The translations under genes and the position numbers were made by a program. The notes under the pieces are model-generated. The model was not told where the DNA came from. It made no database searches and worked only from the letters and a program-made list of their open reading frames with translations. From a phage, in sequence record PZ495249.1: a stretch of DNA of 64,000 bases; one strand, 5' to 3'. This document shows, piece by piece, positions 1-64,000 of the stretch (its first letter is position 1; each line of letters begins with the position of its first letter).

Positions 1-404
1 ACTGGTTCAGTCGAATCGGTTGCAGTAGAAATCTTAGGAATGAAGCAAGCCGGATAAAGCCCACACGGTTGAATTAAAGTGCTTCCACTGGAAGAGTCAC
101 CAGATGTTTGGAATGCATTAGATGGATCTCGTTCAGAGAAGATCACCACTCCAATATCCCCCGCTTTAATCGGGAATGAAATGCGTCCAGTACCACCACC
201 ATTTACCATAAAGGGTACATCGTGGAATGTTGGGTAGTCAATTTCATCATCAGTAGAACGTGTGTTCTTTACGATAGATTCCAGTGTAACTGTTTTACCG
301 CCGTAATCAACGCCTGTAACACGTACAGGCAATGATGTATGAACTTCCGCAAGTTGCTCCAGCATTAAACCTCGAAGAGAGGTTACAAAATTAAGAGCGT
401 CCAT
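1..404 (-). CDS. partial CDS, tail/baseplate-associated protein (N-terminus in window, continues past left edge)
   Basis: Minus-strand ATG at 402-404 overlaps the stop of the upstream gene (TAATG); frame stays open to the window edge (MDALNFVTSLRGL...). Confidence 0.4.
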   Translation of the reverse strand, partial: MDALNFVTSLRGLMLEQLAEVHTSLPVRVTGVDYGGKTVTLESIVKNTRSTDDEIDYPTFHDVPFMVNGGGTGRISFPIKAGDIGVVIFSERDPSNAFQTSGDSSSGSTLIQPCGLYPACFIPKISTATDSTEP

Positions 405-1423
405 TATTTACCTTTCTTGATAATTGCGGATACAGATACAGACTCAACTTCTGTTGTCCAATCTTTCCCTTCTTTGTCGCCAGTGTGTGTCACAGACACA
501 ACTTTAAATCCACCATCATAATCATGACTCTTGAGCCAAACTGTTTTCTCTGGTAGAATAGCACCATTCATTTCACATTTGAATTTAACACCATCAGTAG
601 GTTTCTTAGCCTTCTTAGAAGACTTGGTAACTTTCTGGGTTGGTTTAATATCGTTGTGGAAAGGTTCGGGACTTCCTATTAAACCTGTCTCTGGGCTAAT
701 GTACGCACAACGTGCGCTTGACATTTGAGAACGAGGTGTAACATAAACTGAACCATCTTGAATAGACACGTTATGATCGATACTTCGACAAATATGTTCA
801 AGATAGTGCGAAGTGTTTCCGCACATCGCTGTGGCTGATGAAAGTGTTTGGTCTGTGTCAATGTGAATATTACCCTCGGTTGTACCGAGATCTTTCACCA
901 GGTCACTTACTACTTTCTTAACCTTAGTACCTTTTGGATAACTACGACTTGTACGGGCTTCGGCAATGTTAATGCCACCATCAAGGCAATGTAACACTGT
1001 CTTGCGTTCCGTGTTATTGAATGTGTCACTTACCCATTGCACAGTTCCTTTGAAAATCATAACTAAATCTTGACCTTCATATCCAACTGCCAATGCAACT
1101 GCCAAGTTGTTTCGGATAGAACGGTTAATATAGTTTACTGTGTCATCTGATAAGTTATAAATAGTAATCTCTGCCTGATTAGGATCTTTATTATTATCTT
1201 TCTTTACTGTGAAAGATATTTGATGTTCCGTAAGTAGATATAAATTAGCAGACGACTTTGTTGTACTTGAAATCTTTGTGTCCAAATCAACTGTCGATTT
1301 AAATGAAGAGTTCTTAGTACGTTTCTTTGAAGTATCGGTAGCTGTACCGATTAGAAGCTTATAGGCTCTATTTAAGTTAGGAGCCGGAGCTTTCGTATAT
1401 TGTCTTTCTGTTGTATCTGCCAC
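404..1423 (-). CDS. tail/baseplate structural protein, 339 aa
   Basis: Long minus-strand ORF in the tail module, co-directional and tightly packed with neighbours; no recognisable catalytic motif. Confidence 0.45.
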   Translation of the reverse strand: MADTTERQYTKAPAPNLNRAYKLLIGTATDTSKKRTKNSSFKSTVDLDTKISSTTKSSANLYLLTEHQISFTVKKDNNKDPNQAEITIYNLSDDTVNYINRSIRNNLAVALAVGYEGQDLVMIFKGTVQWVSDTFNNTERKTVLHCLDGGINIAEARTSRSYPKGTKVKKVVSDLVKDLGTTEGNIHIDTDQTLSSATAMCGNTSHYLEHICRSIDHNVSIQDGSVYVTPRSQMSSARCAYISPETGLIGSPEPFHNDIKPTQKVTKSSKKAKKPTDGVKFKCEMNGAILPEKTVWLKSHDYDGGFKVVSVTHTGDKEGKDWTTEVESVSVSAIIKKGK

Positions 1424-1434
1424 GTAACCTCCTA

Positions 1435-1854
1435 TTAAGCTTGATCAGATACTGCATCTATGTAGACAAGTGCAAAACGTTTATCTAATCCGGTTGTTGT
1501 GAAACCTGGTCTTCCGTTCATCTTCACTGTGTCTACCAAGAAAAGCTGTCCATCTGGTACTGATTCTAAATGTTTGTACGGCAACAGTAAGTCTAAACCG
1601 TTTGTAATCTTGAAGGTAATACTCGGATCATCCCCAGATAACCCCAACTGACATTGCCAGGATTCATCTCTGGTGTTCCAACGCAGACGAATATCGTAAT
1701 CTACTCCATCCAGTGTTACGGTGTAAGTTTGATCTGGGTATTCTTCTGTCTTGAGATACCATGCGAAATATGTTGAACGGTCGTCAAGGAATACTGCTTT
1801 GTAGCCAGTGTTCGTTGTTGTACGGCTGGCTTGAGAGAATGAAGAAATAGCCAT
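1435..1854 (-). CDS. tail-associated protein, 139 aa
   Basis: ORF in tail module; its start overlaps the stop of the upstream gene at 1854. Confidence 0.4.
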   Translation of the reverse strand: MAISSFSQASRTTTNTGYKAVFLDDRSTYFAWYLKTEEYPDQTYTVTLDGVDYDIRLRWNTRDESWQCQLGLSGDDPSITFKITNGLDLLLPYKHLESVPDGQLFLVDTVKMNGRPGFTTTGLDKRFALVYIDAVSDQA

Positions 1855-2558
1855 TATCTTCCTGTCGGACCTCCGTTGTTAAGATTAGACGTTCCTGTTG
1901 TATCACCAGTACGCTGAGTTAAATCACCCTGTGGTGCAACAACCTTCTGCTTAACTGTGCCACCGACGTTCTTGTTGGCTTTGGTTTTAGTTGCAATTAT
2001 GTTTGTTTCGCCATAGGATACAAGACGAATTTGCTCAAACTCCAATTCAAATTGCATGGCATATTCAGATTGATAGTCGTAAGAAATTCCCTTGAGGATC
2101 ACATTTTCATAAACTCTATGTTCTGTGATAAGAATAATTGGTTGACGCGCATCAAAAATCTGGTCAAGATAGGTGATAGCCTGACTAATACGTGTTCCGT
2201 TAACTCCTGCACTGTAGAGCATGTCCCTCATAAGACGGACAGGCGTTTCAGTTATCATACCCGATAATGTGAATGTGTTGTTCTTAATTTGCACATGGTC
2301 TGATACGTCAGCGCCATTTTCTACAGGATAACTTGTAACGTCTGCTTGACGTTTAATCCCTACACTCGGAACGGCATCGAACACAATGGCTTGAAAGTTC
2401 TGAATGTACTGATCGCTGGAACTGTTGTAGATGCTTGCAAGAATACAAAATCCGTTTTCACTTTTTACCGTAGAACTGGTATTACTATTCTGCGTAGAGT
2501 TAATGGCTCTTTCCATTTCGGACATTTCGCCAGTGTTTTGGCTTGGTTGTGTTGCCAT
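1854..2558 (-). CDS. tail-associated protein, 234 aa
   Basis: ORF immediately downstream of the tape-measure-like gene. Confidence 0.4.
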   Translation of the reverse strand: MATQPSQNTGEMSEMERAINSTQNSNTSSTVKSENGFCILASIYNSSSDQYIQNFQAIVFDAVPSVGIKRQADVTSYPVENGADVSDHVQIKNNTFTLSGMITETPVRLMRDMLYSAGVNGTRISQAITYLDQIFDARQPIILITEHRVYENVILKGISYDYQSEYAMQFELEFEQIRLVSYGETNIIATKTKANKNVGGTVKQKVVAPQGDLTQRTGDTTGTSNLNNGGPTGR

Positions 2559-2639
2559 GTTTTACCTCTTAGTTAGTTTAGGGTGGATCTTCCCATATGA
2601 CTTATTTTAACACATATAGCAAGAGTTTGTCAAGAGAAA

Positions 2640-2666
2640 CGAAAAAACCCCGCCGAAGCGAGGTTT
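2640..2666 (-). terminator. putative intrinsic terminator (minus strand)
   Basis: Minus-strand RNA CCUCGC-UUCG-GCGGGG hairpin followed by UUUUUU, directly after the tape-measure-like gene. Confidence 0.4.
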
Positions 2667-2670
2667 ATCA

Positions 2671-4629
2671 TTATCCGCCAGTTGATGAACCACCACTTGA
2701 CATTTGTAATGTCAGTGACTGAGTGTATGAGTTACTGAATTCATTCATACGAGCATCAAACATGTTCTGGAATCCGTAGCTGTCTGGTGTAATCAGAACT
2801 TGGAACGCCTCTTTAGGGATCGTCAGAGTGTTCTGTACTAATAGTTGAGACTGCGTAGGACGATAAGAGTTAGCACCAAGAGTTGCTTGGTTAGCAGCAA
2901 AACTGTATGGGTCCATACTTGCGTAGCTGTTTGCAAATCCAACCTGGTTCGGACCGAGAGCAGCCTGTCCAGCCATAAGGTTAGGATCTTGTACGCCAGG
3001 GATCATGTTCAGATTGGCTGCGCTATTCATCATACTATTCCAACGAGCTACCAACCAACCAACTGCACTATCTTCATAGTACAAGCCGTTATCGGAAAGT
3101 TTTTCATGCTTATTCTCAGGATTAATACTTACAACCCAACTTGCAAGAGATGCAAGAGCGACAGCAATTTCACCCGCTGATTTACCGATCTCTTTCGCTG
3201 CATTCATGAATAGAGGAACATTCTTCTGGAACTCAGGAGCTTCCTTCATTGCATCCATGAAACCAACCACCATGTTAGCGCTAAAACCGTCACCGAACTG
3301 ATTCATTTTCTCTGAAAGAATAACGTACTGTTGAGCGGCTTTGATTTGTTGATCAGTTAGCGCACCACCAGTTTGAGTTAACTGGCGAACCATGTCCATG
3401 TACTCTTTACCGTTGTCCAGGAACATACGTTGGTAGTGCATTAAGTCATCACCTAAGTTTTCCATTAGACGACCAATCTGCGCAGAGTTCATACCACGAC
3501 GCTGACCTTCATTCACAGTTGCCTGGATAAAGTCAAGAGGTCTGTTCTGGAATTGTTTAAGCTGATCAATGTTCCAACCAAACTGGTTCATGATATCGTT
3601 AATACCGCTATCACCACCTTTCCACTTCCCTGATTTTTGGTCAAAGGTAGAGTTCATCGCAGAGTTACCTAAGCGTTCACGAACGTCTTTGATGTTGTCG
3701 ATTGCTTTGATGATGTTAGCTGAGTCAACACCGTTCACACGTCCCCAGGCTTGCATAGCTAAGATTGCGTTAGGGTTAGTCTGTACGTTCTGAGCACCAC
3801 GAGAAATCATGTTGGTACGTTCAGCACTCTTCGACATTGTTTCCTGAATACGGCGTAGTCCTTCAACCACTCCAGCACCAAGAATAGCCCCTGCAATCAT
3901 GCTTGGGTTAAGTCCTAAACCACCTTCTTTGATTCTATCATAACGACGAGCACGATCTCTTGCTCTTTGATCCTGTTCACGCTTCTGTTCACGTTCACGA
4001 AGTTTACGTTCTCTTTCACGTTGACGAATACGGGCTTTTGCGATAGCCTCTTCTTCACGTTTGACACGGCGACGGCCTCTCACTTCATCTTCGATCTCTG
4101 CGTTCTTAGCGCGGTGAGAACGACGAATGTTATCAAGCTGATGAGCCATTGTTTGGTTTAAACGTTGAAGAGTGATTTGCTCTTGACGATATAAATCTAA
4201 CGTCTGTGAGACAATACGGTTTGCTTGTTGGAGTGTAGCGTTATCGGCTTTTGGAAGCTGTGCTGCTCGGAACGAGAAGTTTTCCATCTTCATGTTCGCG
4301 ATATCATTTCTACGTACAGCCGGATCTACCTTCGGTGGTTTTGGCGGCTTAGGTGGACGTGGAGGAGGTGGCGCGGGTGGTGGATTACCACCGCCAGCAC
4401 CTGGAGGAGGATTGCCCCCTCCGGCTCCGCGCATAGCGTCACGAATACGTTTAGCGTAACGTTCCATCTCTTGCATCTGGCGTCTAATCTTCGTCATGTT
4501 CAATGACGGTTGAATACCTTCCGCAAAATTTTTGATACCTTGGATGGAATCCTTTGCCTCTTTCAGACTCTGTTTATCCACCGTAAAGGTAACGGTGTTT
4601 TTGATTTTCGAAGTGTTAATTTCTAACAA
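2671..4629 (-). CDS. putative tail tape measure protein, 652 aa
   Basis: Position after tube/sheath/chaperone genes; charged coiled-coil stretch (RQRERERKLREREQKREQ...); Pro/Gly-rich repeat GGGNPPPGAGGGNPPPAPPPPRPPKPPKPP. Confidence 0.5.
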   Translation of the reverse strand: MLEINTSKIKNTVTFTVDKQSLKEAKDSIQGIKNFAEGIQPSLNMTKIRRQMQEMERYAKRIRDAMRGAGGGNPPPGAGGGNPPPAPPPPRPPKPPKPPKVDPAVRRNDIANMKMENFSFRAAQLPKADNATLQQANRIVSQTLDLYRQEQITLQRLNQTMAHQLDNIRRSHRAKNAEIEDEVRGRRRVKREEEAIAKARIRQRERERKLREREQKREQDQRARDRARRYDRIKEGGLGLNPSMIAGAILGAGVVEGLRRIQETMSKSAERTNMISRGAQNVQTNPNAILAMQAWGRVNGVDSANIIKAIDNIKDVRERLGNSAMNSTFDQKSGKWKGGDSGINDIMNQFGWNIDQLKQFQNRPLDFIQATVNEGQRRGMNSAQIGRLMENLGDDLMHYQRMFLDNGKEYMDMVRQLTQTGGALTDQQIKAAQQYVILSEKMNQFGDGFSANMVVGFMDAMKEAPEFQKNVPLFMNAAKEIGKSAGEIAVALASLASWVVSINPENKHEKLSDNGLYYEDSAVGWLVARWNSMMNSAANLNMIPGVQDPNLMAGQAALGPNQVGFANSYASMDPYSFAANQATLGANSYRPTQSQLLVQNTLTIPKEAFQVLITPDSYGFQNMFDARMNEFSNSYTQSLTLQMSSGGSSTGG

Positions 4630-4644
4630 GGGATTCCTCCGCTA

Positions 4645-4839
4645 TTACTCGTTAGGGATCATATTCTTGAAGACATTATCCAGTTGTTTAACTGTACGTT
4701 GTTGTCCTCGTTTAATATCATGATCTTTGGCATAAAGCGCCTCAACATATTCTTCGTAAGTCAGATATTCATACAACTTGAGAAGATAGTCCACCCCGTA
4801 GTTATCCAGCGTGTACAATGTTTCAGAGGTGTGTTTCAC
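4645..4839 (-). CDS. small tail-module ORF, 64 aa, possible frameshift extension of the chaperone
   Basis: Short ORF between chaperone-like gene and tape measure, in a different frame. Confidence 0.3.
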   Translation of the reverse strand: MKHTSETLYTLDNYGVDYLLKLYEYLTYEEYVEALYAKDHDIKRGQQRTVKQLDNVFKNMIPNE

Positions 4840-4919
4840 TACTTTACAGAGAATAACTTCATACCATGTTAAGCTAATTGTTTGCGAGGCAATGTCAATT
4901 GCATGTTTAATGGCTGGAT

Positions 4920-5420
4920 TTAGCTCTTCGCCAGGCTCTCTATTCCTTTGAACTGTGTCAACAGTTTTCCGAAACCTCGTTTGAAAAAAGGGGAATAGTT
5001 CACCTCAAGAACTTTCGCAGTTAATTCAATTACGAGTTCAGGGTGAGCAAAGAATAATTCGTCGAAGTTTTCTGATACGTTATGACCAGATTCAGTATAA
5101 ACCTCATCAAGAATTTTCTGGAGGAATAACGCCAGGTTCTTTTCTTCCAATCCTGAGAATAGCTGAATAAGTGCCATCGCAATACGCGCTTCAAGATCCT
5201 CGTCTGCTGACGAAGTAGCCGTGTCATACATGATCATTGGGACAGCTAATACGCTTCCCAGTTCAGGAATCCTTTCAAATACTTTGGTTGGACTCCATTT
5301 TAAAATTCTGAATCGGACAGAACGACCTTCATCAAGTTCAATGTCTACGATTTCTTCTGGACGTGCATACTTTTGGATAGTATTATCTTTCTGTTTTTCC
5401 ATTATATATTCCTCTCTCAA
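4920..5420 (-). CDS. putative tail assembly chaperone, 166 aa
   Basis: Gene between tube and tape-measure genes, acidic; position-based call. Confidence 0.4.
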   Translation of the reverse strand: MREEYIMEKQKDNTIQKYARPEEIVDIELDEGRSVRFRILKWSPTKVFERIPELGSVLAVPMIMYDTATSSADEDLEARIAMALIQLFSGLEEKNLALFLQKILDEVYTESGHNVSENFDELFFAHPELVIELTAKVLEVNYSPFFKRGFGKLLTQFKGIESLAKS

Positions 5421-5449
5421 AAAATAAAGGGCATTGCTGCCCTTTTATA

Positions 5450-5929
5450 TTACTGAATGGTCAGCGCAGAAATTGAGTTCAGCGCGTTAACGCCAACACC
5501 AATTGTTGAGCGAAGCAGAGTCGCATCTTGCAGACCGATTACCCACTGGTTTTCCTGAATAGTGTCACCGATGGTATCGTCTGGTTGACTTTGAATCCAA
5601 CCAATGGTAGTAATGTAGTAACCGCGAGGGTCTTCCAGGTATACGCTGAAAGCTACTGCGCGAGTAGAATACATTTGCTGTGCATAGGCTGAAAGAACTT
5701 CATTAGCCGGAGATGTACGTTGCAAAGACATAGTTAGCGTACCAAGACGGTTACGGCTAAGCGCTAATGAAACATCACCATCAGTACCAGCATATGGGTT
5801 GATGATATCGTTGGTTTTAGATACTACGATCTTAGTATCTGAGGCAAAGCCCCACGGTTCCCAACCACCCAGAGAAAGAATTACCTGAGAAGGGTCGTAG
5901 GCCATCATGCCTGTAAGCATTTTATCCAA
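5450..5929 (-). CDS. putative tail tube protein, 159 aa
   Basis: About 160 aa ORF directly downstream of the sheath-like gene; size and synteny typical of myovirus tube proteins. Confidence 0.5.
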   Translation of the reverse strand: MDKMLTGMMAYDPSQVILSLGGWEPWGFASDTKIVVSKTNDIINPYAGTDGDVSLALSRNRLGTLTMSLQRTSPANEVLSAYAQQMYSTRAVAFSVYLEDPRGYYITTIGWIQSQPDDTIGDTIQENQWVIGLQDATLLRSTIGVGVNALNSISALTIQ

Positions 5930-5979
5930 AGTGGATCTCCTTTACTTGTGTATAAGCGGGGCTTTCACCCCGCCCTCGA

Positions 5980-7386
5980 TTATGAGGATACTGTAGTGCT
6001 GTTAGAGTTCTGTACGTTGGCAGTACGGTTCGTTAGAACGTTCACCTGCACTTTAACGTAGTGGAAGAATCCAGCATATACATACTCAATCACCATACCG
6101 TCTACCAGGCGCTGGTTGATTTGCGCATCGGTCATGTCGGCACGAGATGGGATGTAAACCGTTGGTTTCAGACTCACAAGCAGTCCAGTTTCTTCTGAGG
6201 TAACTACTTCGTTAGAAATAGAACCGTTACGAATACCCACTTGGATTGGGTTTGCCATTACCGCTTGACGAATCAGAGCGATACCAGCAGATGTTGCACG
6301 AACACCGCTTCCAAGCATTGATTGCTGCTTGAACAGAGTGAATAGAGATTCTTCTGTACGAGCTTTGAACCACAGTGAGTGAACAACGTAGTCAACGAAG
6401 AACCCATTAACCATGAAGCCATCACGATAGAACAGTACGCCGTGTTCTTTACGGTAGATGTTACCATTCTGTTGAACAATATAGTTCTCGGAAGTCTGAT
6501 CCAGTTTTTCAATCTCAATACCAACCAGAGTCTTACCGTGAAGGGTAGTCGTACCAGGTTGAGCAGAGCAGATTGAACCTACAACCGCAGCTTCTGGGAA
6601 TACAGTGTCAGCTTTCGTCATCCACAGGGCAAAACAAGTGTTCACATAACCCATGTCGCCAAGGCGTTCAAGGATGTTATCTGTGGCCTTAGTTTTGATG
6701 CCAGGTTCAGAGCTTGAGAAGAAGTACACTTTATCGTGTTCTTCAACATACCCTGCTACGTCAATGATATCCTGATCTACGTGAGAATCAGAAACTACCC
6801 AGAAGTAACTGTTATCTTCGTTAGAGATTGCTGTCAGATCTTCGAGAATAGAGTTCTCATAAGTTGTTACGCTTGTGAAACCTTGGCTTGATACGGAAGC
6901 AAATTTACCTGCTTTCGGTGCGAAGGTCATCTTAGCTCCATCGTTTGCCACGGTGAAGAAAGCGTTATAAGTTGTGTCTGCGTTGATCATTTCGGTTAAA
7001 CCTACTACGATCTCTTGCGCAGTTGCAGTGTCGTCAGAAACGAACTTGAAGTCCTTGCTCTTAGTACCGTTCTTGATAGTTACAATGTAGGTGTAGCTAT
7101 CTGTTACAATCGGTGTTAGAGTGAACTGGTCAACGTCACGTTTACCAACGATTACTTGTTGTGGTGCGAACAGTCCATCAAATAGCAGTTTTGCCATTTT
7201 ATAAGCTGGATCGCTCGTACTGAAACCTGCCGCCAGAAGTGCATCTGACGAAGTGAAGTAGTCAACTAAATTACCTGTTACAGAATGCCCTGTAAGAATT
7301 AGCGGAATGTCGAACTGAACTTCACTAATTGCAGTAGCACCGTAGGTAAGAGTAACGGAAACTACCTTTTCGCGAAAAGTTGCCAT
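5980..7386 (-). CDS. putative contractile tail sheath protein, 468 aa
   Basis: Large ORF upstream of the tube gene; size and position as in sheath-tube pairs. Confidence 0.55.
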   Translation of the reverse strand: MATFREKVVSVTLTYGATAISEVQFDIPLILTGHSVTGNLVDYFTSSDALLAAGFSTSDPAYKMAKLLFDGLFAPQQVIVGKRDVDQFTLTPIVTDSYTYIVTIKNGTKSKDFKFVSDDTATAQEIVVGLTEMINADTTYNAFFTVANDGAKMTFAPKAGKFASVSSQGFTSVTTYENSILEDLTAISNEDNSYFWVVSDSHVDQDIIDVAGYVEEHDKVYFFSSSEPGIKTKATDNILERLGDMGYVNTCFALWMTKADTVFPEAAVVGSICSAQPGTTTLHGKTLVGIEIEKLDQTSENYIVQQNGNIYRKEHGVLFYRDGFMVNGFFVDYVVHSLWFKARTEESLFTLFKQQSMLGSGVRATSAGIALIRQAVMANPIQVGIRNGSISNEVVTSEETGLLVSLKPTVYIPSRADMTDAQINQRLVDGMVIEYVYAGFFHYVKVQVNVLTNRTANVQNSNSTTVSS

Positions 7387-7420
7387 TTATGCTCCTGTTA
7401 GAAACTTTATTCCAATGAAT

Positions 7421-8098
7421 TTATCCGTTAGGATTATTAAATAATGATCCATCACTTGGCACATAAACCCCGTTAGGATTATGAGTGACGTAAACTCTAT
7501 CCAATGTTAAATCCAATGGATAAGGATCATCGTAAGTATCTCTGAATGAAAGAATGTGCATGTTGATTGCTTCAATTGGTGTGGTATCGAGGTCTTCGAT
7601 AATCATCTGCGTATTGAAGGTCATAAACATACGCGCTCTTGGTTCAGTTTTATCTCCATCCAGTACGGTGTTAGCTTGTGCAATATTACTTGCAGATAAG
7701 AAGCCAAGCCCTTTGGAATAAAGATACTGGTATTTTAATTCCTCTGCACCACGAAGAGCAGCCAGAACGTAAGTCATTAACGTCATCGGTCTACCACGAA
7801 CAGCAACAAGTTCTATTTCATACGTGTTGTCCATTGCATAGGATTGAGCCGATTGCGTGAATGAATATCTTTGTGACCACCCGCCTGAGTCATCAGACGA
7901 AACGATCCGTAGTGCCAGGTAGGGTGTTGTTGGTTTGACGAATGGTTTGTCCATTACATAAACCGGAAGCCCCGTTAATCTCTGTAAGAAACTCCCGATA
8001 TTAAGCAGGATGTTATTTTCATACAGTTCAATTTGTTCGTAGATATTAGCCAAAGTTGCCACCTTGTTCCGAATAAGAATATGTGTTGCTTTGGTCAT
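7421..8098 (-). CDS. neck/tail-completion protein, 225 aa
   Basis: ORF in the head-tail joining block; start may be an internal Met because the 5' end overlaps the upstream ORF. Confidence 0.35.
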   Translation of the reverse strand: MTKATHILIRNKVATLANIYEQIELYENNILLNIGSFLQRLTGLPVYVMDKPFVKPTTPYLALRIVSSDDSGGWSQRYSFTQSAQSYAMDNTYEIELVAVRGRPMTLMTYVLAALRGAEELKYQYLYSKGLGFLSASNIAQANTVLDGDKTEPRARMFMTFNTQMIIEDLDTTPIEAINMHILSFRDTYDDPYPLDLTLDRVYVTHNPNGVYVPSDGSLFNNPNG

Positions 8099-8489
8099 CT
8101 AAGATAGCCACACAATGTGTGTGAATCAGGAAGGAAGTTCTTGTCCAATCCTTTAAAGAGTAAATGGAGTACCACAGACCGTCAATTAAGATCATGTCCG
8201 GTAGTTGATTCGTTCCTTGCTGGATGCCTCTGATATCTGTTTTAGTCCAGAAGCTGTATTGAGCCTTAGATCTGTAACCTTCTGGAAGCGCCTGGAGAGT
8301 CTTGCCTGAAATAGGTTGCAAGCTCGCTGCTTCGATGGTAAATTCTTCGTAATCGACAGAGTTACCCATGTTGGCAATTGGCGAATCAGGATCTGAGACA
8401 TAGATTCTTCTACGTCCCTGATATGTTGTAAGATCAAGGAGAGTAAATTGGTCTAATAGCATTAGTATCTCCTTTTTAGTATACATCAA
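8046..8489 (-). CDS. neck/tail-completion protein, 147 aa
   Basis: ORF in the head-tail joining block. Confidence 0.35.
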   Translation of the reverse strand: MMYTKKEILMLLDQFTLLDLTTYQGRRRIYVSDPDSPIANMGNSVDYEEFTIEAASLQPISGKTLQALPEGYRSKAQYSFWTKTDIRGIQQGTNQLPDMILIDGLWYSIYSLKDWTRTSFLIHTHCVAILDDQSNTYSYSEQGGNFG

Positions 8490-8507
8490 AAACAGACTTA
8501 TTGCAAG

Positions 8508-8996
8508 TTATTTTTTCTTGCGACCACGCTTAACGTCTGACTCAATCGAGTTAATCAAGTGAGCAGTGTCGATAAGAATGTGAGTTGACATGTTGCCTCT
8601 GTCTTGACGAATCTTAATTGTCACAGGAGACAGCGGTTTATAACGTTGCAATGCAATTGCTTGCGCAATCCCTTCTCGTGTTGCCTTGGCAATAGGTTCG
8701 AATGCGCCCAATCCTTTACCTCTTAGCAGATAATCTCTGAACACGGATTGCCAGTGTTTAGGTATTTCTTTCGAAGCATGAAGCGCCCCGTCTGTTAAGA
8801 AGGGACGCGCAGGAACATTGTTGCTCTCGTTACCGAATTGTTGAATGGCAGCGATAGTAGGGATTGTGAGATCTGATTCAGGATGCATTTTCGGTTGAAG
8901 GAAACCTGCCTCTATTTCAATATAGTCCAGGGCTTCCATCTTGCGGAAATAATCTTCGAGAGACATATCATCGCCTTTAAGGATCTCACATTTCAT
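8508..8996 (-). CDS. head-tail joining protein, 162 aa
   Basis: ORF in the head-tail joining block. Confidence 0.35.
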   Translation of the reverse strand: MKCEILKGDDMSLEDYFRKMEALDYIEIEAGFLQPKMHPESDLTIPTIAAIQQFGNESNNVPARPFLTDGALHASKEIPKHWQSVFRDYLLRGKGLGAFEPIAKATREGIAQAIALQRYKPLSPVTIKIRQDRGNMSTHILIDTAHLINSIESDVKRGRKKK

Positions 8997-9544
8997 TATT
9001 TGTCTCTTCTGTAATAGCCTATGTTGCCATAATTACGGAGATAATTAATGTTACGTGTTTGTCTATCAACACTTGCAACCCCTCCGAGTCCGTTAACGGA
9101 ATCAGGATCACTGTTGACACGATCAATTTCACGAGCGCTAACGCCACCAACAATCACTTTACTCGTTACGCCACGTCCAGAAGCACAACCAGGAATCATC
9201 ATGTCACCATTGATATATCCATTGTAGATATCTTCCCAAGGTGATTTATATTCTGTTTGTCCGTTACTGAACACAACTTCAACTTGCACCTCTCCGACTT
9301 TTTCTTTGCGAGAGAGAGCACCACCAGATTGACTATTATGATTTAGTATATCGGTGTTCCACAGGTATTCAAGAACAGAGATTAAACTGTTCCACAGTAC
9401 AGCACATTTATTCGAGTCTTCATTCCCAAGAATATCAATCCAAGTTTGGATAATTGGGATTAGCACTTCATCCGGCAATACTTCCTGTGAAGGACTAAAT
9501 ACCAGGATACGAATCATAGGTGCGAGTTCAGTAGCAATAAGCAT
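8996..9544 (-). CDS. head-tail connector/adaptor protein, 182 aa
   Basis: ORF between capsid genes and tail genes; stop/start overlap with the next gene. Confidence 0.35.
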   Translation of the reverse strand: MLIATELAPMIRILVFSPSQEVLPDEVLIPIIQTWIDILGNEDSNKCAVLWNSLISVLEYLWNTDILNHNSQSGGALSRKEKVGEVQVEVVFSNGQTEYKSPWEDIYNGYINGDMMIPGCASGRGVTSKVIVGGVSAREIDRVNSDPDSVNGLGGVASVDRQTRNINYLRNYGNIGYYRRDK

Positions 9545-9554
9545 TACTCACTCC

Positions 9555-9914
9555 TTATTTTTTAAGGGATGTGCGTTGAGATCTTTTCTTAGCTGGAGTA
9601 TCTACGGCTTTAACTTCAATCTTTTCCGCAGGGGCTTGCTCGTCTAATTTGGTATAGTCTTCAAAGCTCACCAGGTAATAACCAACGTGTTCTTCGCTGC
9701 TGAATGGAAGCACTTTAAGACCAGTTTCTTCACGTAGACGCACAAGGAAGTGTACAAAGTTTCCACCAAGTGCTACTCTACCATCAGTTGTGTAGAAGGA
9801 CATTGGCGGCGCAACGCTCAGAGTCTTACCTGCATCGAGAGATGGGGCAAGAGAGGCGAAGTCCATGATCATTTCATGGTATGAAAAATAACGTTTTAGT
9901 TCAGGGCTTGACAT
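9555..9914 (-). CDS. head-associated protein, 119 aa
   Basis: ORF immediately downstream of the major capsid gene and its terminator. Confidence 0.35.
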   Translation of the reverse strand: MSSPELKRYFSYHEMIMDFASLAPSLDAGKTLSVAPPMSFYTTDGRVALGGNFVHFLVRLREETGLKVLPFSSEEHVGYYLVSFEDYTKLDEQAPAEKIEVKAVDTPAKKRSQRTSLKK

Positions 9915-9949
9915 TTGAGTTCTCCTCGTTTATATTCTTCTCATAACAA

Positions 9950-9982
9950 AAAAGCCCACCCGCAAGGGGCAGGCTTTTTAGA
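9950..9982 (-). terminator. intrinsic terminator after major capsid gene (looks bidirectional)
   Basis: GC-rich 8-bp hairpin (GCCCACCC...GGGGCAGGC) flanked by an A-run upstream and T-run downstream on the plus strand. Confidence 0.45.
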
Positions 9983-9993
9983 ATCCGTTAGGA

Positions 9994-10995
9994 TTAAGCA
10001 GTAGTCAGACGAACAACCAGTTCTGGGCGAGTGTTAACTGCCAGAAGAGAGAATTCAGACTGTAGCTGAACTGTACGGTGTTCTGATACCATGAAGGTAT
10101 ACAGTTCACGAGCAACAGTGTTCGCCAGTTCAGGTGTGTCAGCAGGAGCGTAGTGCGCCTGGAACATATCTGGGATACCCATTGGCAGCACGAATGCTTC
10201 ACCAGCAGGGATGTTTCCGTGGATATCTTCGATGTAAGTTACACCGTTCCATTCGAACACTTGAACGTCCATGTTGCCACTCAGACGGTCACGCAGCAGG
10301 TTTGGAGTACCTTGGAAATACTGGTACGCCTGACGCACGAACGGAGAGTTCACCAGAGAGGCGAAGAACTCGCGAGAGCACAGAGCGATGATACGAGTAG
10401 CGGTAGAACCGTCTTGTTTCTCGTCGATGATGTACGCACGAGCTTCCTGTTCTACAGTTGCCGCAGGGGAAACAGTAGTAGAAGTGAAGTCGATTGGTAC
10501 AACTTTCTGTGTTGCGTTCCATTCTGTGTACCAGTTGTACGCAGAGTTAGCTGCACCACCTGGTCCATTGTACGCGAAACCACGTACTGCATCAGCAAAG
10601 ATAGTTTCTTTGGTTTTGGCTACGTCGCGCATGATTTGAGTCATGTAGCGGTTAACAACTTCCGCTTCGGTACGAAGACTATCGTTGATACCAGCCATAG
10701 CGAAGCTACGGAAGGATTGGATATCCTGTGCCTTAATGTTCTTATCCAGAGGGAAGAACGGAATACGGAAGACTTTAACGCTTGGTGCGTCCATAGTCAG
10801 GAAGTTACGTTCACCACCACGTTCACGGGCAGGAATCAGACCATCAGCGTTTTTCTGTTTACCGATTTCGATAGCAGTAGTCGCGTGATAGTGAGTGTCG
10901 AACAGGCCAAGACTTGCGATCAGAGTATCAGGGGTGTCCTGTAACTCGATCATTGGGCTAAAGTCTACAACCTGGTCCAGAATAATAGCTGGCAT
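9994..10995 (-). CDS. major capsid protein, 333 aa
   Basis: Size and position (after decoration/scaffold genes, before a strong terminator) typical of a major capsid gene. Confidence 0.6.
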   Translation of the reverse strand: MPAIILDQVVDFSPMIELQDTPDTLIASLGLFDTHYHATTAIEIGKQKNADGLIPARERGGERNFLTMDAPSVKVFRIPFFPLDKNIKAQDIQSFRSFAMAGINDSLRTEAEVVNRYMTQIMRDVAKTKETIFADAVRGFAYNGPGGAANSAYNWYTEWNATQKVVPIDFTSTTVSPAATVEQEARAYIIDEKQDGSTATRIIALCSREFFASLVNSPFVRQAYQYFQGTPNLLRDRLSGNMDVQVFEWNGVTYIEDIHGNIPAGEAFVLPMGIPDMFQAHYAPADTPELANTVARELYTFMVSEHRTVQLQSEFSLLAVNTRPELVVRLTTA

Positions 10996-11016
10996 GTATT
11001 AATCTCCTATTAATAA

Positions 11017-11409
11017 TTAAGAAGTGAAAACGACTTTTTCAGTCAGTTTCAGATCGTGAGTTTCCAGAGCAGCTACACCAGCGTCGTCGATCAGATTACC
11101 ATTTTTGTAGTAAACTGCGAAACGGTTTAGAGTCAGGTCACGTACACCAACAACTGCGGTGAAAGTGTCACCCACAGCTACATCGTCGATACCGAACAGT
11201 GCATCAGTCCATAGAAGAACTTTAACAGCACCAGAGGCAGCGGTAGCTTCCGTGTTGTCGGCTTGCAGTACAGAACCAATTTTCATGGTTGCAGTTTTAA
11301 CCAGGTTTACTTCGCGAACGCAGTGTCCAAGGTCAGAACTGAATACTCCACCCAGAACAAGGTGTCCGAATTCCTGGCGGTAGTTAGATAATGAAATTCC
11401 AGTTGCCAT
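11017..11409 (-). CDS. putative head decoration protein, 130 aa
   Basis: Small ORF directly upstream of the major capsid gene; Gly/Ala/Val-rich. Confidence 0.4.
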   Translation of the reverse strand: MATGISLSNYRQEFGHLVLGGVFSSDLGHCVREVNLVKTATMKIGSVLQADNTEATAASGAVKVLLWTDALFGIDDVAVGDTFTAVVGVRDLTLNRFAVYYKNGNLIDDAGVAALETHDLKLTEKVVFTS

Positions 11410-11427
11410 TAATTAAATCTCCTGAGA

Positions 11428-12558
11428 TTATTTCTGGGCTTTAGATTTTTTAAGTTCAGCGGCTTTCTGACGAATCAGATCAGAGGCAGATTTAGCAACT
11501 TGTTCTTGGTTGTTAACATCAACACCAACTTCTTTGCCAAATTCTTTCTTCACTGCTTCAACTTCTTCGCGAGCTTTCTCAAATGCAACAACAATAGTTT
11601 CAGCGATATCTTTGTTTTCGATCAGGTATTTAACCAGCGCTTCTACTTTGTCTTCTGCTACGAAATCATAAGATTTGATTACGGTAGCGTATTCGTCTTC
11701 AACACGAGCCAGTTCAGCTTTACGCAGTTCTTCTGCTGCTGCCTGTGCCTTAGCGATTTCTTCCTGAGCAGCGGCTTCGGCTTCTGCTTTCGCTTCGGCT
11801 TTTGCTTTTGCAATTTCTTCTGCTACCTGAGCTTTAATTAGCTCTTGGATTTCCGCAGATTTCAGGATTTCGTCTTTGTCGATATTTTCCAAAGGGATAT
11901 CTCCTTTATTTATGTCGGTTGTGTTTGCAGGGGAATTTGTATTTCCTTCTGCTGGATTATCCTCTGCAATCACAGAGTTCTTATCGGCGCGAGCATCAGA
12001 TGCTTTCACCAGGTAATCTTTTACATGATCAAATTTAATAGCACCTTTAACAAGGTTGCCTAATGCATCGTCGATCAGGTTATCAAAGAAATCCAGAGAG
12101 ACTAAAACATCACCGTCAACTACTTGATAATCTGTTGTCTGCACTACCGGATTAGCCACATCACCAACTTCAACAAGAAGTCCATTCAGTGTAAACTCAG
12201 TAGAGAACATTCCGTAGTCGCTACAGAAAATTACGATACCATTATCAAAGTCGGCATCCACAACATATACCCAATCCCAACCTGATTCGTATTTCTCACG
12301 AACAGCTTCTTGCAGAAGTGACATTAGTTGGTTAAGGTATGATTTACGTAGTTCGGTAACATCTTCACCCATCTTTTCGAGAGCTTCTAATTTCTCAAGA
12401 TTGATTTCAGGGTTGTCACCAGATTTGAAAAGTAAGGGGGTATTAAACCCAGAAGCTGCACCGCCTTGGAAATCGAAGGTATATGCGATGTGCGCTCCGC
12501 ATGAGTCTTCCGTAGCTTTACTTGAAAAGTCTACGTCAGTTAAATAAGTATGTGCCAC
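11428..12558 (-). CDS. putative scaffolding (or protease-scaffold) protein, 376 aa
   Basis: Strongly charged Ala/Glu/Lys-rich coiled-coil C-terminus (AEEIAKAKAEAKAEAEAAAQEEIAKAQAAAEELRKAE); between portal and capsid genes. Confidence 0.4.
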   Translation of the reverse strand: MAHTYLTDVDFSSKATEDSCGAHIAYTFDFQGGAASGFNTPLLFKSGDNPEINLEKLEALEKMGEDVTELRKSYLNQLMSLLQEAVREKYESGWDWVYVVDADFDNGIVIFCSDYGMFSTEFTLNGLLVEVGDVANPVVQTTDYQVVDGDVLVSLDFFDNLIDDALGNLVKGAIKFDHVKDYLVKASDARADKNSVIAEDNPAEGNTNSPANTTDINKGDIPLENIDKDEILKSAEIQELIKAQVAEEIAKAKAEAKAEAEAAAQEEIAKAQAAAEELRKAELARVEDEYATVIKSYDFVAEDKVEALVKYLIENKDIAETIVVAFEKAREEVEAVKKEFGKEVGVDVNNQEQVAKSASDLIRQKAAELKKSKAQK

Positions 12559-12560
12559 GA

Positions 12561-13040
12561 TTAGTCCTTCTTGACTATTCTACCCATAGCGCCAATGCTC
12601 AAGCCTTTAAGAACTCCGTCCTTACGTGCTTGGTATAGCTCTGCGTCGTAGAATTGGATTTTAACGAGAGGTGTACCTTCAACAACGAGTTCGTCACCAA
12701 TATAACAATCAACTTCATTAACCCATGCTTTAACTGGTTTAAATTTGTCAGTGTTTTTCAAGTGACCAAGATTGCCACTTACGTTGGCAATGTTTGCGTT
12801 GAAGTTGTCAACCATCTTTCTGATCTCAAGGTCAGACATACGTTCACCGTGAAGGTCGTCGTATTCTGGTGGACAATACATCACTTCGATAACTTGCATT
12901 TGTTCTTCATCAAACTTATTGTGTTTGATTACTTGCGCAGGTGTATCTTCTGGTGTAGAATCTTGTTGAGATGTGGAATCCTTACCCATAGCTTTAAAGG
13001 TTTCGAATAGATTCCAAAGTGTGTCTTTATTCAGTTCCAT
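12561..13040 (-). CDS. head morphogenesis protein, 159 aa
   Basis: ORF between portal and scaffold-like gene. Confidence 0.35.
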   Translation of the reverse strand: MELNKDTLWNLFETFKAMGKDSTSQQDSTPEDTPAQVIKHNKFDEEQMQVIEVMYCPPEYDDLHGERMSDLEIRKMVDNFNANIANVSGNLGHLKNTDKFKPVKAWVNEVDCYIGDELVVEGTPLVKIQFYDAELYQARKDGVLKGLSIGAMGRIVKKD

Positions 13041-13135
13041 GAGGTTCCTCGTAAAAACAAATATCCCATAAATCTTAGTCTACAGGATATTCGCTTATTT
13101 GTCAATACCTAAATTAAAAATTTTTCAAATTATTT

Positions 13136-14704
13136 TTAATTCGATAAATTTGCTGCTGAGTTGTCGGTTGCTGATGGGCTTGTTGAAGTGCCGTTTCCGG
13201 CTCCTGCTGCGAGTCCATCCCCAGAGCGTGAGGTTTTATCCGGTAAGAACGTAGCTGAGAACTCAGCCCACTTCTCAGGGCTTGTCACAATATCATCAGG
13301 GATACGATAGTTGATTCCACACATTGCGTAGAACTGGTTCATAACTTCTGGTGTCACTGCGATAGCTCCGGCTGCTACCAGTTGCTGGATAGCTTTGGCA
13401 TTTACCTCGATATTAGGATCGCCAATGTCATCACTGACAAACTTAGGCATATCTTCATCAGATAAGAAAATACCGTTAAGGCGAAGCATCTGCGGAATTA
13501 ACTGCGTATTGATGGCTTCTACCACGATATCAACATCACGTTCAATAAAGTGTGATAGTAATGTTTGTTTGTTATCGGATAATGCAAAACTACCTGCATC
13601 TCCGTCACCCATAATCAGAACACCTGCACCGAAACGGTTAAAGATATCCAGCTTACGCTGTTTGATTAGGGCTTGTGTGTCAAACTGTTTACCTGTACCT
13701 TGAACACCCTGGAAAGCAAGATCATATTGACGCATTACCGTTCCTTCGTAAACGTCAGAAGGTAGCACCATGTATGACTGCTCACCTGCGTGTAGGTTGG
13801 CAATATTAGCCTGTAGCACACGTAGAGATTGTGCCTCATCACCTTCTGGGTTCAGAGATGCACGATTAAGAATGTCGCTTGGAACCATCAGCACTGGCAT
13901 ACCGCCAAGGTCTTTTGATACCCCAACAACTTCGTATTCTTGGATCAGAGATTTCTCACGCCATGATCTGTACACTGCTAACAGTGGACTCACACCGAGA
14001 GGGTTATTCTCTGTAATATTGCTCCCGACATAAAGCACCTTATCCATCGGGATTTCTTTACGACCAAGCAGAGATACGTTAGTGCCTGGTGTCACCATAG
14101 ATCCGGTGATATTCTGGTTCACCGTAAGAATTGTGCGACCATCAGCAGAATAAGTGAAAGGCTCTGATAGATCAATTGTATCCTGGGGTCTAAACGCCAA
14201 TTTAGTAATGCGATAGTAACCGAAATACGGACTCTTTGGATCTTCGTCAAGTTCAAATACTTTCTCCGCAAACGCGAAACCAAACTGCTTGTATGTCAGT
14301 AATGAACGAACATACTGGCGAAGTGGAGCGTTCATGTTACGCAGAGCGAAGTCAACAAATTTTGCAGCCTTTCTTGACTTAGCTGATTTAACGTTGTATT
14401 CTATTGTGAAATCAAAGAATGCTCTGTCTACAAAGATATAGGTAGCGTCAAGAGCAGTTGCTACGTCTGGGTCTTCGCCCATCTCTTTGTACGTGCGGAT
14501 ATTCTCTGGGAAGCGAGTTTCATATGGCTGCATGAAATTCGTAAAGGCTTTGATTGAATTAAGCCCGATAGTACCAATTTCAGGCGACAGGAGTAAACTC
14601 TTTTCCTGCTGTGCTGTCTTAGTCGGTGAAAGTGTGGCTTTATTCGTCGTACCTTTGTTCCAGTAATCCGATTTTTTAGTGTACTTACGTTTTTCCGTTG
14701 ACAC
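13136..14704 (-). CDS. putative portal protein, 522 aa
   Basis: About 520 aa ORF directly downstream of the large terminase. Confidence 0.55.
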   Translation of the reverse strand: MSTEKRKYTKKSDYWNKGTTNKATLSPTKTAQQEKSLLLSPEIGTIGLNSIKAFTNFMQPYETRFPENIRTYKEMGEDPDVATALDATYIFVDRAFFDFTIEYNVKSAKSRKAAKFVDFALRNMNAPLRQYVRSLLTYKQFGFAFAEKVFELDEDPKSPYFGYYRITKLAFRPQDTIDLSEPFTYSADGRTILTVNQNITGSMVTPGTNVSLLGRKEIPMDKVLYVGSNITENNPLGVSPLLAVYRSWREKSLIQEYEVVGVSKDLGGMPVLMVPSDILNRASLNPEGDEAQSLRVLQANIANLHAGEQSYMVLPSDVYEGTVMRQYDLAFQGVQGTGKQFDTQALIKQRKLDIFNRFGAGVLIMGDGDAGSFALSDNKQTLLSHFIERDVDIVVEAINTQLIPQMLRLNGIFLSDEDMPKFVSDDIGDPNIEVNAKAIQQLVAAGAIAVTPEVMNQFYAMCGINYRIPDDIVTSPEKWAEFSATFLPDKTSRSGDGLAAGAGNGTSTSPSATDNSAANLSN

Positions 14705-14803
14705 TCCAATCTCCTTAGATTGATGCTGGACAAATAAAACTACCCCAATAAAGGGGTAGACTCTAAAGTTACTTTAACATACTTTGACAACTTTTGTCAA
14801 GCT

Positions 14804-16897
14804 TTATCTGCGACGAGTAGACCAAGGCTGAGCGAAGGAAGCCCTTGAACTGTTTTGCAGTTTTCCGTATCCGGTGGTTGCTCCCATCGGTGTAGGAATG
14901 GCTACAGCTTTGAATACTTGCTCTTTTGACAATGTGTTGAAGCATGATGCCGCAGCATCGGGAATATCGTCTTTAAGCGTTGCGGTAGAACGTTCCCCGT
15001 TGAACGATTCGAGTTCTTTGTAAAAGTGATCCAAAGTCTCTTTGTTCGGGAATGATTCTTCAACGATGTAAACGAAACCATTCTGACATGCACTACTGAA
15101 CGGCATGAAACGCTGGAGCTTCTTCTTGTTACCAGGCATTGCGTCCGGCTTAACAATGAATCCCTCTGCGATCAATTTCTTCGCTGACTCGGTGTATTCA
15201 ATTAAACCTGCACCAGATGGATCTTTCGGTAACACTACCGTCACTTCATCACCATCAATTTTACATTGCTGGAGAATCAGATTATCACGATCACCTGGTA
15301 GGCGACGGAATCGACCAAAGATCTTGCTGTCTTTATCCTTAGCGTCATAATCATAATCACCAAAGATATAAATATTCCCGTCCGAGTCTTTCGCCATCTT
15401 AACAGATGTTGTATAGTCAGGGTAACGATAAGATTCAGTTGGAACAGAAACAGCCTTATCCCATGCTCGCATGTATTTCAGGTTGTTTGGCAGATCTGCA
15501 AACTTGATTACGTTCAGCCATTCGCGCTGGAAGAAACTCTCTTCTTGCGCACGAGCAAACCAGCAACCATCCAGAAGCTGTGCTCTCTTAACCGCAGTCT
15601 GAGATTTCAGAGCAGCAAGATATTTAGGGTTGAGGCGAATCAATTCAGGGTTATCGAAGATTGTACCACCGATGAACACGAAACTCTGTGGTTCAATGTC
15701 AACCATCTCTCCGGTGTTTGGGTTGATGATTTGACAGTTGTCAGGATACTTCTCTTTGAGTTCTTCTGCTGTCTCAGCAAATACTGGTTCATCTTGAACG
15801 ATGATGAAGTAAAGCTGCTTACCGCACATATCTTCACGAGGGAATCCCGCTTCATCCAGATATGGCAACACCCAATTCAATACCCAACTATCTGCATCAG
15901 GGTTACAGGTGCAAAGCATGAATGACGTTTCAGATTCAGAACGAAGACGACCAAGCAGGTATAGGAATTCATACTGTGTGAAGTGTGTCAATTCGTCGAA
16001 ACCAATCATAGAATACTGTGTACCCTGATGGTTAGTCTCTGCTGTTACGTTATCATTCTCTAAGTGGTCAAACTTGAGCGTACCACCTTTCGTTGCTCTG
16101 AATTCCATCTCCATTGCCTGTTCACGAACGTGCGGGCGTAGTGGAGAATATAGTTTCTTAGCCTCAGAGAACAAGCCCCCTGGTTTACGGTGAGCAGTGG
16201 TATTCTTACGGAATAAGATTCCCCCGAAGAGAGGATCTTTGTATGCGTATTTAAGCGCCTTTAAAAGCAGTAGGCGAGACTTACCGCTATTGCCAGTAAC
16301 GAAGATGTGATCGCCACGTCTAAAGACAACATAGCTACTTGGAGTTTCAAAACAGTATTTCTTATCATCGGTTGTCATTACCTCGTGAATTTTCAGGTGA
16401 GTGCTTGGCTTACCTTGAATGTTAAACGGTACACGCTTTCCAAACGGGTTTTCAATATATCCTCTGAGAGGATGCCCTGCTTGTTGTAACGCGATCAGAT
16501 CCCCAACAAGGATCTCGAAATGCTTCTTGGATTTCTTCTTCTTGTAGAATACAAATCGGTGTTCCATACTCAATTCTTGGAATACACCAACACCATTCGT
16601 AATACGATGTAAGTTGTCACTTGTTTCATGTTCTACGAAATACGGTGAAGTTAGTTCAAGACGTTTATTACGAGGATTGTATTGATAAATATCCTCTCCT
16701 GAATATCCGCTGATTGGCTTCCAGCCATCCACTGTCAGATATTCTGTTTCTGCACTGACACATCCCGCAGCCCCACCGTAAATCATTAGCTCCGGCATTA
16801 AATCCATCGCCAGTGTTTGTTTACCTGGTTGTGCTTTTACTTCAATGTCAGCATCTGCCAACGACATATTGGCCTTAGCTTTTGGTGTCCTTGCCAC
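14804..16897 (-). CDS. terminase large subunit, intein-containing precursor, 697 aa
   Basis: Removing residues 46-203 gives GGAAG-SGKS (Walker A GxxxxGKS); Walker-B-like IGFDE downstream; position ahead of portal. Confidence 0.65.
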   Translation of the reverse strand: MARTPKAKANMSLADADIEVKAQPGKQTLAMDLMPELMIYGGAAGCVSAETEYLTVDGWKPISGYSGEDIYQYNPRNKRLELTSPYFVEHETSDNLHRITNGVGVFQELSMEHRFVFYKKKKSKKHFEILVGDLIALQQAGHPLRGYIENPFGKRVPFNIQGKPSTHLKIHEVMTTDDKKYCFETPSSYVVFRRGDHIFVTGNSGKSRLLLLKALKYAYKDPLFGGILFRKNTTAHRKPGGLFSEAKKLYSPLRPHVREQAMEMEFRATKGGTLKFDHLENDNVTAETNHQGTQYSMIGFDELTHFTQYEFLYLLGRLRSESETSFMLCTCNPDADSWVLNWVLPYLDEAGFPREDMCGKQLYFIIVQDEPVFAETAEELKEKYPDNCQIINPNTGEMVDIEPQSFVFIGGTIFDNPELIRLNPKYLAALKSQTAVKRAQLLDGCWFARAQEESFFQREWLNVIKFADLPNNLKYMRAWDKAVSVPTESYRYPDYTTSVKMAKDSDGNIYIFGDYDYDAKDKDSKIFGRFRRLPGDRDNLILQQCKIDGDEVTVVLPKDPSGAGLIEYTESAKKLIAEGFIVKPDAMPGNKKKLQRFMPFSSACQNGFVYIVEESFPNKETLDHFYKELESFNGERSTATLKDDIPDAAASCFNTLSKEQVFKAVAIPTPMGATTGYGKLQNSSRASFAQPWSTRRR
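16289..16762 (-). mobile_element. mini-intein (158 aa) inserted in the terminase P-loop
   Basis: Insert begins with Cys (CVSAETEYLTVDGWKPI) and ends with Asn followed by Ser (HIFVTGN|SGKS), splitting the Walker A motif. Confidence 0.55.
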
Positions 16898-16905
16898 TTA
16901 TCCTC

Positions 16906-17235
16906 CTACTTGGAAATGATACCTTTCTCTTGCAATGTTCTGATATAATTCTGCAAGGATGTTAGTTTAGCTCTATCTTTACTCCACAACACATTGTTTG
17001 AGGCTTGGTTATCAACCACCTCAGAACGGCTCACGCCGCGCTCTATCTGTTTTGTAGTGTAAGGAATAGGGTGAGATGGGTTATCCATGTCTGTAGCGTC
17101 TGGAGCCTTAATCTGCTCCGTTGCTACCGCTTTGCATTGATCAATTAGAATCGGTTGGGAAGCTTTCGTTGATGATGCGCAGCCCGTCATCGCGAGGGGC
17201 AAAGCAAGACATAGAGCCAGCAGAAGTTTTCGCAT
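16906..17235 (-). CDS. putative o-spanin (outer-membrane lipoprotein), 110 aa
   Basis: Internal start MRKLLLALCLALPLAMTGC is a lipoprotein signal with lipobox; gene overlaps the i-spanin 3' end in another frame. Confidence 0.5.
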   Translation of the reverse strand: MRKLLLALCLALPLAMTGCASSTKASQPILIDQCKAVATEQIKAPDATDMDNPSHPIPYTTKQIERGVSRSEVVDNQASNNVLWSKDRAKLTSLQNYIRTLQEKGIISK

Positions 17236-17584
17236 AGTCAGTCTTCTCTTGGTTAGTCTTCCTTTCTTTCTTATCAAGTTGCTCACGAAGATCTTTGTTC
17301 GTTGCTGAAAGAGAGGTGATTTGTTTATTAAGATCAGTTCTGTCCTTGTCGGCTTGTGCCTGGAGAACATCAAACTGTTGTTTAGCTTTTGCCTGATTAT
17401 TCTTATCAACTTGCACTTGATATGCAATACCAGCACCATACCCTTCTTGGTATATGCTGTCTCGGATACTTGCTGCACATAGATATAGAACAATCACAGA
17501 TGCAATGATGAGAATAGCACTTCTCACCCACTTATTCTGAAATATCTTCGCCAGTAGGCTCAGGAATGTCGTCATAATCTGCAA
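17141..17584 (-). CDS. putative i-spanin, 147 aa
   Basis: N-terminal transmembrane helix (SAILIIASVIVLYLCAA) followed by a charged coiled-coil periplasmic region; overlapped by the o-spanin gene. Confidence 0.5.
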   Translation of the reverse strand: MQIMTTFLSLLAKIFQNKWVRSAILIIASVIVLYLCAASIRDSIYQEGYGAGIAYQVQVDKNNQAKAKQQFDVLQAQADKDRTDLNKQITSLSATNKDLREQLDKKERKTNQEKTDYAKTSAGSMSCFAPRDDGLRIINESFPTDSN

Positions 17585-17610
17585 ACCTTATCTTCGGGAG
17601 ACTCGGTGAA

Positions 17611-17787
17611 TTATTCTTGATTTGTTTCACTGCCATTGGCTGAGCTTCTTGAAGAATCTCTTCCCATGTCTTTTCCGTCATCATAATCTAATTCCTCATC
17701 GAGATCCCAGTTACGGGAATAATCATTCTTCTTGTCACGGTGGACAGAAGAACGGTTAAAGTCATTCTTTGCTACATAGTTTCTCAT
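17611..17787 (-). CDS. small ORF, 58 aa, hypothetical
   Basis: Strong SD (AAGGAGGAAAGT) before ATG; acidic product; below the 60-aa cutoff of the supplied track. Confidence 0.3.
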   Translation of the reverse strand: MRNYVAKNDFNRSSVHRDKKNDYSRNWDLDEELDYDDGKDMGRDSSRSSANGSETNQE

Positions 17788-17947
17788 ACTTTCCTCCTTT
17801 TCTTTGATCTTATCACAAAACGCACAGTAATTGCAAGCATTTTAAACGAAAAAATCCCCTAACCTTTCGGAGAGGGGCGTTAAATAACGAGGAGGATGGG
17901 AGCAAGGCTCCCAAGAGAGGAGAGATGTTAATCAAGCAGACACTTGA

Positions 17948-18247
17948 TTAGATTGAGATTTTAAGACGTTCAGTACCAGCAGACTCAGGCGTTTCCTCGT
18001 CGGCTTCTTCCATTGCTTCGTAATGTTCTTCCAGCCATCCTTCGACTTGCTCTTTGACAGTCTTCGCTGCTTGGAAGCGCAGATTCTTGGGTGCTTGATC
18101 GTCCATAACAAGTTCGACGATATATTTCATAGCAGCCAGATATTTATCTGCGAACAGTTCCTTTACTTGTGCCTGGGCAGCGTCCATCGCGTAGATTTGC
18201 TGCATCTCGGCTGTTGGTCTACCACGACCACGTTTTAGTTTTGGCAT
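17948..18247 (-). CDS. hypothetical protein, 99 aa (possible small terminase or DNA-binding protein)
   Basis: Basic N-terminus (MPKLKRGRGRPT), acidic C-terminus; location upstream of packaging genes. Confidence 0.35.
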   Translation of the reverse strand: MPKLKRGRGRPTAEMQQIYAMDAAQAQVKELFADKYLAAMKYIVELVMDDQAPKNLRFQAAKTVKEQVEGWLEEHYEAMEEADEETPESAGTERLKISI

Positions 18248-18311
18248 AATTGCACCTCCTAATAATTCATTTTAACATGAAATTATTAGTTTGTAAAGTA
18301 ATTTGTTTTGG

Positions 18312-18337
18312 ACAAAAGAAAACCCGCCGGAGCGGGT
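18312..18337 (-). terminator. intrinsic terminator at the downstream end of the tRNA array
   Basis: Minus-strand CCCGC-UCCG-GCGGG hairpin followed by a U-run. Confidence 0.45.
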
Positions 18338-18449
18338 TATCAGATTTGCGTTTAGAAGTCGCAACCCTTCACTCTTAGAAGGAACCAGGCAAGGTCTTCG
18401 AAGATACCGCTGGAGCGGAATTTGGTATTCAGACTTGCGTCTTCAATAT

Positions 18450-18524
18450 TGGTTGTAGCAGATGGAATCGAACCATCATCAATCGGTTATCAGCCGAACG
18501 TATTAGCCGTTATACTATGCCACA
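18450..18524 (-). tRNA. tRNA-Ile (anticodon GAU)
   Basis: Encoded CCA, 7-bp acceptor, T-arm GATGG-AATCGAA-CCATC, anticodon loop reads CUGAUAA. Confidence 0.55.
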
Positions 18525-18530
18525 ATTGTT

Positions 18531-18613
18531 TGGCATCCAGGTGAGGAATCTAACCCCTTGAAACTGGTTTTGGAGGCCAGCAACGGGAACACCCATTTTT
18601 AATCTACCCAGAT
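18531..18613 (-). tRNA. degenerate tRNA-like element or pseudo-tRNA
   Basis: Preceded by the ATTGTTTGG boundary motif; acceptor stem possible with two G.U pairs; T-loop degenerate (AATCTAA); no clean anticodon arm. Confidence 0.2.
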
Positions 18614-18619
18614 ATTGTT

Positions 18620-18695
18620 TGGAGGCGGGAGCCGGAATCGAACCGACCTGCGACAAGCATATGAAACTTGTGAGTTCCCAGAACTCTATCCCGCA
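18620..18695 (-). tRNA. tRNA-Met (anticodon CAU)
   Basis: CCA encoded; T-arm GCCGG-AATCGAA-CCGAC; anticodon loop UUCAUAU; position 1-72 appears mismatched. Confidence 0.5.
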
Positions 18696-18699
18696 CTTT

Positions 18700-18775
18700 T
18701 GGTTGATAGTAAGAGAATCAAACTCTTCTCACAACGCCGTATGAAAGCGTCCGAAACATCAGCTTCACACTATCA
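18700..18775 (-). tRNA. tRNA with CAU anticodon (Met, fMet or Ile-lysidine)
   Basis: Perfect acceptor (TGATAGT/ACTATCA), T-arm AAGAG-AATCAAA-CTCTT, anticodon loop UUCAUAC. Confidence 0.5.
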
Positions 18776-18776
18776 A

Positions 18777-19040
18777 TTAAACACGATGGATTATTTTAAC
18801 TGTCTCACCCTTATCATTCATAAGGTAGGCACTTTCATTCCTATGAATAAAGTCCGTAGAGTTGCCACTAATGACACTTGCAATAACACCATCCAGCTTA
18901 TCATAACCTTCAAAATGATATTGGATGTGTATATTTCCATCAAGTTCTATATAATGTTCTTCTTCATCTACCTCGTAAGGTACTGAGTCATAAATTTTTG
19001 TCCCTTTGGGGAACTTGCGAACTATTTTCAATGTATACAT
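18777..19040 (-). CDS. hypothetical protein, 87 aa, inside the tRNA array
   Basis: ORF with good SD (GAAGGAAATACT-ATG); no recognisable motif. Confidence 0.4.
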   Translation of the reverse strand: MYTLKIVRKFPKGTKIYDSVPYEVDEEEHYIELDGNIHIQYHFEGYDKLDGVIASVISGNSTDFIHRNESAYLMNDKGETVKIIHRV

Positions 19041-19124
19041 AGTATTTCCTTCGTAGTGTTTATATTAGTAATATGCCGTCCCAAGCCGAACGGCGATTAG
19101 TGTTTTAGCTTGGCATTGATAATA

Positions 19125-19199
19125 TGGTACTTCCTGGAGGAATCGAACCACCGACGCTCACCTTGTAAGGATGACGTTCTACCATTGAACTAAGGAAGT
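19125..19199 (-). tRNA. tRNA-Val (anticodon UAC)
   Basis: CCA encoded; perfect acceptor ACTTCCT/AGGAAGT; T-loop AATCGAA; anticodon loop CUUACAA. Confidence 0.55.
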
Positions 19200-19272
19200 A
19201 TGGCGGGGATTTTCCGCACTGTCTATCGCGATATGGACTCGGACAGTGTTCTCGGCTAAATACCCCATTGTT

Positions 19273-19359
19273 TGGTACATCAGGTCAGACTCGAACTGAC
19301 ACGCCCTCACGAGCACTGGAACCTAAATCCAGGGCGTCTACCAATTTCGCCACTGATGC
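19273..19359 (-). tRNA. tRNA-Leu (anticodon UAG), type II
   Basis: 87 nt with long variable arm; T-arm GTCAG-ACTCGAA-CTGAC; anticodon stem CTGGA/TCCAG; loop UUUAGGU. Confidence 0.55.
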
Positions 19360-19367
19360 ATTTAATT

Positions 19368-19444
19368 TGGTGGAGAAGTGGAGAATCGAACTCCATACTC
19401 GAAGGTGCAAACCTCGTGTTTTAACCGAATATTACTACATCCCC
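19368..19444 (-). tRNA. tRNA-Ala (anticodon UGC)
   Basis: CCA encoded; T-arm TGGAG-AATCGAA-CTCCA; anticodon loop UUUGCAC. Confidence 0.45.
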
Positions 19445-19506
19445 AATTTGTATACACTACACAGAAGATAGGTCTGATTGCCTCGGCAGTTGCCGTAGTG
19501 TTTATC

Positions 19507-25244: not shown

Positions 25245-26942
25245 CTATTTCACCTCAATCAGATGATTCATAACCTCTTTATCCAGACGCGCACGAATAT
25301 CGTTGAAATCTTCATCTCGACCGTTCACCTGCGGAATCAGCACATCTCCGTTACGGAAGATTGGCTGCAACAGGTTATCTTCATCGTTGATCTCGTTGAA
25401 GGAGATGTTGTCAACCTGACGGATAACACCATCGTCACCACGAACAACTTTGATGAAGCCTTTCGCAGAGCGTTTACCTGGATCAGTTTTCGGCTCTTTG
25501 CTCACCATGATTTCGTAATCGTCAATGAAGCAACCAGTAGCTTTCACAGCAATACCGAAGGTATCACGAGTGTTGAACTGGTAGGTGAAGCTACCAACAC
25601 CGAATACGATGTTTGAGGAAGCAAAACCGTTACGTTTCAGACGAGACAGAATTTCAATCTCACGCTGAACAGTGATTGAATCACCGTAAATCATGCCGAT
25701 ATGAGTATCCAGCACTTTGTAACCTTTGTTGTTCACTTCACCACCGAAGATTTCCCACAGGATCTGGATAGAACCTACCGCCTCATGGCGTGGAATCTCA
25801 CGGTCTTCGTCGATCAGCCAGTAAATATTCTCTTCTTTCAGGAACGCAACTTCTGTCAGGATATGACGAGAAGTGTTAATGAAGTGTTCACGATTCTCGA
25901 ACTCTTCAATATGATAACCAGCAACAACATGTACCGGATTACCTGAGTCAGGGCGAATAACCAGGCGACCATCACGAGCCATAATCTCTTCTTTCAGTTC
26001 GCTCAGGATGCGAGTCAGTACAGTCCAGTAATCGTAGGAGTCAGCAACGTAAGAGCAGAAACCTTTAGGAACCACTTTGGTAATAAAGTGCAGCAGGAAT
26101 TCTTTCTCTGCAAGATAACGGAGGCCATCAACATCACCTGCGAGGTGAGGGAAATGCTCTTCGAGATCTTTTACGATACGACTGATGTTTGTAGTTGCCA
26201 CAGAGTGCTCAGACGCAGGGATACTACCAGCAACGAAATCATCTTCATCAATACCGTAGTATTCGTAAACCGCGTCGATTGCCAGAATGTTATCTGTACC
26301 AGTGAACGCTGCCAGGTGAGCGATACCGCTCTTATAGCCGTCTTCAATACAAGATAAACCGCGCAAACTGAAATCGTGACACTGGAAATTAACGTGATCC
26401 ACATTGTCACAAGTTGCCAGTGCATATGACATTGCCACACGCTTGTACTGGAACGCAGCAGTTGCGTTGGTGATCGCTTTCCAGCTTTCGGTTGACATTA
26501 CGGTTTCAACGTAGTTAGTCACCCAGAAGAATTTCTCAATCGTATTGTGAATGGTATAAACCGGAACACCAATCGGAGACAGAATACCTTCTGGCAGAGC
26601 ACGAATTTCCAGAGGCAGGTAGCCTAAATCGTGCAGTTCACCCCAACATTCAGCGCTTGGCGCAGATTCACCGAGTGATTTTTTAGCCATGCGATCAAAA
26701 CGCTTAACGGCTGCTTCTCGCTTCATCTTGAAGAATTTCTTCCACATGCCTACCATTGAGTCCATCACCATACGGCGGAAGCCGATGACGATAACACCGC
26801 GAGCATTTTTATCTGCGTAATGCGCAAAGTTCTTGTCATTACGTGGAGTCAGGTTAGAGAAGATCAGTTTAGTGTTTGGATTGTACATTGGCTTGTGACC
26901 AGGTTTGTACCAATCGGCAGCAGACGGTGCATAAATTTCCAT
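25245..26942 (-). CDS. nicotinamide phosphoribosyltransferase family protein (NAMPT/NadV-like; candidate Namat of an NAD+ reconstitution pathway), 565 aa
   Basis: Length and motifs typical of NAMPT-family enzymes (GSIPASEHS, IRPDSGNP, GMIYGDSI, FGVGSFTYQ); adjacent to a PRPP-synthetase-like gene. Confidence 0.7.
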   Translation of the reverse strand: MEIYAPSAADWYKPGHKPMYNPNTKLIFSNLTPRNDKNFAHYADKNARGVIVIGFRRMVMDSMVGMWKKFFKMKREAAVKRFDRMAKKSLGESAPSAECWGELHDLGYLPLEIRALPEGILSPIGVPVYTIHNTIEKFFWVTNYVETVMSTESWKAITNATAAFQYKRVAMSYALATCDNVDHVNFQCHDFSLRGLSCIEDGYKSGIAHLAAFTGTDNILAIDAVYEYYGIDEDDFVAGSIPASEHSVATTNISRIVKDLEEHFPHLAGDVDGLRYLAEKEFLLHFITKVVPKGFCSYVADSYDYWTVLTRILSELKEEIMARDGRLVIRPDSGNPVHVVAGYHIEEFENREHFINTSRHILTEVAFLKEENIYWLIDEDREIPRHEAVGSIQILWEIFGGEVNNKGYKVLDTHIGMIYGDSITVQREIEILSRLKRNGFASSNIVFGVGSFTYQFNTRDTFGIAVKATGCFIDDYEIMVSKEPKTDPGKRSAKGFIKVVRGDDGVIRQVDNISFNEINDEDNLLQPIFRNGDVLIPQVNGRDEDFNDIRARLDKEVMNHLIEVK

Positions 26943-27011
26943 TTGTTTCTCCTTTCTCTTGTTTGTTTCGATGAGGAGAAGATTAAGTTATCCTCTCCAC
27001 AAAGTCAACAC

Positions 27012-27911
27012 TTATTTGTAATTTTTACGAAGATTGCCGTTCAGAATGAAATTCTGGAGCGCTTGTTGGTTTAACACCAGTTTACCTGTCTCGTCAACAT
27101 TATTCTCCCACACATTGAAAGAATGGATGCAATCAAAGTGCTCATTTAGTTCTTTCATACCCTTAGAGAAGATACCGTGGGTAACGAACAGTTCAATCTT
27201 ACCAGCGTTACGTTCACGCAATACTTTGGCAAGCTCAATGAAAGTACGACCACCATCGCAGATATCATCCACGATCATCAAATTCTTACCGCAGAAGTCC
27301 TCGACGTTGATGTTGGTCTTGACAATATCTCCGGTCTTCGTATCACGGATTTTCTCTGCACAGTGTACAATGAGTTGCATTGGTTTAGCCAGTTTGAAGA
27401 TTTTCTTCAAGGCTCCACCGTCTGGACTAACCAGATCAAACTCTTCCATACGGAGTTTCCAGTTAATCGCGAACATTGCAATCTCTTCTTGTGGGATAAC
27501 AAACAAGTTATGGATTACAGCCGGAGTTACATCACTGTGCGGATCAGCAACAGTCACACGGTCAAAGTTAAGGTTGTTAAGTGCTTCTGCAAACGCACCG
27601 ATACCATTGGCTTCACCTGGTTCACACACTCGGTCTTGTCGAGCATATGGCACATAGAGCATAACAAGCTCTGTTGTGTGAGGGATGAATTTAAGAATGT
27701 TATCAATTGCATTCTTAGTCATCAGCAACACCATGAAGTCATTACCTGATCTTACTTCGTGATGGATAATCACACGAGAACCTGGTTCAGTTAATGCAAT
27801 CATCGTGTCTGCATCAACACGTACATGTTCTTCTCCGCCAGAGAAGGTGAATGTTTTGATTGGTACAGGATAAACTTCACTGTTGTGTGGGTGCATGATA
27901 TCAATCTTCAT
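27012..27911 (-). CDS. ribose-phosphate pyrophosphokinase family protein (Prs-like; candidate Adps), about 300 aa
   Basis: PRPP-binding-loop-like LMIVDDICDGGRTF; start placed at MKIDIM because the longer track ORF overlaps the upstream gene. Confidence 0.65.
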   Translation of the reverse strand: MKIDIMHPHNSEVYPVPIKTFTFSGGEEHVRVDADTMIALTEPGSRVIIHHEVRSGNDFMVLLMTKNAIDNILKFIPHTTELVMLYVPYARQDRVCEPGEANGIGAFAEALNNLNFDRVTVADPHSDVTPAVIHNLFVIPQEEIAMFAINWKLRMEEFDLVSPDGGALKKIFKLAKPMQLIVHCAEKIRDTKTGDIVKTNINVEDFCGKNLMIVDDICDGGRTFIELAKVLRERNAGKIELFVTHGIFSKGMKELNEHFDCIHSFNVWENNVDETGKLVLNQQALQNFILNGNLRKNYK

Positions 27912-28113
27912 TGTCTTCCTCCTCTTCTTCAATTTCTTCAATTTCACTTAAACGATCAAGAATTGTCTGAGCCTGGTCCCAGAGAGCATCATAGGCTCTA
28001 CGCTCACGAGGAGATAGCTGTGAAGGTCTGAAATCATCTTGGTACATCTTATCAATAATATCTTGCATATCGTTCGATGTATTCTCGAACATACAATAAC
28101 TCATGTTTGACAT
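27901..28113 (-). CDS. small acidic protein, 70 aa
   Basis: ORF upstream of the Prs-like gene; C-terminal EIEEIEEEEEDNED. Confidence 0.35.
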   Translation of the reverse strand: MSNMSYCMFENTSNDMQDIIDKMYQDDFRPSQLSPRERRAYDALWDQAQTILDRLSEIEEIEEEEEDNED

Positions 28114-28129
28114 ATCTTTCTCCTTGGTT

Positions 28130-28380
28130 AGTTGATGGACAGGAGTATAGATATGTAAGATCAGTAAGTCAACTACTTTCTTAGTATGAATTAATTAAGG
28201 AATAGATTGACTCAGGTATGTTAGATCTGATACATTGACAGACATGAAAGATATCTATACAGACAACTCTACTGTCTAAGAGATCTAAGTGAAACAGAAT
28301 GAGAGAATCTCCCCTCGCTTCGCTCGGCAAACTTCGTGTTTAGGGTAGCATGTTTCAAAACAAAAGTCAATACCTCAAAG
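28130..28380. promoter_or_regulatory. divergent control region between minus-strand and plus-strand gene blocks
   Basis: About 250-bp AT-rich ORF-free spacer with several TTGAC(A/T) hexamers (e.g. TTGACTCAGG, TTGACAGACATG) and TATA-like boxes on both strands. Confidence 0.35.
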
Positions 28381-28387
28381 GAGAAAA

Positions 28388-28528
28388 ATGAAAATTAATT
28401 TAGAACAAGTAAAAGACCTCACACCTAAGTATAAGAGAGGCGGTGCATCACGCCGTAGAACGCTGCGTGAGGGCATTGACAAGCCACGGTTAGTGGTTTA
28501 TCATCCAGAGAAAGAAAACGGCTCATAA
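28388..28528 (+). CDS. small basic ORF, 46 aa, first gene of the plus-strand block
   Basis: SD CAAAGGAGAAAA-ATG; MKINLEQVKDLTPKYKRGGASRRRTLREG... Confidence 0.3.
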   Translation: MKINLEQVKDLTPKYKRGGASRRRTLREGIDKPRLVVYHPEKENGS

Positions 28529-28546
28529 CGCGATACAGGAGGTCTG

Positions 28547-28849
28547 ATGGACTTTACGCACACAACTTTGATGGGAGAGCTTCACGGATTCTACAATGGT
28601 GAAGTTTTCTGTGCTGCTTACCACGACGATGATATGTCAGTGGAATGGGAGCAACTTGAATTTATCTCGGAGAAAGCCAGTGTGATGGTTGACTTCGACC
28701 ACATCGAGTGGTACATTGGCAACTCTGTTAAGGTGGTAGGTTTGGATCGTAACCAGATCATTGATCTTGATTGCAAATTAATCAACTTCCAATTTGGGAA
28801 TAAGATTCCCTTGGAGCGACAATTACAACTCGTTTGTGAGGAGGAGTGA
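28547..28849 (+). CDS. hypothetical early protein, 100 aa
   Basis: ORF with SD (ACAGGAGG); acidic. Confidence 0.4.
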   Translation: MDFTHTTLMGELHGFYNGEVFCAAYHDDDMSVEWEQLEFISEKASVMVDFDHIEWYIGNSVKVVGLDRNQIIDLDCKLINFQFGNKIPLERQLQLVCEEE

Positions 28850-29073
28850 TGAGTAAATATCAAAAAGGTATCTGGTATCCTTGGGGAGAAAGCGGGGATA
28901 AGCGTAATGGTTTCCCGCCTGTCCCGCTTGGTACAAAAGTAACTGTTCGTCATCGTGACGGTGACGTGATTCCTGATCAGTTTGTAGGGTATGGTGCTGC
29001 CGAAACATGGGTAGTAATCAATGACCGTTACTGGGACGGTGATATCATGGCTTTTATGGTTGAGGAGGAATGA
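28846..29073 (+). CDS. hypothetical early protein, 75 aa
   Basis: ATGA start/stop overlap with the upstream gene. Confidence 0.4.
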   Translation: MMSKYQKGIWYPWGESGDKRNGFPPVPLGTKVTVRHRDGDVIPDQFVGYGAAETWVVINDRYWDGDIMAFMVEEE

Positions 29074-29285
29074 TGGAGACTATCTACCGTGTAACCCTGG
29101 GTGGTATTCATGATGTTAAATCGACGTACAACTACGCAGAGGCGAAGGAACACTTCCTTATGTGGGTTCAAGAGGAGATTATGGATGAAAAGGTGGCTTA
29201 TAAAAGTGTGACGCTAACTGCCGATCATGAGCCAATCCTGGAGTATATTCGTCAACCCTACCCAGAGGAGTTTGACAATGAGTAA
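29070..29285 (+). CDS. hypothetical early protein, 71 aa
   Basis: ATGA overlap with the upstream gene. Confidence 0.4.
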   Translation: MMETIYRVTLGGIHDVKSTYNYAEAKEHFLMWVQEEIMDEKVAYKSVTLTADHEPILEYIRQPYPEEFDNE

Positions 29286-29517
29286 ACATCCGATCACAGG
29301 TGTTACCTACTCTTGCGTTGGTAAGGGTGGACTGTATTCAGTGCTAAGTTTCCCTACCCCTGCTGGTGTATCGAAGGTATTTGATCCTATTGTGATCTAC
29401 GAAGACCTTCGTACTGGTGCGCAATATTGGCGTTTTCAGGGCGATTTCTTAGATCGTATGGAGGTGGTGAGTGGCGAAAACACCGAAGAAGCAATCCGCT
29501 CGAAAACCCGCTACTAA
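29278..29517 (+). CDS. hypothetical early protein, 79 aa
   Basis: ATG at 29278 overlapping the upstream stop (ATGAGTAA). Confidence 0.35.
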   Translation: MSKHPITGVTYSCVGKGGLYSVLSFPTPAGVSKVFDPIVIYEDLRTGAQYWRFQGDFLDRMEVVSGENTEEAIRSKTRY

Positions 29518-29809
29518 GCGTACAACGCCAGCTAAATCGCAAACTGCACCGAAACCTAAGTTTGACACGGAGGCATTTGTCTTTGACACACCGATTGAGA
29601 AGATTGAAGAGGCGCTCCAACGCCTTGAAGAGCAGGAGGCAGATCCTATGGCTGAACCTCTCACGCAGGATCAACTCTACTGGTGGGGATGGTGGACATT
29701 GCACATGCCTGATGCAAAAAGACGTGGCATGACTACGGTTCCGATTTGTGCGAAAGAGTCTGCGGTGTTGGGGCTTTACGAGAAACCGAAAGGGAGGAAG
29801 AAGAAATGA
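29471..29809 (+). CDS. basic protein, 112 aa, Lys/Pro/Thr-rich N-terminus
   Basis: GTG start preceded by GGAGGTGG; N-terminus AKTPKKQSARKPATKRTTPAKSQTAPKPK; overlaps the previous ORF in another frame. Confidence 0.35.
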   Translation: MAKTPKKQSARKPATKRTTPAKSQTAPKPKFDTEAFVFDTPIEKIEEALQRLEEQEADPMAEPLTQDQLYWWGWWTLHMPDAKRRGMTTVPICAKESAVLGLYEKPKGRKKK

Positions 29810-29961
29810 AACTACGTATCACTGATATCCGAGCGTTTGACAACTATCACATAGCCTTGTCAATTCTTGGCGCACATAATGTAGGTGATGTGTTGGAGTA
29901 TAACGAACATATGCCTATCTTCGATATCTTGATCGAAAAAGGTTGGGTGCAAAAGGTATGA
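29806..29961 (+). CDS. hypothetical protein, 51 aa
   Basis: SD GGGAGGAAGAAGAA-ATG. Confidence 0.35.
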   Translation: MKLRITDIRAFDNYHIALSILGAHNVGDVLEYNEHMPIFDILIEKGWVQKV

Positions 29962-30302
29962 GAATCTGGCTTGATGATTTACGTGATCCAAGAGATTACG
30001 GATACCCTGATGCCATCTGGGTTAAAAACTCCATTGATTTCAAGCTGCAACTTATTGATTGTCTGCTTATGGAAGATGATGGTGATAGCCTGGTAGCGAT
30101 CCACTTTGACAACGATATTGGAGAAAAGACCGAAGGTTATCACCTCTTCTTAAAAGTGGAGGAGATCATTCATGCTGGAAAATTCAAGGGCTTGAAAGAA
30201 ATCTTTGTCCATACGTCGAATTCAGGGGCGGCTCAGAAATTTATGCTTGCAAAAGACGGGTTAGCTCGTTATGATGTGAACATAATTCGTAAATACTATT
30301 GA
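29958..30302 (+). CDS. hypothetical protein, 114 aa
   Basis: ATG overlapping the upstream stop (ATGA). Confidence 0.4.
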   Translation: MRIWLDDLRDPRDYGYPDAIWVKNSIDFKLQLIDCLLMEDDGDSLVAIHFDNDIGEKTEGYHLFLKVEEIIHAGKFKGLKEIFVHTSNSGAAQKFMLAKDGLARYDVNIIRKYY

Positions 30303-30313
30303 GGAGAGATAAC

Positions 30314-30481
30314 ATGTGGAGCACACCATCAAGAGGCCAACTGCCTAACCAAAACGAAGTTGTTGTGGCTGTCAGTCCAGAGGGTAAGGAATTGGAGATG
30401 TACCGAATTGGCAATCTGTGGTTCCCTGTCGGTGACACATGTTATGTCTACTGGACACCTGTAATGTGGAGGAATAAGTAA
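30314..30481 (+). CDS. hypothetical protein, 55 aa
   Basis: SD GAGGAGAGATAAC-ATG. Confidence 0.35.
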   Translation: MWSTPSRGQLPNQNEVVVAVSPEGKELEMYRIGNLWFPVGDTCYVYWTPVMWRNK

Positions 30482-31044
30482 TGTTTGTGACGAGTGATCG
30501 CCACTTCTGGCATGATAAAGTGCTGGATTTTCAGGCGCATACCCGCCCATTCTCTGATTTAGAAGAGATGCATGAGGCATATATTAAAGAGTGGAACGCC
30601 TGTGCAACCAAACCTGGGGTGAAAATGTTCCACTTGGGAGATTTCAGTTTTGGTCTTCAAGACCAGACAGAAGAAATCTGCAAGCGTTTGCAGGGTGATA
30701 TCACCTTCATCGTTGGCAACCATGACCGCAGCTATACCCGTTCCGTAATGGAAAAGTATGGGCGTGTCGTCTGGTATGATGAAGTGAAATATCAGAAACA
30801 CTTCTTTGTATTGAGCCACTACCCTATGCTCACCTGGAACAAATCCCACAAGGGGAGTATCATGTTACATGGTCACGAGCATGGCAACTTGGTGCATCTC
30901 GAAGAGGAGCGTGGTAAAACTATGGATGTGGGCGTAGACGTTCACGGTCGCTTCTTACATTTCGATGAAATCATTGAGATTATGAAAGACCGTCCTATGC
31001 GCATGGATCATCGTAAATTTAGAGGGGAGGATATTATCCGATGA
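30481..31044 (+). CDS. calcineurin-like metallophosphoesterase, 187 aa
   Basis: Motifs SDRHFWH, GDFSFG, GNHD, HGHEHG. Confidence 0.55.
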   Translation: MFVTSDRHFWHDKVLDFQAHTRPFSDLEEMHEAYIKEWNACATKPGVKMFHLGDFSFGLQDQTEEICKRLQGDITFIVGNHDRSYTRSVMEKYGRVVWYDEVKYQKHFFVLSHYPMLTWNKSHKGSIMLHGHEHGNLVHLEEERGKTMDVGVDVHGRFLHFDEIIEIMKDRPMRMDHRKFRGEDIIR

Positions 31045-31199
31045 GTACAATTTATATACTGTTTGCTCTGTTCACCTACGGTGAGAGTAACAGTTCTTTT
31101 GATAAGGAATTCAACTCACAAGGTGCTTGTATCATGGCTATGAATGAAGGTGTCAGTAAGCGGATATTTACCCGCGCAATGTGCGTACCGAAGGGCTGA
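31041..31199 (+). CDS. small hydrophobic ORF, 52 aa
   Basis: SD GGGGAGGATATTATCCG-ATG; N-terminus MSTIYILFALFTYG. Confidence 0.3.
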   Translation: MSTIYILFALFTYGESNSSFDKEFNSQGACIMAMNEGVSKRIFTRAMCVPKG

Positions 31200-31201
31200 T
31201 T

Positions 31202-31444
31202 ATGCGTATACCTGATGATTTTTATACCCACGAAGATACGTGGAGAAAGGCTCTTGAGCGTCTGATCGAACTGGAGCCAGTAACGGGTGAACCTGATGAA
31301 GATAACAGAGGGTTCTGGCAACATGAATTGAATGCGTTCAACCGCGCCTATGCAGAACTTCATGAAGGTTGTCCTCATGATGGCGCTACCTACTATGATA
31401 TGAGTGGGCGTGAACGCTGCGGAATGTGTGGAGGTGACATGTGA
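31202..31444 (+). CDS. hypothetical protein, 80 aa, Cys-containing
   Basis: ATG near the upstream stop; C-terminal RCGMCGGDM. Confidence 0.4.
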   Translation: MRIPDDFYTHEDTWRKALERLIELEPVTGEPDEDNRGFWQHELNAFNRAYAELHEGCPHDGATYYDMSGRERCGMCGGDM

Positions 31445-31632
31445 GTACACTGAAACGTGGAGACACTGTTATGTTGAAATTCCCATTAGGTGGTACTTGG
31501 AGAAAACTTCTTCTGGTAGAACAAACACCGTACTTGGATAATAAAGTCGATGTAATCTACTTTGATACGCAAGAACGTATTTGTCGTGATCGCCTCCACA
31601 TTGATCTTGTAGAGAAAGTAGGAGAAGATTAA
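31441..31632 (+). CDS. hypothetical protein, 63 aa
   Basis: ATGA overlap with the upstream gene. Confidence 0.4.
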   Translation: MSTLKRGDTVMLKFPLGGTWRKLLLVEQTPYLDNKVDVIYFDTQERICRDRLHIDLVEKVGED

Positions 31633-31817
31633 TGAAAAGTTTTGTAGTTCCTTGGTTAGATTGTCCTTGCACATCTCATAATATTGAGGTAAGCTCGGAG
31701 AAAGGTGATGAACTCTATCTTTACTTTGGCGATGAAGTGAAGTGTCTCGATTGTGGTCGAGAGGGTGTCATTGAAACAGATGATTGCTGCGCATACGCAG
31801 TGTGGGAGGATGATTGA
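31632..31817 (+). CDS. zinc-ribbon protein, 61 aa
   Basis: CPC...C and CLDCG...CC cysteine pairs. Confidence 0.4.
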   Translation: MKSFVVPWLDCPCTSHNIEVSSEKGDELYLYFGDEVKCLDCGREGVIETDDCCAYAVWEDD

Positions 31818-31993
31818 TGGCTGATTTCAGCTCGACAAAACGGAATGCTTCTCTTGAGGATTGGGGAGAAGCTCTTGAGTGTATGGTTGAACTTAACGGT
31901 AAATCGTTCGACATTACAGAAATGGAGATCGAGGCAGCTTATGAAGCATATAAGCGTGTAGACGATTTCTATTATGAAGAATGGGAGGACTGA
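31817..31993 (+). CDS. hypothetical acidic protein, 58 aa
   Basis: SD GGAGGATGATTG-ATG; below the supplied track cutoff. Confidence 0.35.
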   Translation: MADFSSTKRNASLEDWGEALECMVELNGKSFDITEMEIEAAYEAYKRVDDFYYEEWED

Positions 31994-32217
31994 TGAGTAC
32001 AGCGATTTATGTGAAAGGTAACGATTTAAATCAAGAAATGCTATTCTCTTTCGGAGATGGTACAGACATTGATGTAATCTACGACGATGTGGTAGCGGGG
32101 CTGTTAAATCAAGGCTTCATCACTGTTACAGACTTCATGGTAACTTCTTCTGAGTATCTCGATGTAGATCTATTAGAGATGATGGAAGCTGTGCAGAAAG
32201 AAGTGTACAACTGGTAA
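31993..32217 (+). CDS. hypothetical protein, 74 aa
   Basis: ATG overlapping the upstream stop (TGATG). Confidence 0.4.
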   Translation: MSTAIYVKGNDLNQEMLFSFGDGTDIDVIYDDVVAGLLNQGFITVTDFMVTSSEYLDVDLLEMMEAVQKEVYNW

Positions 32218-32226
32218 GGAGAAAGA

Positions 32227-33345
32227 ATGCAGCAAACAAATCCTACCCTATACGGGAAAGACTCGAAAGGTAATATCAAAGAGTGGTCTGTTTACACTGA
32301 CGGCGCAACTGTGACGGTAGCTCACGGTCGTCTTGGTGGTAAGATCACCACTAAGTCCTATGAAGCGGAAGCTAAGAACGTTGGACGTTCCAATGAAACA
32401 ACTCCGGCTGAACAAGCCGAATCAGAAGCCTTAGCCAAATGGACTAAGCAACTCAAACGTGGGTACTACCACACCATTGAAGAAGCGAAAGAGCATGAAC
32501 CTTTCACGCCCATGAAATGCCAGGACTATAAAGACTTCTCACACAAAGTGAAGTTCCCTGGTTATGCACAATACAAGTTGAATGGCTTACGCTCCATGAT
32601 CAACGATGATGGTGAATGCCTGTCCAAAGCTGGTGAAGTTTATAAGCTCCCTAACCACTGGTCGCCTATCCCTCAGTTTATTCAAGAAGATTTCGGATAT
32701 CCGTTAGATGGTGAAGTGTTTGCTGGTCTTGGTGTTATGAGCCTACAGGTCATCAATGGTGCATGGAAGAAGTACAAACCAGGTATCACTGAGCAATTAA
32801 GTTACTACGTCTACGACATTCCAGTGCCAGATTTGCCTTTCAAGAAACGTGTTGAATTCCTGAAAGACTTGGCAGAGATGATTGTGGATGCTGGTCTGGA
32901 AAACCTGATCCATGTTGTCCATTCCGAATACATCGAAAACCAAGAGCAGTTAGACGCTTTCTATGAGAAAGCCCTGGCAGATGAGGCCGAAGGTATTGTA
33001 TGGCGTAACGAAGACGGTACTTATGAGTTTGGTAAACGTTCCTATGATGTGATCAAACGTAAACCTCGTGCAACTATGGAAGTCAAGGTAACAGGTATGG
33101 TTATTGATAAAAATGGTGATGGGGTATTGACAGGGATTACAAAAGATGGTAAGATTGTCGAATTCCTGATGAGGAAAGATTCACATCCTACCATCAACTA
33201 CCGCAAAGCAGAAAACGCCGTCAAACTTATCGATCACTTTGTTGAAATTGAATACGAAGAGTTATCTGACGCTGGCGTACCTACAAAACCAGTTGGCATT
33301 CGTCTGAGACAAATGATCGAAGGTACATGGGAACCTGCCGAATAA
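32227..33345 (+). CDS. ATP-dependent DNA ligase, 372 aa
   Basis: Nucleotidyltransferase motifs: I KLNGLR (Asn in place of the usual Asp), III LDGEVF, IV EGIVWR, V DVIKRK. Confidence 0.6.
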   Translation: MQQTNPTLYGKDSKGNIKEWSVYTDGATVTVAHGRLGGKITTKSYEAEAKNVGRSNETTPAEQAESEALAKWTKQLKRGYYHTIEEAKEHEPFTPMKCQDYKDFSHKVKFPGYAQYKLNGLRSMINDDGECLSKAGEVYKLPNHWSPIPQFIQEDFGYPLDGEVFAGLGVMSLQVINGAWKKYKPGITEQLSYYVYDIPVPDLPFKKRVEFLKDLAEMIVDAGLENLIHVVHSEYIENQEQLDAFYEKALADEAEGIVWRNEDGTYEFGKRSYDVIKRKPRATMEVKVTGMVIDKNGDGVLTGITKDGKIVEFLMRKDSHPTINYRKAENAVKLIDHFVEIEYEELSDAGVPTKPVGIRLRQMIEGTWEPAE

Positions 33346-33354
33346 GGAGAAAAC

Positions 33355-33537
33355 ATGTTTTACGCAATTTTATTTGTGTTGTTCCTGATTGTGTGCGCAA
33401 TCTTCATTCTCGCTGAAAGCGAGAATAGAAGCCTCGTTACCGCAGTGGCACGAATCCTCGACTCCCTGTTTGCAGGGATCGGCGCGGCTGTCAGCACTTG
33501 GGCGCTGGCACAATACTTAACCAGTTTATTCAACTAA
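33355..33537 (+). CDS. small membrane protein, 60 aa
   Basis: Two hydrophobic helices (FYAILFVLFLIVCAIFILA; GIGAAVSTWALAQYL). Confidence 0.4.
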   Translation: MFYAILFVLFLIVCAIFILAESENRSLVTAVARILDSLFAGIGAAVSTWALAQYLTSLFN

Positions 33538-33546
33538 GGAGAAAAA

Positions 33547-34275
33547 ATGATCGAAGGATTTTTCAAGGACATTAAAGTAGACAAGCAGTTTTTCATCGAC
33601 GCAGCAAAGCATATCGTTGAGTGGAATGCGAAAGCTCGTGGTGGAGAAACTCCAGAGTTTACCCAAGAGATGTTCATTTCTCAGATCGGATTTGTCCGTG
33701 AAGAACTGAAAGAGTTCCAAGATGCAGCACAACTTAACGATCATGTCGAAATGCTTGACGCAGCGGCTGATGTGTTTGTTGTGGCATCCTATCTGGCATT
33801 TATGTTCTGGGGAGAAGAGCGAGTTAATCTCATGCTGTCTCAGAATGTAGGCGATGTTTTCCCGTCAAACATCTATGATGAGTTCAATCAGATCGATGCA
33901 ACGTTCACTGAGGCTGCTCAGATGGCTATCATGACTCTCGGTATTACCCGTATGGCTCGCGACACTCTGGTGAGATCTGTGTATAACGAGAAGAAAGTGG
34001 TGAAAGAAGTGCTGAAAAGCAATGACTCTAAGTATCCAACACGTAGACAAATTCTTGCAGTGTGGGAAACAAAGGACATTGATTTCGCACTGGAGCAAGA
34101 ATGTGCAGCAATTGAAGATCGTAACAAAGACCGTCCAGAAGGTGCATATACCGGAGTTCATGCTGTCTATAATGAAAAGCAGAAGGTGTATGTATTCTTT
34201 GATGACAAAGGTAAAATTATGAAACCTTCCACCTTCGTTAAACCTGATATTGGGGCTATCGTTGGAAAATCCTAA
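33547..34275 (+). CDS. hypothetical protein, 242 aa (possible MazG-like NTP pyrophosphohydrolase)
   Basis: Acidic helical pattern REELKEFQD...EMLDAAAD resembling the MazG E-x2-E...E-x2-D signature; weak. Confidence 0.3.
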   Translation: MIEGFFKDIKVDKQFFIDAAKHIVEWNAKARGGETPEFTQEMFISQIGFVREELKEFQDAAQLNDHVEMLDAAADVFVVASYLAFMFWGEERVNLMLSQNVGDVFPSNIYDEFNQIDATFTEAAQMAIMTLGITRMARDTLVRSVYNEKKVVKEVLKSNDSKYPTRRQILAVWETKDIDFALEQECAAIEDRNKDRPEGAYTGVHAVYNEKQKVYVFFDDKGKIMKPSTFVKPDIGAIVGKS

Positions 34276-34372
34276 TTCATTAGGGCTGGCTTGCCCCAAC
34301 GCTGTGGGCGAGCCTGGAACTCTTGGAGGAAAGGGTGATACTGGGAGGTTGATTTTGACTAAGGAGGAAATC

Positions 34373-34657
34373 ATGTTTGAACAAAATCAAATCTTCCAAC
34401 AAGGACTCGTTCAGATTATTCGCAATCTCAAGAATGCGGGTATTGAAGATATCACAACCGAGATCGTAGGATTACACAATGGTAACAAAGGTATGAAGTT
34501 CCGCTTCTATACCGAAGACCAATGGGTATCCAATCCAGCTAATCGAGCAAACGAGGCGGTGAAGCTATTCGGTAAAACTTACAAGGGTGAGTTTAAGATG
34601 CCAGATCATATCGTTGCATATGATAAGGTGAAGTATTTTGTTGTTGAAGTAAAATAA
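34373..34657 (+). CDS. hypothetical protein, 94 aa
   Basis: SD AAGGAGGAAATC-ATG. Confidence 0.35.
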   Translation: MFEQNQIFQQGLVQIIRNLKNAGIEDITTEIVGLHNGNKGMKFRFYTEDQWVSNPANRANEAVKLFGKTYKGEFKMPDHIVAYDKVKYFVVEVK

Positions 34658-34666
34658 GGAGAAACT

Positions 34667-35551
34667 ATGTTTGCTAAAAATTTCAAATCTGTTCTGCCTC
34701 TGGCTGCTGGTGAAGGTTTATCTCTCTCTGCGCTGAATAGCATTACAGATCGTCCACTGGATTTCGTTATCGCAGAAGGACAGCAAGCCCACACCATTGG
34801 GCTGGTAAAGTTTGAGGACGACAACTCCTACGTGAAAGAGTTCTCTGGCCTCCAGATGATCAACGTTGGTCAGTCTGTGAAGAAAGTGAACAAGAAGAAA
34901 GTTAAACGTCTTCTGGCAGCAAAAATCAAAACTATGGAAGAAGCTTTCCTGCTGGAAAATCCAGGTAAAGAGTTCTTCTTGGATAAAGAAAGTAAGAAAG
35001 CTGTAGAAGCGGATATCATTTTCTCCCTGCTCCCTGAGACAGAGGCAGATGATTTCTACAACTACGTAGTGGTTGATACGACTACCGATATTGTGTATGT
35101 TATCAATGGTAGCAAGAAAATCAGCGAAGAAATCTCTATCTTCCTGCGTGATGTTCTGGGTAGCTTCCCTGTAATGGGCTTTGGTGTTCATGAAGAAGTA
35201 ATCGTGAAAGGCTTCGGTGACATTCTGGAAACTCACGAACATGAACGCCTGACTCTGGGTAACTACATCAAACTGGAAGATGATGAAGGTGTTGTAGTGT
35301 GGAGCAAAGAATCCCTGTACGAGTCTAAGGCTCTTGAACTGAAAGAAGATGGTAAGTCTGTTGTTGCTATCGGTTTGGAGTTTGACGGTGTAGTGAACTT
35401 TGTTGTTGATAAGGAGTTCCGCCTTAGTGGAGTGAAGTTCCCGAAATACTTCAACGATGAGGAAGGAAGTATCGAAGCGGCAGCACTGCTGTGCTTCAAC
35501 GAGATTCGTGGTGTGCTTGCTGATCTGAAAAGCGCAACTTTCGATAAATAA
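34667..35551 (+). CDS. hypothetical protein, 294 aa
   Basis: SD AAGGAGAAACT-ATG; acidic; no motif recognised (RdgC-like was considered but is unsupported). Confidence 0.35.
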   Translation: MFAKNFKSVLPLAAGEGLSLSALNSITDRPLDFVIAEGQQAHTIGLVKFEDDNSYVKEFSGLQMINVGQSVKKVNKKKVKRLLAAKIKTMEEAFLLENPGKEFFLDKESKKAVEADIIFSLLPETEADDFYNYVVVDTTTDIVYVINGSKKISEEISIFLRDVLGSFPVMGFGVHEEVIVKGFGDILETHEHERLTLGNYIKLEDDEGVVVWSKESLYESKALELKEDGKSVVAIGLEFDGVVNFVVDKEFRLSGVKFPKYFNDEEGSIEAAALLCFNEIRGVLADLKSATFDK

Positions 35552-35554
35552 ATC

Positions 35555-35584
35555 TTGACTTAGGTACTTCGTTTGTGTTAGTAT
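35555..35584 (+). promoter_or_regulatory. sigma70-like promoter
   Basis: TTGACT - 17/18 nt - TAGTAT upstream of the gene at 35626. Confidence 0.35.
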
Positions 35585-35625
35585 GCCCTCCTACTTAGTT
35601 AGGTGGGCTTTTAAAGGAGAACATT

Positions 35626-35835
35626 ATGAATAAGATTCTGATGGCTTTACTGTTAGTGGCAAGTGCTCCTGCAACCGCAGGGCAGATTACTATTCCAAAC
35701 TCTGGTGAGGCTGTGAATGGTGACACAAAAGTTTGCTTCTATTCCAACTCCAATTATGACTTCACCTACGAAGTATCCGCAAATCGTCAGTGTCCTGGGA
35801 CACGCACGTTTAGTACAGACGAGGATGATGAATAG
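35626..35835 (+). CDS. small secreted protein, 69 aa
   Basis: Signal peptide MNKILMALLLVASAPATAGQ; SD AAAGGAGAACATT-ATG. Confidence 0.45.
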   Translation: MNKILMALLLVASAPATAGQITIPNSGEAVNGDTKVCFYSNSNYDFTYEVSANRQCPGTRTFSTDEDDE

Positions 35836-35949
35836 GAGGAGTAAATCGGTTACATATTAATTGAGCCGGAAGACCTACACAAATACGTTGATGAAGATAC
35901 GATTGCAGCAATTGACTACGATCAGATAGCATTCCAAGCAGCATCTGCA

Positions 35950-36981
35950 TTGGAAAAGCGCAGTATCCACGCCGTACACAAGGCTTCCGGTAACGTAAAA
36001 GAGTTTGCGAATAGAACAGAGTTTTGGGGAAATAAGAAGCACGAAATTGAGGGCTGGCTCGGAGCACTAAATGCATCACGAGAACAAGAAGGTAAACGCC
36101 CATTCACCAAAGAAGATTTTGATATCTTAGACGTGCAAGAAGTACCTGAGAAAATAGCTTTCACATTCCAAGCTGCAAAGACAAAAATCGCTGGTATCAT
36201 GGAACATCTCAAACTGAGAAAATACTGTGGTGTTATCGGCGTAGGCAAGACCTTCCGGCATTCCTTCGCGATGCCAACAGAATACAAATCTGAACGATCT
36301 GAAATAAAACCTCTTCAACTATCTGACACGAAAGATTACCTTGTGGAACAACACAATGGTAACGTTGTTACGGGACTTGAAGCAGATGACGCTCTGGAAA
36401 TCTTCGGTTACTCCGGCTGGAAAGCCTATAAAGAAACTGGAAAGTTCTCACACATCGTAGTGTCAATTGATAAAGATAGTCTCTCGACTCCAAGTTTGCT
36501 CTTCAACTTCTACAAAGAAGACGGCGTTTTCAAACAACCTTACATCATTCTTATCGACGATTCGATTGGTGAGATTTGGGTTGTCGAAAAGGGCAAGAAG
36601 AAAGAGATTAAGGGTTGGGGTAGTATGTGGTTGGCTTATCAGATGCTTATGGGCGACAAGACAGACAGTATTCGTCCTTACCAGGACTTCGGTATCAAGT
36701 TCGGAGATATGGCTTGCTTCAATCTGATCTCGGAGTGTAAGACACAAGCTGAATTATTCAACACAGTTAAAGCCCAATATCACAAGTGGTTCCCCGATGG
36801 TGTAAGTTTTACATCGTGGGATGGAACAGATACTTGGATGGAAACTGATGCATGGATAGAAACAATCTTCCAACTGGTCTACATGAAGCGTTGGGAAAAT
36901 GATGAAACAACATTTGAGAGTATGTTAAAAGCATACGAAGCAGAACAGGACGAAGCACTGTCCATTCAGGAGGAAAATTGA
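35950..36981 (+). CDS. FEN-family 5'-3' exonuclease / flap endonuclease (start uncertain)
   Basis: GLEADDALE acidic motif and H3TH-like LMGDKTDSIRPYQDFGIKFGDMA; first in-frame start is TTG at 35950 with no SD; frame is open upstream to 35845. Confidence 0.5.
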   Translation: MEKRSIHAVHKASGNVKEFANRTEFWGNKKHEIEGWLGALNASREQEGKRPFTKEDFDILDVQEVPEKIAFTFQAAKTKIAGIMEHLKLRKYCGVIGVGKTFRHSFAMPTEYKSERSEIKPLQLSDTKDYLVEQHNGNVVTGLEADDALEIFGYSGWKAYKETGKFSHIVVSIDKDSLSTPSLLFNFYKEDGVFKQPYIILIDDSIGEIWVVEKGKKKEIKGWGSMWLAYQMLMGDKTDSIRPYQDFGIKFGDMACFNLISECKTQAELFNTVKAQYHKWFPDGVSFTSWDGTDTWMETDAWIETIFQLVYMKRWENDETTFESMLKAYEAEQDEALSIQEEN

Positions 36982-37943
36982 GTAAATTAACAAACGAGCA
37001 GAAAGTTGCAATCACGTCAATGAAAGCTGCTGGTTATTCTTCACGTCACATCGCCGCTACCGTACTTGGTAGCGCAACTCGTAAAAGTACAGTCAACGAC
37101 TTCCTTGCACGAGAGAATTTTGACGAAGTGTTCGAAGTTGAAGATGCAGTTAAAAAGCCTGTAATAAAGATTATTGACGTTGAGACAGCGCCAGAAATCG
37201 TTTACAGCTTCCGCAGATTCAAGGCTTTCATTTCGCCAGATCAGGTGATCAAACGTGGCTACCTGCTTTCCTACTCCATCTCTGATCTGTACACCGGAGA
37301 AGTAGAAGGTAAGAACCTTAGCGATTATCCGCTGTTCGACATTGATCATACAGATGATTGGGAATTATGTCAAGACCTGTGGCGTATTCTGGACGAAGCC
37401 GATGTTGTTGTAGCACATAACGGTTATAAGTTTGACCGAGCTTACATCAACCAACGTTTCGCATTCCACGGTATGCAACCACCATCTACCTACGTAGTTG
37501 TGGACACATTGAAAGCTGCCAAGAAACAATTTGCATTACCATCCAACTCCCTGAAAGAGATGGGCGCATACTTCGAAACCGAAAGTGAAAAACTGGATAA
37601 CGAAGGATTCCCACTCTGGAAAGCATGTTGCGAAGGTGATCGAGATGCGTTCGGACGTATGCAGACTTACAACGATGGTGATGTTGTGTCACTGCGTGAT
37701 CTGTATATCAAAATCCTTGCGTGGATTCCTCAGCACCCTAACCTGGCAGCATACTACGAAGACGAGCTGCGTCGTTGCCCTCGTTGTGGTAAAGACCATC
37801 TCGTACCAGTGGCTGGTAAGTTCTATAACACCGCTGTCAGTACGTTCCAAGTGTTACGTTGTACTTCATGTCAGAGCCTGTCTCGTGGACGTGTTAACCT
37901 GCGCAGCAAAGAGAAACGTGCCTCAACCGTTATCGGTATTTAA
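36978..37943 (+). CDS. DnaQ-like 3'-5' exonuclease with N-terminal HTH and C-terminal zinc ribbon, 321 aa
   Basis: DEDDh-type motifs IDVETAPE, HNGYKFDRAY, YNDGDVVSLRDL; CPRCG...CTSCQ ribbon. Confidence 0.55.
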   Translation: MSKLTNEQKVAITSMKAAGYSSRHIAATVLGSATRKSTVNDFLARENFDEVFEVEDAVKKPVIKIIDVETAPEIVYSFRRFKAFISPDQVIKRGYLLSYSISDLYTGEVEGKNLSDYPLFDIDHTDDWELCQDLWRILDEADVVVAHNGYKFDRAYINQRFAFHGMQPPSTYVVVDTLKAAKKQFALPSNSLKEMGAYFETESEKLDNEGFPLWKACCEGDRDAFGRMQTYNDGDVVSLRDLYIKILAWIPQHPNLAAYYEDELRRCPRCGKDHLVPVAGKFYNTAVSTFQVLRCTSCQSLSRGRVNLRSKEKRASTVIGI

Positions 37944-37947
37944 TATA

Positions 37948-37972
37948 AACCCGCTTCGGCGGGTTTTTTATT
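37948..37972 (+). terminator. intrinsic terminator
   Basis: CCCGC-TTCG-GCGGG hairpin followed by TTTTTTATT. Confidence 0.5.
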
Positions 37973-37981
37973 GTTAAAGGC

Positions 37982-38011
37982 TTGACACAGAACCACCGAT
38001 TGTAGTAGAAT
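37982..38011 (+). promoter_or_regulatory. sigma70-like promoter
   Basis: TTGACA - 18 nt - TAGAAT directly after the terminator. Confidence 0.4.
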
Positions 38012-38045
38012 TCAATCACTGAGTGGACTATCCAAAGGAGGAAAC

Positions 38046-38474
38046 ATGAACCCAGTTGAATTTACAGATTACGAGTCATTTCGTGAATACTCTGCCGACT
38101 CCGGCAAGAACAACGCTGCGCGAGCACTGTACCGTCAGTTTATTGACCTTAACGGACTTGAACGAAACACACATATCATTGATGACGATGGTGTGATTAT
38201 CGGACGAGATAACCGCCAGCAGGTGATGATAAACGGTAGTATGTACGCCGTATCTGTGGGCGACAATAAAGAATGTCGTCAATATGATGTAGAAGACTAC
38301 AACGGTATTCTTCACATTGATCCTCGCAATGGTTTGGTTAGCATCAGTTACAAGGATGATCTCCAAATCAACACCAAGTCTCCTAACCTAATCAGGAGCA
38401 AAACCAAGACTCCAGCTTGCAATGCGAAGATGAAAAACCACCGCAAGGTGTTTGGTCTTAAAATCTGGCGTTAA
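38046..38474 (+). CDS. hypothetical protein, 142 aa
   Basis: SD AAAGGAGGAAAC-ATG. Confidence 0.4.
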   Translation: MNPVEFTDYESFREYSADSGKNNAARALYRQFIDLNGLERNTHIIDDDGVIIGRDNRQQVMINGSMYAVSVGDNKECRQYDVEDYNGILHIDPRNGLVSISYKDDLQINTKSPNLIRSKTKTPACNAKMKNHRKVFGLKIWR

Positions 38475-38531
38475 GCTGAAACACAACTTATCATTCAAGG
38501 GGCTTCTGCCCCTTTCTGCATTGGAGAAAAT

Positions 38532-38933
38532 ATGTCTGACGCTCTAAAAACTCAGGTCGATGGCGACCATTACAAGAAACAAAAAATCCAACCTATTGAA
38601 TTAGCTTACCTTATCGGTGCAACACCATGCTTCACTAAGCTGGCGAAGTACATGACACGAGACAAGGGTGATCGTAATATTAACCTTGACAAGGCTATTC
38701 ACTGTGTTAATATCGAGAAAGAAATTCATGAAACCGCTATGTACCACATTCTTGATAGCTACCCTTTACTGGCTAACCCTGCAAGGTTAGGTCAGGCTGA
38801 AATGCTCATCAACATCTTCTCAGAAGATCCGTTTGTGCAAGCCGCGCTGAAAGCAATGATCAGACAGGACTACGACGAGGCAATTGCCGAAGTTGAAGCC
38901 CTGAAAAGGTTATTAAATGTCAAGCACGAGTAA
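38532..38933 (+). CDS. hypothetical protein, 133 aa
   Basis: N-terminal VDGDHYKKQKIQPIELAYLIG segment; family not assigned. Confidence 0.4.
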   Translation: MSDALKTQVDGDHYKKQKIQPIELAYLIGATPCFTKLAKYMTRDKGDRNINLDKAIHCVNIEKEIHETAMYHILDSYPLLANPARLGQAEMLINIFSEDPFVQAALKAMIRQDYDEAIAEVEALKRLLNVKHE

Positions 38934-39120
38934 GCAATATGGAGAAGGTGAGGTTTATAAGATCTACAATCGCAAAGGCGACAAGCTCTTACAAACTATC
39001 ACCATGCCGGAGAGTATGTGCAAAGCAGGTCTGGATAGAATGTTGTTCTTCAAGTACAACATTGCCCCAGGCGATTATGTAGCTAAGAAGGTGAGTAACA
39101 TTGGCGAACAAGGAACCTAA
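38917..39120 (+). CDS. hypothetical protein, 67 aa
   Basis: Short ORF overlapping its neighbours. Confidence 0.3.
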   Translation: MSSTSKQYGEGEVYKIYNRKGDKLLQTITMPESMCKAGLDRMLFFKYNIAPGDYVAKKVSNIGEQGT

Positions 39121-39679
39121 GATTGTATGGGGTGAGGGAACCCCCTGGAGAACCCAAGCAGAATTCTACACGTATTTGCGAGGTTGTCTAAGGAGAGCAT
39201 GGATTCGACACCCCAACAAGATTAAACGTATTAACGCACTACGCTACCAAGTTGATCGACTTGACAAAGACGGTAACGTAATGCGAGATAAGAAAACAGG
39301 TAAACCAAAGAAAATCTGGAACTGCAAGTGTGAACTCTGTGGACACACAGGCGGAATGAAAGATTTCCAAGTAGACCACATCCACGCCGCAGGTGCGCTA
39401 ACCTGCTATGAAGACCTTCCAGGTTTTGCTCTAAGACTCCTCTACGTAAACGAAGAAGACCTACGAGTAGTTTGCAAGAAATGCAACTCAATCCTCGCAT
39501 ATGCTGATAAGCACAACTTATCGTTCGTAGAAGCGTCGGCGGAGAAAGAAGCCATTGAAATCTGTCGTACTAAGAAGGACAAACAGTGGCTTGAGAAACG
39601 TGGAGTGAAGCCTGAAAGTACAATAATTAAGCGAAGAAAACAGATAGTGAAAATACTTCTTGATCTTGCGCAACAATAA
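39101..39679 (+). CDS. HNH endonuclease, 192 aa
   Basis: CELCGHTGGMKDFQVDHIHAAG ... CKKCN (Cys pairs flanking catalytic His). Confidence 0.5.
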   Translation: MANKEPKIVWGEGTPWRTQAEFYTYLRGCLRRAWIRHPNKIKRINALRYQVDRLDKDGNVMRDKKTGKPKKIWNCKCELCGHTGGMKDFQVDHIHAAGALTCYEDLPGFALRLLYVNEEDLRVVCKKCNSILAYADKHNLSFVEASAEKEAIEICRTKKDKQWLEKRGVKPESTIIKRRKQIVKILLDLAQQ

Positions 39680-39719
39680 CGTAATATAAGCCCCATCAGA
39701 CGGGGCTTTGAGGAGAACC

Positions 39720-40319
39720 ATGAGAATCGTCTGTGACTGTGATTTAGTAATAGCTCCGGCTGATGTTCCCTGGCTTGCCTGGTTGAATGCTGTGAGTGGT
39801 GACAATGTTGTATTGCCAGCAACTGGCAAAGATGCACATTACGACCTATCTGCATACTTCCCAGACTTCGAGAAGAGGTTTGGTATCGACCCGCATTCCT
39901 TCTGGGATAATCAGCATCTGTACGACACAATGGGTACAGTGCCAGGCAGCGTGAATACTCTTAACTATCTTGGTAAGGCTGGAGATACCCTTCTCATCGC
40001 AAGCCACACCAAAGGTGGACATTTTAGCTCCAAGTACCGCTATATAAAACGCAACCTCCCTGAATTTGATTTCGGACGAGGAACAGGTAATGGCTTCTTT
40101 GCGACGAAGGAGAAATACCTACTCCCCTGCGATATAGCAATTGATGATCGGGCAGAGAATCTCGTCTTATTCCCAGATCATGTAGTGAAGGTGTACTTCA
40201 ACACCATATATCAAGATCCATTCTTGGAAGAATTAAAAACCATGCCGAACGTACTGATAACTTCCATCGAAGATCCTTGGAAGGATGTATTCAATGCGGT
40301 TGACATTTATCATAAATAG
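39720..40319 (+). CDS. HAD-superfamily phosphatase (putative 5'-deoxyribonucleotidase), 199 aa
   Basis: N-terminal MRIVCDCDLV (DxD nucleophile motif); SD GAGGAGAACC-ATG. Confidence 0.4.
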   Translation: MRIVCDCDLVIAPADVPWLAWLNAVSGDNVVLPATGKDAHYDLSAYFPDFEKRFGIDPHSFWDNQHLYDTMGTVPGSVNTLNYLGKAGDTLLIASHTKGGHFSSKYRYIKRNLPEFDFGRGTGNGFFATKEKYLLPCDIAIDDRAENLVLFPDHVVKVYFNTIYQDPFLEELKTMPNVLITSIEDPWKDVFNAVDIYHK

Positions 40320-40327
40320 GAGGAGAC

Positions 40328-40633
40328 ATGGGTAAAGTAGTTATAAATACTTGTTACGGCGGTTTCGGCTTATCTGCTTTCGCCGTAGATAAGATGGAAG
40401 AAAGAGGTTATAAAGTTGATCGATACGAGTTCGGTAGTTTCCTGGATGACAATATTCCTCGACATAATCCAGATTTAATAGCAGTCGTAGAAGAATTAGG
40501 TGAAGATGCGAATGGATTCTGCGCTGAATTAACTATCGTAGAATTTGATGGTAATGTTTATCGCATTGATGAATATGATGGTTATGAAAGTGTAGTTACA
40601 CCAGAAGACCAGAAGTGGATTGTAATTGAGTAA
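40328..40633 (+). CDS. hypothetical protein, 101 aa
   Basis: SD AGGAGACATG. Confidence 0.4.
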   Translation: MGKVVINTCYGGFGLSAFAVDKMEERGYKVDRYEFGSFLDDNIPRHNPDLIAVVEELGEDANGFCAELTIVEFDGNVYRIDEYDGYESVVTPEDQKWIVIE

Positions 40634-40639
40634 GGAGAA

Positions 40640-41611
40640 ATGATGGTAGATATTAGCGCAAAAGTAATTGCACACTCTCACAACGGATGTGGGAATGAAA
40701 TTGTAACCTTCGAGTTGGAATATCCTCGAATTATTCATAGTGAATTGATGACTCACCGTTTATTCAGTCGCAATGCTGCATCGAGTCGAGCTATTCCGGT
40801 GAAGACACTGATCGAAATGGTTCGTCAAGAGCCAGCAATGCCCTATCGCTTTGGTGCAAATCAACCAGGGATGCAAGATAAGGGTGTAGAACACGATGGG
40901 ATCGTAGGTGCAGGATATACTGGTCGTGAGTGGTGGAATCTTGCTGCGCTTAGTGCTGCTCGCTTTGCAGAAGAACTGGCAGAGGCTGGTTATCATAAAC
41001 AAGTTGTTAACCGTCTTCTGGAGCCGTTCCAACGCATGAAGACCGTTCTGACTGCCACAGAGTATGAAAACTTCTGGTGGCTGCGTGTAGACGCTGACGC
41101 TGATCCAACTATCGAAGCCCTTGCGAAAGCGATGCATAAAGAATATGAAGCATCTGAACCAGAACTCCTACAACCTGGTCAATGGCACACGCCATATGTT
41201 GATCACATCTATGTGCTTGCAGCAGGTAGTGGAGATTTAGATCCTCCTGTATTTGATGGTTATTGTGTCTATGATGAAGACAATCATCCGGTACGTTTAA
41301 CTACCGAAGAGGCGAAATCTATTTCATCCTCGTGTTGTGCTCAGGTGAGTTATCGCCGTCTTAACTCGACTAAAGATAAAGCCCTTGATATTTATGGACG
41401 TTTACTTACAGGGCGTAAGGTACATGCTTCTCCATTCGAACATCAGGCAACACCAATGCAAGAAACGGATGGATATAAGAATATGGAACCGTATAAGTGT
41501 AATTGGGAAGAAGGTGTCACACACATGGATCGAGATGGTGATCTGTGGTCAGGCAACTTCAAAGGCTTCATTCAACATCGTCAGCTTTTGGACAATCACA
41601 CCAAGTGGTGA
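40640..41611 (+). CDS. thyX: ThyX-like flavin-dependent thymidylate synthase, 323 aa
   Basis: ThyX-type signature THRLFSRNAASSRAIP (RHR-x7-S-like) and HASPFEH; longer than typical ThyX. Confidence 0.5.
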   Translation: MMVDISAKVIAHSHNGCGNEIVTFELEYPRIIHSELMTHRLFSRNAASSRAIPVKTLIEMVRQEPAMPYRFGANQPGMQDKGVEHDGIVGAGYTGREWWNLAALSAARFAEELAEAGYHKQVVNRLLEPFQRMKTVLTATEYENFWWLRVDADADPTIEALAKAMHKEYEASEPELLQPGQWHTPYVDHIYVLAAGSGDLDPPVFDGYCVYDEDNHPVRLTTEEAKSISSSCCAQVSYRRLNSTKDKALDIYGRLLTGRKVHASPFEHQATPMQETDGYKNMEPYKCNWEEGVTHMDRDGDLWSGNFKGFIQHRQLLDNHTKW

Positions 41612-41628
41612 TTTAGTTCAAAATCCTA

Positions 41629-41657
41629 TTGACTTTTAGTTGAGATTCATGTAAGAT
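41629..41657 (+). promoter_or_regulatory. sigma70-like promoter
   Basis: TTGACT - 17 nt - TAAGAT, followed by a GGGAGAG/CTCTCCC hairpin before the next start. Confidence 0.35.
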
Positions 41658-41709
41658 AGCATAACGTTGGGAGAGCTATGTCTCTCCCTTGAGAAGAGAA
41701 GGAGAATTT

Positions 41710-42120
41710 ATGTCATTAATCAATACAACCGTTTGGGCGACCGTAAGCATGTCTACCATTGAAGCAACCCCTATCTGGCAAGAAAAATTAGCACAACACA
41801 ACGGCTATATCCCTAAACAAGAGTACGGTACTGTTCTTAAACAAGCACTCGTAACATTAGGCATGGCTAACGATGGTTCATACACCGTCGAACGAAACGT
41901 CAATATTCGAAGTAATAATGACCTTCGTACTGTATATGCAAATACCACCTTGTACACTTTCCCTGTACGATCTAATTATCCATACAAACGTGTATATCAG
42001 AATCGTGATATTCTACATTTCGGAGAAGAAGGTTTTACTGGTTGGGGCGTATCTCACATCAAAATGGAAGACTTCGGAAATGAACATGATCCATCAAGAG
42101 AAGATGGTTCAGATTTCTAA
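41710..42120 (+). CDS. hypothetical protein, 136 aa
   Basis: ATG with SD GAAGGAGAATTT; the track ORF starts earlier at a non-ATG codon. Confidence 0.4.
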   Translation: MSLINTTVWATVSMSTIEATPIWQEKLAQHNGYIPKQEYGTVLKQALVTLGMANDGSYTVERNVNIRSNNDLRTVYANTTLYTFPVRSNYPYKRVYQNRDILHFGEEGFTGWGVSHIKMEDFGNEHDPSREDGSDF

Positions 42121-42132
42121 TTGAGAGGCCAA

Positions 42133-42381
42133 ATGACCGATAGCAATAAATATCAAGGCTGTGAAATTGAAGTCTATTACGATGAAACGGTAGGTTGCAA
42201 TGTTACAGTTATTAAAGACACATCAAAACGATTATCCCCGAAAAGACAAGAAGCAGACAGGAAAGCAAAAGAGAAAGGGTTTGAAGATATAAACCATTTC
42301 GAAGGATTCTTATATGCCAACGGCTTATTTAATGAAATGCGCGGTGGATATGATGTTGATGTATTAAACATGCACAATTAA
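42133..42381 (+). CDS. hypothetical protein, 82 aa
   Basis: ATG with SD GAGAGG. Confidence 0.4.
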   Translation: MTDSNKYQGCEIEVYYDETVGCNVTVIKDTSKRLSPKRQEADRKAKEKGFEDINHFEGFLYANGLFNEMRGGYDVDVLNMHN

Positions 42382-42396
42382 GGTTAGGGAGTAGAA

Positions 42397-44646
42397 GTGA
42401 TTCGATATGTAACTAAATCCAACGGCAAGAAAGAAGAGTTTAATCCAGAGAAACTTCGTAAATGGTCGGAGTTTGCTGCGGGTAAACTTAACTGGTCGGA
42501 AATTGAGTTAGAAGCTGTTAAACGTTGTTACGATGGTGTGTCCACTCGTGATCTGCATAAAGCAATGATCTCTGCGTGTATTGACAAGAAAACCCAAGCG
42601 TACAGCGATATGGCTGGTCGATTACTTCTCGGTATGATTTACAAACAGGCGCATGGGGGATACCACAGTATCCCTTCCCTGAATGAGTTCTATAAAGATA
42701 TGGTGAGCCGAGGCCACTGGATCAAGATGGACTATACCGACGAAGAAATCAAAGAGATCGGCAAGATCGTTAAACACGATAAGAACCTTGGGTACGGTTA
42801 TTCTGTACTTCGTCAAATGTCAGATAAATACCTGGTGAAAGATGCCGTGAACGATATTGTTCACGAATCTCCTCAGTTCCTGTTTATTGGTGTTGCGATG
42901 AAGGTAATGGAGATTCAGCCGAAGGAACGACGCATTGAAGATATTAAGCGACTGTATACCTATGTCAGTGATCTTAAAATCAACCTGCCGTCACCTTATC
43001 TGACGACACTGCGTACTCCGATCCCTGGTAGTGCTTCCTGCTGTCTGTTCCGCGCAGACGACACAGCAGAATCACTGGCAATTGCAAACTACTTGGCACA
43101 CGAGTATACTCTGAATAACGCTGGTATTGGTGTTAACCTCCAGACTCGTGCAACGGGGCAGGGCGTTAAGAACAACCGTATTATCCACGGTGGACTACTT
43201 CCTTACCTGAAATGGATGGAAGATAGCGTAGGTGCATCGAAACAGGCAAGTCGTGGTGGTAGTGCTACCGTCACATACACAATCTTGGAACCAGACTTCG
43301 AAGACTTGATCCGAATCAAGAACCCGACAACTCCGGTTGACAAGCGTGTAGATAAATTAGATTATTCAGTCGTGGTTAACCGTTCCTTCTTACGCCGAGC
43401 AGCAAAAGGTGAAGAATGGATGCTGGTAAGCTGTGATGATGCTCCAGAACTCTACGAAGCACTCTACAAAAGTGAAGAAGAGTTTGATGAGGTTTATGAT
43501 CGTGTTAGTCGTAAGCGTATCAAGAAAAAATTCGTTAAGGCGCGTGACCTGCTGACCGAGATTATTGTTCAACGTGCAGAGACAGGACGTATTTATATGT
43601 TCTTCGCTGATAACGTAAACAATCACACACCGTTTACTGATACTGTATATCAGTCAAATCTGTGTCAGGAAATCTTCCTGCCGACGAAAGCATTCCATAA
43701 GATGACGGATCTTTTCACTGGGGAAAATACCGAGGATCAGGAATTAGCTCTGTGCTTCCTATCTTCTATCGTGGCTGGTCGAGTTAAACCAGAAGAATAC
43801 GAAGATGTAGCCTACTACACCGTATTGACAATCGACAACGTTATTGAGACAATGGTTTACCCATTCAAACACAATGAGATCACAGCGAAAGCTCGTCGCT
43901 CCATCGGTGTTGGGATTACAAACCTCGCTCATTACCTCGCAAGTAACTTCGCGACATACTCTGATCCTTATGGTAAGAAACTGATTCACGAGTTAGCTGA
44001 ACGCCACTATTTCTGGTTGGCAAGTGCATCTCTTCGCCTGGCGAAAGAGAAAGGTAATGCTGAGTGGATTGACAAAACCAAATGGCCTCAAGGTTGGCTA
44101 CCAATTGATACCTATTCAAAAGCGGTAGATGATATTGGCAACTTCGAGTTGAAAAACGATTGGGAAGGATTACGCCAAGAGATTATCGCTCAGGGTGGTA
44201 TCCGCAACAGCGTATTAACCGCTATTGCACCAAATGAATCAAGTAGCCTGGTGAGTAACACTACCAACTCTGTATATCCAGTACGTGACACAATCATGTA
44301 CAAGCAGAGCCAGAAAGGTAACGTGTTGTTTATTGTGCCGGATTACGAAAAGCTGAAAACCGTTTATCAGAGCGCATGGGATACCCCTGCGAAAGATATT
44401 GCTGAAATGTACGGATTGTTAACCAAATTCATGGATCAGGGTATTTCCTGTGACGAATGGGCTGACTATTCTAAAATGGAGGGTGGTCGTCTGTCTATTA
44501 AAGCTCAGATGCAATTCATCTTCACGTTTGCCAAATTAGGCGGTAAGTCTCTGTACTACTTGAATAGTAGAACCAAATCAGCCGAATCTCTCGCCCAAGA
44601 GGATTCCGGTTTTGGTGAAGATGGTTGCGAAGCGTGTAAGATGTAA
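42397..44646 (+). CDS. nrdA: ribonucleotide reductase large subunit (class Ia NrdA-like), 749 aa
   Basis: N-terminal ATP-cone (RYVTKSNGKKEEFNPEKL); typical length; C-terminal Cys pair (CEACKM); nrdB follows. Confidence 0.8.
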   Translation: MIRYVTKSNGKKEEFNPEKLRKWSEFAAGKLNWSEIELEAVKRCYDGVSTRDLHKAMISACIDKKTQAYSDMAGRLLLGMIYKQAHGGYHSIPSLNEFYKDMVSRGHWIKMDYTDEEIKEIGKIVKHDKNLGYGYSVLRQMSDKYLVKDAVNDIVHESPQFLFIGVAMKVMEIQPKERRIEDIKRLYTYVSDLKINLPSPYLTTLRTPIPGSASCCLFRADDTAESLAIANYLAHEYTLNNAGIGVNLQTRATGQGVKNNRIIHGGLLPYLKWMEDSVGASKQASRGGSATVTYTILEPDFEDLIRIKNPTTPVDKRVDKLDYSVVVNRSFLRRAAKGEEWMLVSCDDAPELYEALYKSEEEFDEVYDRVSRKRIKKKFVKARDLLTEIIVQRAETGRIYMFFADNVNNHTPFTDTVYQSNLCQEIFLPTKAFHKMTDLFTGENTEDQELALCFLSSIVAGRVKPEEYEDVAYYTVLTIDNVIETMVYPFKHNEITAKARRSIGVGITNLAHYLASNFATYSDPYGKKLIHELAERHYFWLASASLRLAKEKGNAEWIDKTKWPQGWLPIDTYSKAVDDIGNFELKNDWEGLRQEIIAQGGIRNSVLTAIAPNESSSLVSNTTNSVYPVRDTIMYKQSQKGNVLFIVPDYEKLKTVYQSAWDTPAKDIAEMYGLLTKFMDQGISCDEWADYSKMEGGRLSIKAQMQFIFTFAKLGGKSLYYLNSRTKSAESLAQEDSGFGEDGCEACKM

Positions 44647-44649
44647 TAT

Positions 44650-44676
44650 CAAGGGGCGAAAGCCCCTTTATTTTTC
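44650..44676 (+). terminator. intrinsic terminator after nrdA
   Basis: AGGGGC-GAAA-GCCCCT hairpin followed by TTATTTTTC. Confidence 0.45.
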
Positions 44677-44687
44677 TAAGGAGGATT

Positions 44688-45026
44688 ATGAATTCTATAA
44701 TCGTATTGTCTGGAGTAACAAAGCTATTACCACTCAAGAATTATGTCCTGGTTGATCCAAAAGATTTCACATTAGATTGGTGTTGTCAGTTTATCGGGGG
44801 AATGAATTTTACGAATGCGGAGATCTGGGAGTCTTCTGACTCTAAGGCAACTGCATATACACTCTCCAGAGTAAGAACTTATGGTTCAGAATTTAGTGTG
44901 CTACTGACACAAAGCGTGTGGAATGGTCTGGAAGAATACTATCGAGAACATGGTGTGGAAGAGAGTGAGATAGAAGTGTTAAAATCATGGTGTGATATTG
45001 TGGAGGATTTAAATGGCAGCAATTAA
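44688..45026 (+). CDS. hypothetical protein, 112 aa, between nrdA and nrdB
   Basis: SD TAAGGAGGATT-ATG. Confidence 0.4.
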   Translation: MNSIIVLSGVTKLLPLKNYVLVDPKDFTLDWCCQFIGGMNFTNAEIWESSDSKATAYTLSRVRTYGSEFSVLLTQSVWNGLEEYYREHGVEESEIEVLKSWCDIVEDLNGSN

Positions 45027-46098
45027 TTTACATAACGAAACTTACAAAGAGGGTAAATACCCTGTCTTCTTAGGTGAACAACTGGGGATCTTTGATTCTA
45101 TTAACGTCACCTATCCTGAAATGCATCGTCTTTATAAGCTCCAGAAAGCCCAAGATTGGGATGAAAACGAGGTGAATCTGGATCAGACACGTAAAGACTT
45201 CGTAGCATGTTCTGCAAATAACTACGATGTGATGATCAAAAACCTTTCGTTCCAGTGGGAGAATGATTCCCTGGCGAAATCTATTATCACGTTGTTCGCT
45301 CCTTTCCTGAGTAACAATGAAGCCTGTGCAATGATGATGAAGCAGTCTGAAATTGAAGTGCTTCACGCTCTAACTTACTCTGAAATTATCCGTCAGTGTA
45401 TTCCAAATCCGAACGAAGTGATCGAACAGATTATGGAAAATGACCGTATCTTCCAGCGAATGGGTATTGTGGAAGAAGTCATGTCCGAACTGTACGAAGC
45501 TGGTCACAAGTATGCACTTGGTGAACTGGAAGCAAATGACGATCTGCGTCTACTGATCCTGAAAGGTATGATCGCTCTGATTGGTCTGGAAGGTATTCAG
45601 TTTATCTCTTCCTTCTCTGCAACATTCGCCCTGGCAGAACAGCAACTGTTCGTCGGTGCATGTAAGCTGATTCAGAAAATTATGTTGGATGAGATCTTGC
45701 ATGTTAAGATGGATTATGCTATTATTGACGCACTGATGAAGGAACCAGAGTGGAAGAAAGTTTACGATGAGAACATTGATGAACTGACTGCTATTCTGGA
45801 TACCATTATCGCCCAAGAAGAAGATTGGTGCGACTACCTGTTCAGTGAAGGTCGTGTAATTGTCGGTCTGAATGCTGAACTGTCCAAACAGTGGGTTTAC
45901 TTCAACGCCGCCCCTATCTATCGTCGTCTGAAAATGAAACACAAATTCCGTTCTCCGAAACAAACGCCTCTGGCGTGGATGGATGTGTGGCTCAACCCAG
46001 ACCAGATTCAAGCGGCTGCTCAGGAAATCCAACGTACTGACTACAAACTCAACTCTGCCAATAAAGATGTGGCAGACGATGAAGAATTTGAGTGGTAA
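45013..46098 (+). CDS. nrdB: ribonucleotide reductase small subunit (NrdB-like), 361 aa
   Basis: Ferritin-like helical protein of the right size directly after nrdA; acidic C-terminal tail (DDEEFEW). Confidence 0.75.
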   Translation: MAAINLHNETYKEGKYPVFLGEQLGIFDSINVTYPEMHRLYKLQKAQDWDENEVNLDQTRKDFVACSANNYDVMIKNLSFQWENDSLAKSIITLFAPFLSNNEACAMMMKQSEIEVLHALTYSEIIRQCIPNPNEVIEQIMENDRIFQRMGIVEEVMSELYEAGHKYALGELEANDDLRLLILKGMIALIGLEGIQFISSFSATFALAEQQLFVGACKLIQKIMLDEILHVKMDYAIIDALMKEPEWKKVYDENIDELTAILDTIIAQEEDWCDYLFSEGRVIVGLNAELSKQWVYFNAAPIYRRLKMKHKFRSPKQTPLAWMDVWLNPDQIQAAAQEIQRTDYKLNSANKDVADDEEFEW

Positions 46099-46107
46099 GG
46101 AGCAATA

Positions 46108-46245
46108 ATGTTAGATGGTGATGTGTGCCAGGTTTGTGGTGGCACTGGTCAAGTTTATGTCGGCGGGGGCTTTAGCCCTTGCTGGACTTGTAACGGCTTC
46201 GGAGTAATTCCGAAACAAGAGGAGGAAGAAAAGGATGGGGATTGA
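46108..46245 (+). CDS. small zinc-ribbon ORF, 45 aa
   Basis: SD TAAGGAGCAATA-ATG; CQVCGG...CWTCNG. Confidence 0.3.
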   Translation: MLDGDVCQVCGGTGQVYVGGGFSPCWTCNGFGVIPKQEEEEKDGD

Positions 46246-46561
46246 TATTGGCTGGAGAATGGTACAGGGTGCTACACTGGATGTGTGGGAAGAGGCTTTC
46301 GGAGAAGATGAAACATTTCTGGAAGATTATGACGGAGACATGGCAGGTTTCTTGGAAGATCACTTGAATGTTGTAAGGGTATCGCCGTGGTTTGATGCAG
46401 ATAGCTCAGATTGTATCTTCGGTGTTAAACTTGCAGGTGGTGATTACTCCAAGGATATAGATCTTGCTGAACTTGCTGTTAAGGCAAAAGAAATAGCACA
46501 CGATCTCAAGAGTAAGTATGGTATTGATACCACTACCATTTGTAGTCAGAACGTCTACTAA
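46235..46561 (+). CDS. hypothetical acidic protein, 108 aa
   Basis: ATG with SD GAGGAGGAAGAAAAGG. Confidence 0.4.
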   Translation: MGIDIGWRMVQGATLDVWEEAFGEDETFLEDYDGDMAGFLEDHLNVVRVSPWFDADSSDCIFGVKLAGGDYSKDIDLAELAVKAKEIAHDLKSKYGIDTTTICSQNVY

Positions 46562-46570
46562 GGAGAAAGA

Positions 46571-47566
46571 ATGCGATACCTGGTGACAGGTGGGCTTGGA
46601 TTTATTGGGAGCGCGGTAGTGCGCTCTCTGCATAAAAACCCACTTAACGAAATCTATGTTGTTGACAAATGGGGCTATGCCTCCGATCCACGTAATCTTA
46701 CACTCACCCCAGATGTAAGATTCTGTAAGTTAGACTTGACAGACCTCGTGTTAACTGTTAAGATGCTGGCTGACATTAATCCAGATTACATTATCCACTT
46801 GGCGGCTGAAAGCCATGTTGACAATTCAATCTCTGCTCCAAAAGCATTCATTGAGTCAAATGTAATCGGTACGTTCAATCTGCTTGAAGCAGTGCGGTAC
46901 ATGGGTAACAGATCAAAGCTCAAGAAGTTCCTACATGTCTCCACAGACGAAGTGTACGGCGATTTGAGCGTAGAAGATGTTCCGTTTACCGAAGACACAC
47001 CTTATGCCCCAAGTAGCCCGTACAGCGCGTCTAAGGCAGCGAGTGACCATCTGGTACAAGCTTGGCATCGTACCTACGGAATTCCAACCGTAATTACCAA
47101 TTGCTCGAACAACTTTGGTGCATATCAGCATCCAGAAAAGTTGATTCCCCGTGTAATTACGAGTATCATGATCGGTAAACAGATTCCTGTCTATGGGAAC
47201 GGTTTACAAGTAAGGGATTGGTTGTTTGTCGATGACCATGTAGATGCCTTGCTTCTGGCACTCACCGAAGGTAAGGTGGGAGAAACATATAATATCGGTA
47301 GTCGCAACCCTCGTACCAATATGGAAGTAATTTATATGATCTGTGATTATATGGATGCTGTCCATGCAGACAAGGGTTTCTATCCTGCATCAAATCTTAT
47401 TAAATTCGTTAGTGATCGCCCTGGTCATGACACTCGTTATGAGATTGATCCTACGAAGTTGGAGACAGAGTTAGGATGGGCTACTGAGGGTACATTCGAA
47501 GAGAAACTTTATCAAACCATTGAGTGGTATATTGCTCACGACTTATGGTGGCAGAATAAAGTTTAA
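46571..47566 (+). CDS. rmlB: dTDP-glucose 4,6-dehydratase
   Basis: N-terminal Rossmann GGLGFIGS; short-chain dehydrogenase catalytic YxxxK (YSASKAA); 331 aa. Confidence 0.8.
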
Positions 47567-47574
47567 GGAGGAGC

Positions 47575-48501
47575 ATGAAAGGTATTATCCTTGCGGGTGG
47601 CAGTGGCACTCGTTTGTATCCGGTGACTAAAGGGGTAAGCAAGCAATTGCTCCCCATTTACGATAAACCGATGATCTACTATCCACTATCTGTATTAATG
47701 CTGGCAGGGATAAACGATATCTTAATTATCACAACACCCGAAGATCAGCGTAATTTCCAACAGCTTCTTGATGACGGAGAAGACTTAGGAATCAGCATCA
47801 CCTATGCAACTCAGGATCAACCAAGAGGGTTGGCAGAAGCCTTTATTATCGGTGAAGATTTCATTGGTGATGATTCTGTAGCCCTTGTCCTCGGAGATAA
47901 TTTATTCTTTGGACAAAGTTTCGGTACTCTCTTACATTGTGCAAAAGAGCATGTGGAATTCTATGGCGGAGCCGGAGTATTTGGTTATCGAGTGAACGAT
48001 CCTGAACGATTCGGTGTTGTAGAGTTCGATGACTCAGGTAAGGTTGTGAGTATTGAAGAGAAACCTGTTAATCCTCGCAGCAATTATGCAGTTACTGGAC
48101 TTTATTTCTACGACAATTCTGTGATTCAGAAAGCCAAAGAAGTGCAACCTTCTGCTCGTGGTGAATTGGAGATTACAGACATTAACGAAATGTACCTTAA
48201 AGAACGTGCGCTCCAAGTGTGGAAACTGGGAAGAGGTTTCACTTGGCTTGACACAGGTACACATGCAAGTTTAATGGAGGCATCTCAGTTTGTGCATACA
48301 ATTGAGAAACAGCAAGGAATGAAACTCGCTTGCCTTGAAGAAATTGCATTTATGAATGGGTGGATTACAGCAGAGCAACTTATTCTGACAGGAACTGCCC
48401 TGGCTAAAACAGAATATGGACAATATCTGCTTTCATTAGGAGGGGTTAGATGGAAAGCACAATTAACGTCAGAGAAACCAGCATTGAAGGTCTTGTCGTA
48501 A
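47575..48501 (+). CDS. rmlA: glucose-1-phosphate thymidylyltransferase
   Basis: Signature N-terminus [39 protein letters not shown]. Confidence 0.85.
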
Positions 48502-49019
48502 TAACACCGAGGGTGTTCGGTGATGACCGAGGATTTTTCCTTGAGTCTTTCAACCAAGCCCGATATGATAACCTTATTGGTGAACACACGTTTGTTCAAG
48601 ATAACCACTCCCGTTCTACGAAAGGAGTCCTCCGTGGACTCCACTACCAAGAAACAAATCCCCAGGGGAAATTAGTGAGATGCACAAGCGGCATGGTATT
48701 TGATGTGGCTGTGGACTTACGTGAAGGTAGTCCGACCTTCGGAGAATGGGAAGGTGTTGTACTTAGTGAACAAAACAAAACGCAATTCTGGATTCCACCA
48801 GGATTCGCTCATGGCTTTGTCGTTATCTCAGACGTAGCCGATTTCGAATACAAATGCACTGAATATTACGATCCAACCTCGGAACGCAGTTTACTCTGGA
48901 ATGATCCTGATGTAGCTGTCGATTGGGGATTTGACTTAATCTTTGGTGATGAAAATTATCAGCCTATTCTATCTCAGAAAGATCGAGAGGCCAAAACCCT
49001 ACGGGAGATTTTTGGATGA
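48450..49019 (+). CDS. rmlC: dTDP-4-dehydrorhamnose 3,5-epimerase
   Basis: Cupin epimerase motifs ([17 protein letters not shown]); SD TAGGAGGGGTTAG-ATG; overlaps rmlA 3' end. Confidence 0.75.
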
Positions 49020-49852
49020 AACGATATTTAGTATTGGGTGGTAATGGTCAATTAGGCCAAGCACTCAATAAAGTGAAGCCGGAAGATGTAGATTTAATTT
49101 ATCCTGAACGTTGTGATATTACCGATTTCAAACAGGTGAAGGATCTAATCGTACAAACTATGCCGGAAGCAGTTATCAACTGCGCAGCATATACAGCCGT
49201 CGATAAAGCCGAAGAGGATATGCAGACTGCAATTAGTGTTAATGCATACGGTGCTGCAAATATTGCGAAAATCTGTGGTGAACTTTACATTGACTTAATT
49301 CACATTTCGACGGATTATGTCTTTGATGGTTCATTCCCTGGTATTGAGGGTGCTGAAACAAATCCGTTAAATGTCTACGGTTACTCCAAGCGTTTCGGTG
49401 AAGAATTAGTTCACGCGGTTCATCCTGGGGCATTAATTATCCGTACAGCTTCTGTGTATAGCGAATTCGGTAACAACTTCCTGAAAACTATGTTAAGCCG
49501 CTACAACGGCGGTCAACGTGAGTTTGATGTTGTCTGCGATCATTACTCCTGTCCAACATATGCTCCAGATCTTGCTGAAATGATTTTCACAATGTTGGAA
49601 TATGGTGTTGGTGGTCGTATTCTTCATTACGCAGGTAAAGAATATTTAAGCTGGTATGACTTTGCGACACGTATCTTCTGGGAAATAGATATGACGGTTA
49701 AAGTAAACCCAGTATCTGCTGCTCAGTATAACTCCAAGGCAGTACGACCTGCCAAATCCTATCTTGAAACCAAAGGGTTCCTGACTCCAAAACCAGTAGC
49801 CCACGGTATTAACGAATCACTGAAAGTTCTATTAAATAAGGAGAGAGAATGA
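49016..49852 (+). CDS. rmlD: dTDP-4-dehydrorhamnose reductase
   Basis: N-terminal Rossmann LVLGGNGQLG; 278 aa; position after rmlC. Confidence 0.75.
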   Translation: MKRYLVLGGNGQLGQALNKVKPEDVDLIYPERCDITDFKQVKDLIVQTMPEAVINCAAYTAVDKAEEDMQTAISVNAYGAANIAKICGELYIDLIHISTDYVFDGSFPGIEGAETNPLNVYGYSKRFGEELVHAVHPGALIIRTASVYSEFGNNFLKTMLSRYNGGQREFDVVCDHYSCPTYAPDLAEMIFTMLEYGVGGRILHYAGKEYLSWYDFATRIFWEIDMTVKVNPVSAAQYNSKAVRPAKSYLETKGFLTPKPVAHGINESLKVLLNKERE

Positions 49853-50115
49853 ATTTTGTAATCTATGGTAAACCTGACTGTCAATTCTGCACTATGGCTA
49901 AGCAGCTATTAGAGATGCGAGGTCAGGAGTTTAATTACCTCACCCTGGATGTAGATTACACTCTTGATCACATGCAAGCAGTGGTCGTAGAGAAAACAGG
50001 AATTCCACCACGTACATTCCCACAAATTTTAGTGCAGGAATCGGACGTTGCGGAGTACAAGCACGTAGGAGGTTTCACCGAACTACGTGATTTCATGGCT
50101 CAGATTGCGGAGTAA
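49849..50115 (+). CDS. glutaredoxin/NrdH-like thiol-disulfide redox protein, 88 aa
   Basis: N-terminal YGKPDCQFC (CxxC) thioredoxin-fold pattern. Confidence 0.6.
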   Translation: MNFVIYGKPDCQFCTMAKQLLEMRGQEFNYLTLDVDYTLDHMQAVVVEKTGIPPRTFPQILVQESDVAEYKHVGGFTELRDFMAQIAE

Positions 50116-50119
50116 CAAT

Positions 50120-50266
50120 ATGAAAGGTAAACAGAAACGTAAGATCTTTTCTCGTGCTTTGGCAGCGGAGCTAAAGTCCAACATCAAGAAAACGAAACCA
50201 AAACGTGAACCATCTCCAGAACACGCAATGTTCGACGAACTGGATCACGGCGAGGTTGACGCATAA
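50120..50266 (+). CDS. small basic ORF, 48 aa
   Basis: ATG at 50120; MKGKQKRKIFSRALAAELKSNIKKTKPKREP... Confidence 0.25.
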   Translation: MKGKQKRKIFSRALAAELKSNIKKTKPKREPSPEHAMFDELDHGEVDA

Positions 50267-50273
50267 GGAAAAC

Positions 50274-50774
50274 ATGGCTAAAGTAGTAGATGAGTTTGAT
50301 ATGCTACGCCTTGACGAGGGACTAAAGCTCACCGTCTATACAGATACCGAAGGGTATTGGACAGTGGGTATTGGTCATCTCTTAACGAAAGTCAAAGATA
50401 AAGCGGTTGCTATCGCTGAACTGGATAAGCTGGTAGGTCGTAAGACCAATGGTGTTATCACAGAAGACGAAGCACGTACAATCTTCAAGAAAGACGTTGA
50501 AAAGGCTATCAAGCAGGTTAAACAGAGTAAGATTCTATCTCCGATTTACGATAAGGTGAGTCCTACTCGTAAAATGGCAATTGTCAATATGGTATTCCAA
50601 ATGGGGATTGCCGGAGCAGAATCTTTCCAAAATAGCTTGACATTAGTGAGCAATTCGTACTATACTCAGGCTGGTATCAATTTACGTAAAAGTAAGTGGT
50701 ACAAACAAACGCCTAATCGTGCAGAGCGAGTTATCAAGGTTCTTACATCTGGAACACTTGATGCTTATAACTAA
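50274..50774 (+). CDS. T4-type lysozyme (GH24 endolysin), 166 aa
   Basis: Near-colinear with T4 lysozyme: EMLRLDEGLKLTVYTDTEGYWTVGIGHLLTK (catalytic Glu/Asp/Thr context), SKWYKQTPNRAERVI; SD AAGGAAAAC-ATG. Confidence 0.85.
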   Translation: MAKVVDEFDMLRLDEGLKLTVYTDTEGYWTVGIGHLLTKVKDKAVAIAELDKLVGRKTNGVITEDEARTIFKKDVEKAIKQVKQSKILSPIYDKVSPTRKMAIVNMVFQMGIAGAESFQNSLTLVSNSYYTQAGINLRKSKWYKQTPNRAERVIKVLTSGTLDAYN

Positions 50775-50775
50775 C

Positions 50776-50800
50776 AGAGGGGCGTAAGCCCCTTATTCAA
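50776..50800 (+). terminator. hairpin (terminator or RNA-processing element)
   Basis: AGGGGC-GTAA-GCCCCT hairpin followed by a weak T-tract. Confidence 0.3.
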
Positions 50801-50811
50801 GGAGTGCTACT

Positions 50812-51564
50812 ATGGGAAATAAACCAGCAAAGTCTCCACGTCAGAAGCTGGCTGCTAATGACCAGAGACAAAGCCGTTATGCGGCGAAAGCTGTGGGGAA
50901 CGATGACTACCGTCTTGACGAATTCTATCCAACCGAGGCTCAGGAAGAGATTGTGCATAGCATGGTCTGGAATGACCTTACGATTGTGAATGGACGTGCA
51001 GGTACTGGTAAGACAACAACCGCTCTGTGGAAAGCGTTACAAATGCTGAAAGCAGGTGATGTACGAAAACTGCTCTTCCTGAAAAACCCAACTGAGGTGG
51101 GTGACGATCAGATTGGTTTCTTATCTGGTGACAAGTCAGAAAAACTGACTGCGCACTACGAGTCTACCAAACGAATTTTCCAGCAATTCATGACCGCAAA
51201 CAAACTGGAAACAGATATTGCTAACGGTAAAATCGAACTAAACATTCCTAACTACGCACTGGGCGCTACCTGGGATAACACAATCATCCTGATTGACGAA
51301 TCTCAGTTAATGTCTCCCGATACCATCAAGCTCCTTCTGGAACGTACTGGTATCAACTCTCGTGTTGTCGTTATCGGTGACGTGAAACAAACTTATGCTA
51401 TCAAACATCGTAAAAACGGACTCGCAGATCTTGTAGATCGTGTAGCTCCGGCTGATGAAGACGGCTATCACACACCTGTAACCGACTTTATCGGATACGT
51501 TGAACTGTCAAGCGATGAGAACCAGCGTTCACGTCTGTCTCAGTTCATCACGGAAATTTATTAA
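50812..51564 (+). CDS. phoH: PhoH-like ATPase, 250 aa
   Basis: Walker A GRAGTGKTT; Walker B IILIDESQ; typical PhoH size. Confidence 0.7.
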   Translation: MGNKPAKSPRQKLAANDQRQSRYAAKAVGNDDYRLDEFYPTEAQEEIVHSMVWNDLTIVNGRAGTGKTTTALWKALQMLKAGDVRKLLFLKNPTEVGDDQIGFLSGDKSEKLTAHYESTKRIFQQFMTANKLETDIANGKIELNIPNYALGATWDNTIILIDESQLMSPDTIKLLLERTGINSRVVVIGDVKQTYAIKHRKNGLADLVDRVAPADEDGYHTPVTDFIGYVELSSDENQRSRLSQFITEIY

Positions 51565-51601
51565 TTTAACAAGGCAGGGAAGCCACTTTTATGGAGGATA
51601 A

Positions 51602-52093
51602 ATGGCATTTGTTGAAATAGGTAGAAGCGGTATTGACGAGTGTTACCAAGCGGGTTTAGTAAAGCCGAACGAGTTCCGGCAGATTTATGTAAACAAGATT
51701 GAACAAGAGATCGCTCTCTTACTTGAAAACCTAACACTTAAACAAAAGTGGGGAATGTTCAAATCTTGGTTAAAGAATGAGGATTGGATTTTATCCCATT
51801 ACCAGGAACTTTCTGATAGTAAAGACGGACTGTTTGAGTGTATAATAGAGATAGCCGCCTCAAATCCACAACTTCTTCATATTGATGAAGAAGATTCCAA
51901 ACTACTTTTCCTAAGCAGTATTTTCCACAAGAAATCCTTACTCGTTCGAGAGTGCAGTGATTTATTTAATCACCCGCTCACCCGTACCGAGAAGATTCTG
52001 GTGGACAAAGAAACGTTACGCGCAATTGACTATCTACGAAAATACGTGAACGGTGGAAAAGCAGTTCTTAAAACATTGCAGGAGGAAGAATAA
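51602..52093 (+). CDS. hypothetical protein, 163 aa
   Basis: ORF with SD (ATGGAGGATAA). Confidence 0.4.
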   Translation: MAFVEIGRSGIDECYQAGLVKPNEFRQIYVNKIEQEIALLLENLTLKQKWGMFKSWLKNEDWILSHYQELSDSKDGLFECIIEIAASNPQLLHIDEEDSKLLFLSSIFHKKSLLVRECSDLFNHPLTRTEKILVDKETLRAIDYLRKYVNGGKAVLKTLQEEE

Positions 52094-52782
52094 TGACAAC
52101 GATTATTGCAACAAAGACTAAGATTCTAAGCGACGGTAAAACTACCGTAGGCAATCGTGTAGACGATTACGACTTTAAGAAAGTACGTAAGATTGGGGAT
52201 TATCTGGTCGGTGGCGCTGGTCGTCTAACCTCCATCCTCACATTCTTCGCCTGGTTTGAGCAGAATCTGCAATGTCAAGCGGCACAAGAATCTATCCCAG
52301 GGTTGATGATTCAATCAGATCCTGACAAGGACGACGAAGACTTCATTGCGTTAGTTGTCCATCCTGACGGTAAAATTTTCATCCACGAAGGTGCTGATCC
52401 TCGTCGAGCATTCCCAATCGAGCGTGAATACTACGCTGTTGGTAGTGGTGCAGACTTCGCATTAGCGGCGCTTGATGCCGGAGCCACTCCAGAACAAGCA
52501 ATGGAAGTTGCAAAACTCCGTGATGCTTTCTCGGGTGGTGAAACTTTCGTAGAAGAACGCGAAGAAATTGTTGACATTACTGATGAAGATCTGAGAAACT
52601 TCTCAAGAGAGCAGCTTCTGAATCTGCTTCTTACTGGTTCTCCAGAAGGTGATGCAGCACAACAGTTGCTGGCTACGCCGGAAGAAGAACATCCTAAAGG
52701 TGATACTGGTGAAATGGGAGTTTCTTGTGGTATTCCTGGTGTTGCAGGTGCTACTTTTACAACTCCTTCACTGGGCGCTTAA
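52093..52782 (+). CDS. HslV-like N-terminal-nucleophile peptidase with acidic C-terminal extension, 229 aa
   Basis: MTTIIATKTKIL...GNRV...KKVRKIGDYLVGGAGRLTSILTFF and AVGSGADFALAA parallel HslV (Thr at position 2). Confidence 0.55.
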   Translation: MTTIIATKTKILSDGKTTVGNRVDDYDFKKVRKIGDYLVGGAGRLTSILTFFAWFEQNLQCQAAQESIPGLMIQSDPDKDDEDFIALVVHPDGKIFIHEGADPRRAFPIEREYYAVGSGADFALAALDAGATPEQAMEVAKLRDAFSGGETFVEEREEIVDITDEDLRNFSREQLLNLLLTGSPEGDAAQQLLATPEEEHPKGDTGEMGVSCGIPGVAGATFTTPSLGA

Positions 52783-52786
52783 TACT

Positions 52787-52806
52787 ATGCCCCTTCGGGG
52801 GCTTTT
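52787..52806 (+). terminator. intrinsic terminator
   Basis: GCCCC-TTCG-GGGGC hairpin followed by TTTT. Confidence 0.4.
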
Positions 52807-52817
52807 AAGGAGGAGAT

Positions 52818-53258
52818 ATGTTAGAAATTCCAGCTTCATTCATGGATAAGAACGTCCATGCATACCAGCAAATCTGTAAGCGAGCAAAGAATACACTGGA
52901 TGCTATTGTCAGCAAACGTTATGTCATTTCTGAAAAGAAATGGTTCCGTACTATTCACTACGAAGTGAACGTTTTCGGTGAATGCAAACACAGAACAGGA
53001 TCTACCGAGAGAATTCTGGAATGGATGCTTGAAAACGACCATATTTCCTCTCAAGACTATCAACTGCTCAAGTTCTACGACATGTCCAACATGGTAGATA
53101 TTGTCATCGACAATCTCCAGGAACGCCGTAACGAGAGCGATAAGGTGTCTGTGAATATGGATGAAATGCAACTCCTGTATTACATTGGAACGTTCACAGA
53201 AGACCCCACTTTAACGAAAGAGGAACTTCTTTTTGGCGAACAAGTACGACCGACCTGA
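52818..53258 (+). CDS. hypothetical protein, 146 aa
   Basis: SD TAAGGAGGAGAT-ATG. Confidence 0.4.
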   Translation: MLEIPASFMDKNVHAYQQICKRAKNTLDAIVSKRYVISEKKWFRTIHYEVNVFGECKHRTGSTERILEWMLENDHISSQDYQLLKFYDMSNMVDIVIDNLQERRNESDKVSVNMDEMQLLYYIGTFTEDPTLTKEELLFGEQVRPT

Positions 53259-53742
53259 GTCGGATTATTACCCAACACCACAAAAGTGTATTGAAGCACT
53301 GTTCAGTGTTATTGATTTTAAAAATTTGAGAGAAGAGGGTTGGCACTTTGCCGAGCCATGCCGAGGGGAAGCATCTGCGATTTATCAGCACTTCCCCGAA
53401 GGTTCAGAATATTGCGAGTTAGAAGAGGGTAAAGATTACTTTGCCAGTGTATGGGAAACCAAACCGGACATTATAATCACAAACCCTCCATTCAAACTGG
53501 CATTAGAGTTCTTGCAAAAGAGCTTACAAGAAGCAGACGTATCTATCTACCTGTTACGTTTGGGATTTCTGGAATCTAAGAAACGTCGAGATTTCCATAA
53601 AGCCAACCCTCCAACCAACTTGATTATTCTCTCTGAGCGACCATCGTTTGTTGCGGGTGGCACAGACAAGACAGCGTATGCCTGGTACGTCTATGATCCA
53701 AAACAAAGGCTTGGGCTTACCCAACCTTTCTATTTTGTATAA
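53233..53742 (+). CDS. small putative DNA N6-adenine methyltransferase-like protein, 169 aa
   Basis: DYYPTP, EPCRGEAS (SAM-binding-like) and IITNPPF (motif IV NPPF); start codon uncertain. Confidence 0.4.
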   Translation: MANKYDRPESDYYPTPQKCIEALFSVIDFKNLREEGWHFAEPCRGEASAIYQHFPEGSEYCELEEGKDYFASVWETKPDIIITNPPFKLALEFLQKSLQEADVSIYLLRLGFLESKKRRDFHKANPPTNLIILSERPSFVAGGTDKTAYAWYVYDPKQRLGLTQPFYFV

Positions 53743-53751
53743 GGATGATTA

Positions 53752-53955
53752 ATGGCCTACAACTACTATCTTGTGTATGTTCACGAGAACACGAAAGAAG
53801 ACACTGGAACGAACGTCTACGCTGAGTCGGAAGACCATGCAAAGGCTATCGGGGCAGTTCTTCTTACACGCATGACAGGGGAAGAATTTACATCGGCTGA
53901 TGTTTACGCAGAAGTAGATCCTGATATGCAAGAAGATGATATCACAACCACTTGA
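53752..53955 (+). CDS. hypothetical acidic protein, 67 aa
   Basis: ORF with SD (AAGGATGATTA). Confidence 0.35.
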   Translation: MAYNYYLVYVHENTKEDTGTNVYAESEDHAKAIGAVLLTRMTGEEFTSADVYAEVDPDMQEDDITTT

Positions 53956-53980
53956 CAATAGTTTTGTGTTAGTGCATACT
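53952..53980 (+). promoter_or_regulatory. sigma70-like promoter
   Basis: TTGACA - 17 nt - CATACT upstream of the recombinase gene. Confidence 0.3.
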
Positions 53981-54005
53981 CATTGAAACAGCATAGGAGG
54001 GTGTC

Positions 54006-54668
54006 ATGAAATTCGTACTTTACCATCGTCTTTCCAAAAAGAAACAGCAAGGCAACCAATACGGTATTGAATCACAGGAAGTTGATATTCAACGTTTCCT
54101 GGACTCGCAAGAGAACTATACCGTGATCGGGACTTTCGCTGAATACTACTCTGGTAAAGGTGACTGGAAGCAACGTAGAGAACTGGTGAAAGCCGTGGAA
54201 CTCTGCAAAGCAACTGGTGCAACACTTGTGGTTGCAAAGGTTGACCGTTTAGGTCGTAACACTGCCTCAGTTGCAACGCTTCTCGAAATGGTGAATGTTC
54301 GTATTGCTACGATGCCCTCCGCTGAGAATATGGTGATTAATATCCTCGCCGTTCTCGCAGAAGAAGAAGCACGAGCGATCTCTGATCGTGTGAGAAAAAG
54401 TTTGAAAGTTGCCAAAGAGAAAGGTATACTCCTTGGTGCTGCAAATGAAAAATACAATCGTACAGATTACTCTAAGAGAGAGGAATCAAAGCGCTCTATG
54501 GAATTTGCCATGAGCATGAAAGATTCCCTTGTTGCTTTCCGTTCAATGAACACACCGTTCATGACAATTGCAAAGCATCTTAACGAAAGCGGTAAAACTA
54601 CTATCCGAGGCAGCAAGTTTGATGCGAAAGCTGTCCAGCGCTTATGTTCTAAGTTAGAAATCAACTGA
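54006..54668 (+). CDS. serine recombinase (resolvase/invertase family), 220 aa
   Basis: Catalytic-domain motifs YHRLSKKKQ (Ser nucleophile), LVVAKVDRLGRN, and the E-rich helix EEEARAISDRVRKSL. Confidence 0.5.
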   Translation: MKFVLYHRLSKKKQQGNQYGIESQEVDIQRFLDSQENYTVIGTFAEYYSGKGDWKQRRELVKAVELCKATGATLVVAKVDRLGRNTASVATLLEMVNVRIATMPSAENMVINILAVLAEEEARAISDRVRKSLKVAKEKGILLGAANEKYNRTDYSKREESKRSMEFAMSMKDSLVAFRSMNTPFMTIAKHLNESGKTTIRGSKFDAKAVQRLCSKLEIN

Positions 54669-54679
54669 GGAGGTTTGGT

Positions 54680-54874
54680 GTGATTACCCATGAGGAGACA
54701 ATCGTCAAGAATTTTCCGTCAAAACGTCAGATGGTGGAGTTTGTCCATTTTCTGGAGGCTGACGAAATACTTATCCAACGTCAAGGGGAAACCTGGAACG
54801 TTTTATACAATGCCAACAAAACCACTGTAACTCTGTCCGAAGATGATTTCTCCGAGGTAGACGTTATGAGTTGA
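54680..54874 (+). CDS. hypothetical protein, 64 aa
   Basis: Short ORF after the recombinase gene. Confidence 0.35.
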   Translation: MITHEETIVKNFPSKRQMVEFVHFLEADEILIQRQGETWNVLYNANKTTVTLSEDDFSEVDVMS

Positions 54875-54892
54875 GTTTTAAGGAGTACAACT

Positions 54893-55465
54893 ATGCGTTT
54901 AGCTTCAACAGGTAAAATCAACACGACCAATGTCCTAACGGCTGTTGGTCTATTAAGCAAACATTTTGTACCCGCAAATTTACCAGTTTGCGTAGACTTC
55001 GATCATGTCTTTGATATTGCAAGTCCTTCACGCTGCTTTGCCCGTAGTAACATCGAGAATCCCAGTGAGAATCTATTTTACATCGTTAAACCATCTCAGG
55101 CGATCCTGAATCAAGTGGAAGCGGGTATTATTCTCCCAGGTAAATACTTCTCACTACTTCCGTGTAAATCAATTGCTATCGAAGATAGCGTAAATTATGC
55201 CAACAACTTAGTTGTTGCTGCCTACATTGTGTCAGAACAAGAATCTACCGCAGAATTAGCGAACGTAGTCAAAAGTGTTTACGATGCAATGGGTGTTGCT
55301 TACACAACCTTTATCTGTGAGGATAAACCTCATTGCGTAGAGTTTGTGGTTAACGGTGTAACAGTGTGTAGAGTAGAAACATTCTTAGTATATGATTATT
55401 ATGTTTCAGTAGCCAGTGTAGTATCTGAACCTGTGTTCAGTATTGCATGTTCACTAACTTATTGA
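54893..55465 (+). CDS. hypothetical protein, 190 aa
   Basis: ORF with SD. Confidence 0.4.
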   Translation: MRLASTGKINTTNVLTAVGLLSKHFVPANLPVCVDFDHVFDIASPSRCFARSNIENPSENLFYIVKPSQAILNQVEAGIILPGKYFSLLPCKSIAIEDSVNYANNLVVAAYIVSEQESTAELANVVKSVYDAMGVAYTTFICEDKPHCVEFVVNGVTVCRVETFLVYDYYVSVASVVSEPVFSIACSLTY

Positions 55466-55475
55466 GGAGGAGGGA

Positions 55476-55787
55476 ATGAGAATCACAACAGAAGGTGCTT
55501 TAGTCAACAAAGGTAGGGAGATCTTGGAAAGCCATTTCCCAGACATTGAGAAAACTCCTGGTTATCTTGGCTGGCGTATGCAAGAAACTGTGGATTTTCT
55601 CCCTCATCAAACTTCAATATTTCTTCTCGTCAAAGTAGAAGGTGACACGCCATACAAAGATGTAGCGGAGCACATCGAAAGAGTAGAAGACGTGGCTTAC
55701 GCCGAATTTGCCTACCTGGATATCGCACCAGAATTAGAAGGGAAGGTGAATATATTTATTCTAATGGATTTTGAGGAGGAGACATGA
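55476..55787 (+). CDS. hypothetical protein, 103 aa
   Basis: SD GAGGAGGAGGG-ATG. Confidence 0.4.
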   Translation: MRITTEGALVNKGREILESHFPDIEKTPGYLGWRMQETVDFLPHQTSIFLLVKVEGDTPYKDVAEHIERVEDVAYAEFAYLDIAPELEGKVNIFILMDFEEET

Positions 55788-56521
55788 TCTTATATAAACA
55801 CATCGATCTGAATGATGATCAAGAGTTGTTCATTGTTGGTGATTTGCATGGTTCATATGACCTGTACACCAAGGGTGCTCACATACTTGGTATTCGTGAA
55901 GAAGATGTGGTGATTTCCCTTGGTGATTTAACAGATCGTGGGGAACAGAACTTGCGTTGTGTACTGGAGTTCACCAGAAAGAAAAACCACTATGCTATTC
56001 GTGGTAATCACGAGGACATGATGATCCGTGGTATGCTGGAAGGTAGCAGAGACTACTACCAGTGCTGGTATCAAAATGGTGGCTGGACTGTCTGGAACGA
56101 AATGGGTGAAGAAGGTGTAACTCTTCTTGCCACAATGGTAGAAGAACTGCCTGTGGTGTTGACAGCCTCACATCGTGGGAAAACATATGGCTTCATTCAT
56201 GGTGGATATCCTTCTGTTTTTGAACACTTACCACTTACCGATATTCCAAAACTTAATCTTGAAGGTGAGCGCCTCCAGGCTTTTGCTGAAAGTTTAATGT
56301 GGGATCGCGATATGGTAACTTGTGCTCAGGAAGGTCTAAGTCTGCCGAAAGTTCTTGGTGTGGATTATGTCTTTCATGGACATTCTTACGTACCGGAGCC
56401 GTTGATCAACGCCAACCGTGTTTATATGGACACTGGCGGTGTATTTAACAACAATCTCACCTTTGCATACTTTGATGTGGATGGTGAACTTAAATTTTAT
56501 TCAACTCTTGAGGAGGATTGA
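55784..56521 (+). CDS. PPP-family serine/threonine protein phosphatase (lambda-phosphatase-like), 245 aa
   Basis: Metallophosphatase motifs GDLHG, GDLTDRG, GNHE. Confidence 0.6.
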   Translation: MILYKHIDLNDDQELFIVGDLHGSYDLYTKGAHILGIREEDVVISLGDLTDRGEQNLRCVLEFTRKKNHYAIRGNHEDMMIRGMLEGSRDYYQCWYQNGGWTVWNEMGEEGVTLLATMVEELPVVLTASHRGKTYGFIHGGYPSVFEHLPLTDIPKLNLEGERLQAFAESLMWDRDMVTCAQEGLSLPKVLGVDYVFHGHSYVPEPLINANRVYMDTGGVFNNNLTFAYFDVDGELKFYSTLEED

Positions 56522-56787
56522 TGTATAAAATTACAATCAAGCGAACTGTTGGAGATATCGTTACAGAAACGACTATTGAGACAGATGACCTTGAATTAGC
56601 CAAAGAAATTTTGGTGTCAGAAGAGATTATCAAAGTTGAAACTGATGTTCCGAATGAGAGTATTGATCCTGGTATGGAATCTCTGAAAGAACTATGGAGA
56701 AAACATCTGGACGATATATGGAAAAACCCGCGCACAGGCGTTCCATATGAAACAGGAACTCCCTGGCCTTTCACAGTAACTTGTTAA
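56518..56787 (+). CDS. hypothetical protein, 89 aa
   Basis: ATGA overlap with the upstream gene. Confidence 0.4.
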   Translation: MMYKITIKRTVGDIVTETTIETDDLELAKEILVSEEIIKVETDVPNESIDPGMESLKELWRKHLDDIWKNPRTGVPYETGTPWPFTVTC

Positions 56788-56796
56788 GGTGACGAT

Positions 56797-57369
56797 ATGA
56801 GCGACTTATTTTATACGGGCGTTGGAAGTCGTGATATCACAGATGAAGAATGGGATGTAATGGTAGCTGTTGCCAAATGGTTGGCACAGTGGTGTAAACT
56901 TCGATCAGGTAAAGCCGGAGGTTCGGACTCTGCATTTGAATATGGGGTGTCCTTATCGGACTTCCCTGACAACAAGGAGATCTATATTCCTTGGCCTAAA
57001 TTTGAAGGGAATGAAATTCCAGGTGAAAAGATTTCTCTTGATCGTCCAGACAGCGTAAACTATGCTCTGACTTTGCAGTATGCGAAAGAGATTCATCCGG
57101 CTTGGGATAAACTTTCTCAGGGTGCTAAGAAATTACATCAGAGAAACATACACCAAGTGTTGGGACGAGATCTGGAAAACCCTGCACCATCCATATTCTT
57201 GCTGGCGTGTTCAGACGAGGATAAGAACGGAGATGTGAAAGGCGGTACTCGAACTGCTTGGCTGCTGGCTAAGAAGTTTAATGTTCCGTGTTTCAATATT
57301 CGAGGAAAAACGAAAAGAGAGATCTTCGAATTTATTCAACCTATCTTGAAGGAGAAACTTAATGCTTGA
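56797..57369 (+). CDS. DprA/Smf-like (SLOG-superfamily) Rossmann-fold protein, 190 aa
   Basis: YTGVGSRDIT ... LRSGKAGGSDSAFEYG parallels the DprA core (GSR...SGxAxGxD). Confidence 0.35.
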   Translation: MSDLFYTGVGSRDITDEEWDVMVAVAKWLAQWCKLRSGKAGGSDSAFEYGVSLSDFPDNKEIYIPWPKFEGNEIPGEKISLDRPDSVNYALTLQYAKEIHPAWDKLSQGAKKLHQRNIHQVLGRDLENPAPSIFLLACSDEDKNGDVKGGTRTAWLLAKKFNVPCFNIRGKTKREIFEFIQPILKEKLNA

Positions 57370-57898
57370 TGCATATCAAAGGGGCGGTGCTCGCCCCAAT
57401 ATCAGTGAGATGTATAGTCCGGTTGTCGATTTAACACCAATGATCACTAAACGTGTTATGGATACTATCGAGAAAGGTACATGGGTGGTGAGTGATAAGA
57501 TTGAGTTTCGTTATCACAAGACGATTGTTGCTGTTAGTGACAATGGCGCGGCAATGAATGTTCCATTCTATCCCTTGGATAAGACTCTCACTCAAGAAGA
57601 GATTGAGGAAATTAACCTCCACGTCCTGGGTTATGTCCCATTTGAGAATACGGTCATCCAGACCTACACCACTCTAATGGTAAATGAGATCCTACGCGCA
57701 ATTACCCGTGTCTTGGATGAGGGTGTAAGAAAAATCATCGTACATTTCTGTCCCGCTGATACACCGGAATATGCTAACACTGTGGCTTATCCGCTGTATG
57801 GTTTTATTGCTAATGGTGTTCTTCAAATGGAAACTTCTTTCCTGATTGAAGAAATAAAAAATGACTTTTCTGTTGACATAGATCAAGGTGGTTGGTAA
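57362..57898 (+). CDS. hypothetical protein, 178 aa
   Basis: ORF overlapping the end of the SLOG-like gene. Confidence 0.4.
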   Translation: MLDAYQRGGARPNISEMYSPVVDLTPMITKRVMDTIEKGTWVVSDKIEFRYHKTIVAVSDNGAAMNVPFYPLDKTLTQEEIEEINLHVLGYVPFENTVIQTYTTLMVNEILRAITRVLDEGVRKIIVHFCPADTPEYANTVAYPLYGFIANGVLQMETSFLIEEIKNDFSVDIDQGGW

Positions 57899-57936
57899 AC
57901 TCTTCGGAAATTGTCAATAACAACTGGAGGTAAGAG

Positions 57937-58095
57937 ATGAAAACGACAGAACAACTGATCGCGCAGAAACTGGAAGAAGCAATTGTGATGGCTCGTGCTG
58001 AGGGCTTAGGTCAAAACTATTTCAACATCACCCTCGAAGATGGTGAAAATGTTGAAGTGAACGTTCAATGGCGATCTTCTTCCTATGACTGCTAA
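57937..58095 (+). CDS. small protein, 52 aa, member of the C-terminal WxSSSxxC family
   Basis: SD GGAGGTAAGAG-ATG; ends ...NVQWRSSSYDC-stop; below the supplied track cutoff. Confidence 0.4.
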   Translation: MKTTEQLIAQKLEEAIVMARAEGLGQNYFNITLEDGENVEVNVQWRSSSYDC

Positions 58096-58378
58096 TGTGG
58101 GATTAGAACACTCCTTCCTTGCCTCTTGGCAAGGATGGGATGAAGTGGGAAGTGCAGGTGATCTTTGCTTCTATGGTTGCACTTTAGCGAACCACCTGAA
58201 AGGGATGGAGCCAGAGGGAACCAAGGAGATTATTACAATCTTCCTGATGAGTGAGTCAACTGTGCAATTTGACTTCTACGGTGAGAGCGCGTTTTCTGAC
58301 CCTCGTGATGCTTACTTGGGAAGCAAAGCATTTAAAATTAAAGCAGTATTAGAAGAGGAGATTCCTTGCGATGAGTAA
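58085..58378 (+). CDS. hypothetical protein, 97 aa
   Basis: Track ORF; start uncertain; no tail motif. Confidence 0.3.
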   Translation: MTANVGLEHSFLASWQGWDEVGSAGDLCFYGCTLANHLKGMEPEGTKEIITIFLMSESTVQFDFYGESAFSDPRDAYLGSKAFKIKAVLEEEIPCDE

Positions 58379-58790
58379 ATATGTAACTGGTCAAATTTTT
58401 GAAGACAACTGGGATGACGAAGTGGGGCGTATTGTATACGCTAACGGCATCTGGTCTAACGATGAAGACCGCGCTGCCTTTGAAGATTCGTATGGCGGAA
58501 TGCCGGACGATATGCCAGAGGTGATCCTGTACGAATTCATGTACCATGATGAATTTGTCGAGGGCGAAGCAGCGATCAAAGATTTTGTTCGTGAGCATGG
58601 CCTTATCGACGTTGCAGAGCGTGAGTGTAAAGATCGAGAACGCCAAGTGATTGTTGATACCCTGAATGCAATGGGCGTAGATACCGCCGATCTGATTGTT
58701 TCAGAAGGTCGTGTTTACATGGGGAGCGACGAGTGTGAAGCCTATATTCAAGGCAGTCATGCTTGGTGTTCAAGTAGCATGATTTGCTAA
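58371..58790 (+). CDS. acidic protein, 139 aa, WxSSSxxC family
   Basis: Ends ...GSHAWCSSSMIC-stop. Confidence 0.45.
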   Translation: MSKYVTGQIFEDNWDDEVGRIVYANGIWSNDEDRAAFEDSYGGMPDDMPEVILYEFMYHDEFVEGEAAIKDFVREHGLIDVAERECKDRERQVIVDTLNAMGVDTADLIVSEGRVYMGSDECEAYIQGSHAWCSSSMIC

Positions 58791-58799
58791 GGAGAGTGG

Positions 58800-59234
58800 A
58801 TGTATAATAACACTGATAATCTCGAAGTCGGAAAAGACTTCTACGATCTGAATACTGGTGAGTATGTCTTTACCGTTATTTATGATGGTGACGACGACAC
58901 CCGCATCCTGGTAGAAGGTATCCCAACAAAGGTGCAGAGTCAGTATAGTGATTACATGTATGATATCGTGGCATACAATAAGGACACTATGCACCCTTTA
59001 GACGAAGATGATGTGAACGATATTTGTTACAACAATTTGATTGTCACAAAGGAATATCTGGACGCCATCAATGCCACGAAACAAGTATTGATTAATATCT
59101 GGGAACAATCTGGTATTCAAGAACCATTCGTGTATGAAGATGGGAATTTCTATGTTGGTAAAGAACAAGTTCTTTCAGCCCACATTAATTCCGGCTACGA
59201 ACACGGTTGGATTTCGAGTAGTATCTGCTGGTGA
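58800..59234 (+). CDS. acidic protein, 144 aa, WxSSSxxC family
   Basis: Ends ...YEHGWISSSICW-stop; SD AAGGAGAGTGG-ATG. Confidence 0.45.
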   Translation: MYNNTDNLEVGKDFYDLNTGEYVFTVIYDGDDDTRILVEGIPTKVQSQYSDYMYDIVAYNKDTMHPLDEDDVNDICYNNLIVTKEYLDAINATKQVLINIWEQSGIQEPFVYEDGNFYVGKEQVLSAHINSGYEHGWISSSICW

Positions 59235-59458
59235 GTGTTGGAACTGTAGCGGTATGGATAAAGTCTGAATCTGGTGATGATTATCTGTACTGCTTTGAGA
59301 ACCAATCCTTAGAGCAAATTTCCAACAATCTGACAGAGAACCTGGAAATGTTTTGCCCTATTTGTGATTGGAAAACTACCGGAGACAATAAAGACTTCGT
59401 TAGTGATGTTAAGATGTTTATGTCGGATTTATATGATAAATCATGGGAGAGAGAATGA
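59231..59458 (+). CDS. hypothetical protein, 75 aa
   Basis: ATGA overlap with the upstream gene; no tail motif. Confidence 0.4.
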   Translation: MSVGTVAVWIKSESGDDYLYCFENQSLEQISNNLTENLEMFCPICDWKTTGDNKDFVSDVKMFMSDLYDKSWERE

Positions 59459-59649
59459 GTGAATTTAAAACAGTAAGTGAAGCAGTGGCAGCGGCAAATG
59501 CTGCCCTCGCTGAGGCAGAACGCCTATCTCTGGAAACAGGTGAAGGGTTTGGTTTCCATCCGTGTTATGGTATGGGCGGTTACTTCGATCCAGAAGAAGA
59601 AAACGAGTACACTGGGGATCACTGGTTCCCATCTTCACTGGGTTGCTAA
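59455..59649 (+). CDS. small protein, 64 aa, WxSSSxxC family
   Basis: Start at ATG with SD GGGAGAGAGA; ends ...GDHWFPSSLGC-stop. Confidence 0.45.
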   Translation: MSEFKTVSEAVAAANAALAEAERLSLETGEGFGFHPCYGMGGYFDPEEENEYTGDHWFPSSLGC

Positions 59650-60005
59650 TGCAGCCATTTGAGTGTAAAGTGTTTATTGCAGGGCATGAAGTTATGCCCT
59701 TTGATGAAAACGTGAGTATTGAGATAAGGAGAACACCTGTGGACAAGAAAGAAATTGAAAACCTGATCCGTGAAAAAACTGCTGCTGCCGAAGCCTACAT
59801 GCAGTCTGTGAAAGACGAAGTGGCTGAACTGGCAGATAAAGCTGGCGTTCAGGCTTATTGGGGCGAATATGGTAGCGGTGAAACCTACTACCCTGTTGGT
59901 ACAGATGTAAATGCCGAATACATCGGTTGGGAAGCGAGTGAGTATGCAGATGAGAACGGTATCCTGACTCAAGGTATGTGGATCTCTTCAAGCTCTATGT
60001 GCTAA
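59649..60005 (+). CDS. acidic protein, 118 aa, WxSSSxxC family
   Basis: ATG overlaps the upstream stop (TAATG); ends ...TQGMWISSSSMC-stop. Confidence 0.45.
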   Translation: MQPFECKVFIAGHEVMPFDENVSIEIRRTPVDKKEIENLIREKTAAAEAYMQSVKDEVAELADKAGVQAYWGEYGSGETYYPVGTDVNAEYIGWEASEYADENGILTQGMWISSSSMC

Positions 60006-60018
60006 GAGTGTAACTATT

Positions 60019-60045
60019 AACCCGCTTCGGCGGGTTTTTTATTGC
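60019..60045 (+). terminator. intrinsic terminator
   Basis: CCCGC-TTCG-GCGGG hairpin followed by TTTTTTATT. Confidence 0.5.
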
Positions 60046-60052
60046 CTGAGTA

Positions 60053-60081
60053 TTGACACGTTAATCAAAACCTGGTAAACT
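60053..60081 (+). promoter_or_regulatory. sigma70-like promoter
   Basis: TTGACA - 17 nt - TAAACT directly after the terminator. Confidence 0.4.
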
Positions 60082-60111
60082 CTGGGAATCATTTAAGAGA
60101 GGAGAAACATT

Positions 60112-61041
60112 ATGATTATGGTTGGTAGCCGTGGTTTAGAGATTCAATTAGAACGGGAGGCTAAGAAATTTTATCGCCCTTGTCTTGATCTTGACTTTCT
60201 TTGCACAGAGAAGGAGTGGAGTATAGCATTCATCCGTTACACCCACGAAGAAGGCGTTGAGCTTGTGGAACGTACTGGCAACAAAGGTCATGTCAAACTG
60301 ACAGATGGGACACATATCGAGTTTGATATTGCTCAACCTGGCGATAGCACAGATATTCTGATCCAATATTGCAAGGCAAACCCACAGAGTATGTTCCTTA
60401 ACAACGGTGATTTCGTGGCTCCGGTGGATGTTCTGTATCTGCTGAAAATGAGTCATCGTTATAAGAAGAATAGCCCTCATTTCTTCAAGACCATGAATGA
60501 TATCCATTTCATGCGTTCTCTTGGGGCTAAGATCCCAGTGGAATTAGAAGAAGTGTTTAAGCTGCGTGAGAAAGAGACTTACGATTACTCACACCCAAAT
60601 CTGGATGTGAAGAGCAAAGACTTCTTCAAAGGTGATGAAGTGCCGTATGTTTACGATCACGACACGATTCATGAAGCAGTGGCGGTGTTGGGTGTACCTG
60701 CATACAAATCTTACATGAAAGATGACAGCGAAGTGATGACTTCCAAAGAGAAGTTCTTTGAACAGGAAAATCATATCCGTCTTCTCGGTGTGTACGAAGA
60801 GAGCTGCGTACTGGCACTGGAACGTTCGCAGATTCCGTTCAATTTCGAGGTTCCGGCTCGTCAGAGTTTTGTTATGGCACTTAGTAAAGTTTGCACATCG
60901 ATCACTTCCGGCTGGTTCCGTGAGTACGCCTGGGAGAACTTCGGGGTTGTCATGAAGTTCTATGAAAGCATGGGTGAAACTGATTACATTGAGCGATTCA
61001 AAGCTAATCAACACCTGGTTAAACCATTCGAGGGGGAATAA
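60112..61041 (+). CDS. hypothetical protein, 309 aa
   Basis: SD GAGAGGAGAAACATT-ATG; no motif recognised. Confidence 0.4.
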   Translation: MIMVGSRGLEIQLEREAKKFYRPCLDLDFLCTEKEWSIAFIRYTHEEGVELVERTGNKGHVKLTDGTHIEFDIAQPGDSTDILIQYCKANPQSMFLNNGDFVAPVDVLYLLKMSHRYKKNSPHFFKTMNDIHFMRSLGAKIPVELEEVFKLREKETYDYSHPNLDVKSKDFFKGDEVPYVYDHDTIHEAVAVLGVPAYKSYMKDDSEVMTSKEKFFEQENHIRLLGVYEESCVLALERSQIPFNFEVPARQSFVMALSKVCTSITSGWFREYAWENFGVVMKFYESMGETDYIERFKANQHLVKPFEGE

Positions 61042-61431
61042 ATGGGTTATTTAAATGATACATACATCACACCTACTAAGGATCAATTAAGTATGGCTCT
61101 TATTAAGGTGAAACGTGTGCGCGAACTCTACAAACCAATTAATGAGCGTTTGGAGAAGGAGACAGTAGAGGTTAAAAGTTGGTGGGGTTTACGCCGTAAG
61201 GTGATGACTAAAGATCAGCACATCCGTAAAGCTAACGAAAATTCTTTCATGCCGTTTTATGGTCGTGCATTTCTGCTCGGATACATAACAGCAGAAGAAT
61301 ACCAAATCTGCCGTTTCCTGATGGAGGCTCCAGGAGTGAAGACACTCCAAAAATGGGAAACAGCGGAGAGAGTATATCTTTGTGAAGATGACCACAGACA
61401 GTTGATGTTTGCTTTAACTGAGGAGATTTAA
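61042..61431 (+). CDS. hypothetical protein, 129 aa
   Basis: ATG immediately after the upstream stop. Confidence 0.4.
   Translation: MGYLNDTYITPTKDQLSMALIKVKRVRELYKPINERLEKETVEVKSWWGLRRKVMTKDQHIRKANENSFMPFYGRAFLLGYITAEEYQICRFLMEAPGVKTLQKWETAERVYLCEDDHRQLMFALTEEI

Positions 61432-64000: not shown

Follow-up and report, generated by a model that had tools for sequence, protein, structure and literature searches.

The window, as we call the whole stretch of 64,000 nucleotides of phage DNA that was analysed (sequence record PZ495249.1), carries on its plus strand, between positions 57937 and 60005, five ORFs whose products end in W-x-[S/P]-S-S-x-x-C. The smallest member (57937-58095, 52 aa) ends in QWRSSSYDC and is laid out as a helix and a short beta region, followed by the tail. 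The next two tail genes encode proteins of 139 aa (58371-58790, ending in AWCSSSMIC) and 144 aa (58800-59234, ending in GWISSSICW, with the Cys in the penultimate position). The start of the fourth gene (59455-59649, 64 aa, ending in HWFPSSLGC) overlaps the upstream stop (ATGA), and the fifth (59649-60005, 118 aa, ending in MWISSSSMC) has a TAATG overlap with the gene preceding it. Two plus-strand ORFs without the tail lie between these genes, namely 58085-58378 (97 aa, phrog_4991) and 59231-59458 (75 aa, phrog_2900). The actual start of the former is possibly the GTG at 58097; its orthologue in the related Klebsiella phage KP13-26 begins with MAGLEHSF.

All five ORFs of the original prediction, which had described a W-x-S-S-S-x-x-C tail shared by five small genes, were confirmed. 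The Ser residues of the different tail copies are encoded by varying codons (TCT, TCC, TCA, AGT, AGC, and TCG) and no DNA repeat was found over the tails, and from these two observations it follows, as had been proposed, that selection acts on the peptide and not on the DNA. When all six frames of the 64 kb window were scanned for W-x-S-S-S at most four residues from a stop, the block ORFs were returned together with one other ORF, which encodes 62 aa on the minus strand and is antisense to a longer ORF. Among the plausible genes of the window, only the five have such an ending. As a rough estimate from residue frequencies, the tail would arise by chance at a rate of ∼1e-7 per ORF.

The intergenic gap upstream of 57937 contains a sigma-70-like promoter on the plus strand (57873-57901; TTGACA-17-TAAACT with a TG extension), identified as a consensus match only. 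It has 10 of 12 matches and is, together with a second plus-strand site with the same hexamers at 60053-60081, one of the top two such sites between 54.5 and 62.5 kb. The end of the block is marked by an intrinsic-terminator-like hairpin with a T-run (60019-60036, plus strand), so that the promoter/terminator bracket described earlier was indeed found. The promoter in front of the block is of the sigma-70 type and early-looking, and the genes around are of early type. No support was found for the earlier suggestion of co-packaging or for targeting to the virion.

Two of the five products matched the protein family phrog_899 (E 1e-6 for the 59455-59649 product and 2e-12 for the 59649-60005 product). 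The former is a canonical member with a helix, F-x-F, CYGMGGYF, an acidic linker, and WFPSSLGC, and the latter is a member with an N-terminal extension. This large family, also referred to here by its YGMGG motif, is phage-only and comprises 229 clusters at 50% identity, 145 representatives of which were used for the tail statistics. The Trp and the Ser at +3 were present in all 145 representatives, Ser or Thr at +4 in 144, and Cys at +7 in 140, with Cys as the final residue of the protein in 133. Mean column identity outside the tail was 12%, making the tail the most conserved part of the family. The consensus ending, (E/D/G)-G-W-x-[S/A/P]-S-S-x-x-Cys-COOH, is found at the extreme C-terminus of all five window proteins, except that the Cys is penultimate in the 58800-59234 product. 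The tail is the C-terminus proper to the phrog_899 family. A tblastn search with the 59649-60005 product placed the small family in 429 phage records.

The relation of the five proteins to the family was examined with hhalign, for which the window rows were taken out of the profile and the tails were cut off, and the 58085-58378 product served as negative control in the comparison with tails removed. The 59455-59649 product scored E 9e-16 with its tail and 1e-12 without, and the 59649-60005 product 9e-15 and 2e-9, respectively. The other three products (57937-58095, 58371-58790, and 58800-59234) gave E-values of 0.07-0.5 without the tail, and a weak match of the 58800-59234 product to the family HMM (E 2.7e-4) was gone once its tail was removed. 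By these comparisons the tail is the only detectable feature that the three have in common with the family. The earlier statement that the protein bodies are not obviously homologous therefore stands for these three proteins, but not for the 59455-59649 and 59649-60005 products, which are homologous without their tails. Alignments revealed an arrangement of helix, Gly, and beta-strand common to all five, and no likeness between their N-termini.

Absence of the tail from homologues had been named at the outset as evidence that would speak against its importance, and a profile search had been suggested; the tail proved to be kept both in close relatives (KP13-26) and in distant phages. KP13-26 has six tails: its orthologue of the 57937-58095 product keeps the tail, that of the 58371-58790 product ends in WCSSSMTC, and that of the 58800-59234 product has exactly the same tail as in the window. 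The tail is thus a peptide feature under strong selection, and it behaves like a recognition signal, as had been suggested. Short variants such as WVTSSC and WHSSNC occur beside WxSSSxxC, leaving 0 to 2 residues between Ser and Cys. Moreover, W-x-S-S is reiterated inside the proteins, with 29 internal copies observed where shuffling predicts 0.7 (∼40-fold enrichment). These copies are spread over 24 of the 145 proteins and sit within disordered acidic linkers.

An AlphaFold2 model of the 59455-59649 product, made with the 145-sequence alignment after an earlier 14-sequence run had been poor past the helix, had a pLDDT of 76. Confidence was 90 or more in the helix and lowest in the tail (about 54-55), and a beta bridge was predicted at residues 58-59. 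Taken together, the internal copies and the low-confidence modelling of the tail fit a short linear motif. A Foldseek search of the PDB with this model yielded no match at E below 6, and a search of BFVD yielded only uncharacterised phage proteins that resemble family members. Scans of the small proteins against Pfam, NCBIfam, and PADLOC gave nothing above noise. When the PDB was searched with the small family, by sequence and by profile, the only matches were to designed helical proteins and reflected helix composition. P0060 and P0108, two long repeat proteins that the profile had picked up, were dismissed as spurious.

The universal partner of the tail genes is the plus-strand gene at 60112-61041, which encodes a protein of 309 aa with DUF7277 (residues 1-87) and DUF7275 (residues 107-294). 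This gene, which was absent from the original prediction, begins after a gap of 107 bp on the same strand as the tail array, behind the promoter-like site at 60053-60081, and on the opposite side from the SLOG and PPP neighbours. At every testable locus of proteobacterial phages or metagenomes, one to six tail genes adjoin a DUF7277+DUF7275 gene. We assembled 22 IMG/VR loci that were retrieved solely by the peptide AYGMGGT, four phage loci, and the window. In 26 of these 27 loci the DUF7275 gene lies just downstream on the same strand, the exception being a contig that ends there; three more metagenome contigs have a like arrangement. The reverse test started from seven diverse proteobacterial phages picked by DUF7275 alone, and tail ORFs adjoined the gene in six of them while the seventh had a degenerate ...WYESRC ending. 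Across 38 related loci, a regular expression for the tail found 1-6 ORFs per locus on the partner strand in 32 loci, compared with 0 of 2587 ORFs on the opposite strand.

This strict linkage spans T4-like phages, Stephanstirmvirinae, Otagovirus, Erwinia and Ralstonia jumbo phages, and unclassified metagenomic contigs, and all-against-all clustering of the loci found no third gene common across lineages. The partner was detected in 734 phage records by tblastn. Stenotrophomonas phage Ps15 has the partner upstream of its tail genes, and no tail genes were found near the distant DUF7275 homologues of actinobacterial phages, Vibrio phage R10Z, and roseophage DSS3_VP1. Homologues of 59231-59458 occur close to the module in two T4-like loci. 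The original prediction had pointed to two other neighbours, and while their identities as a metallophosphoesterase/PPP phosphatase and a DprA/SLOG-like protein were upheld, their homologues were found only in the two closest relatives and they were discarded as conserved partners. Annotated analogues of these neighbours are located near the module in Erwinia phage Kaldavass and in Ps15. A link to tRNA genes was likewise set aside: some homologues adjoin tRNA clusters, but the tRNA cluster of the window is 36 kb away.

The partner matched its two Pfam DUFs with E-values of 4e-76 and 3e-8. Among 15-25 diverse homologues, G5-S6 and D26-x-D28 are invariant and E70 is nearly so, and these residues lie on a beta-alpha-beta pattern. 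The catalytic-looking motif has the form of the Pol-beta pattern, that is, hG[GS], ∼15-20 residues, DxD, and a third carboxylate on a later strand, and the distant homologues from actinophages still have its G-S...D-x-D part. One of 17 partner homologues had a Pfam match to MdcG exactly over G-S...D-x-D, with E 4.7e-4 and 20.5 bits against a cut-off of 26.5, and two GenBank records label partner homologues as 'nucleotidyltransferase'. An hhalign alignment of the partner with the RlaP nucleotidyltransferase placed G-S and D-x-D in register, at P = 0.03 and a probability of 1.7%, and PDB profile searches with the partner returned nothing relevant. DUF7277 is a putative Pol-beta-type nucleotidyltransferase domain, an assignment that is motif-based and not statistically secured. 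DUF7275 looks helical. It is rich in invariant His, Asp, Glu, Lys, and Arg, with over 25 polar residues that never vary, as would be expected of a substrate-binding or catalytic site. It was also considered as an HD phosphohydrolase (D-H-D-x-x-H, with invariant His/Asp/Glu) and rejected, with no Pfam HD match and E 0.33 in hhalign against a phage HD protein. A HEPN-like R-x6-H was rejected as well, since distant homologues conserve neither the Arg nor the second His. Nothing relevant was found in the literature on DUF7275, DUF7277, phrog_899, or YGMGG. The three families are catalogued, function-less entries, and the tail and its linkage are undescribed in the searchable literature, in keeping with the earlier remark that the block was not recognised as a described family.

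Several known systems offer points of comparison. In CitX/MdcG holo-ACP synthases, a Pol-beta-type nucleotidyltransferase puts a phosphodiester-linked group on a small acidic protein, at a Ser, and the gene for this protein lies nearby. The phage loci resemble these citrate lyase and malonate decarboxylase systems in having a candidate enzyme beside small acidic proteins, and MdcG was the sole non-DUF Pfam match of a partner homologue. However, that match is sub-threshold, the phage system has no CitG/MdcB-type prosthetic-group synthase, and its small proteins are without ACP homology and have a C-terminal candidate acceptor motif and several paralogous candidate acceptors. In the pairs GlnD-PII, GlnE-glutamine synthetase, and MntA-HepT, a hydroxyl-bearing side chain of one protein is modified by the other, a nucleotidyltransferase that has a second, helical domain, and in MNT-HEPN toxin-antitoxin systems the two genes are adjacent. 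The acceptors in these three pairs are Tyr residues in folded domains, whereas in the phage proteins the candidate is a Ser-Ser pair within a linear motif at the terminus. We found no similarity to the GlnD-PII, GlnE, or MntA-HepT families, and no PII, HEPN, or ACP homology of the small proteins in Pfam, NCBIfam, or PADLOC. Lanthipeptide and AviCys RiPPs share with the phage loci tandem precursor-like genes, a conserved Ser/Cys motif under peptide-level selection, and an adjoining modifying enzyme (here a candidate); yet the window proteins and the conserved neighbourhood include no dehydratase, cyclase, or decarboxylase of a known kind and no leader protease or exporter, and the phage proteins are acidic, of 50-150 aa, with a confidently predicted helix and not leader-plus-core. 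The capsid-targeting sequence of T4 internal proteins is a short shared N-terminal tag that is cleaved by the prohead protease and co-packaged. It resembles the phage tail as a short tag common to otherwise unrelated small phage proteins, but the tail is C-terminal, belongs to an early-type transcription unit, and has an enzyme partner.

The explanation that we tentatively favour is that the tail links a diverse set of small, acidic early proteins to the DUF7277+DUF7275 enzyme, with the Ser residues as likely nucleotidylylation acceptors. The block and the single DUF7277+DUF7275 enzyme would then be the two components of a conserved early-gene module, the block being its variable half. The small proteins are acidic and fast-diverging, and the tail at their extreme C-terminus would be the coupling element. 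The helical DUF7275 domain may bind the Trp as well as the carboxylate and thiol of the C-terminal Cys, and the Pol-beta-type domain would transfer a nucleotidyl or other phosphodiester-linked group to one or both of the invariant Ser hydroxyls. Internal W-x-S-S copies would provide extra sites in some family members. Once modified, the proteins would act on the host at an early stage of infection, with differing targets owing to their differing bodies. Partner activity, tail binding, the acceptor role of Ser, and the cellular role of the proteins are what we infer here from sequence. The mandatory final Cys is not explained by Ser nucleotidylylation alone. The terminator and separate promoter between array and partner gene in the window, the gene order in Ps15, and the tail-less distant DUF7275 loci count against coupling.

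A docking handle that is never modified, bound non-covalently by DUF7275, would account for the linkage equally well. The small proteins would in that case be interchangeable adaptors or regulators that guide the enzyme, switch it on, or hold it back, and the enzyme would really act on some nucleic acid, protein, or small molecule of host or phage. A constant tail on variable bodies, with 1-6 paralogues per genome, fits an adaptor set, and a final free Cys (133 of 145) is typical of C-terminal peptide recognition. We nevertheless judge docking alone to be rather unlikely: the enriched internal W-x-S-S copies, which lack a free C-terminus, fit better with multiple acceptor sites, two neighbouring unvarying Ser residues are unusual for docking alone, and the gene neighbourhood suggests no other substrate. 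Still less probable, in our opinion, is that the tail is a structural ending of a fast-evolving family, serving for example oligomerisation or core packing, and that DUF7275 adjoins it by way of a shared mobile or early cassette with no direct interaction. This would suit the true homology of two of the five window proteins, the helix/Gly/beta-strand arrangement of all five, and the modelled beta bridge at residues 58-59. Against this, the linkage holds across lineages with no other gene in common in the region, and the tail is the part of lowest model confidence, is reiterated inside disordered acidic linkers, and persists on bodies without detectable homology.

The two remaining explanations seem improbable to us. 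Degrons and targeting signals are also shared terminal tags on dissimilar proteins, and the tail might serve degradation, localisation, or virion packaging, with some host or phage machinery, and not the neighbouring enzyme, as its reader. However, ssrA-like degradation tags have non-polar C-terminal residues (e.g. L-A-A-COOH), whereas the tails end in polar residues and Cys. The genes are preceded by a sigma-70-type promoter and belong to an early-type region. A signal of this kind would also leave unexplained why the linkage with DUF7275 is one-to-one in phages of such different hosts as Escherichia, Acinetobacter, Pseudomonas, Ralstonia, and Shewanella, and we consider it very doubtful. We give least weight of all to a RiPP-like Ser/Cys cross-link, in which a Ser would be activated (e.g. 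by nucleotidylylation via DUF7277) and eliminated to dehydroalanine, to which the terminal Cys would add to form a lanthionine-like or aminovinyl-cysteine-like ring, with DUF7275 as lyase or cyclase. It would account for the need for Cys, and tandem precursor-like genes do lie beside one enzyme with two conserved polar sites. The invariant Ser-Ser stands 3-4 residues ahead of the invariant terminal Cys at a ring-compatible spacing, which matches that in lanthionine and AviCys rings. But the gap between Ser and Cys varies from 0 to 2 residues, the Cys is non-terminal in the 58800-59234 product, and no LanB, LanM, LanKC, LanL, or LanD-type domain, protease, or exporter was found in the window proteins or the conserved neighbourhood. 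Furthermore, we know of no nucleotidyltransferase-driven dehydration.

In its broadest form the favoured enzyme-coupling explanation becomes more doubtful, and we offer it as a possibility only: an undescribed phage protein-tagging system, in which a nucleotidyltransferase-like enzyme would covalently modify the C-terminal W-x-S-S-x-x-Cys with a Ser-linked nucleotide, a nucleotide polymer, or a Ser/Cys cross-link, and would thereby arm or regulate a rapidly diversifying set of small effectors directed at the host. It would operate in large lytic phages that infect Gram-negative bacteria, many T4-like phages (of E. coli, Klebsiella, Acinetobacter, and Aeromonas) among them, and the same enzyme family would serve arrays of non-homologous small proteins in actinobacterial phages. 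The hypothesis is cheaply testable with two genes, an eight-residue motif, and clear mutants, and the tag-and-enzyme pair might become a protein-labelling tool. Should the neighbouring enzyme prove to read the tail as a tag, phages would have a novel means of handling a whole set of early proteins with one enzyme, and the hundreds of sequenced phages concerned, which infect clinically important hosts, would contain a new protein modification or recognition code. The 1-6 diverging paralogues per array point to an arms race with host targets, which makes the module a place to look for candidate anti-defence or host-takeover factors.

Seven plus-strand ORFs, closely packed or overlapping, fill the block at 57937-60005, and five of these encode proteins with a C-terminal W-x-[S/P]-S-S-x-x-C tail. 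All five C-termini were re-derived, which bore out the original prediction of tandem genes with a common tail: 57937-58095 (52 aa, ending in QWRSSSYDC), 58371-58790 (139 aa, AWCSSSMIC), 58800-59234 (144 aa, GWISSSICW), 59455-59649 (64 aa, HWFPSSLGC), and 59649-60005 (118 aa, MWISSSSMC), all on the + strand. The Ser codons of the tails vary from copy to copy and no DNA repeat was found beneath them, in agreement with the earlier remark that the encoding DNA differs per copy. A six-frame scan of the whole window found the tail on no further plausible gene. The promoter/terminator pair proposed to bracket the block was also recovered, as a sigma-70-like promoter at the 5' edge (57873-57901, +) and a terminator-like hairpin at the 3' edge (60019-60036, +); a second promoter with hexamers identical to the first lies at 60053-60081 (+). 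The DNA of this region is ∼73-77% identical to that of Klebsiella phages KP13-26 (Stephanstirmvirinae) and KP2025. In KP13-26 each of the five tail proteins has an orthologue with an intact tail, and there is a sixth member, ending in VWVTSSC.

The C-terminal portions of the 59455-59649 and 59649-60005 products match phrog_899, and 59649-60005 matched 429 phage records (tblastn), many of them T4-like Straboviridae, with three tandem family members in Mosigvirus MM02 and five in Dhakavirus JS10. An exhaustive search of 1.84 billion representative proteins with a 14-member profile (E of 0.001 or better) yielded 229 clusters, nearly all of proteins of 65-110 aa, and the match reached the C-terminus in nearly all clusters listed. 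The family consensus runs from an N-terminal amphipathic helix (...EAxxIADExG) through F-x-F, AYGMGGTY(Y)P, and an acidic variable linker to GGW-x-S-S-S-x-x-C. As the original prediction had asked of a profile search, the tail is kept in homologues: among 145 representatives (median pI 4.5), Trp and Ser +3 were present in all, Ser/Thr +4 in 144, and Cys +7 in 140, Cys being the very last residue in 133. Two variant members (Acinetobacter phage Lazarus, L030 1628-1879; locus L021 6181-6372) end in ...WHNSNWSNSES/A, with Asn replacing Ser and no terminal Cys; these may be decayed copies or altered-specificity members.

We aligned the window proteins, with and without their last nine residues, to a family profile stripped of the window rows (hhalign). 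Without these residues, 59455-59649 and 59649-60005 were still clear family members (E 1e-12 and 2e-9). The products of 57937-58095, 58371-58790, and 58800-59234 gave only weak scores when the tail was included (probability 13-47%) and had no family match without it (E 0.07-0.5), and both tail-less block ORFs scored at noise level. The earlier description of the proteins as otherwise dissimilar therefore holds for these three of the five only, and in sequence comparison the tail is the sole demonstrable element that the three have in common.

The tail behaves like a short linear motif. In an AlphaFold2 model of 59455-59649 built from 145 sequences (pLDDT 76), a helix (residues 7-28) and a hairpin (32-34 and 42-44) were predicted, and confidence was lowest in the tail (∼54-55) despite this being the most conserved sequence. 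Foldseek found no solved fold resembling the model, its BFVD matches being uncharacterised phage proteins that resemble family members and nothing else; PDB sequence searches with the small proteins gave helix-composition matches only. Internal W-x-S-S copies, often with x-Cys directly after them, are found in the acidic linkers of 24 of the 145 representatives (29 copies observed versus 0.7 expected by shuffling, a 40-fold excess), and some members (P0043, P0068, P0110, P0157, and KP13-26 5521-5835 in locus L001) have two or three W-x-S-S-(x)-C copies within the linker, e.g. RWESSSEGWESSSEGWVSSSSQC.

A partner gene that the original prediction did not flag lies 3' of the terminator (60112-61041, +; 309 aa), with Pfam domains DUF7277 (residues 1-87, E 3e-8) and DUF7275 (residues 107-294, E 4e-76). 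We considered 27 loci, namely 22 IMG/VR loci retrieved by the small-protein peptide AYGMGGT alone, four phage loci, and the window. In 26 of them the tail genes were followed, on the same strand, by a partner homologue; the only exception was a contig that terminates directly after the tail genes. Three further contigs from other sources had the same arrangement, one with four tandem tail genes and the partner 13 bp downstream; where it could be measured, in 30 loci, the gap spanned 13-1372 bp. In the reverse direction, the partner matched 734 phage records (tblastn), from which twelve diverse ones were picked solely by this match. Of seven proteobacterial phages whose partner is full-length, six had one to three adjoining tail ORFs (Pseudomonas M5.1, Erwinia Kaldavass, Ralstonia RsoM2USA, Acinetobacter Lazarus, Shewanella Thanatos-1, and Stenotrophomonas Ps15), and the seventh, Pseudoalteromonas H101, had a degenerate ...EWYESRC ending. 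Matches to the tail pattern numbered 1-6 ORFs per locus for the partner's strand, against none among 2587 ORFs of the opposite strand. All-against-all neighbourhood clustering revealed no third family common across lineages. The two-gene linkage of tail genes and partner is strict across unrelated phage lineages.

Other neighbours of this module were recorded as well. The phosphatase (metallophosphoesterase-type Ser/Thr, 55784-56521) and the DprA/SLOG/LOG-like protein (56797-57369) were rejected as universal partners, since among the compared loci their sequence homologues are confined to the two closest relatives; by annotation, a LOG-like protein lies near the module in Ps15 (L033 1149-1652) and a NinI-like phosphatase in Kaldavass (L028 4427-5206). 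The tail-less 75-aa ORF 59231-59458 (phrog_2900) contains CPICDW, has homologues near the module in two T4-like loci (L007 9271-9522, L019 7463-7726), and may be an occasional third component. Directly upstream of the block, the 178-aa protein of 57362-57898 (phrog_8569) has a paralogue-like match on the opposite strand (9994-10995, -). Downstream of the partner, a 225-aa ORF (61431-62108) has a KP2025 homologue with the annotation DNA cytosine methyltransferase, and in related phages a SIR2/CobB-like NAD-dependent deacylase comes next (about 63500-64000 in window coordinates), so that the region is rich in nucleotide-/NAD-related early genes. The window also holds a cluster of 23 tRNA genes (18450-23838, -), of which the one at 22066-22140, labelled tRNA-Pyl by ARAGORN, looks like an amber suppressor from its CTA anticodon.

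Alignments of the partner with 15-25 diverse homologues showed conserved G5-S6 and D26-x-D28 and a nearly constant E70 in a strand-helix-strand pattern, which by sequence is the signature of Pol-beta-type nucleotidyltransferases; shorter homologues from actinobacterial and Vibrio phages keep the G-S...D-x-D part. One homologue matched Pfam MdcG, the match falling precisely on this motif (E 4.7e-4; 20.5 bits, under the 26.5-bit cut-off), and two GenBank submitters labelled homologues nucleotidyltransferase. MdcG itself belongs to the nucleotidyltransferases, and its target is a Ser in a small, acidic carrier protein. Alignment with the RlaP nucleotidyltransferase placed the motifs in register, weakly (hhalign, P = 0.03), and profile searches of the PDB yielded no relevant match, the assignment thus being at the motif level. 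More than 25 invariant polar residues in DUF7275 (including K112, H115, H161, D182-H183-D184, H187, E229, E230, E237, R238, K259, C261, and W268) imply a second, putative functional site; the comparisons made did not support an HD-phosphohydrolase.

The small acidic proteins, variable as they are, carry an invariant motif that is strictly C-terminal and can be reiterated, and their genes lie beside one whose product has a catalytic-looking nucleotidyltransferase motif; we consider functional coupling of the tail proteins to this partner likely. The partner would bind the tail and transfer a nucleotidyl or related group to the invariant Ser hydroxyls, with CitX/MdcG-ACP, GlnD-PII, and MntA-HepT as model systems. 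This specific modification of the tail Ser, argued by analogy, is put forward tentatively, at somewhat under an even chance. By itself the Ser-acceptor step leaves the terminal Cys unaccounted for; this residue could be a recognition element, via its carboxylate and thiol groups, or be involved in a reaction that follows.

The tail might instead serve for docking to the partner without any modification, which we regard as rather unlikely. It is improbable that the tail is a purely structural ending and the linkage a matter of cassette co-inheritance. That the host reads the tail as a degron or targeting signal seems very improbable, and a cross-link between its Ser and Cys residues is the reading we credit least.

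The small proteins pass the defining test of no characterised family, phrog_899, DUF7277, and DUF7275 are catalogued without a function attached, and full-text searches found no mention of these families or of the tail motif. On these grounds we place the module outside the systems described so far, with its biochemistry putative; the original prediction had likewise recognised no described family in the tail proteins. Distant DUF7275 homologues occur without tail genes in Gordonia, Rhodococcus, and Mycobacterium phages and Vibrio phage R10Z. In the three actinobacterial phages the homologue is followed by two or three tandem genes of a different small acidic family, with the pattern ...GGEGxGDxYW...RYFKRxG[WY]Y[AS]S[WFY]xGxx[WY]xGPTxEVxPxxKxITV[WY]; R10Z has a single member just upstream of its DUF7275 gene, and in Rhodococcus phage NiceHouse yet another family forms a second triplet upstream. 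These neighbouring arrays and the R10Z member were noted at L035 3603-4423, L036 3608-4647 and 1744-2863, L038 3612-4707, and L037 2552-2848. These arrays suggest that the pairing of DUF7275 enzymes with small-protein arrays is general.
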